From Escherichia coli (GTDB lineage Bacteria > Pseudomonadota > Gammaproteobacteria > Enterobacterales > Enterobacteriaceae), in the NCBI RefSeq assembly GCF_044647545.1, contig NZ_CP172818.1: DNA of 64,000 nucleotides; one strand, written 5' to 3'. The notes beneath the pieces are model-generated. The model ran no database searches, had not been told where the DNA came from, and saw only the letters and a program-made list of their open reading frames with translations. Both the position numbers and the translations under genes were made by a program. Numbering within the stretch: the stretch's first letter is position 1; the number at the start of each line of letters is the position of its first letter. This document shows, piece by piece, positions 1-64,000 of the stretch.

Positions 1-14981: not shown

Positions 14982-15130
14982 TGGCGCAGCCCTCAATGTT
15001 GACGTTGCAGAAATTGCAATGTGACGTTGTGAATATATCAATTTCCGCAATAAATTTCCTGTCATATAGTGAATCCAATCTCGCAAACGCGAACCGAACA
15101 ATAAGAAGCACAACATCACGAGGAATCACC
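14982..15130. promoter_or_regulatory. divergent ilvY–ilvC promoter/operator region
   Basis: 149-bp interval between divergent ilvY and ilvC starts; IlvY operators are expected here from the known biology but I did not map them. Confidence 0.5.
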
Positions 15131-16606
15131 ATGGCTAACTACTTCAATACACTGAATCTGCGCCAGCAGCTGGCACAGTTGGGCAAATGTCGCTTTATGG
15201 GGCGCGATGAATTCGCCGATGGCGCGAGCTACCTTCAGGGTAAAAAAGTAGTCATCGTCGGCTGTGGCGCACAGGGTCTGAACCAGGGCCTGAACATGCG
15301 TGATTCTGGTCTCGATATCTCCTACGCTCTGCGTAAAGAAGCGATTGCTGAGAAGCGCGCATCCTGGCGTAAAGCAACCGAAAATGGTTTTAAAGTGGGT
15401 ACTTACGAAGAACTGATCCCACAGGCGGATCTGGTGGTTAACCTGACGCCGGACAAGCAGCACTCTGATGTAGTGCGCACCGTACAGCCACTGATGAAAG
15501 ACGGCGCGGCGCTGGGTTACTCGCATGGTTTCAACATCGTGGAAGTAGGCGAGCAGATCCGTAAAGACATCACCGTAGTAATGGTTGCGCCGAAATGCCC
15601 TGGCACCGAAGTGCGTGAAGAGTACAAACGTGGATTCGGCGTACCGACGCTGATTGCCGTTCACCCGGAAAACGATCCGAAAGGCGAAGGCATGGCGATC
15701 GCTAAAGCGTGGGCGGCGGCAACCGGTGGTCATCGTGCGGGCGTGCTGGAATCCTCTTTCGTTGCGGAAGTGAAATCTGACCTGATGGGCGAGCAAACCA
15801 TCCTGTGCGGTATGTTGCAGGCTGGCTCTCTGCTGTGCTTCGACAAGCTCGTGGAAGAAGGCACCGATCCGGCATATGCCGAAAAACTGATTCAGTTCGG
15901 TTGGGAAACCATCACCGAAGCGCTGAAACAGGGCGGCATCACCCTGATGATGGACCGTCTCTCTAACCCGGCGAAACTGCGCGCTTACGCGCTGTCAGAA
16001 CAGCTGAAAGAGATCATGGCACCGCTGTTCCAGAAACATATGGACGACATCATCTCCGGCGAATTCTCCTCCGGCATGATGGCGGACTGGGCCAACGATG
16101 ATAAGAAACTGCTGACCTGGCGTGAAGAGACCGGCAAAACCGCGTTTGAAACCGCGCCGCAGTATGAAGGTAAAATCGGCGAGCAGGAGTACTTCGATAA
16201 AGGCGTACTGATGATCGCGATGGTGAAAGCGGGCGTTGAACTGGCGTTCGAAACCATGGTCGATTCCGGCATCATTGAAGAGTCTGCTTACTATGAATCA
16301 CTGCACGAGCTGCCGCTGATTGCCAACACCATCGCCCGTAAGCGTCTGTACGAAATGAACGTGGTTATCTCTGATACCGCTGAGTACGGTAACTATCTGT
16401 TCTCTTACGCTTGTGTGCCGCTGCTGAAACCGTTTATGGCAGAGCTGCAACCGGGCGACCTGGGTAAAGCTATTCCGGAAGGTGCGGTAGATAACGCGCA
16501 GTTGCGTGATGTGAACGAAGCGATTCGCAGCCATGCGATTGAGCAGGTAGGTAAGAAACTGCGCGGCTATATGACGGATATGAAACGTATTGCTGTTGCA
16601 GGTTAA
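15131..16606 (+). CDS. ilvC: ketol-acid reductoisomerase (NADP+)
   Basis: 491-aa [31 protein letters not shown]...; the ORF track's upstream extension is not coding. Confidence 0.9.
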
Positions 16607-16618
16607 GTGCGTGAGTTC

Positions 16619-16643
16619 AAGGCCTTCTCCCGGAGAAGGCCTT
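16619..16643. terminator. stem-loop between convergent ilvC and ppiC
   Basis: AAGGCCTTCTCC-CGGA-GAAGGCCTT perfect inverted repeat; T-tract is weak, so it may function as a bidirectional terminator. Confidence 0.55.
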
Positions 16644-16647
16644 GCTA

Positions 16648-19018
<2,371 letters not shown>

Positions 19019-19032
19019 TCAAGGCCGGAAAA

Positions 19033-19056
19033 GATGTGTCAGCATCGCATCCGGCA
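19033..19056. repeat. REP-like palindromic element
   Basis: GATGTGTCAGCATCGCATCCGGCA resembles REP units (GCCGGATGCG core) in the rep–gppA convergent spacer. Confidence 0.45.
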
Positions 19057-19064
19057 CTTACTCA

Positions 19065-20549
19065 TTAATGCACTTCCAGCGGCCAGTGGACATAGCTCTG
19101 CCACTGGCTTTCCTGATCAATAATCTCTTTACCCAGCGGATGTTGGGTTAGCCAACCTTGCGGAAGCGTCAAGGTCAACAGTTCATGGTTAGCCTGTAAT
19201 GTCATCTCTGGCACGAGATCGTCACGGCGACGGCTGGCAAAAATGATAGCCAGGCGGAGTAAACGGCAGAGTTGTTCTGCGACGCGCGGTGGTACGGCAT
19301 TTTGCTGATGCAGCGATGAGAGATCGACCGGATTAGTCTGGTTGAGCAGTAGCGTCGCCAGCAGTTTTTTCTGTGCGGGGGTAAAACCGGGAAGATCCAG
19401 ATTACGCACCAGATAAGCAGCGTGTTGCGGCGCTTGTTTGAAGTCAACGCTCAGGCCGATTTCATGAAGCTGGCAGGCGCTGATGAGCAAATCGCGGCTT
19501 ATTGCTTCAAGATGCCATTCATTTTCCACCTGATCGAAGAAGTTAGCCGCAACTTTGGCTACGCGCTGTGCCTGATCAATATCGATCATAAAGCGGCGCT
19601 GAATATTACGCAGCGTACGGCTGCGAATATCCTGCTCGACGGTAAGATGCAACATACCGTAGACCAGGCCTTCACGCAGCGCACCGCCCGCCAGGGTCAT
19701 ACACTGAATATTCAGTTCGGTAAAAATGGCTATCAGGATCGCCAGACCACTCGGGAACACTAACGCACGTTCCAGCGTCAGCCCGTCAATCTCCAGTTCC
19801 TCCAGCCGACCGCAATGAATGGCGCGTTGTTTCAGTTGCTGCAACTTTTCCAGGGTAATGCGTTCATCCATCCCCTGTGCCATCATGATTTCCTGTAACG
19901 CCTGCACGGTGCCGGAAGCGCCAACGCACACTTTCCAGCCGTGATACCGTAATTCATCGGCAACCGGACGTAACACTTTGCGTGCCGCTTTTTCTGCAGC
20001 ATCAAAATTTTCCTGCCCCAGATTACGATCGGCAAAATAGCGTTCCAGCCAGGTGACGCAGCCCATCGACAGGCTGAACAACGAGGTGGTTTGTGCACCC
20101 GTGCCGGTTACCAGTTCCGTACTGGCACCGCCTATATCCACCACCAGGCGCTGATCGGCACCTCCAGTTGTGTGAGCAACGCCCTGATAAATCAGACGTG
20201 CTTCCTCTTCACCGCTGATCACCTGTACCGGACAACCGAGGATTTCCTGTGCTTTGGCGATAAAATCACCCGCATTGACGGCTAGTCGTAATGTCGCCGT
20301 AGCGACAACGCGAATTTGCGAGGGAGGGATATCTTGCAGACGTTCAGCAAACAGGCGCAGACATTGCCAACCGCGCTCCATTGCTTCATTAGAGAGGGCA
20401 TTTTCGCTATTCAGGCCAGCAGCCAGACGCACTTTGCGTTTAATTCGCGTCAGCGTCTGGATGCTTCCAGCCACCTCGCGCACAACCAGCATATGAAAAC
20501 TATTCGAACCGAGATCAATGGCTGCATACAGCGACGAGGTGGAACCCAT
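19065..20549 (-). CDS. gppA: guanosine pentaphosphate phosphohydrolase
   Basis: 494-aa protein [23 protein letters not shown]... (Ppx/GppA family). Confidence 0.9.
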
Positions 20550-20683
20550 ACTCTTCATCCTTCAATCTGTCTCTGCGTTGGCTGCGTTCTTTCACCCAAA
20601 TCACTTACTACAGCATGCGCATCGGGATTCATTCTCTTGCCATCTTGATACAGTTTGAATGATTTTGAGTATGACATTTTTAT

Positions 20684-21949
20684 TTAACCTGAACGACGAC
20701 GATTACGCGGAGCGCCAGTACGACGCGGACCATTGCCTGTACGCGGGCGCGTGAGGCGCAGCGGTTTAGGCAGATCGGTCATCAATGCGTCCGGATTGTA
20801 TTTGCTTACCGGAATTGAGTGACCAATATAGGTCTCAATAGCAGGCAAATTCAATGCATACTCTTCACACGCCAGGCTGATGGAATGACCGCTTGCGCCT
20901 GCGCGACCTGTACGACCAATACGGTGAACGTAATCTTCACAGTCATCGGGTAAATCGTAGTTAAAGACGTGCGTCACAGCCGGGATATGCAGGCCACGCG
21001 CGGCAACGTCGGTGGCAACCAGAATATCCAGATCGCCACGGGTAAATTCATCAAGAATACGCAGACGTTTTTTCTGCGCGACATCGCCTGTCAACAAACC
21101 GACACGATGACCATCTGCCGCCAGGTGGCCCCAGATCTCTTCACAACGGTGTTTGGTGTTGGCGAAAATAATCGCTCTGTCTGGCCACTCTTCTTCGATC
21201 AGCGTTTGCAGCAAACGCATTTTTTCTTCGTTAGAAGGGTAGAAAAGCTCTTCTTTAATACGGTGGCCCGTTTTCTGTTCCGGTTCCACTTCAATATATT
21301 CGGCATTGTTCATCTGCTCGAACGCCAGTTCACGTACCCGGTACGAAAGCGTGGCGGAGAACAGCATGTTGAGGCGCTGGTTTGCAGGTGGCATACGGCG
21401 GAACAGCCAGCGGATATCTTTAATAAAGCCCAGATCGTACATGCGATCGGCTTCGTCCAGCACCACCACCTGAATGGCTCCGAGGTTAATGTGGTTCTGC
21501 TTGGCGTAGTCAATTAAACGACCCGTGGTGCCAATCAGAATGTCAACGCCGCTTTCCAGCACTTTCAGCTGTTTGTCGTAGCCATCACCACCGTAAGCCA
21601 GACCCAGCTTCAGGCCGGTAGCTTGCGCAAGTGGCTCCGCGTCGGCGTGGATCTGCACGGCAAGTTCACGCGTCGGTGCCATAATTAAGGCACGCGGTTG
21701 ATTCACCTTGCGATCGGCTATCGCAGGATGAGAGAGAAGATAATGAAACGTTGACGTAAGAAACGCCATCGTTTTCCCGGTACCGGTTTGCGCCTGCCCG
21801 GCTACGTCACGACCCGCCAGCGTCAGCGGAAGGGCCAGTGCCTGAATGGGCGTACAGTTATGAAACCCTTTTTTTTCAAGGGCTTCTACAACCTTCGGAT
21901 GCAGGGCGAAGTCGGAAAACTTCTGTTCTGTTAAATGTGTTTTGCTCAT
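20684..21949 (-). CDS. rhlB: ATP-dependent RNA helicase RhlB (DEAD-box)
   Basis: 421-aa ORF with Q-motif, Walker [13 protein letters not shown] box (VLDEAD) and Arg-rich C-terminus. Confidence 0.9.
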
Positions 21950-22079
21950 AGTGTGGTAGAATATCAGCTTACTATTGCTTTACGAAAGCGTATCCGGTGA
22001 AATAAAGTCAACCTTTAGTTGGTTAATGTTACACCAACAACGAAACCAACACGCCAGGCTTATTCCTGTGGAGTTATAT

Positions 22080-22409
22080 ATGAGCGATAAAATTATTCAC
22101 CTGACTGACGACAGTTTTGACACGGATGTACTCAAAGCGGACGGGGCGATCCTCGTTGATTTCTGGGCAGAGTGGTGCGGTCCGTGCAAAATGATCGCCC
22201 CGATTCTGGATGAAATCGCTGACGAATATCAGGGCAAACTGACCGTTGCAAAACTGAACATCGATCAAAACCCTGGCACTGCGCCGAAATATGGCATCCG
22301 TGGTATCCCGACTCTGCTGCTGTTCAAAAACGGTGAAGTGGCGGCAACCAAAGTGGGCGCACTGTCTAAAGGTCAGTTGAAAGAGTTCCTCGACGCTAAC
22401 CTGGCGTAA
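22080..22409 (+). CDS. trxA: thioredoxin 1
   Basis: 109-aa [41 protein letters not shown]... with WCGPC active site; ORF-track upstream extension is not coding. Confidence 0.95.
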
Positions 22410-22549
22410 GGGAATTTCATGTTCGGGTGCCCCGTCGCTAAAAACTGGACGCCCGGCGTGAGTCATGCTAACTTAGTGTTGACTTCGTATTAAACATACC
22501 TTATTAAGTTTGAATCTTGTAATTTCCAACGCTTCCCGTTTTATCTTAA

Positions 22550-22651
22550 ATGCGAAGTGAACAGATTTCTGGCTCGTCACTCAATCCGTCTTGTCGTTTC
22601 AGTTCTGCGTACTCTCCTGTGACCAGGCAGCGAAAAGACATGAGTCGATGA
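22550..22651 (+). CDS. rhoL: rho operon leader peptide
   Basis: 33-codon ORF MRSEQISGSSLNPSCRFSSAYSPVTRQRKDMSR in the rho 5' leader. Confidence 0.7.
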   Translation: MRSEQISGSSLNPSCRFSSAYSPVTRQRKDMSR

Positions 22652-22735
22652 CCGTAAACAGGCATGGATGATCCTGCCATACCATTCACAACATTAAGTT
22701 CGAGATTTACCCCAAGTTTAAGAACTCACACCACT

Positions 22736-23995
22736 ATGAATCTTACCGAATTAAAGAATACGCCGGTTTCTGAGCTGATCACTCTCGGCGAAAATATGGG
22801 GCTGGAAAACCTGGCTCGTATGCGTAAGCAGGACATTATTTTTGCCATCCTGAAGCAGCACGCAAAGAGTGGCGAAGATATCTTTGGTGATGGCGTACTG
22901 GAGATATTGCAGGATGGATTTGGTTTCCTCCGTTCCGCAGACAGCTCCTACCTCGCCGGTCCTGATGACATCTACGTTTCTCCTAGCCAAATCCGCCGTT
23001 TCAACCTCCGCACTGGTGATACCATCTCTGGTAAGATTCGCCCGCCGAAAGAAGGTGAACGCTATTTTGCGCTGCTGAAAGTTAACGAAGTTAACTTCGA
23101 CAAACCTGAAAACGCCCGCAACAAAATCCTCTTTGAGAACTTAACCCCGCTGCACGCAAACTCTCGTCTGCGCATGGAACGTGGTAACGGTTCTACTGAA
23201 GATTTAACCGCTCGCGTACTGGACTTGGCATCACCTATCGGTCGTGGTCAGCGTGGTCTGATTGTGGCACCGCCGAAAGCCGGTAAAACCATGCTGCTGC
23301 AGAACATTGCTCAGAGCATTGCTTACAACCACCCGGATTGTGTGCTGATGGTTCTGCTGATCGACGAACGTCCGGAAGAAGTCACCGAGATGCAGCGTCT
23401 GGTAAAAGGTGAAGTTGTTGCTTCTACCTTTGACGAACCCGCATCTCGCCACGTTCAGGTTGCGGAAATGGTGATCGAGAAGGCGAAACGCCTGGTTGAG
23501 CACAAGAAAGACGTTATCATTCTGCTCGACTCCATCACTCGTCTGGCGCGCGCTTACAACACCGTTGTTCCGGCGTCAGGTAAAGTGTTGACCGGTGGTG
23601 TGGATGCCAATGCTCTGCATCGTCCGAAACGCTTCTTTGGTGCGGCGCGTAACGTGGAAGAGGGCGGCAGCCTGACCATCATCGCTACCGCGCTTATCGA
23701 TACCGGTTCCAAGATGGACGAAGTTATCTACGAAGAGTTTAAAGGTACAGGGAACATGGAACTGCACCTTTCTCGTAAGATTGCTGAAAAACGCGTCTTC
23801 CCGGCTATCGACTACAACCGTTCCGGTACCCGTAAAGAAGAGCTGCTCACCACTCAGGAAGAGCTGCAGAAAATGTGGATCCTGCGCAAAATCATTCACC
23901 CGATGGGCGAAATCGACGCAATGGAATTCCTCATTAATAAACTGGCAATGACCAAGACCAATGACGATTTCTTCGAAATGATGAAACGCTCATAA
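22736..23995 (+). CDS. rho: transcription termination factor Rho
   Basis: 419-aa protein [40 protein letters not shown]...; Walker A APPKAGKT. Confidence 0.95.
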
Positions 23996-24009
23996 ATTTG
24001 TCTTATGCC

Positions 24010-24044
24010 AAAAACGCCACGTGTTTACGTGGCGTTTTGTTTTT
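24010..24044 (+). terminator. rho-independent terminator after rho
   Basis: AAAACGCCACGTG-TTTA-CGTGGCGTTTTGTTTTT. Confidence 0.7.
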
Positions 24045-24222
24045 ATATCTGTAATCTTAACGGCGTTATAACAAATACGAGTTATGTTTGTTTATTGCGC
24101 ATAACACGAATCACGTGGTTGTTTTTTGCACAAGGTTGGTGGGTTCAGAGCAGAGTTTCCCTTCTGAATAAAGGCCTTCGTGGTTATACTTCTGCTAATA
24201 ATTTTCTCTGAGAGCATGCATT

Positions 24223-25326
24223 GTGAATTTACTGACAGTGAGTACTGATCTCATCAGTATTTTTTTATTCACGACACTGTTTCTGTTTTTTGCCCGAAAG
24301 GTAGCAAAAAAAGTCGGTTTAGTGGATAAACCTAACTTCCGCAAACGTCACCAGGGATTGATACCTCTCGTTGGGGGTATTTCGGTTTATGCAGGGATTT
24401 GCTTCACGTTCGGAATTGTCGATTACTATATTCCGCATGCATCTCTCTATCTCGCTTGTGCCGGTGTGCTTGTTTTCATTGGCGCGCTGGATGACCGTTT
24501 TGATATCAGCGTAAAAATCCGTGCCACCATACAGGCCGCTGTTGGCATTGTTATGATGGTGTTCGGCAAACTTTATCTCAGTAGCCTGGGTTATATCTTT
24601 GGCTCCTGGGAGATGGTGCTCGGACCGTTTGGCTACTTCCTGACGCTATTTGCCGTCTGGGCGGCCATTAATGCGTTCAACATGGTTGATGGCATTGATG
24701 GCTTGCTGGGCGGGTTGTCCTGCGTCTCGTTTGCAGCAATCGGTATGATTTTGTGGTTCGACGGGCAAACCAGCCTTGCAATCTGGTGTTTTGCGATGAT
24801 CGCCGCCATCCTGCCATACATCATGCTTAACCTTGGTATCCTGGGTCGCCGCTACAAAGTCTTTATGGGGGATGCGGGCAGTACGCTGATTGGTTTTACC
24901 GTTATCTGGATCCTGCTCGAAACGACCCAGGGCAAAACTCATCCCATCAGCCCGGTTACCGCTTTGTGGATAATCGCCATTCCACTAATGGATATGGTGG
25001 CGATTATGTACCGTCGCCTGCGTAAAGGCATGAGCCCATTCTCTCCTGACCGTCAGCATATTCACCATTTGATCATGCGTGCCGGGTTTACTTCCCGCCA
25101 GGCGTTTGTGCTGATTACCCTTGCCGCAGCACTGCTCGCTTCCATTGGCGTGCTGGCAGAATATTCTCATTTTGTCCCGGAGTGGGTCATGCTGGTGCTC
25201 TTTTTGCTAGCATTCTTCCTCTATGGATATTGCATCAAGCGTGCCTGGAAAGTTGCTCGCTTTATTAAGCGCGTAAAACGCAGACTGCGTAGAAATCGTG
25301 GTGGCAGCCCCAATTTAACCAAATAA
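24223..25326 (+). CDS. wecA: UDP-GlcNAc:undecaprenyl-phosphate GlcNAc-1-phosphate transferase
   Basis: 367-aa polytopic membrane protein, GTG start; first gene of the enterobacterial common antigen (ECA) cluster after rho. Confidence 0.9.
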   Translation: MNLLTVSTDLISIFLFTTLFLFFARKVAKKVGLVDKPNFRKRHQGLIPLVGGISVYAGICFTFGIVDYYIPHASLYLACAGVLVFIGALDDRFDISVKIRATIQAAVGIVMMVFGKLYLSSLGYIFGSWEMVLGPFGYFLTLFAVWAAINAFNMVDGIDGLLGGLSCVSFAAIGMILWFDGQTSLAIWCFAMIAAILPYIMLNLGILGRRYKVFMGDAGSTLIGFTVIWILLETTQGKTHPISPVTALWIIAIPLMDMVAIMYRRLRKGMSPFSPDRQHIHHLIMRAGFTSRQAFVLITLAAALLASIGVLAEYSHFVPEWVMLVLFLLAFFLYGYCIKRAWKVARFIKRVKRRLRRNRGGSPNLTK

Positions 25327-25337
25327 ATGAGGATGTG

Positions 25338-26384
25338 ATGACACAACCAATGCCTGGGAAACCGGCCGAAGACGCTGAAAATGAACTGGATATTCGTGGG
25401 TTGTTTCGTACCTTGTGGGCTGGGAAGCTGTGGATTATTGGCATGGGGCTGGCGTTTGCGTTAATCGCGCTGGCGTATACTTTTTTTGCTCGTCAGGAGT
25501 GGAGCTCGACGGCGATTACCGATCGTCCAACGGTGAATATGCTGGGGGGATATTACTCGCAGCAGCAATTTTTGCGTAACCTGGATGTCCGTTCAAACAT
25601 GGCTTCTGCCGACCAACCATCGGTCATGGACGAAGCCTATAAAGAGTTTGTTATGCAACTGGCCTCGTGGGATACCCGCAGAGAGTTCTGGCTGCAAACC
25701 GACTATTACAAACAGCGGATGGTGGGCAATAGCAAAGCCGATGCGGCGTTGCTGGATGAAATGATCAACAACATCGTGTTTATTCCCGGTGACTTCACCC
25801 GCGCGGTCAATGACAGCGTGAAGCTGATTGCCGAAACCGCGCCTGACGCTAATAACCTGTTACGTCAGTATGTTGCTTTTGCCAGCCAGCGTGCAGCCAG
25901 CCATCTGAATGATGAGCTGAAAGGTGCATGGGCGGCGCGCACCATCCAGATGAAAGCTCAGGTGAAGCGTCAGGAAGAGGTGGCGAAAGCCATCTACGAC
26001 CGCCGGATGAACAGTATTGAACAGGCGCTGAAAATTGCTGAGCAGCATAATATTTCGCGCAGTGCGACAGATGTGCCTGCCGAGGAGTTACCTGATTCAG
26101 AAATGTTCCTGCTTGGGCGTCCAATGCTCCAGGCTCGACTGGAAAATTTACAGGCCGTCGGTCCGGCCTTTGATCTCGACTATGATCAGAATCGGGCCAT
26201 GTTAAACACCCTGAATGTTGGTCCAACCCTGGATCCGCGTTTTCAGACCTATCGCTATTTGCGTACGCCGGAAGAACCGGTAAAACGCGATAGCCCACGT
26301 CGTGCCTTCCTGATGATTATGTGGGGCATTGTCGGGGGGCTGATCGGGGCTGGTGTCGCATTAACCCGCCGTTGCTCGAAATAG
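25338..26384 (+). CDS. wzzE: ECA chain-length regulator (Wzz family)
   Basis: [30 protein letters not shown]... with N- and C-terminal TM segments and periplasmic coiled-coil region. Confidence 0.85.
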
Positions 26385-26439
26385 CAACACTGCTGTGGTG
26401 AGCGCAAAGGCGCTCGCCGCTTATTCGAAGAGAATCGAT

Positions 26440-27570
26440 GTGAAAGTACTGACTGTATTTGGTACGCGCCCGGAAGCCATCAAGATGGCTCCGTTGGTGC
26501 ATGCGTTGGCAAAAGATCCTTTTTTTGAGGCTAAAGTTTGCGTCACTGCGCAGCATCGGGAGATGCTCGATCAGGTGCTGAAACTCTTTTCCATTGTACC
26601 TGACTACGATCTCAACATAATGCAGCCAGGACAGGGCCTGACAGAGATAACCTGTCGGATTCTGGAAGGGCTAAAACCTATTCTTGCCGAGTTCAAACCA
26701 GACGTCGTGCTGGTTCACGGCGATACTACTACAACGCTGGCAACCAGCCTGGCGGCGTTTTATCAGCGTATTCCAGTTGGTCACGTTGAGGCAGGTCTGC
26801 GCACGGGCGATCTCTATTCGCCGTGGCCGGAAGAGGCTAACCGTACATTGACCGGGCATCTGGCGATGTATCACTTCTCTCCAACCGAAACTTCCCGGCA
26901 AAACTTGCTGCGTGAAAACGTTGCTGACAGCCGAATCTTCATTACCGGTAATACTGTCATCGATGCACTGTTATGGGTGCGTGACCAGGTGATGAGCAGC
27001 GACACGCTGCGTTCAGAACTGGCGGCAAATTACCCGTTTATCGACCCCGATAAAAAGATGATTCTGGTGACCGGTCACAGGCGTGAGAGCTTCGGTCGTG
27101 GCTTTGAAGAAATCTGCCAGGCGCTGGCAGACATCGCCATCACGCACCAGGACATCCAGATTGTCTATCCAGTGCATCTCAACCCGAACGTCAGAGAGCC
27201 GGTCAATCGCATTCTGGGGCATGTGAAAAATGTCATTCTGATCGATCCCCAGGAGTATTTACCGTTTGTCTGGCTGATGAACCACGCCTGGCTGATTTTG
27301 ACCGACTCAGGCGGCATTCAGGAAGAAGCGCCTTCGCTGGGGAAACCGGTGCTGGTGATGCGCGATACCACTGAGCGTCCGGAAGCGGTGACAGCGGGGA
27401 CGGTGCGTCTGGTCGGCACGGATAAGCAGCGAATTGTCGAGGAAGTGACGCGTCTTTTAAAAGACGAAAACGAATATCAAGCTATGAGCCGCGCCCATAA
27501 CCCGTATGGTGATGGTCAGGCATGCTCTCGCATTCTGGAAGCGTTAAAAAATAATCGGATATCACTATGA
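26440..27570 (+). CDS. wecB: UDP-N-acetylglucosamine 2-epimerase
   Basis: (GTG)[22 protein letters not shown]... 376 aa; I place the start at GTG 26440 rather than the track's upstream start. Confidence 0.9.
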
Positions 27571-28829
27571 GTTTTGCGACCATTTCTGTTATCGGACTGG
27601 GTTACATCGGGCTGCCTACAGCAGCTGCGTTTGCCTCAAGGCAAAAACAGGTGATTGGTGTCGATATCAACCAACACGCGGTTGATACCATCAATCGTGG
27701 CGAAATCCATATCGCCGAACCTGATTTGGCGAGCGTAGTAAAAACTGCCGTAGAAGGCGGTTTTTTACGAGCGAGCACGACGCCAGTTGAAGCGGATGCT
27801 TGGCTGATTGCTGTACCCACGCCGTTTAAAGGCGATCATGAGCCAGATATGACCTACGTTGAATCGGCTGCTCGCTCCATTGCGCCAGTGCTGAAAAAAG
27901 GCGCGCTGGTGATCCTTGAATCCACCTCGCCGGTGGGGTCAACCGAGAAGATGGCAGAATGGTTAGCAGAGATGCGTCCAGATCTCACTTTCCCACAGCA
28001 GGTGGGCGAGTTGGCGGACGTCAACATTGCTTACTGTCCGGAACGCGTGTTACCGGGCCAGGTTATGGTCGAGCTGATTAAAAACGATCGCGTGATTGGT
28101 GGTATGACGCCGGTTTGTTCGGCCCGCGCCAGCGAACTGTACAAAATTTTCCTCGAAGGTGAGTGTGTCGTCACTAACTCGCGGACGGCGGAAATGTGTA
28201 AGCTCACCGAAAACAGCTTCCGCGATGTGAATATCGCTTTTGCTAACGAACTGTCGCTGATTTGTGCCGATCAGGGAATTAACGTCTGGGAACTGATTCG
28301 CCTGGCGAATCGTCACCCTCGCGTTAATATTCTTCAGCCTGGTCCTGGCGTGGGCGGTCACTGCATTGCTGTTGATCCGTGGTTTATCGTGGCACAGAAC
28401 CCGCAGCAGGCGCGGCTTATCCGTACCGCGCGCGAAGTGAACGATCACAAACCGTTCTGGGTTATCGATCAGGTGAAAGCGGCGGTTGCCGACTGCCTTG
28501 CTGCTACCGATAAACGCGCCAGTGAACTGAAAATCGCCTGCTTTGGTCTGGCGTTTAAACCGAATATTGATGACCTGCGCGAAAGCCCGGCGATGGAAAT
28601 CGCTGAACTGATCGCCCAGTGGCATAGCGGCGAAACGCTGGTTGTTGAGCCTAACATCCACCAGTTGCCGAAAAAACTGACCGGGCTTTGTACTCTGGCG
28701 CAGCTTGACGAGGCGCTGGCAACGGCAGACGTGCTGGTGATGCTGGTCGATCATAGTCAGTTCAAAGTTATCAATGGCGACAATGTCCATCAGCAGTATG
28801 TCGTCGATGCCAAAGGAGTTTGGCGCTGA
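27567..28829 (+). CDS. wecC: UDP-N-acetyl-D-mannosamine dehydrogenase
   Basis: 420-aa [29 protein letters not shown]... with Rossmann GxGxxG; start overlaps wecB stop. Confidence 0.9.
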
Positions 28830-29896
28830 TGAGAAAGATTCTGATAACAGGTGGTGCCGGGTTTATTGGCTCGGCGCTGGTGCGTTATATCATCAACGAA
28901 ACGAGCGACGCGGTGATAGTGGTCGATAAGCTGACCTACGCCGGAAATCTGATGTCGCTGGCACCGGTCGCGCAAAGCGAGCGCTTTGCCTTTGAGAAAG
29001 TTGATATCTGCGATCGGGCAGAACTGGCGCGCGTATTCACTGAGTATCAGCCAGACTGTGTCATGCATCTGGCAGCCGAAAGCCATGTTGACCGTTCTAT
29101 TGACGGCCCGGCAGCGTTTATTGAAACCAACATTGTCGGGACTTATACACTGCTTGAAGCGGCGCGGACTTACTGGAATGCGCTGACGGAAGATAAAAAA
29201 TCAGCGTTCCGTTTTCATCATATCTCCACCGACGAAGTATATGGTGACCTGCACTCGACGGATGATTTCTTCACCGAAACCACGCCGTATGCGCCGAGTA
29301 GCCCTTATTCCGCGTCAAAAGCCAGCAGCGACCATCTGGTGCGCGCCTGGCTGCGGACCTATGGTCTGCCGACGCTTATCACCAACTGCTCGAATAACTA
29401 CGGTCCTTACCACTTTCCGGAAAAACTGATCCCGCTGATGATCCTCAACGCGCTGGCGGGTAAACCGCTGCCGGTATATGGCAACGGGCAGCAAATCCGT
29501 GACTGGCTGTATGTGGAAGATCACGCCCGCGCGCTGTATTGCGTGGCGACCACCGGGAAAGTCGGTGAAACCTATAATATTGGTGGTCACAACGAGCGTA
29601 AGAATCTCGATGTTGTGGAAACCATTTGCGAGCTGCTGGAAGAACTGGCTCCGAACAAGCCGCACGGCGTGGCGCACTATCGTGACCTGATCACCTTTGT
29701 CGCTGACCGTCCGGGGCATGATCTGCGTTATGCCATTGATGCTTCGAAAATTGCCCGTGAACTTGGCTGGCTGCCGCAGGAAACCTTTGAAAGTGGAATG
29801 CGTAAAACGGTGCAGTGGTATCTGGCTAATGAAATCTGGTGGAAGCAGGTGCAGGACGGCAGCTATCAGGGCGAGCGTTTAGGTCTGAAAGGCTAA
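28829..29896 (+). CDS. rffG: dTDP-glucose 4,6-dehydratase
   Basis: [22 protein letters not shown]... 355 aa, SDR fold with YxxxK. Confidence 0.9.
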
Positions 29897-29914
29897 TTTT
29901 CAGCGGAGGCAAAC

Positions 29915-30796
29915 ATGAAAGGTATTATCCTGGCGGGCGGTTCCGGCACCCGATTGCATCCGATTACGCGCGGCGTATCGAAGCAACTGTTGCCGATTTA
30001 CGATAAGCCAATGATTTACTATCCGCTGTCGGTGCTGATGCTGGCCGGTATCCGCGAAATTCTCATCATTACTACGCCGGAAGATAAAGGTTATTTCCAG
30101 CGCCTGCTGGGCGATGGTAGTGAGTTCGGTATCCAGCTGGAATACGCCGAACAGCCCAGCCCGGACGGTCTGGCGCAGGCCTTTATCATCGGTGAAACCT
30201 TCCTCAACGGTGAACCTTCTTGTCTGGTGCTGGGCGATAACATTTTCTTCGGTCAGGGCTTCAGTCCGAAGCTGCGTCATGTTGCGGCGCGCACGGAAGG
30301 GGCGACAGTATTTGGCTATCAGGTAATGGACCCGGAACGCTTTGGCGTGGTGGAGTTTGACGACAATTTCCGCGCTATCTCGCTGGAAGAAAAGCCAAAA
30401 CAGCCGAAATCAAACTGGGCGGTGACCGGGCTTTATTTCTACGACAGTAAAGTCGTGGAGTACGCAAAGCAGGTGACGCCGTCGGAGCGTGGTGAACTGG
30501 AGATTACCTCCATCAACCAGATGTACCTCGAGGCGGGTAACCTGACCGTTGAACTGCTCGGGCGCGGATTTGCCTGGCTGGACACCGGTACTCACGACAG
30601 CCTGATTGAAGCGAGTACCTTTGTACAGACGGTGGAAAAACGCCAGGGCTTTAAGATTGCCTGCCTGGAAGAGATCGCCTGGCGTAACGGCTGGCTCGAT
30701 GACGAGGGTGTGAAGCGTGCTGCCAGTTCATTAGCGAAAACTGGCTACGGCCAATATCTGCTGGAGTTACTTCGTGCCCGTCCGCGCCAGTATTGA
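29915..30796 (+). CDS. rffH: glucose-1-phosphate thymidylyltransferase
   Basis: [39 protein letters not shown]... 293 aa. Confidence 0.9.
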
Positions 30797-31448
30797 GCCA
30801 CTAACCTGGGAAAACGCCTTCTTTGGTGTTAACAGCGCCATCGTGCGCATCACGACTGAAGCACCGCTCCTGACGTCAGACGCGTTAGCGCCGTGGTCAC
30901 GGGTGCAGGCCAAAATTGCGGCATCAAATACGGGTGAACTGGATGCCCTGCAGCAGCTGGGATTCTCCCTGGTAGAAGGTGAAGTTGATTTGGCGCTACC
31001 CGTGAACAATGTCAGTGATAGTGGTGCAGTAGTGGCACAAGAGACCGATATTCCCGCATTACGTCAGTTAGCCAGCGCCGCATTTGCGCAAAGCCGTTTT
31101 CGTGCGCCGTGGTATGCGCCTGACGCCAGCGGTCGCTTTTATGCACAGTGGATTGAAAATGCCGTGCGCGGCACCTTTGATCATCAATGTCTGATTTTAC
31201 GTGCGGCGTCCGGCGATATTCGCGGTTATGTCTCTTTACGGGAACTCAATGCGACAGATGCGCGAATTGGCCTGCTGGCTGGACGCGGTGCAGGTGCTGA
31301 GCTAATGCAAACGGCGCTAAACTGGGCGTATGCTCGCGGTAAAACAACTTTGCGGGTGGCGACCCAGATGGGCAACACCGCCGCGCTTAAACGATACATA
31401 CAAAGTGGTGCGAATGTAGAAAGCACCGCGTACTGGTTATACAGGTGA
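30774..31448 (+). CDS. wecD: dTDP-fucosamine acetyltransferase (GNAT)
   Basis: 224-aa ORF from GTG overlapping rffH 3' end ([27 protein letters not shown]...); exact start uncertain. Confidence 0.8.
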
Positions 31449-31452
31449 TCAC

Positions 31453-32583
31453 ATGATTCCATTTAACGCACCGCCGGTGGTGGGTACCGAACTCGACTAT
31501 ATGCAGTCGGCAATGGGTAGCGGCAAACTGTGTGGCGATGGCGGTTTTACCCGTCGCTGCCAGCAGTGGCTGGAGCAACGTTTTGGCAGCGCCAAAGTGT
31601 TACTGACGCCGTCCTGCACCGCTTCGCTGGAGATGGCGGCGCTGCTGCTCGATATCCAGCCTGGCGATGAAGTGATCATGCCGAGCTACACCTTTGTCTC
31701 CACCGCCAATGCATTTGTGCTGCGTGGCGCGAAAATCGTTTTTGTGGATGTTCGCCCGGACACCATGAACATCGACGAAACGTTGATTGAAGCGGCGATC
31801 ACCGACAAAACGCGCGTTATCGTGCCGGTCCATTACGCGGGTGTGGCCTGCGAAATGGACACCATTATGGCGTTGGCGAAGAAGCATAATCTATTTGTGG
31901 TGGAAGATGCCGCTCAGGGCGTGATGTCCACTTACAAAGGGCGTGCGCTGGGAACCATTGGTCATATTGGCTGCTTTAGCTTCCATGAAACCAAAAACTA
32001 CACGGCGGGCGGTGAAGGCGGCGCGACGCTGATTAATGATAAAGCGTTGATCGAACGAGCCGAGATCATCCGTGAAAAAGGCACTAACCGCAGCCAGTTC
32101 TTCCGTGGTCAGGTCGATAAATATACCTGGCGCGATATCGGCTCCAGCTATTTGATGTCCGATCTGCAAGCTGCGTACCTGTGGGCGCAACTGGAGGCAG
32201 CGGATCGTATCAACCAGCAACGTCTGGCGCTGTGGCAAAACTACTACGATGCGTTAGCGCCTCTGGCGAAAGCCGGGCGTATCGAGCTGCCGTCGATTCC
32301 CGATGGCTGCGTGCAGAACGCGCATATGTTCTACATTAAACTGCGGGATATTGATGACCGGAGCGCGTTGATTAACTTTCTGAAAGAAGCGGAAATCATG
32401 GCGGTGTTCCATTACATTCCGCTGCACGGTTGCCCTGCGGGAGAACGCTTTGGTGAGTTCCACGGTGAAGATCGCTACACCACCAAAGAGAGCGAGCGCC
32501 TGGTGCGCCTGCCGTTGTTCTACAACCTGTCGCCCGTCAATCAGCGCACGGTAATTGCGACCTTGTTGAACTACTTCTCCTGA
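31453..32583 (+). CDS. wecE: dTDP-4-amino-4,6-dideoxygalactose transaminase
   Basis: 376-aa DegT/DnrJ/EryC1-family aminotransferase MIPFNAPPVVGTELDYMQSAMGSGKLCGDGGF... Confidence 0.9.
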   Translation: MIPFNAPPVVGTELDYMQSAMGSGKLCGDGGFTRRCQQWLEQRFGSAKVLLTPSCTASLEMAALLLDIQPGDEVIMPSYTFVSTANAFVLRGAKIVFVDVRPDTMNIDETLIEAAITDKTRVIVPVHYAGVACEMDTIMALAKKHNLFVVEDAAQGVMSTYKGRALGTIGHIGCFSFHETKNYTAGGEGGATLINDKALIERAEIIREKGTNRSQFFRGQVDKYTWRDIGSSYLMSDLQAAYLWAQLEAADRINQQRLALWQNYYDALAPLAKAGRIELPSIPDGCVQNAHMFYIKLRDIDDRSALINFLKEAEIMAVFHYIPLHGCPAGERFGEFHGEDRYTTKESERLVRLPLFYNLSPVNQRTVIATLLNYFS

Positions 32584-32584
32584 T

Positions 32585-33835
32585 ATGTCGTTGGCAAAAG
32601 CGTCCTTGTGGACGGCGGCCAGTACACTGGTCAAGATTGGTGCCGGGTTACTGGTCGGTAAGTTGCTGGCGGTGTCATTTGGTCCTGCGGGGCTTGGGCT
32701 GGCGGCAAATTTCCGCCAGTTGATTACCGTGCTCGGCGTGCTTGCCGGGGCGGGCATCTTTAATGGCGTAACCAAATACGTTGCTCAGTACCATGATAAT
32801 CCGCAGCAGCTGCGCCGCGTGGTCGGCACTTCATCAGCGATGGTACTTGGCTTCTCTATGCTAATGGCGCTGGTTTTTGTGCTGGCAGCTGCGCCAATCA
32901 GCCAGGGATTGTTCGGTAATACCGACTATCAGGGGCTGGTGCGTTTAGTGGCGTTGGTGCAAATGGGGATCGCCTGGGGCAACCTGTTACTGGCGTTGAT
33001 GAAAGGCTTTCGCGATGCCGCAGGTAATGCGTTATCCCTGATTGTCGGCAGCCTGATTGGCGTTCTTGCGTACTACGTCAGTTACCGTTTGGGCGGTTAT
33101 GAAGGGGCGTTGCTGGGGCTGGCGTTGATTCCCGCGCTGGTGGTAATTCCTGCCGCCATCATGTTGATCAAGCGTGGTGTCATCCCGTTAAGCTATCTGA
33201 AACCCAGCTGGGATAACGGTCTGGCAGGGCAGTTGAGCAAATTTACGCTCATGGCGTTGATTACGTCGGTGACCTTGCCTGTTGCTTACATCATGATGCG
33301 TAAACTGCTGGCGGCGCAGTATAGCTGGGATGAGGTGGGGATCTGGCAAGGGGTGAGCAGTATTTCCGATGCCTACCTGCAATTTATTACGGCATCGTTC
33401 AGCGTATATTTGCTGCCCACGTTGTCGCGGCTAACGGAAAAGCGCGATATCACCCGGGAAGTGGTTAAATCGCTGAAATTCGTCTTACCGGCAGTGGCGG
33501 CGGCGAGTTTTACCGTCTGGTTGCTGCGTGATTTTGCTATCTGGCTGCTGTTGTCGAATAAATTTACCGCTATGCGCGATCTCTTTGCCTGGCAGTTAGT
33601 GGGTGATGTGTTAAAAGTGGGCGCTTATGTCTTTGGTTATCTGGTGATCGCCAAAGCGTCACTGCGGTTTTATATTCTGGCGGAAATCAGCCAGTTCACT
33701 TTATTGATGGTATTTGCCCACTGGCTAATCCCTGCGCATGGCGCACTGGGCGCAGCACAGGCCTATATGGCAACCTATATCGTCTATTTTTCTCTTTGTT
33801 GTGGCGTGTTTTTACTCTGGCGTAGGCGGGCATGA
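32585..33835 (+). CDS. wzxE: ECA lipid III flippase (Wzx)
   Basis: 416-aa polytopic membrane protein immediately after wecE. Confidence 0.85.
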
Positions 33836-34911
33836 CTGTACTGATTCACGTACTGGGATCGGATATCCCTCACCATAACCGAACCGTTCTGCGGTTTTTC
33901 AACGACGCGCTGGCCGCGACGAGCGAGCACGCGCGCGAGTTTATGGTTGTTGGCAAGGACGACGGCTTAAGTGATAGCTGTCCGGCGCTTTCTGTGCAAT
34001 TTTTCCCTGGGAAAAAATCGCTGGCGGAAGCGGTCATCGCGAAAGCAAAAGCTAACCGTCAGCAGCGTTTTTTCTTCCACGGTCAGTTCAATCCCAAACT
34101 GTGGCTGGCTCTGCTGAGTGGTGGCATTAAGCCCAGCCAGTTTTTCTGGCATATCTGGGGAGCAGACCTGTACGAACTTTCCAGTGGCTTGAGATATAAG
34201 CTTTTTTACCCGCTACGTCGCCTGGCGCAAAAGAGAGTCGGCTGTGTATTTGCCACCCGCGGTGATTTGAGCTTTTTTGCCAAAACGCATCCAAAGGTGC
34301 GGGGAGAACTGCTGTACTTCCCGACGCGGATGGACCCTTCTCTTAATACGATGGCGAACGATCGGCAATGTGAAGGGAAAATGACCATTCTGGTGGGCAA
34401 CTCCGGCGACCGCAGCAATGAGCATATTGCTGTCTTGCGCGCCGTTCATCAGCAATTTGGCGATACGGTAAAAGTGGTGGTGCCGATGGGATATCCGCCT
34501 AATAACGAAGCGTACATCGAGGAAGTTCGTCAGGCGGGGCTGGAGTTATTCAGCGAAGAAAATCTGCAAGTTCTGAGCGAAAAACTGGAATTTGACGCCT
34601 ATCTGACGCTACTTCGTCAGTGCGATCTTGGTTACTTTATTTTTGCCCGCCAGCAGGGCATTGGTACGCTGTGCTTACTGATTCAGGCGGGCATTCCTTG
34701 TGTGCTTAACCGGGAAAATCCGTTCTGGCAGGATATGACGGAACAACATTTGCCGGTGCTGTTTACTACCGACGATCTCAACGAGGATATTGTGCGTGAA
34801 GCGCAGCGCCAGCTGGCGTCGGTGGATAAAAACACCATTGCCTTCTTTAGCCCTAACTATCTACAAGGCTGGCAGCGGGCGTTGGCGATTGCCACCGGGG
34901 AGGTCGCATGA
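33832..34911 (+). CDS. wecF: TDP-Fuc4NAc:lipid II Fuc4NAc transferase
   Basis: 359-aa [36 protein letters not shown]...; start overlaps wzxE stop. Confidence 0.85.
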
Positions 34912-36260
34912 GTCTGCTGCAATTCAGTGGCCTTTTTGTTGTCTGGCTGCTCTGCACGCTGTTTATTGCCACGCTGACCTGGTTTGAGTTTCGCCGTGTG
35001 CGCTTTAACTTCAATGTCTTCTTTTCATTGCTGTTTTTGCTCACCTTTTTCTTCGGCTTTCCGCTGACCAGCGTGCTGGTATTTCGCTTTGATGTTGGTG
35101 TCGCGCCGCCAGAAATCTTGTTGCAGGCGTTGCTTTCTGCAGGCTGCTTCTACGCGGTTTACTATGTCACCTACAAAACCCGTCTACGCAAACGCGTTGC
35201 TGATGCACCGCGCCGTCCGCTGTTTACCATGAACCGCGTGGAGACCAATCTCACGTGGGTGATCCTGATGGGCATCGCGCTGGTAAGCGTCGGCATCTTC
35301 TTCATGCACAACGGCTTTTTGCTGTTCCGGCTTAATTCTTACAGTCAGATCTTTTCCAGCGAAGTCTCCGGCGTGGCATTAAAACGCTTCTTTTACTTTT
35401 TCATCCCGGCGATGCTGGTGGTTTATTTTCTGCGCCAGGACAGCAAAGCGTGGCTGTTTTTCCTCGTCAGCACGGTCGCCTTTGGCTTGCTGACTTATAT
35501 GATTGTCGGCGGCACTCGCGCCAATATCATCATCGCATTCGCTATCTTCCTGTTTATTGGCATTATTCGCGGCTGGATTTCGTTGTGGATGCTGGCGGCG
35601 GCGGGTGTGCTGGGGATTGTGGGCATGTTCTGGCTGGCGTTAAAACGCTATGGAATGAATGTGAGCGGCGATGAAGCGTTCTATACGTTTCTCTATCTCA
35701 CTCGCGACACCTTTTCACCGTGGGAGAATCTGGCGTTGCTGTTGCAGAACTACGACAACATCGACTTCCAGGGCCTGGCTCCCATTGTCCGCGATTTCTA
35801 TGTCTTTATCCCTTCCTGGCTGTGGCCGGGTCGCCCGAGTATGGTGCTGAACTCAGCCAACTACTTTACCTGGGAAGTGCTGAATAACCACTCCGGACTG
35901 GCGATCTCGCCTACGCTTATAGGCTCACTGGTGGTGATGGGCGGCGCGTTGTTCATCCCGCTCGGGGCGATTGTGGTTGGCCTGATCATCAAATGGTTCG
36001 ACTGGCTGTATGAGCTGGGCAACCGCGAGACTAATCGCTATAAGGCTGCGATATTACACAGTTTCTGCTTCGGGGCGATCTTCAATATGATCGTGCTGGC
36101 GCGTGAAGGGCTGGATTCGTTTGTCTCACGCGTGGTCTTTTTTATCGTGGTCTTCGGCGCATGTCTGATGATCGCAAAACTGTTGTACTGGCTTTTTGAA
36201 AGCGCCGGACTCATTCATAAACGTACAAAATCATCGCTCCGGACGCAGATTGAAGGATAA
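34908..36260 (+). CDS. wzyE: ECA polymerase (Wzy)
   Basis: 450-aa highly hydrophobic multi-TM ORF, overlapping wecF stop. Confidence 0.85.
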
Positions 36261-36262
36261 CA

Positions 36263-37003
36263 ATGAATAACACCACCACGGCACCGACCTATACACTGCG
36301 TGGCTTACAGTTGATTGGTTGGCGTGATATGCAGCACGCCCTCGATTATCTGTTTGCTGACGGGCAGCTTAAGCAGGGAACGCTGGTTGCCATTAATGCC
36401 GAAAAAATGCTGACCATTGAAGATAACGCCGAGGTCCGGGAGTTAATTAACGCTGCCGAATTTAAATATGCGGATGGCATCAGCGTTGTACGTTCAGTAC
36501 GTAAAAAGTACCCGCAGGCGCAGGTTTCCCGCGTTGCCGGGGCCGATCTCTGGGAAGAGCTGATGGCGCGCGCAGGCAAAGAAGGGACACCGGTATTTCT
36601 TGTGGGCGGTAAACCTGAAGTGCTGGCGCAAACTGAAGCTAAACTGCGCAACCAGTGGAATGTGAATATCGTTGGCAGTCAGGATGGTTATTTTAAACCC
36701 GAGCAGCGTCAGGCGCTGTTTGAACGCATTCATGCCAGCGGCGCGCAAATCGTCACTGTTGCGATGGGATCGCCAAAGCAGGAGATCTTCATGCGCGACT
36801 GCCGTCTGGTGCATCCGGATGCGCTGTATATGGGCGTTGGCGGGACTTACGATGTTTTCACCGGTCACGTAAAACGTGCACCGAAAATCTGGCAAACGCT
36901 GGGACTGGAGTGGCTCTACCGCCTGCTTTCGCAGCCGAGCCGCATTAAGCGTCAGCTTCGTTTGCTGCGTTATTTACGCTGGCACTACACCGGCAACCTC
37001 TGA
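36263..37003 (+). CDS. wecG: UDP-ManNAcA:lipid I ManNAcA transferase
   Basis: 246-aa WecB/TagA/CpsF-family glycosyltransferase; last gene of the ECA cluster. Confidence 0.85.
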
Positions 37004-37193
37004 TTTTCCTCTCTTTGTAAAGCGACGGAGTGGTCACTCCGTCGCCTGTCTGCTTTTTTATTACACAAAGCATTCAAATTTTTAATGCTTTATTTGCCAT
37101 TTCTCCTGAATTACGAAAACATTCGCAACACTCGATGTACCCATAACGATAACCGGTAACACCGGAAAGCATGCAAACACAACACGAGGATTT

Positions 37194-38579
37194 ATGGCAG
37201 ATAACAAACCAGAGCTACAGCGTGGGCTGGAAGCTCGACATATCGAACTCATCGCCCTGGGGGGCACCATTGGCGTCGGCCTGTTTATGGGGGCCGCCAG
37301 TACCCTGAAATGGGCCGGGCCATCTGTATTGTTGGCCTATATCATCGCCGGGCTGTTCGTCTTTTTCATCATGCGTTCAATGGGCGAAATGTTGTTCCTC
37401 GAACCGGTTACCGGTTCGTTCGCCGTTTACGCGCATCGTTATATGAGCCCGTTCTTTGGTTATCTCACCGCCTGGTCTTACTGGTTTATGTGGATGGCGG
37501 TGGGGATCTCAGAAATCACCGCCATTGGCGTTTATGTCCAGTTCTGGTTCCCGGAGATGGCGCAGTGGATACCCGCATTGATCGCAGTGGCGCTGGTGGC
37601 GTTGGCGAATCTGGCGGCGGTGAGGTTGTACGGCGAAATCGAGTTCTGGTTCGCGATGATCAAAGTCACCACGATTATCGTGATGATTGTCATTGGCCTG
37701 GGCGTGATTTTCTTTGGCTTTGGCAATGGCGGGCAGTCGATTGGTTTTAGCAATCTCACAGAGCATGGCGGTTTCTTTGCTGGTGGCTGGAAAGGGTTCC
37801 TGACCGCATTGTGTATTGTGGTGGCGTCCTACCAGGGCGTGGAGCTGATTGGCATTACTGCCGGTGAAGCGAAGAATCCGCAGGTGACGCTGCGCAGTGC
37901 TGTAGGCAAGGTGCTGTGGCGAATCCTGATTTTCTACGTTGGCGCGATTTTCGTTATCGTCACCATCTTCCCGTGGAATGAAATAGGCAGCAACGGTAGC
38001 CCGTTCGTACTGACTTTCGCCAAAATCGGCATTACCGCAGCGGCGGGCATTATCAACTTTGTGGTGCTGACGGCTGCGCTCTCTGGCTGTAACAGCGGCA
38101 TGTACAGTTGCGGACGTATGCTCTATGCACTGGCGAAAAACCGTCAGTTACCGGCGGCAATGGCGAAAGTTTCCCGTCACGGCGTACCGGTTGCGGGTGT
38201 GGCAGTATCTATTGCTATTCTGCTAATTGGCTCATGCCTGAACTACATCATTCCCAATCCGCAGCGTGTGTTTGTCTACGTCTACAGTGCCAGCGTGCTT
38301 CCGGGGATGGTGCCATGGTTTGTGATATTGATTAGCCAGCTGCGTTTTCGTCGTGCGCATAAAGCGGCAATTGCCAGCCATCCGTTCCGCTCAATCCTGT
38401 TCCCGTGGGCCAACTACGTAACAATGGCATTCCTGATTTGCGTTTTGATCGGCATGTACTTTAATGAAGATACGCGTATGTCGCTGTTTGTCGGCATCAT
38501 CTTTATGCTGGCGGTGACGGCGATTTATAAAATTTTTGGGCTTAATCGCCACGGTAAAGCGCATAAACTGGAGGAATAA
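37194..38579 (+). CDS. yifK: amino-acid permease (APC family)
   Basis: 461-aa 12-[41 protein letters not shown]... Confidence 0.85.
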
Positions 38580-38681
38580 GCAGCAAAACGCACAAACCGT
38601 AACCAAACGCGCAATTTATTTAAAAAGAGACTAGACAGAGGGGTGGGAAGTCCGTATTATCCACCCCCGCAACGGCGCTAA

Positions 38682-38758
<77 letters not shown>

Positions 38759-38815
38759 TTTAGTCCCGGCGCTTGAGCTGCGGTGGTAGTAATACCGCGT
38801 AACAAGATTTGTAGT

Positions 38816-38892
38816 GGTGGCTATAGCTCAGTTGGTAGAGCCCTGGATTGTGATTCCAGTTGTCGTGGGTTCGAATCCCATTAGCCACCCCA
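38816..38892 (+). tRNA. hisR: tRNA-His (GUG) with extra 5' G(-1)
   Basis: GGTGGCTATAGCTCAGTTGGTAGAGCCCTGGATTGTGATTCCAGTTGTCGTGGGTTCGAATCCCATTAGCCACCCCA. Confidence 0.95.
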
Positions 38893-38912
38893 TTATTAGA
38901 AGTTGTGACAAT

Positions 38913-38998
38913 GCGAAGGTGGCGGAATTGGTAGACGCGCTAGCTTCAGGTGTTAGTGTCCTTACGGACGTGGGGGTTCAAGTCCCCCCCTCGCACCA
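38913..38998 (+). tRNA. leuT: tRNA-Leu (CAG), class II; 86 nt here
   Basis: GCGAAGGTGGCGGAATTGGTAGACGCGCTAGCTTCAGGTGTTAGTGTCCTTACGGACGTGGGGGTTCAAGTCCCCCCCTCGCACCA; the C-run is 7 nt, leaving the 3' acceptor strand one nt short (see findings). Confidence 0.85.
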
Positions 38999-39040
38999 CG
39001 ACTTTAAAGAATTGAACTAAAAATTCAAAAAGCAGTATTT

Positions 39041-39117
39041 CGGCGAGTAGCGCAGCTTGGTAGCGCAACTGGTTTGGGACCAGTGGGTCGGAGGTTCGAA
39101 TCCTCTCTCGCCGACCA
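39041..39117 (+). tRNA. proM: tRNA-Pro (UGG)
   Basis: CGGCGAGTAGCGCAGCTTGGTAGCGCAACTGGTTTGGGACCAGTGGGTCGGAGGTTCGAATCCTCTCTCGCCGACCA. Confidence 0.95.
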
Positions 39118-39123
39118 ATTTTG

Positions 39124-39147
39124 AACCCCGCTTCGGCGGGGTTTTTT
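39124..39147 (+). terminator. terminator of the argX–hisR–leuT–proM operon
   Basis: AACCCCGC-TTCG-GCGGGGTT followed by TTTTTGTTTT. Confidence 0.8.
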
Positions 39148-39263
39148 GTTTTCTGTGCATTTCATCACTCTCCGTTCGCAATAAACGCCCGTAATAACTC
39201 ATTGTCCTACGGTATGATTTCGCCCTTAACGTATTGAAGGATGACTTCAGGCAAGGAGCGACC

Positions 39264-40499
39264 ATGCTGCAACAGGTTCCAACGCGTGCTTTTCATGTGA
39301 TGGCGAAACCGAGCGGTTCCGATTGTAATCTGAACTGTGACTACTGTTTTTATCTCGAAAAACAATCCCTTTACCGCGAAAAGCCAGTCACGCATATGGA
39401 CGATGACACGCTGGAAGCGTATGTCCGTCACTATATCGCTGCCAGCGAAACCCAAAACGAAGTGGCTTTTACCTGGCAGGGCGGCGAACCAACGTTACTC
39501 GGGCTGGATTTTTACCGCCGAGCCGTGGCGCTACAGGCGAAATATGGTGCTGGCAGGAAGATAAGTAACAGCTTCCAGACTAACGGCGTTCTGCTTGATG
39601 ACGAATGGTGTGCATTTCTGGCAGAAAATCATTTTCTTGTTGGGTTATCGCTGGATGGTCCGGCTGAGATCCACAATCAATATCGCGTGACCAAAGGCGG
39701 CAGACCAACGCATAAGCTGGTGATGCGTGCCCTGACGCTCCTGCAAAAACATCATGTCGACTATAACGTGCTGGTCTGCGTAAATCGCACCAGTGCGTTA
39801 CAACCTTTGCAAATCTATGATTTTCTGTGTGATGCAGGCGTTGAGTTTATCCAGTTTATTCCGGTGGTCGAGCGCCTGGCTGATGAAACGGCTGCTCATG
39901 CTGGACTTAAGCTACATGCTCCCGGCGATATTCAGGGCGAACTGACGGAATGGTCGGTACGCCCCGATGAGTTCGGTGAATTTTTGGTGGCGATATTCGA
40001 CCACTGGATCAAACGCGACGTCGGCAAGATTTTCGTGATGAATATCGAATGGGCGTTTGCCAATTTTGTCGGTGCGCCAGGAGCGGTTTGCCATCATCAG
40101 CCAACCTGTGGGCGCTCGGTGATTGTTGAACACAACGGCGACGTTTACGCCTGCGATCACTATGTTTATTCGCAATATCGACTGGGGAATATGCTTCAGC
40201 AGACAATTGCAGAAATGGTAGATTCCCCGCAACAGCAGGTGTTTGGTGAAGATAAATTTAAGCAGTTACCAGCGCAGTGTCGCAGTTGTAACGTGTTAAA
40301 AGCATGTTGGGGAGGCTGCCCGAAACACCGCTTTATGCTCGATGCCAGCGGCAAACCGGGGCTGAATTATTTGTGTGCCGGGTATCAGCGTTATTTCCGC
40401 CATCTACCGCCATATCTTAAAGCAATGGCTGATTTGCTGGCGCACGGTCGTCCGGCCAGCGACATTATGCAGGCGCATTTGATGGTGGTGAATAAGTAG
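39264..40499 (+). CDS. aslB: anaerobic sulfatase-maturating enzyme homolog (radical SAM)
   Basis: MLQQVPTRAFHVMAKPSGSDCNLNCDYCFY... (CxxxCxxC radical-SAM motif); 411 aa from this start. Confidence 0.85.
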   Translation: MLQQVPTRAFHVMAKPSGSDCNLNCDYCFYLEKQSLYREKPVTHMDDDTLEAYVRHYIAASETQNEVAFTWQGGEPTLLGLDFYRRAVALQAKYGAGRKISNSFQTNGVLLDDEWCAFLAENHFLVGLSLDGPAEIHNQYRVTKGGRPTHKLVMRALTLLQKHHVDYNVLVCVNRTSALQPLQIYDFLCDAGVEFIQFIPVVERLADETAAHAGLKLHAPGDIQGELTEWSVRPDEFGEFLVAIFDHWIKRDVGKIFVMNIEWAFANFVGAPGAVCHHQPTCGRSVIVEHNGDVYACDHYVYSQYRLGNMLQQTIAEMVDSPQQQVFGEDKFKQLPAQCRSCNVLKACWGGCPKHRFMLDASGKPGLNYLCAGYQRYFRHLPPYLKAMADLLAHGRPASDIMQAHLMVVNK

Positions 40500-40640
40500 A
40501 AATCGGCGGCCGCCTGCGGTTGATTGCCGGATGCGGCGTGAACGCCTTATCCGGCCTACAATCCTTGCAAATTCAATAAATTGCAGCGTTCTGTAGGCTG
40601 GATAAGATGCGTCAGCATCGCATCCGGCAAAGGCAGATCT
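40500..40640. repeat. REP/BIME cluster
   Basis: Units such as GCCGGATGCGGCGTGAACGCCTTATCCGGCCTACA and TGTAGGCTGGATAAGATGCGTCAGCATCGCATCCGGCA in inverted orientation between convergent aslB and aslA. Confidence 0.8.
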
Positions 40641-40656
40641 CAGCGATAGCGCCGGC

Positions 40657-42312
40657 TTAATCAGATTTAATCTGCGCGCGTGGTGGATATTTTTTCAGGA
40701 TCTCCATATACGCGTGCATTTCGGTCTGTAGCGGTACACCCATTGGGATATGGCGCACGCCGATGGAGTCGCTTTCCTGCGGATCGGTGTACAGGTTAAA
40801 CACCGACGATCCCGCCGTTTGCATTACTGTGCCGGTGAATCCACCCTGATACCCGCTCTGTGTATACGCGTACGGTTGCTGGATCAGGACGTGATACTTG
40901 AACTCATCCATACGCACAGCAGAAAGTTTACCGTTGAGGAAGTAGTGCTCGGCCTTACGGTTAGACTGACCATTTGTTCCCAGGAAGAAAGATGTCTGGT
41001 CCACACCATCGATAAAGGTGGTTTTCGGTACTAAATTCGCTACTTTCGCCCCAGGATGCCCCGCCAGATCCAGCGCCGTAGGGAAGAGATCCGCCAGATC
41101 GACAATGCCGTCAGATTTACGCGGTTGGATCATGCCTTTCCAGTAAACGAAGGTTGGCACACGAACGCCGCCTTCCCATGTAGAACCTTTCGCACCGCGG
41201 AACGGCGTGCGACCGTGCGGCGGAACTTCGGCTTCCGGACCGTTATCAGAGGTGAACACAATCAGCGTGTTATCAAGCTGACCGTTTTTCTCCAGTGCTT
41301 TATACAGATTGGCGAAGATATCGTTCATCTCCACCATGCAGTCGCCGTAAGAGGTGCGCGCCGGAGAGCTACCCGCATATTTCGCATTTGGGTAGTTATC
41401 GAAGTGACAGCCACGAGTGCCGTAATAGAGGAAGAAAGGCTTATCGCTCTTCGCCATCTTGTCGAGGAACTTAACGCCATATTCCATCCAGCGTTGATCC
41501 AGGTCTTCCATATATTTCGGCGTAATGTCGGCAATGGCTTCCTGTTCACCGCCGCGCACGGCATGAACGTCATCTTTGCTGAACGGCAGTTTTTGGATGT
41601 ATTCAGAACGATCCGGGCTCAGGGCGACTTCCGGGTTGACGTGAACATCACGCCATTCGGTATACATATCGGATACCGAGTTAAAGCCGCGGAAATCATC
41701 AAAGCCAACGTTCTGCGGCTGCGACTCTTTGTTTTCCCCCATATGCCATTTCCCGATGGCCTGAGTGACGTAGCCCTGATCGTGCAGCAACTGCGGCAGA
41801 GTGGTTAACCCTTGCAGACCGCCCGGTTGCCCGTACATTGGCGGCATCAGAATGCCGTGGTGGATGGAGTATTGTCCGGTAAGAATCGTGGCGCGGGTTG
41901 GGGAAGAACTCGGTTGAGAATACGCCGAAGTTAAAATCAGCCCCTGGCTGGCAACGGCGTCGATATCTGGTGTAGGGTTACCCACCGCCACGCCGCCGCC
42001 GTTAAAGCCAACATCCATCCAGCCCACATCATCCAGCAAGAAAACAACCACGTTCGGTTTCTTACCGGTTTTTTTCTCAAGTTCTGCCAGCTTCTGCTGG
42101 GTTTCTTTGTCTTGTGCAGGATGCTGCATCACCGGCATCATGTTGTCGGCAATAGTGGTCGCCGGTTTAACCAGATACTGGTTTGGGTGATCGTATCCGG
42201 CAAAGCCTTTGCGTGCGGTGGCGGTTGACGGGGTATCTGCTGCGTTGGCCATGAGTGGAAGAGCGGCGGCGACAGCTACAACAAGAAGTTTGGGTGAAAA
42301 CGAAAATTCCAT
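40657..42312 (-). CDS. aslA: arylsulfatase-family protein
   Basis: 551-aa ORF with signal peptide ([24 protein letters not shown]) and sulfatase active-site region ([11 protein letters not shown], which contains the CxPxR-type signature as SxPxR). Confidence 0.85.
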
Positions 42313-42721
42313 GCAAAATGCTCCGGTTTCATGTCGTCAAAATGTTGACGTAATTAAGCATTGATAATTGAGATCCCTCTCCCTGACAGGATGATTGCAT
42401 AAATAATAGTGATGAAAATAAATTATTTATTTATCCAGAAAATGAATTGGAAAATCAGGAGAGCGTTTTCAATCCTACCTCTGGCGCAGGTGATATGTAA
42501 GGCGGTGATGTTATATCGCGTTGATTATTGATGCTGTTTTTAGTTTTAACGGCAATTAATATATATGTTATTAATTGAATGACTTTTATTATTCATTATA
42601 TATATATGTAGAATCGTGCGCAGGAGAAATATTCACTCAGGAAGCAAAGAGGATTACAGAATTATCTCATAACAAGTGTTAAGGGATGTTATTTCCCGGT
42701 TCTCTGTGGCATAATAAACGA

Positions 42722-42928
42722 GTAGATGCTCATTCCATCTCTTATGTTCGCCTTAGTGCCTCATAAACTCCGGAATGACGCAGAGCCGTTTACGGTGCTT
42801 ATCGTCCACTGACAGATGTCGCTTATGCCTCATCAGACACCATGGACACAACGTTGAGTGAAGCACCCACTTGTTGTCATACAGACCTGTTTTAACGCCT
42901 GCTCCGTAATAAGAGCAGGCGTTTTTTT
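42722..42928 (+). ncRNA. glmZ: small regulatory RNA GlmZ
   Basis: GTAGATGCTCATTCCATCTCTTATGTTCGCC...GCTCCGTAATAAGAGCAGGCGTTTTTTT matches my recollection of E. coli GlmZ (~207 nt), with sigma70-like -10 (CATAAT) upstream and intrinsic terminator. Confidence 0.85.
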
Positions 42929-43028
42929 ATGACCGGATAAAGAACTGGTTACGTCGCTCCTTCATCTTCTTTAACTCTTACAAAACCCAAAGAATTCTTC
43001 ACCTTTCATTTCCCTATTCTTTTTCTCC

Positions 43029-43126
<98 letters not shown>

Positions 43127-43131
43127 ATAGA

Positions 43132-44328
43132 TTACTGTGACGGGTTATTCTGTAAGGTCAGCATCAAACCGTCGCGGCGCATCGCTGCAGCTTCTTCTGG
43201 TTTGTGCAGTCTGTCCAGCGCGTCGGCAAGCCATGCGTAATCGTAGGCGTCCGGACGTTGTTTCAGCGCCGCGCGGAAGGCGAGCGATGCTTCCTGCCAT
43301 TCGCCGTGCTTCATCAGCGACTGACCCAGTGTGCTCCACAACAACGGGCGATCGCCCACGTTTTTGATCTGTTGGCGCAGCACTTTTTCCAGCTGTTCCG
43401 GGTTATTGGTTTTCAGACGCGGGATCGGCAGCAGCAGGCGATCGTCATACTGGCGTTTCAGGCCGTCGATGATAATTTGCTGGGCGGTGTCATGGTCATC
43501 ACACTCAATAAGGTGTTCCGCCATTGCCACCTGTAACGCCACCTGATGACGCGTTTTCCGGCTTTGGTTTTTCCACCAGTTACGCAAACCTTCGCTACCG
43601 TTATCGGCACGCGCCTGATCCATCAGGCCAATCCATGCCTGTTGTTCCAGCATTGCACGATGTTCTTCATCGCCAACGTGGGCTTTCGCCATTGATGGGA
43701 TGATATCCAGCAGCGAACTCCATGCACCAGTGCGGATATACGCCTGTTCCGCCAGACGTAATACTTCCGGATGGCGTGGCGTAACTTCCAGCAGCTTATC
43801 AACGCCGTGACGTGCTGCATGGTTTTCATTACGGGCCAGTTGCAGACGTACACGGGTGATTTCTACCGGAATTGTGCCGTTGCCGGCCAGCTCCGCTGCG
43901 CGTTCCAGATGTTGGTTGGCGCGTGCTTCATCACCGCGTTGTTGCGCGGCTTCGGCAGCCAGCAGATAGTTCACCACCGGTTGTTCAGCGTGATCGGCAT
44001 TTTTCGCCATCAGCTTTTCAACTTGCTGATAATCGCCTTCCGCTAGTTTCAGCAGCGCCTGTTCGGTCTGCTTACGGGCACGGCGACGCTTACGTCCGAC
44101 AAACCACCCACGGGTGTGTGCGCCTGTGCGGAAGATCCGCCGCAGTAGCCACTCAATGGCAAACAGCACTACCATCGCCAGAATCAAAATAATCGCCAGG
44201 CCAGTGACGCTGGTTTCGATATTGTAGTTGTCGGTCTGAATCAATACGTACCCCTGATGACCGGCAATCATCGGGCCAACCACGATCCCCGCAATCAGCA
44301 AAACAAAGAGCAATAACACTTTTAGCAT
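43132..44328 (-). CDS. hemY: HemY (TPR protein, heme biosynthesis-associated)
   Basis: 398-aa ORF MLKVLLLFVLLIAGIVVGPMIAGHQGYVLIQTDNYNIETS... Confidence 0.9.
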   Translation of the reverse strand: MLKVLLLFVLLIAGIVVGPMIAGHQGYVLIQTDNYNIETSVTGLAIILILAMVVLFAIEWLLRRIFRTGAHTRGWFVGRKRRRARKQTEQALLKLAEGDYQQVEKLMAKNADHAEQPVVNYLLAAEAAQQRGDEARANQHLERAAELAGNGTIPVEITRVRLQLARNENHAARHGVDKLLEVTPRHPEVLRLAEQAYIRTGAWSSLLDIIPSMAKAHVGDEEHRAMLEQQAWIGLMDQARADNGSEGLRNWWKNQSRKTRHQVALQVAMAEHLIECDDHDTAQQIIIDGLKRQYDDRLLLPIPRLKTNNPEQLEKVLRQQIKNVGDRPLLWSTLGQSLMKHGEWQEASLAFRAALKQRPDAYDYAWLADALDRLHKPEEAAAMRRDGLMLTLQNNPSQ

Positions 44329-44330
44329 GG

Positions 44331-45542
44331 TTATTCTCCTTGCGGCGCGGCTGCCGGAGTATCAGCTTGCGGTGCAGGTGCAGGTGCAGGTGCAGGTGCA
44401 GGTGCAGGTGCAGGTTTAGCTTCCGTTGTCCCTGCTGCCGGTTGTGCCAGCAGGTTACGCACGCGGGTCTGCATCAATTTTTCCAGCATCGCCTGGCTTT
44501 GCAGGGTTTCCGGGAGATCCATCGAGATATTTTGCTGGCTTAACTGGTCCACCTCGTCGAGGAACGCTTTGGTGGTGGCATCATCAGTATCGTAGTAAGC
44601 ACGTACCCAAGTGGAGACATTCTCCAGCGCCTGGCGATAAGTCTCTTCCTGATGACGCGGTACAGCTTGTGCAGCGACCAGCAGGCGAGAGCGAATATTT
44701 TCGCGCAGATAGATATCCTGATTTGGCGCTAACAGCGGTACGGCGGTGTCATCACGACGGCGAATCGTAATGAAGTTGTCCATAAAGTTCTGCCAGCTTT
44801 TTTGCAGATTGATACGCCATTCGCTGATGGAACTGGAAAGCTCTTCACCGTCGGAATCCATCGGCGAACCATCGCTGTCATTATCAGCCAGACGCAGGTT
44901 ATCTACCTGATTTGAAAGCTGATTAAGCTTAAGGATAATGCCGTCATAATCCACCTGCGATACCGCAGAAAGGCTGGCGATATCATCGGTAATTGCCCGG
45001 CGAACGGTAATCAGACTCGGGTCATTCATATCCGCCAGGCTGGCGTCTGCACTTTTCAGCAACGCTGCAGCGGTCGTGACGTCCTGATCGCTCCACAGCT
45101 TCCGTCCGGCGAGTTTCACCAGGAAATCAGCCTGAGCCAGCAGCCAGGTTTTAGCATCGCTGCCGGAAATAGTCGCGACCTTTTGTTGGACTTCATCCAG
45201 CTGTTTTGCCAGCGTTTCTTGCTGACGATTCGCCTGCTCAAGCTGTACAGCTTGTTGCTTGATAATGCCTTCCAGCTCAGCTTTTTGGCTCTCCTGGGCT
45301 TTTTGCAGTGCCGTCAGCTGATTAGCCAGGGCATCGCTGGTGGCAGTCTGATTGACGGCCTGTTGTTTACCCCAGCCATACAAACCGACGCCCGCCGCCA
45401 GAGCAATAGCGATAGCCACCGCGCTGAGAATCAATGCGGTATTGTTCTTACTCTTTTTTTCTGTTGCGACAGGTTGTGACGTGGTGTCCACGGCCTCCCT
45501 GGTCTCTTCAACCACGGCGGAGGTTTTTTCTTGTTCCGTCAT
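44331..45542 (-). CDS. hemX: HemX (uroporphyrinogen-III methyltransferase-like membrane protein)
   Basis: 403-aa [24 protein letters not shown]... ending in a (PA)n tract encoded by a hexanucleotide repeat. Confidence 0.9.
44371..44415. repeat. tandem hexanucleotide repeat (GGTGCA, ~7.5 units) in hemX 3' end
   Basis: GGTGCAGGTGCAGGTGCAGGTGCAGGTGCAGGTGCAGGTGCAGGT; encodes [17 protein letters not shown] on the minus strand. Confidence 0.9.
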
Positions 45543-45563
45543 TATGGCTTCCTGTTATGAGAG

Positions 45564-46304
45564 TTATTGTAATGCCCGTAAAAGCGCATCGTTGTCAGCG
45601 TTATCGGCGACCTTAATGTCTTGCCAGCCCAGTTCCCGGGCGAGTTTCGCCAAACGCTCACTGACGACCAATAGTCGACAGTGTAGTAACCAGTGCTCAC
45701 GATACCATTGTGGGATCAGCGACCAGAGTTGCTGCAACATTTCACCGCTGGTAACAACGACCGTCGTCACCTCGCGGGATTGCCAGCGCATCGCTTCTTC
45801 TGCACCATCGTAATGGATTGCGCATCGTTGATAACATTCACAAAAAGTGACCTCAGCACCGCGCGCCGTCAGGGTATCCCCAATTAGCTCACGACCGCCA
45901 TTGCCACGTAATATCAGCGCACGTTTGCCCGCAATATTTTGTAATTCAGGTAATTGTAGCAAGACTTCGCTGATTTCCCGATCCTGCGGGTAGAGAATCT
46001 TCTGTCCGCTTACGGTATGTAGTGCCAGTGCGGTGGTGCGTCCAATGGCGAAATAATCAGGTAGTCGGGGCCATTTACGATCTTGCTGATGCAGCTGTGA
46101 TTGGGCAAAAGCAACCGCGTGTTGCGAGAGGGCAAACAACAGATCGCTCTCCCCCAGCGCCGCCAGTTGATCAGCAAGTTGTGGTAATTGTCGACCCGGA
46201 GAAAACTCAATCAGTGGAAAATGCCAGGCCACCTGCCCCAGTGTGCGCAGACGGCTCACTAACTCTTCTCCAGCGGGAGACGGGCGGGTGACAAGGATAC
46301 TCAT
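45564..46304 (-). CDS. hemD: uroporphyrinogen-III synthase
   Basis: 246-aa [37 protein letters not shown]... Confidence 0.9.
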
Positions 46305-47242
46305 GCCGGGGCGTCTCCGTTATAGACTTCAGCGAGGATCTCGCGCGCGCCGTTATTCAGTAGCTCTTCTGCCAGCGAAATCCCCATTTGTTCGGCATCT
46401 TGCGGCGCACCGCGGCGTTCACCGCGAATAATCTGCGAACCGTCCGGCGCGCCGACCAGCGCACGCAGCCAGATTTCACCATCAATAAGCTCGGCGTAGC
46501 TACCAATTGGCACCTGACATCCGCCTTCGAGACGGGTATTCATGGCGCGTTCTGCGGTAACGCGCAGTGCAGTTTCGTGGTGATTCAGCGCGGCAAGCAG
46601 CTCGCGAGTGCGTGTATCATCAAGGCGGCATTCAATACCGACCGCACCTTGTCCTACCGCCGGAAGAGAAATCTCGGGTGGTAACGCGGCGCGAATACGT
46701 GACTCCAGACCTAAACGTTTTAGTCCGGCTACGGCAAGAATGATGGCATCGTATTCGCCGTTATCCAGTTTACTCAGGCGAGTGCCGACGTTGCCGCGCA
46801 GGGAGCGGATAATCAGATCCGGGCGGCGTTCAGCCAGTTGGCACTGGCGACGTAAACTGGACGTCCCGACGATACTGCCTGCCGGTAACGCATCCAGACT
46901 TTCATAGTTATTGGACACAAAGGCATCGCGAGGATCTTCACGCTCGCAAATGGTGACCAGCCCCAGACCTTGCGGGAATTCAACCGGCACATCTTTCATT
47001 GAATGTACGGCGATATCGGCGCGATTCTCCAGGAGCGCGACTTCCAGCTCTTTAACAAATAAGCCTTTTCCGCCTACTTTCGCCAGCGGCGTATCAAGAA
47101 TCACATCGCCGCGCGTCACCATCGGTACCAGTTCAACGACCAGGCCCGGATGGCTCGCCATCAACTTGTCTTTGACATAGTGTGCCTGCCAGAGTGCAAG
47201 TGGGCTTTGGCGTGTGGCAATTCTTAAAACATTGTCTAACAT
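46301..47242 (-). CDS. hemC: porphobilinogen deaminase (hydroxymethylbilane synthase)
   Basis: Start at internal Met giving [33 protein letters not shown]... (313 aa); overlaps hemD start. Confidence 0.9.
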
Positions 47243-47628
47243 GCTTGTTACCGTCATTATCATCCGTGGTCCATCCTAACATCCTTGCCAGAGCGATGTC
47301 AGTGTTGTGGTGAAACGTAGACGCCTGCGCAAACCGTAAAATGAGGTCTGGCAGTGGATCCTGACAGGCGTTTCACGCCGTCGTAATAAGGAATTTACAG
47401 AGAATAAACGGTGCTACACTTGTATGTAGCGCATCTTTCTTTACGGTCAATCAGCAAGGTGTTAAATTGATCACGTTTTAGACCATTTTTTCGTCGTGAA
47501 ACTAAAAAAACCAGGCGCGAAAAGTGGTAACGGTTACCTTTGACATACGAAATATCCCGAATGCCGCGTGTTACCGTTGATGTTGGCGGAATCACAGTCA
47601 TGACGGGTAGCAAATCAGGCGATACGTC

Positions 47629-50175
47629 TTGTACCTCTATATTGAGACTCTGAAACAGAGACTGGATGCCATAAATCAATTGCGTGTGGATCGCGCGCTT
47701 GCTGCTATGGGGCCTGCATTCCAACAGGTCTACAGTCTACTGCCGACATTGTTGCACTATCACCATCCGCTAATGCCGGGTTACCTTGATGGTAACGTTC
47801 CCAAAGGCATTTGCCTTTACACGCCTGATGAAACTCAACGCCACTACCTGAACGAGCTTGAACTGTATCGTGGAATGTCAGTACAGGACCCACCGAAAGG
47901 TGAGCTTCCAATTACTGGTGTATACACCATGGGCAGCACCTCGTCCGTAGGGCAAAGTTGTTCCTCTGACCTGGATATCTGGGTCTGTCATCAATCCTGG
48001 CTCGATAGCGAAGAGCGCCAGTTACTACAACGTAAATGCAGCCTGCTGGAAAGCTGGGCCGCCTCGCTGGGTGTGGAAGTCAGCTTCTTCCTGATTGATG
48101 AAAACCGTTTCCGTCATAATGAAAGCGGCAGCCTGGGGGGCGAAGATTGTGGCTCCACCCAGCATATACTGCTGCTTGACGAATTTTATCGTACCGCCGT
48201 GCGTCTCGCCGGTAAGCGTATTCTGTGGAATATGGTGCCGTGCGACGAAGAAGAGCATTACGACGACTATGTGATGACGCTTTACGCGCAGGGCGTGCTG
48301 ACGCCAAATGAATGGCTGGATCTCGGTGGCTTAAGCTCGCTTTCTGCTGAAGAGTACTTTGGTGCCAGCCTTTGGCAGCTCTACAAGAGTATCGATTCCC
48401 CATACAAAGCGGTGCTGAAAACACTGCTATTGGAAGCCTATTCCTGGGAATATCCCAACCCACGCCTGCTGGCGAAAGATATCAAACAGCGTTTGCACGA
48501 CGGCGAGATTGTGTCGTTTGGCCTCGATCCATACTGCATGATGCTGGAGCGTGTTACTGAGTACCTGACGGCGATTGAAGATTTCACCCGTCTGGATTTA
48601 GTACGCCGCTGCTTCTATTTAAAAGTGTGCGAAAAACTCAGCCGCGAACGCGCTTGCGTAGGCTGGCGTCGTGAAGTGCTAACCCAGTTAGTGAAAGAGT
48701 GGGAATGGGACGATGCGCGTCTGGCAATGCTCGATAACCGCGCCAACTGGAAGATTGATCAGGTGCGTGAGGCGCACAACGAGCTGCTCGACGCGATGAT
48801 GCAGAGCTACCGTAATCTGATCCGCTTTGCGCGTCGCAATAACCTTAGCGTCTCCGCCAGTCCGCAGGATATCGGCGTACTGACGCGTAAACTGTATGCC
48901 GCGTTTGAAGCATTGCCAGGTAAAGTGACGCTGGTAAACCCGCAGATTTCGCCCGATCTCTCGGAACCGAATCTGACCTTTATTTATGTACCGCCGGGCC
49001 GCGCCAACCGTTCAGGTTGGTATCTGTATAACCGCGCGCCAAATATTGAGTCAATCATCAGCCATCAGCCGCTGGAATATAACCGTTACCTGAATAAACT
49101 GGTGGCGTGGGCATGGTTTAACGGCCTGCTGACCTCGCGCACCCGTTTGTATATTAAAGGTAACGGCATTGTCGATTTGCCTAAGTTGCAGGAGATGGTC
49201 GCCGACGTGTCGCACCATTTCCCGTTGCGCCTGCCTGCACCGACGCCAAAAGCGCTCTACAGCCCGTGTGAGATCCGCCATCTGGCGATTATCGTTAACC
49301 TGGAATATGACCCGACAGCTGCGTTCCGCAATCAGGTGGTGCATTTTGATTTCCGTAAGCTGGACGTCTTCAGCTTTGGCGAGAATCAAAATTGCCTGGT
49401 AGGTAGCGTGGACCTGCTGTACCGCAACTCGTGGAACGAAGTGCGTACGTTGCACTTCAACGGCGAGCAGTCGATGATCGAAGCCCTGAAAACCATTCTC
49501 GGTAAAATGCATCAGGACGCCGCACCGCCAGATAGCGTGGAAGTCTTCTGCTACAGCCAGCATCTGCGCGGATTAATCCGTACTCGCGTGCAGCAACTGG
49601 TTTCTGAGTGCATTGAACTGCGTCTTTCCAGCACCCGCCAGGAAACTGGGCGCTTCAAGGCGCTGCGCGTTTCTGGTCAAACCTGGGGCTTATTCTTCGA
49701 ACGCCTGAATGTATCGGTACAGAAACTGGAAAATGCCATCGAGTTTTATGGCGCTATTTCGCATAACAAACTGCACGGCCTGTCAGTGCAGGTTGAAACC
49801 AATCACGTCAAATTACCGGCGGTGGTGGACGGCTTTGCCAGCGAAGGGATCATCCAGTTCTTCTTCGAAGAAACGCAAGACGAGAATGGCTTTAATATCT
49901 ACATTCTCGACGAAAGCAACCGGGTTGAGGTGTATCACCACTGCGAAGGCAGCAAAGAGGAGCTGGTGCGTGACGTCAGTCGCTTCTACTCGTCATCGCA
50001 CGACCGTTTTACCTACGGCTCAAGCTTCATCAACTTCAACCTGCCGCAGTTCTATCAGATTGTGAAGGTTGATGGTCGTGAACAGGTGATTCCGTTCCGC
50101 ACCAAATCGATTGGCAACATGCCGCCTGCCAATCAGGATCACGACACGCCGCTATTACAGCAGTATTTTTCGTGA
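47629..50175 (+). CDS. cyaA: adenylate cyclase (class I)
   Basis: 848-aa ORF from a TTG start, (M)[28 protein letters not shown]... Confidence 0.9.
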
Positions 50176-50214
50176 TGAGCGTGCCGGAAAGCGAGGCTTA
50201 TCCGGCATGCAATC

Positions 50215-50535
50215 TTAGCGGAAACTGACTGTTTCACCCGCTTGCTGCGTTGCCGCCTGTTCCAGCAAATCCCAGAAGGTTTCGCCGCTACGATCGCAAA
50301 TCCACTCATCGCCTTTCATATCAAAATGGTAGCCGCCCTGTTTGGTTGCCAGCCATACCTGGTGCAGCGGTTCCTGGCGGTTGATAATGATTTTGCTCCC
50401 GTTTTCAAAGGTAATGGTCAGCACACCGCCGTTGATTTCGCAGTCGATATCGCTATCGCCATCCCAGTCGTCCAGACGCTCTTCAATGGTCAGCCACAGT
50501 TGATCAGCCAGGCGATGAAATTCACTGTCGTTCAT
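50215..50535 (-). CDS. cyaY: frataxin homolog CyaY
   Basis: 106-aa [43 protein letters not shown]... Confidence 0.9.
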
Positions 50536-50582
50536 TGTTGTATCCTGTTTTTAAGTGATGGCGGCAGTATAGCGGTATGGGG

Positions 50583-50846
50583 TCAGGGCTTCAAAGTTTG
50601 CCCGTCTGCGGCTGCGTTACGGCATGATTCATCCGTCAACGGAATAATAATATCTCTATATAGCGAAAGATTGGTCTTTTCATAAGGGCGCAGGTACACC
50701 ACGCCTTTTCCCTGTTTCTGGTAAATATTATGTTCCGGCTCATCAAGCCGACATCCCCATGCCGATGATAAAAACAACGAACAAGACAACAAACAAACCA
50801 CATTGCGATAGTGCATAAAGCCATCCTGGCGCGAGGTGCCGATCAC
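50583..50846 (-). CDS. small hypothetical ORF (87 aa) with hydrophobic N-terminal segment
   Basis: ORF in the cyaY–yifL spacer; no recognisable domain. May correspond to a questionable small ORF annotated in some E. coli genomes. Confidence 0.25.
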   Translation of the reverse strand: MIGTSRQDGFMHYRNVVCLLSCSLFLSSAWGCRLDEPEHNIYQKQGKGVVYLRPYEKTNLSLYRDIIIPLTDESCRNAAADGQTLKP

Positions 50847-51004
50847 GAAACTACCAGCAAAACATAAATCGCCACGTGTAAGCGTTATACTCGCAGCATT
50901 TCCTCACTTTTCAGACTTCATAAAGAGTCGCTAAACGCTTGCTTTTACGCCTTCTCCTGCGATGATAGAAAGCAGAAAGCGATGAACTTTACAGGCAATC
51001 CATA

Positions 51005-51208
51005 ATGAAAAACGTGTTTAAGGCACTCACTGTATTACTTACTCTCTTCAGCCTGACGGGCTGCGGTCTGAAAGGTCCGCTCTATTTCCCGCCTGCAGAT
51101 AAAAACGCACCGCCGCCGACCAAACCGGTAGAGACGCAAACGCAATCCACGGTGCCGGATAAAAACGATCGCGCCACTGGCGATGGTCCATCCCAGGTGA
51201 ATTACTAA
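51005..51208 (+). CDS. yifL: small lipoprotein YifL
   Basis: 67-aa MKNVFKALTVLLTLFSLTGCGLKGPLYFPPADK... with lipobox LTGC. Confidence 0.85.
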   Translation: MKNVFKALTVLLTLFSLTGCGLKGPLYFPPADKNAPPPTKPVETQTQSTVPDKNDRATGDGPSQVNY

Positions 51209-51244
51209 AAGTCAGTTTCTGTACCCGCGTGATTGGAGTAAATG

Positions 51245-52069
51245 ATGCAGTTCTCGAAAATGCATGGCCTTGGCAACGATTTTATGGTCGTCGACGCGGT
51301 AACGCAGAATGTCTTTTTTTCACCGGAGCTGATTCGTCGCCTGGCTGATCGGCACCTGGGGGTAGGGTTTGACCAGCTGCTGGTGGTTGAGCCGCCGTAT
51401 GATCCTGAACTGGATTTTCACTATCGCATTTTCAATGCTGATGGCAGTGAAGTGGCGCAGTGCGGCAACGGAGCACGCTGCTTTGCCCGTTTTGTGCGTC
51501 TGAAAGGGCTGACCAATAAGCGCGATATCCGCGTCAGCACCGCCAACGGACGGATGGTGTTGACCGTCACCGATGATGATCTGGTCCGCGTCAATATGGG
51601 CGAACCCAACTTCGAACCTTCTGCCGTGCCATTTCGCGCTAACAAAGCGGAAAAGACCTATATTATGCGCGCCGCCGAGCAGACAATCTTATGTGGCGTG
51701 GTGTCGATGGGAAATCCGCACTGCGTGATTCAGGTCGATGATGTCGATACCGCGGCGGTAGAAACGCTTGGTCCTGTTCTGGAAAGCCACGAACGTTTCC
51801 CGGAGCGCGCCAATATCGGTTTTATGCAAGTGGTTAAGCGCGAGCATATTCGTTTACGCGTTTATGAGCGTGGGGCAGGAGAAACCCAGGCCTGCGGCAG
51901 CGGCGCGTGTGCGGCGGTGGCGGTAGGGATTCAGCAAGGTTTGCTGGCCGAAGAAGTACGCGTGGAACTCCCCGGCGGTCGTCTTGATATCGCCTGGAAA
52001 GGTCCGGGTCACCCGTTATATATGACTGGCCCGGCGGTACATGTCTACGACGGATTTATTCATCTATGA
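51245..52069 (+). CDS. dapF: diaminopimelate epimerase
   Basis: [25 protein letters not shown]... 274 aa; catalytic Cys motifs (GNGARC, CGSGA). Confidence 0.9.
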
Positions 52070-52773
52070 AGCAACCAGGGGAAGAACTGCAGGAAACACT
52101 CACGGAGCTTGATGACCGGGCGGTTGTCGATTATCTGATTAAAAATCCTGAGTTTTTTATCCGCAATGCGCGCGCAGTAGAAGCGATACGTGTGCCGCAT
52201 CCGGTACGCGGCACCGTTTCGTTGGTCGAGTGGCACATGGCCCGCGCACGTAATCACATTCATGTTCTGGAAGAGAACATGGCGCTGTTGATGGAACAGG
52301 CTATCGCCAACGAAGGCCTGTTTTATCGCTTACTCTACTTGCAGCGTAGTCTCACCGCCGCCAGCAGTCTCGACGATATGCTGATGCGCTTTCACCGCTG
52401 GGCGCGCGATCTCGGCCTGGCGGGTGCGAGCCTGCGCCTGTTCCCGGATCGCTGGCGTTTAGGTGCGCCGTCGAACCACACTCATCTGGCATTAAGCCGT
52501 CAGTCTTTCGAACCGCTGCGTATTCAGCGTCTGGGGCAGGAACAGCACTATCTGGGACCGCTTAACGGACCGGAGCTTCTGGTGGTGCTACCGGAAGCGA
52601 AAGCGGTGGGATCGGTGGCGATGTCGATGCTGGGAAGCGATGCTGATTTGGGTGTTGTGTTGTTTACCAGTCGCGATGCCAGTCACTATCAACAAGGGCA
52701 GGGAACGCAGTTACTTCATGAAATTGCGCTGATGTTGCCGGAGCTTCTGGAGCGTTGGATTGAACGCGTATGA
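52066..52773 (+). CDS. yigA: DUF484-family protein YigA
   Basis: 235-aa ORF translationally coupled between dapF and xerC. Confidence 0.85.
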
Positions 52774-53666
52774 CCGATTTACACACCGATGTAGAACGCT
52801 ACCTACGTTATCTGAGCGTGGAGCGTCAGCTTAGCCCGATAACCCTGCTTAACTATCAGCGTCAGCTTGAGGCGATCATCAATTTTGCCAGTGAAAACGG
52901 CCTGCAAAGCTGGCAGCAATGTGATGTGACGATGGTGCGCAATTTCGCTGTACGCAGTCGCCGTAAAGGGCTGGGAGCTGCAAGTCTGGCGTTACGGCTT
53001 TCTGCGCTACGTAGCTTTTTTGATTGGCTGGTCAGCCAGAACGAACTCAAAGCCAACCCGGCGAAAGGTGTTTCGGCACCGAAAGCGCCGCGTCATCTGC
53101 CGAAAAACATCGACGTCGATGATATGAATCGGCTGCTGGATATTGATATCAACGATCCCCTCGCCGTGCGCGATCGGGCAATGCTGGAAGTGATGTACGG
53201 CGCGGGTCTGCGTCTTTCCGAGCTGGTGGGGCTGGATATCAAACACCTCGACCTGGAGTCTGGTGAAGTGTGGGTTATGGGAAAAGGCAGCAAAGAGCGC
53301 CGCCTGCCGATTGGTCGCAACGCTGTGGCGTGGATTGAGCACTGGCTTGATTTGCGCGACCTGTTTGGGAGCGAAGACGACGCGCTTTTTCTGTCGAAAC
53401 TGGGCAAGCGTATCTCCGCGCGTAATGTGCAGAAACGCTTTGCCGAATGGGGCATCAAACAAGGGCTGAATAATCACGTTCACCCGCATAAATTACGTCA
53501 CTCGTTCGCTACGCATATGCTGGAGTCGAGCGGCGATCTTCGTGGTGTGCAGGAGCTGCTGGGTCATGCCAACCTCTCCACCACGCAAATCTATACTCAT
53601 CTTGATTTTCAACACCTTGCCTCGGTGTACGATGCGGCGCATCCACGCGCCAAACGGGGGAAATAA
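52770..53666 (+). CDS. xerC: tyrosine site-specific recombinase XerC
   Basis: 298-aa ORF with C-terminal catalytic residues ([12 protein letters not shown]...[14 protein letters not shown]); core chromosome-dimer resolution gene, not a mobile-element integrase in this context. Confidence 0.9.
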
Positions 53667-54382
53667 TGCGTTTTTACCGGCCTTTGGGGCGCATCTCGGC
53701 GCTCACCTTTGACCTGGATGATACCCTTTACGATAACCGTCCGGTGATTTTGCGCACCGAGCGAGAGGCGCTTACCTTTGTGCAAAATTATCATCCGGCG
53801 CTGCGCAGCTTCCAGAATGAAGATCTGCAACGCCTGCGCCAGGCGGTACGGGAAGCGGAACCCGAGATTTATCACGACGTGACGCGCTGGCGTTTTCGTT
53901 CGATTGAACAAGCCATGCTCGACGCCGGGCTGAGTGCCGAAGAAGCCAGTGCAGGCGCACACGCAGCAATGATCAACTTTGCCAAATGGCGCAGCCGAAT
54001 CGATGTCCCGCAGCAAACCCACGACACCTTAAAACAGCTGGCGAAGAAATGGCCGCTGGTGGCGATCACCAACGGTAACGCCCAGCCGGAGCTGTTTGGT
54101 TTAGGGGATTATTTTGAGTTTGTGTTGCGCGCTGGCCCGCACGGGCGCTCAAAACCGTTCAGCGATATGTACTTCCTGGCGGCGGAAAAACTCAACGTGC
54201 CGATCGGCGAGATCTTACATGTCGGGGACGATCTCACCACTGACGTGGGTGGGGCAATTCGCAGCGGAATGCAGGCCTGTTGGATCAGACCGGAAAATGG
54301 CGATCTGATGCAAACCTGGGACAGCCGTTTACTCCCGCATCTGGAAATTTCCCGGTTGGCATCTCTGACCTCGCTGATATAA
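53666..54382 (+). CDS. yigB: HAD-family phosphatase YigB
   Basis: 238-aa ORF with HAD motif I ([11 protein letters not shown]). Confidence 0.85.
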
Positions 54383-54391
54383 TCAGCAAAT

Positions 54392-54407
54392 CTGTATATA
54401 TACCCAG
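54392..54407 (+). promoter_or_regulatory. LexA (SOS) box upstream of uvrD
   Basis: CTGTATATATACCCAG fits CTGT-N8-ACAG-like SOS-box consensus, ~60 bp upstream of the uvrD start. Confidence 0.75.
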
Positions 54408-54465
54408 CTTTTTGGCGGAGGGCGTTGCGCTTCTCCGCCCAACCTATTTTTACGCGGCGGTGCCA

Positions 54466-64000: not shown

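Follow-up and report, generated by a model that had tools for sequence, protein, structure and literature searches.

The tRNA-Leu(CAG) gene and its neighbours

The window, a 64,000-nt stretch of Escherichia coli contig NZ_CP172818.1, carries a cluster of tRNA genes that was delimited with ARAGORN and cmscan and by comparison with K-12 MG1655 (Table 1). The cluster is flanked by thrP and aslB, and its gene order and spacers are those of MG1655. Three of its members, argX, hisR and proM, have identical scores against the Rfam tRNA model (RF00005) in the two genomes. Read directly, leuT spans G38913 to A38998 and has the hallmarks of tRNA-Leu(CAG), namely the anticodon CAG, a long variable arm, the discriminator A73 and an encoded CCA, all at the same positions as in MG1655 (ARAGORN and direct read).

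Table 1. Positions of the tRNA genes, of the sites within leuT and of the low-quality stretches in the window.
Feature	Position	Strand	Remarks
tRNA cluster argX-hisR-leuT-proM	38682–39117	+	ARAGORN, cmscan, comparison with MG1655
argX	38682–38758	+	score equal to that of the MG1655 copy
hisR	38817–38892	+	score equal to that of the MG1655 copy
leuT, tRNA-Leu(CAG)	38913–38998	+	86 nt with encoded CCA; reference 87 nt
A5 of the acceptor stem	38917	+	non-canonical A5.C68 in the 8-C reference; unpaired in the 7-C version (cmscan alignments)
C homopolymer in leuT	38984–38990	+	7 long (reference 8); direct read, homopolymer scan, alignment
proM	39041–39117	+	score equal to that of the MG1655 copy
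Corrupted low-complexity stretch	42961–43106		includes a 55-A run at 43030–43084
Homopolymer-rich junk	56990–57655		about 670 nt; small indels from 56716

The 3’ end of leuT reads GGGGG-TTCAAGT-CCCCCCC-TCGC-A-CCA. By direct read and by a homopolymer scan, its C run holds exactly seven bases. The first five pair with GGGGG as the 3’ side of the T stem, and the rest begin the 3’ strand of the acceptor stem. That strand is CCTCGC, as the initial annotation had counted: six nucleotides opposite the seven of the 5’ strand, GCGAAGG. The annotation had also put E. coli tRNA-Leu(CAG) at 87 nt with eight C, and this is how leuT is annotated in MG1655 (b3798, 3982606–3982692). When the two genes were aligned, a single gap appeared, in the C run, which bears out the description of the difference as a one-base contraction of the homopolymer. 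The window copy thus matches its MG1655 counterpart in its location between thrP and aslB, in its neighbouring tRNA genes and spacers, and in every base outside the run, while it has 7 C, 86 nt and an unpaired A5 in place of 8 C, 87 nt and A5.C68. A reference leuT with seven C and a standard stem, which the annotation had named as the outcome that would speak against an anomaly, is not what MG1655 has.

Model scores and folding of the 86-nt gene

Scoring with an Infernal model, one of the checks that the initial annotation had proposed, separated the two copies. In cmscan against RF00005 the window leuT scored 40.8 bits (match 38913–38995) and the MG1655 copy 48.5 bits, 7.7 bits more; the window copy still passes the Rfam gathering threshold of 29 bits. 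In the window alignment a base is deleted opposite A5, within the 3’ acceptor strand, and the gene therefore fails to form a seven-layer acceptor stem with seven nucleotides per strand. ARAGORN moved its leuT call in the window one base upstream, to 38912–38997, with the anticodon at position 36; in the 87-nt reference the anticodon is at position 35.

The reference acceptor stem does not itself consist of seven Watson-Crick pairs. Its fifth layer, A5.C68, is non-canonical, the only such layer in the cmscan alignment of the MG1655 gene, and because of this mismatch the contraction turns an A.C layer into a bulged A5. The A5.C68 layer is common to all four E. coli copies of the gene and to the other enterobacterial copies that we saw.

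We calculated the energies of explicitly specified cloverleaves. The sequence with eight C gave -30.0 kcal/mol and that with seven C and a bulged A5 gave -29.5 kcal/mol. The cost of the contraction in pairing energy is small, about 0.5 kcal/mol, because the lost C sat in the A.C mismatch. An alternative register for the seven-C sequence, with seven acceptor layers and a shortened T stem, gave -26.9 kcal/mol. Without constraints, the 86- and 87-nt sequences folded into one common minimum-energy structure that is not a cloverleaf. Judging from general tRNA geometry, the loss of one layer from the acceptor/T-arm helix, if real, would impair function.

Length of the C run in relatives and in public genomes

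The best RefSeq matches to the window belong to the ECONIH1 / FDAARGOS_497 / Ecol_881 group; among the complete E. coli genomes of RefSeq, the best match for positions 41000–63999 has 99.0% identity. Both ECONIH1 and FDAARGOS_497 carry a leuT of 87 nt, and no relative outscores these two, so the seven-C run is not shared by the close relatives. Over the 13,961 nt from 29001 to 42961 the window is 99.993% identical to ECONIH1, and the missing base in the leuT C run is the sole difference.

The homopolymer scan found only one G/C homopolymer of seven or more bases within positions 1–56700, and this is the C run of leuT, which makes it the single site in these 57 kb that is most prone to an error of length. 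The other runs in the same interval (143 of five bases, 40 of six bases and 16 A/T runs of seven to eight bases) all agree with the relatives. General homopolymer noise in the window is therefore rejected.

To place the seven-C run among E. coli at large, we used as query an 82-nt sequence comprising the 3’ half of leuT and its unique downstream spacer, and compared it with complete E. coli genomes, 5,404 of which have the locus. At 100% match, eight C were found in 5,099 genomes (94.4%), seven in 199 (3.7%) and nine in 18 (0.3%). All ten metagenome contigs that carry the leuT locus have eight C, as expected if seven C is an error, though ten contigs are too few to bound the 3.7% rate. Three further genes, leuQ, leuP and leuV, encode the same tRNA with the same eight-C run and served as internal controls. 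Seven C were present at leuQ in 153 of 4,738 genomes (3.2%; query across the leuQ-leuP junction) and at leuV in 113 of 4,567 (2.5%; query with the 3’ flank).

Outside E. coli, the enterobacterial genera that were sampled usually have eight C as well. Among one-genome-per-species representatives the seven-C form occurs in four assemblies only, usually in several copies. Enterobacter sp. EA-1 has it in all three tandem copies, of which ARAGORN finds one. In Klebsiella michiganensis DSM 25444, leuT has seven C and the tandem trio has 7, 8 and 7. Several tRNA-Leu(CAG) copies of Kluyvera YDC799 have seven C, and one of them also has G4 instead of G5. Kosakonia sacchari SP1 shows one seven-C copy, located where the sequence examined ends. 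Among the E. coli genomes, the close relatives and the species representatives, we found no lineage with seven C as an inherited state.

The contractions cluster by assembly. Among the matches listed, at least 14 of the 30 records with seven C at leuT also have seven C at leuQ or leuV (1.7 expected, P=2e-10), and at least 16 of the 60 with seven C at leuQ have it at leuV as well (1.5 expected, P=1e-12); the expected counts assume that the events are independent, and the observed counts are lower bounds. Many of the seven-C records come from one accession series, CP0272xx–CP0277xx, with strains named 20xxC-xxxx. Five of the 15 nine-C records among the matches listed come from a single wastewater project. 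In the literature we found no genome announcement that names the platform on which the CDC strains were sequenced; the affected public assemblies were presumably produced by long-read-only sequencing. Six assemblies of O145 strains that belong to a single accession series (RM9873-C1, RM12367-C1, RM9154-C1, RM9467-C1, RM8995-C1 and RM10425-C1) have seven C at leuV throughout; in three, leuQ has seven C as well. Either a batch artefact or a clonal allele may lie behind this.

Laboratory strains descended from eight-C ancestors are also affected, and the copy that is hit differs among them. DH5alpha (CP025520) has seven C at leuT only, as the sole gap in 50 kb, with three 87-nt genes at leuQPV. 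In NEB 5-alpha the contraction is at leuQ, and in DHB4, the MG1655 re-assembly CP009685 and the B strain C3029 it is at leuV. DTU-1, the clearest example, has seven C at leuT, leuQ and leuV. Over 50,000 nt around leuT, this strain shows no mismatch to MG1655 and one gap, the base in the C run. A mutator lineage, which could have produced co-occurring contractions, is rejected for DTU-1 by this lack of mismatches, and three independent slippages in major CUG-reading tRNA genes of an otherwise unchanged strain are not credible. The rates at leuQ and leuV, the clustering by assembly and the affected laboratory strains are all explained if consensus callers lose one base in eight-base G/C runs.

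Origin of the seven-C run in the window

Two other stretches of the window bear on the quality of the assembly. At 42961–43106, low-complexity sequence stands in place of about 570 nt carried by close relatives. A genuine 55-A tract would be extraordinary in an E. coli chromosome, and this stretch is most likely an assembly artefact. It lies directly after the glmZ terminator; the relatives have here, between aslA and hemY, a gene for a hypothetical protein of 196 aa that is missing in K-12. The second stretch, at 56990–57655, contains CCCCCCCCCCC, C9–11, A9–12 and T20, and 19 runs of seven or more bases lie within 56700–57700. At the same place ECONIH1 and FDAARGOS_497 have a normal gene of the SAM hydrolase/halogenase family and a spacer before yigE. 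The stretch looks like low-quality consensus. A 35-mer specific to junk sequence of the window was not found in metagenome contigs, and for the products of two junk-specific ORFs no record was found. Locally, then, the assembly cannot be relied upon, and the site that deviates in leuT is the one most prone to a miscall of length.

Taken together, we consider that the seven-C run of leuT very probably reflects a homopolymer-length error of sequencing or assembly, and not a biological defect. Consensus callers drop bases most often in long G/C homopolymers, above all with long-read-only data and flow-based chemistries. The organism would then carry an ordinary leuT with the normal eight-C run, of which one C would have been under-called when the genome was sequenced or assembled; we infer that the process behind the recurrent contractions in public assemblies acted here too. 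The change has the form of such an error: it alters by one base the length of a long homopolymer (8 C to 7 C), it is not inherited, given the 87-nt leuT of ECONIH1 and FDAARGOS_497, it recurs at identical sequences (leuT, leuQ and leuV) grouped by assembly and not by lineage, and the same assembly has independent signs of low quality in the 55-A run and the junk at 56990–57655. As in homopolymer consensus errors of public assemblies, a single base is missing where the region has its longest G/C run, and such deletions recur across unrelated assemblies and in paralogous copies within one. Unlike in those cases, the window has no further homopolymer errors apart from the two junk stretches. Outside these stretches it is very clean, and so free of general homopolymer noise, which speaks against an error, as does the fact that the eight-G.C run is a documented hot spot of real indels at which cells tolerate the alteration of one copy out of four. 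The initial annotation had offered a sequencing error or a real defect in one of the copies. This pair of choices holds up, and the contraction of paralogous copies in the same assemblies, its absence in close relatives and the corrupted stretches in the window favour the first.

The real defect would be a replication slippage of -1 in the eight-C run, yielding an 86-nt tRNA with six acceptor pairs and a bulged A5; we regard it as unlikely. Such a tRNA would probably be poorly processed or poorly functional, and the cell would tolerate its loss, as the same tRNA is also made from leuQ, leuP and leuV. Slippage at this site has a clear precedent. [quoted passage not shown] The four copies are affected to the same extent, and the lines that carry the mutations are viable (PMC8510543). 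In site and type of change the hot spot agrees with the window: the run, which supplies the 3’ side of the T stem and the first bases of the acceptor strand, gains or loses a single base. However, those are verified mutations in repair-defective lines (PMC8510543), and the window shows no sign of a mutator, since the 14 kb around the site are identical to a relative. That the rest of this 14-kb neighbourhood is free of errors is consistent with a real mutation, as are the cost of only about 0.5 kcal/mol for a deleted C that lay in an A.C mismatch and the score of the seven-C sequence above the Rfam threshold (40.8 against 29 bits).

Several observations weigh against slippage. A real allele might be shared by related isolates, but the closest relatives all lack the seven-C run. 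The conservation of eight C, which 94% of E. coli share and which is also usual in the other genera sampled among the enterobacteria, argues for selection on every copy. The rate of 3–4% at which assemblies have seven C is explained by artefacts at the level of the assembly. This artefactual background far exceeds any plausible frequency of a real allele, so the prior that any single seven-C call is real is small. Gross corruption of sequence elsewhere in the window also counts against slippage.

That the gene is instead a natural, functional length variant, refolded to a seven-layer acceptor stem with, for example, a 4-bp T stem, has in our judgement next to no chance of being correct, since the register can be drawn for the seven-C sequence but costs about 3 kcal/mol (-26.9 against -29.5 and -30.0), disrupts the conserved T stem of 5 bp and its 7-nt loop, and belongs to a form that is inherited in no lineage seen.

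Read as a homopolymer-length error, the contraction has little biological weight, and its practical use is as a quality flag. None of this is novel: leuT, the sequence of its reference copy and the fact that its C run is unstable were known before. The eight-C run of the four tRNA-Leu(CAG) genes appears to be miscalled in roughly 2.5–4% of ‘complete’ E. coli assemblies per copy, and for this reason 86-nt tRNA-Leu annotations should not be taken as defective genes. Given the grossly corrupted stretches in the source assembly, other oddities there need equal caution. Should the seven C be real after all, which we doubt, the window would hold a recent slippage allele, encoding an 86-nt tRNA-Leu(CAG) in which A5 is bulged and the acceptor helix shortened. 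It would then be a minor natural case of decay in a redundant gene: at a known slippage hot spot, one of the four copies for the major leucine tRNA would have been inactivated or weakened.

Other differences between the window and its relatives were also seen. Two concern G runs: the window has G6 at 6017, in yifB, and at 1327, in 23S rRNA, where FDAARGOS_497 has G5 (at 6483 and 1794, respectively), and yifB is annotated as frameshifted in FDAARGOS_497. Both are homopolymer errors in FDAARGOS_497, a reference-grade public assembly, and not in the window. Around 59593–59739, the window lacks a segment of about 1.6 kb that follows corA in the relatives (about 30100–31830 in the coordinates of the relative locus) and contains DUF943 and YPO3983-family genes and a partial duplicate of corA. 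An IS4 in yigE of FDAARGOS_497 is likewise missing from the window. The corA-adjacent segment and the IS4 look like ordinary strain-to-strain variation.

Follow-up and report, generated by a model that had tools for sequence, protein, structure and literature searches.

A hexanucleotide array near the 3′ end of Escherichia coli hemX is the MLVA locus CVN014 and encodes a Pro-Ala tract of variable length

In the window that we analysed, a stretch of E. coli DNA of 64 kb (64,000 nucleotides), a perfect run of a six-nucleotide unit lies close to the 3′ end of the hemX gene, and an earlier note on this DNA had suggested that the run was a slippage-prone site that might be expanded in this particular strain. 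This raises the questions of what the array is, whether its length sets the strain apart, and whether changes in its length are likely to matter to HemX or to the adjoining hemY gene. The array and the gene that holds it have the following features.

44331..45542, minus strand: hemX coding sequence, 403 aa, assigned from its open reading frame and a Pfam match; a Pro/Ala-rich low-complexity tail (aa ~366-403) holds the repeat
44371..44415, minus strand (hemX frame): tandem array, GGTGCA x7.5, the Tandem Repeats Finder consensus being given on the plus strand
44373..44414, minus strand (hemX frame): (CCTGCA)7, encoding (Pro-Ala)7
44370..44372, minus strand (hemX frame): CCG proline codon directly after the array
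44352..44357, minus strand: degenerate extra unit CCGGCA downstream of the array (the Pro-Ala of TPAAAPQGE)

Tandem Repeats Finder reported a perfect GGTGCA array at 44371..44415 (period 6, 7.5 copies, 100% matches, no indels, score 90), in agreement with the roughly 7.5 tandem copies that had been claimed earlier. Read in the hemX frame on the minus strand the sequence is AAA-(CCTGCA)7-CCG-CAA, encoding K-(Pro-Ala)7-Pro-Q; the tract had been described as (Pro-Ala)8, and it is indeed a Pro-Ala tract at the HemX C-terminus, but one of seven units followed by a proline rather than of eight, and the peptide string given in the earlier note itself holds seven. The placement within the last ~25 codons of hemX was likewise right as to the 3′ end but not as to the boundaries, as the tract (residues 377-391 of the 403-aa HemX) runs from 27 codons to 12 codons before the stop codon. 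A period-6 self-match run of at least 39 is expected by chance only ~2e-19 times in 64 kb of the same base composition and, a suspect poly-A run aside, the GGTGCA array is the sole pure multi-copy array in the 64-kb window.

The protein encoded around the array matched Pfam PF04375 convincingly (E=3.9e-108, 361 bits against a curated cut-off of 25.9) over aa 130-363, a region that does not include the Pro-Ala repeat. The gene under the array was annotated as hemX in the matching RefSeq genomes (among the matches listed), and the gene order in the window, i.e., aslA, glmZ, hemY, hemX, hemD, hemC and then cyaA on the opposite strand, is the expected one. The HemX family was the only Pfam match above the curated cut-off, the sole other match being a sub-threshold one to Tweety, and no methyltransferase catalytic domain was detected in HemX among these matches. 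The RefSeq (PGAP) product name for hemX in the E. coli genomes examined is 'uroporphyrinogen-III C-methyltransferase' and the MG1655 record has 'PF04375 family protein HemX'; the methyltransferase name seems to be left over from older annotation. HemX has been described as a Mic60-like protein of the inner membrane, a distant homologue of Mic60 that is without the mitofilin domain (preprint 10.1101/2022.06.14.496148), and in two-hybrid work it is a conserved partner of YhcB/ZapG (PMC8163987). As HemX has one hydrophobic helix near its N-terminus (~aa 34-59) with a Lys-rich segment before it, an N-in, C-out topology is predicted, which would place the tail in the periplasm. In an AlphaFold2 model built on a 12-sequence alignment (mean pLDDT only 45) the last helix ended at ~aa 365 and aa 366-403 were modelled as coil with a pLDDT of ~30; the tail is probably unstructured.

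To place the copy number of the window among those of other strains, a 300-nt query spanning the array was searched against complete E. coli genomes, and matches were found in 5,425 of 5,426. Among the matches listed, from 5,425 genomes, the match length departed from 300 only by multiples of 6. Two systematic samples of the ranked match list, 98 genomes of the 5,425, gave the following length distribution (percentages of the 98 sampled genomes).

2 units: 19%, a class inflated in this sample by laboratory K-12 derivatives
3 units: 6%
4 units: 5%
5 units: 13%
6 units: 14%
7 units (the allele of the window): 9%
8 units: 9%
9 units: 5%
10-11 units: 5%
Split alignments: 11%

Six of the genomes with split alignments were read directly and carried 10, 11, 12, 12, 13 and 18 units, and alleles of at least 10 units accounted for ~15% of the 98 sampled genomes; the 1-unit allele and a deletion allele were each found in a single genome. 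The 18 alleles read directly had 1, 2, 3, 4, 5, 6, 7, 8, 9, 10, 11, 12, 13 and 18 units, and in all 18 every unit was CCTGCA, head to tail and without interruption, and alleles differed in length only by whole units. Natural alleles range from 0 to 18 units, with the repeat pure, the steps whole and the frame intact. The zero-unit end of this range is represented by the natural isolate NCTC11023, the HemX of which (384 aa) is without the entire Pro-Ala tract and the PQADT that follows it; this deletion apparently joins the array to the downstream degenerate CCGGCA unit.

The HemX of K-12 MG1655 has 393 aa, the length given for K-12 in the earlier note, and 2 units, and the 403-aa protein of the window, with 7 units, differs from it by exactly a 10-aa insertion and 3 substitutions. 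The tract is consequently longer than in K-12, as had been suspected, and reference strains were not identical in repeat number when alleles were compared; the further idea of a strain-specific expansion did not survive this comparison, since 7 units is a common, mid-range allele (~9% of the 98 sampled genomes) and the window's allele is therefore no unusual expansion. We also grouped the alleles by their 310-nt flank haplotype, consisting of 215 nt upstream and 95 nt downstream of the array. Identical flank haplotypes were found with differing numbers of units, namely {7,10}, {1,2}, {13,18}, {3,10,12,12} and {5,6,8}, the haplotype of the window being common to FDAARGOS_497 (7 units) and EC200461 (10 units). 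As judged from these haplotypes, the length of the array changes faster than its flanks, and they point indirectly to a length mutation rate above the point-mutation rate.

Generic MLVA of E. coli reportedly goes back to Lindstedt et al. 2007 and comes in 7-locus and 10-locus (GECM-10) assays. A full-text literature search for hemX with MLVA or tandem repeat returned only an unrelated Salmonella SNP-table paper, and as it yielded no link between the gene and a typing locus, we made that link through primer sequences; the open-access papers cited for the scheme give the locus in question, CVN014, by its primers only. For CVN014, the generic MLVA scheme for E. coli by Lindstedt et al. uses the primers TCCCCGCAATCAGCAAMACAAAGA (forward) and GCAGCRGGGACAACGGAAGC (reverse) (table in PMC8143711). 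Each has a single exact match in the window, with 0 expected by chance.

44286..44309, plus strand: CVN014 forward primer, exact match, in the first codons of hemY
44419..44438, minus strand: CVN014 reverse primer, exact match, on the opposite side of the array

The in-silico CVN014 amplicon (44286..44438) is 153 bp long. The sizing formula for this locus, (PS-111)/6 (PMC8143711), gives (153-111)/6, i.e., allele 7, and 153 minus 7x6 returns the published 111-bp offset. The hexamer array at the 3′ end of hemX is the MLVA locus CVN014. In non-O157 STEC, CVN014 was the most variable locus, with 9 alleles spanning 4-15 units and a Nei index of 0.83 (PMC3519732); it was likewise called the most variable in another study (PMC3877011), and alleles 2-11 were reported for ST131 alone (PMC3407997), which again points indirectly to a length mutation rate exceeding that of point mutation. 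Because the array is a long-established typing marker, its recognition in the window is correct but ordinary: the locus and its variability were already known, the allele is unremarkable, and what is added here is the gene context of CVN014, a Pro-Ala tract at the HemX C-terminus.

Based on these comparisons, we consider it very probable that the 3′ end of hemX holds a hypermutable coding microsatellite that is driven by slippage and is close to neutral. Nascent and template strands would misalign by whole CCTGCA units during replication, each such event adding or removing one or more Pro-Ala dipeptides while keeping the frame; the in-frame slipped-strand polymorphism proposed earlier is supported in that genomes differ in length by whole units. 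The tract would lie within a low-complexity tail, after the last predicted helix and between the conserved body of HemX and a conserved 13-residue end, and length changes there would have little or no effect on function. Since HemX appears to tolerate widely differing tract lengths, alleles would be free to drift, the 7-unit allele of the window being one of them.

The surroundings of the tract were compared across genera. When HemX sequences of E. coli, Salmonella and several Citrobacter species were aligned, they were invariant up to NLLAQP368, after which came a Pro/Ala/Thr-rich segment that varied among the three genera in both length and sequence, and they closed with a conserved PQA[D/E]xPAxAPQGE. 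No Pro-Ala repeat was present among the Salmonella HemX sequences examined, and Citrobacter HemX had short (AP)2-4 runs at the repeat site, so far as these sequences go making the pure expanded hexamer array apparently an E. coli feature. At the same site the HemX of Citrobacter sedlakii reads APAPAAPAAPAAPQ in a 400-aa form and APAPAAPQ in a 394-aa form; this (PAA)n variation would represent an independent length polymorphism in a second genus. The last 13 HemX residues (44334..44372, minus strand) are conserved in Escherichia, Citrobacter and Salmonella and the segment preceding them is not. The codons for this 13-mer overlap the hemY ribosome-binding site and adjoin the hemY start, and the constraint on them could therefore concern either the protein or the translation of hemY. 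Other putative HemX length variants, either real or products of assembly error, carried large internal duplications, i.e., a 485-aa variant (ENA) with an internal 82-aa tandem repeat (HQEETYRQ...TTEAKPA), and a 413-aa HemX of Salmonella Berta with a 24-aa tandem repeat that starts in the transmembrane helix.

The conservation of the 13 post-tract residues across genera leaves room for a spacer function, in which the Pro-Ala tract would be a semi-rigid spacer whose length sets the reach of the 13-mer from the HemX body, tunes function and is under selection. The succession of a variable segment and a tail conserved in E. coli, Citrobacter and Salmonella would suit such a spacer, as would the extended, stiff character of alternating X-Pro sequences (as in the OmpA hinge, TonB and the E2p linkers) and the variable Pro/Ala-rich stretch at the same site in Citrobacter, including the C. 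sedlakii (PAA)n variant. The X-Pro composition of the tract fits a rigid linker, with only 12-13 residues beyond it and with the position of the last helix taken from a low-confidence model. However, natural isolates carry from 1 to 18 units, plus one complete deletion, very different tract lengths occur on identical haplotypes, the Salmonella sequences examined have no repeat, and the last hemX codons may owe their conservation to the overlapping ribosome-binding site and start region of hemY; selection on spacer length is accordingly an unlikely explanation in our view. The related proposal that the array acts as an evolvable 'tuning knob', the length of the stiff spacer altering how the 13-mer engages a partner, we regard as very unlikely; if it were true, CVN014 alleles would have envelope phenotypes instead of serving only as neutral markers for typing.

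The position of the array just upstream of hemY could also suggest a regulatory role, for which the following features are relevant.

43132..44328, minus strand: hemY coding sequence, its ATG 2 nt past the hemX stop
44336..44341, minus strand: hemY ribosome-binding site AAGGAG, inside the final codons of hemX; it lies downstream of the repeat, which leaves it intact

The array is a hypermutable repeat within an operon; the hemX stop codon lies 38 nt downstream of it and the start of hemY, which is translationally coupled, 43 nt downstream. It might act as a switch for contingency or phase variation, or control the translation of hemY. Against this, a unit of 6 nt, being a multiple of 3, never shifts the reading frame, hemX was open in all 18 alleles read, and the hemY AAGGAG and ATG, both downstream of the array, were unchanged in 18 of 18; on/off switching by frameshift or by promoter spacing, as in phase-variable contingency loci, is not what the array provides. 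A scan of 44100-44700 identified no promoter-like or terminator-like site at the array, the single-strand DNA fold at the array was not exceptional (z = -1.2), and no RNA family matched there, the only Rfam match in the interval being GlmZ, elsewhere; on these grounds a regulatory or DNA-structural reading was rejected. Nothing that we found points to regulation or phase variation, and we give a switch or a hemY regulator next to no credence. The GlmZ match itself corresponds to a full-length sRNA (42722..42928, plus strand; Rfam RF00083, 218 bits) between aslA and hemY, as in K-12.

It might further be asked whether the 7-unit copy number is an error in the assembly of the source sequence, given that homopolymer stretches of junk-like appearance occur at two places in the window (42962-43097 and 57450-57650) and have no counterpart in any complete E. 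coli genome. Yet the 300 nt across the array are 100% identical to the independent complete genome FDAARGOS_497, for which reason an assembly artefact as the source of the array was rejected, and 7 units occur in ~9% of the sampled genomes, with the array of the window pure and in frame; we hold such an error to be highly improbable. With regard to the junk-like stretches, that at 42962..43097, between the glmZ terminator and the hemY stop, comprises ~136 nt with 56 consecutive A's (43030..43085), and it replaces a ~570-nt segment with a gene for a 196-aa hypothetical protein that is present in FDAARGOS_497 and 104 other complete genomes. The window's version was absent from all 5,426 of 5,426 complete genomes, and since its edges resemble a degraded, homopolymer-collapsed copy, it is probably a low-quality region or an assembly artefact. 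The stretch at 57450..57650 has long C/A/T/G homopolymers (e.g., 20 T's and 13 A's), which suggests a local mis-assembly in the source sequence.

A near-neutral, slippage-driven repeat would have little significance beyond bookkeeping: since 2007, CVN014 has served in the subtyping of E. coli, with ESBL producers, ST131 and non-O157 STEC among the groups studied. The addition is a view at the level of the gene, in which CVN014 is an in-frame (Pro-Ala)n tract of 1 to at least 18 units near the HemX C-terminus, between conserved parts; in the Salmonella and Citrobacter sequences examined the tract is missing or takes another form. This description could serve in-silico MLVA from genomes, and it warns against reading more than repeat noise into strain differences in HemX length. 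If the function of HemX is worked out, the natural length variants would offer a ready-made series of linker lengths.

Alternating X-Pro linkers are familiar from other envelope proteins, such as the Ala-Pro hinge of OmpA and the Glu-Pro/Lys-Pro region of TonB, and the Ala/Pro-rich linkers of the E2p lipoyl domains are a further extended and stiff example. The HemX tract resembles these in its alternating Pro dipeptides, which are expected to be extended, and in its position, with a folded part on one side and a conserved distal element on the other. It differs in that the OmpA, TonB and E2p linkers join two folded domains, whereas the distal element of HemX has only 13 residues, and in its 1-18-fold variation within a species, which is not known from this work for those linkers. 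Further parallels are in-frame coding VNTRs with a 6-bp unit that serve to type enterobacteria, such as STTR5 in Salmonella yohM and the O157 loci TR/Vhec/O157-n. These share with the hemX array a hexanucleotide unit, in-frame dipeptide changes, presumed slippage and use as epidemiological markers, but are in other genes, presumably so in the case of the O157 loci. With CVN014 itself the array of the window agrees in its primers, 6-bp unit, 111-bp offset and high polymorphism, and we found no difference between the two.
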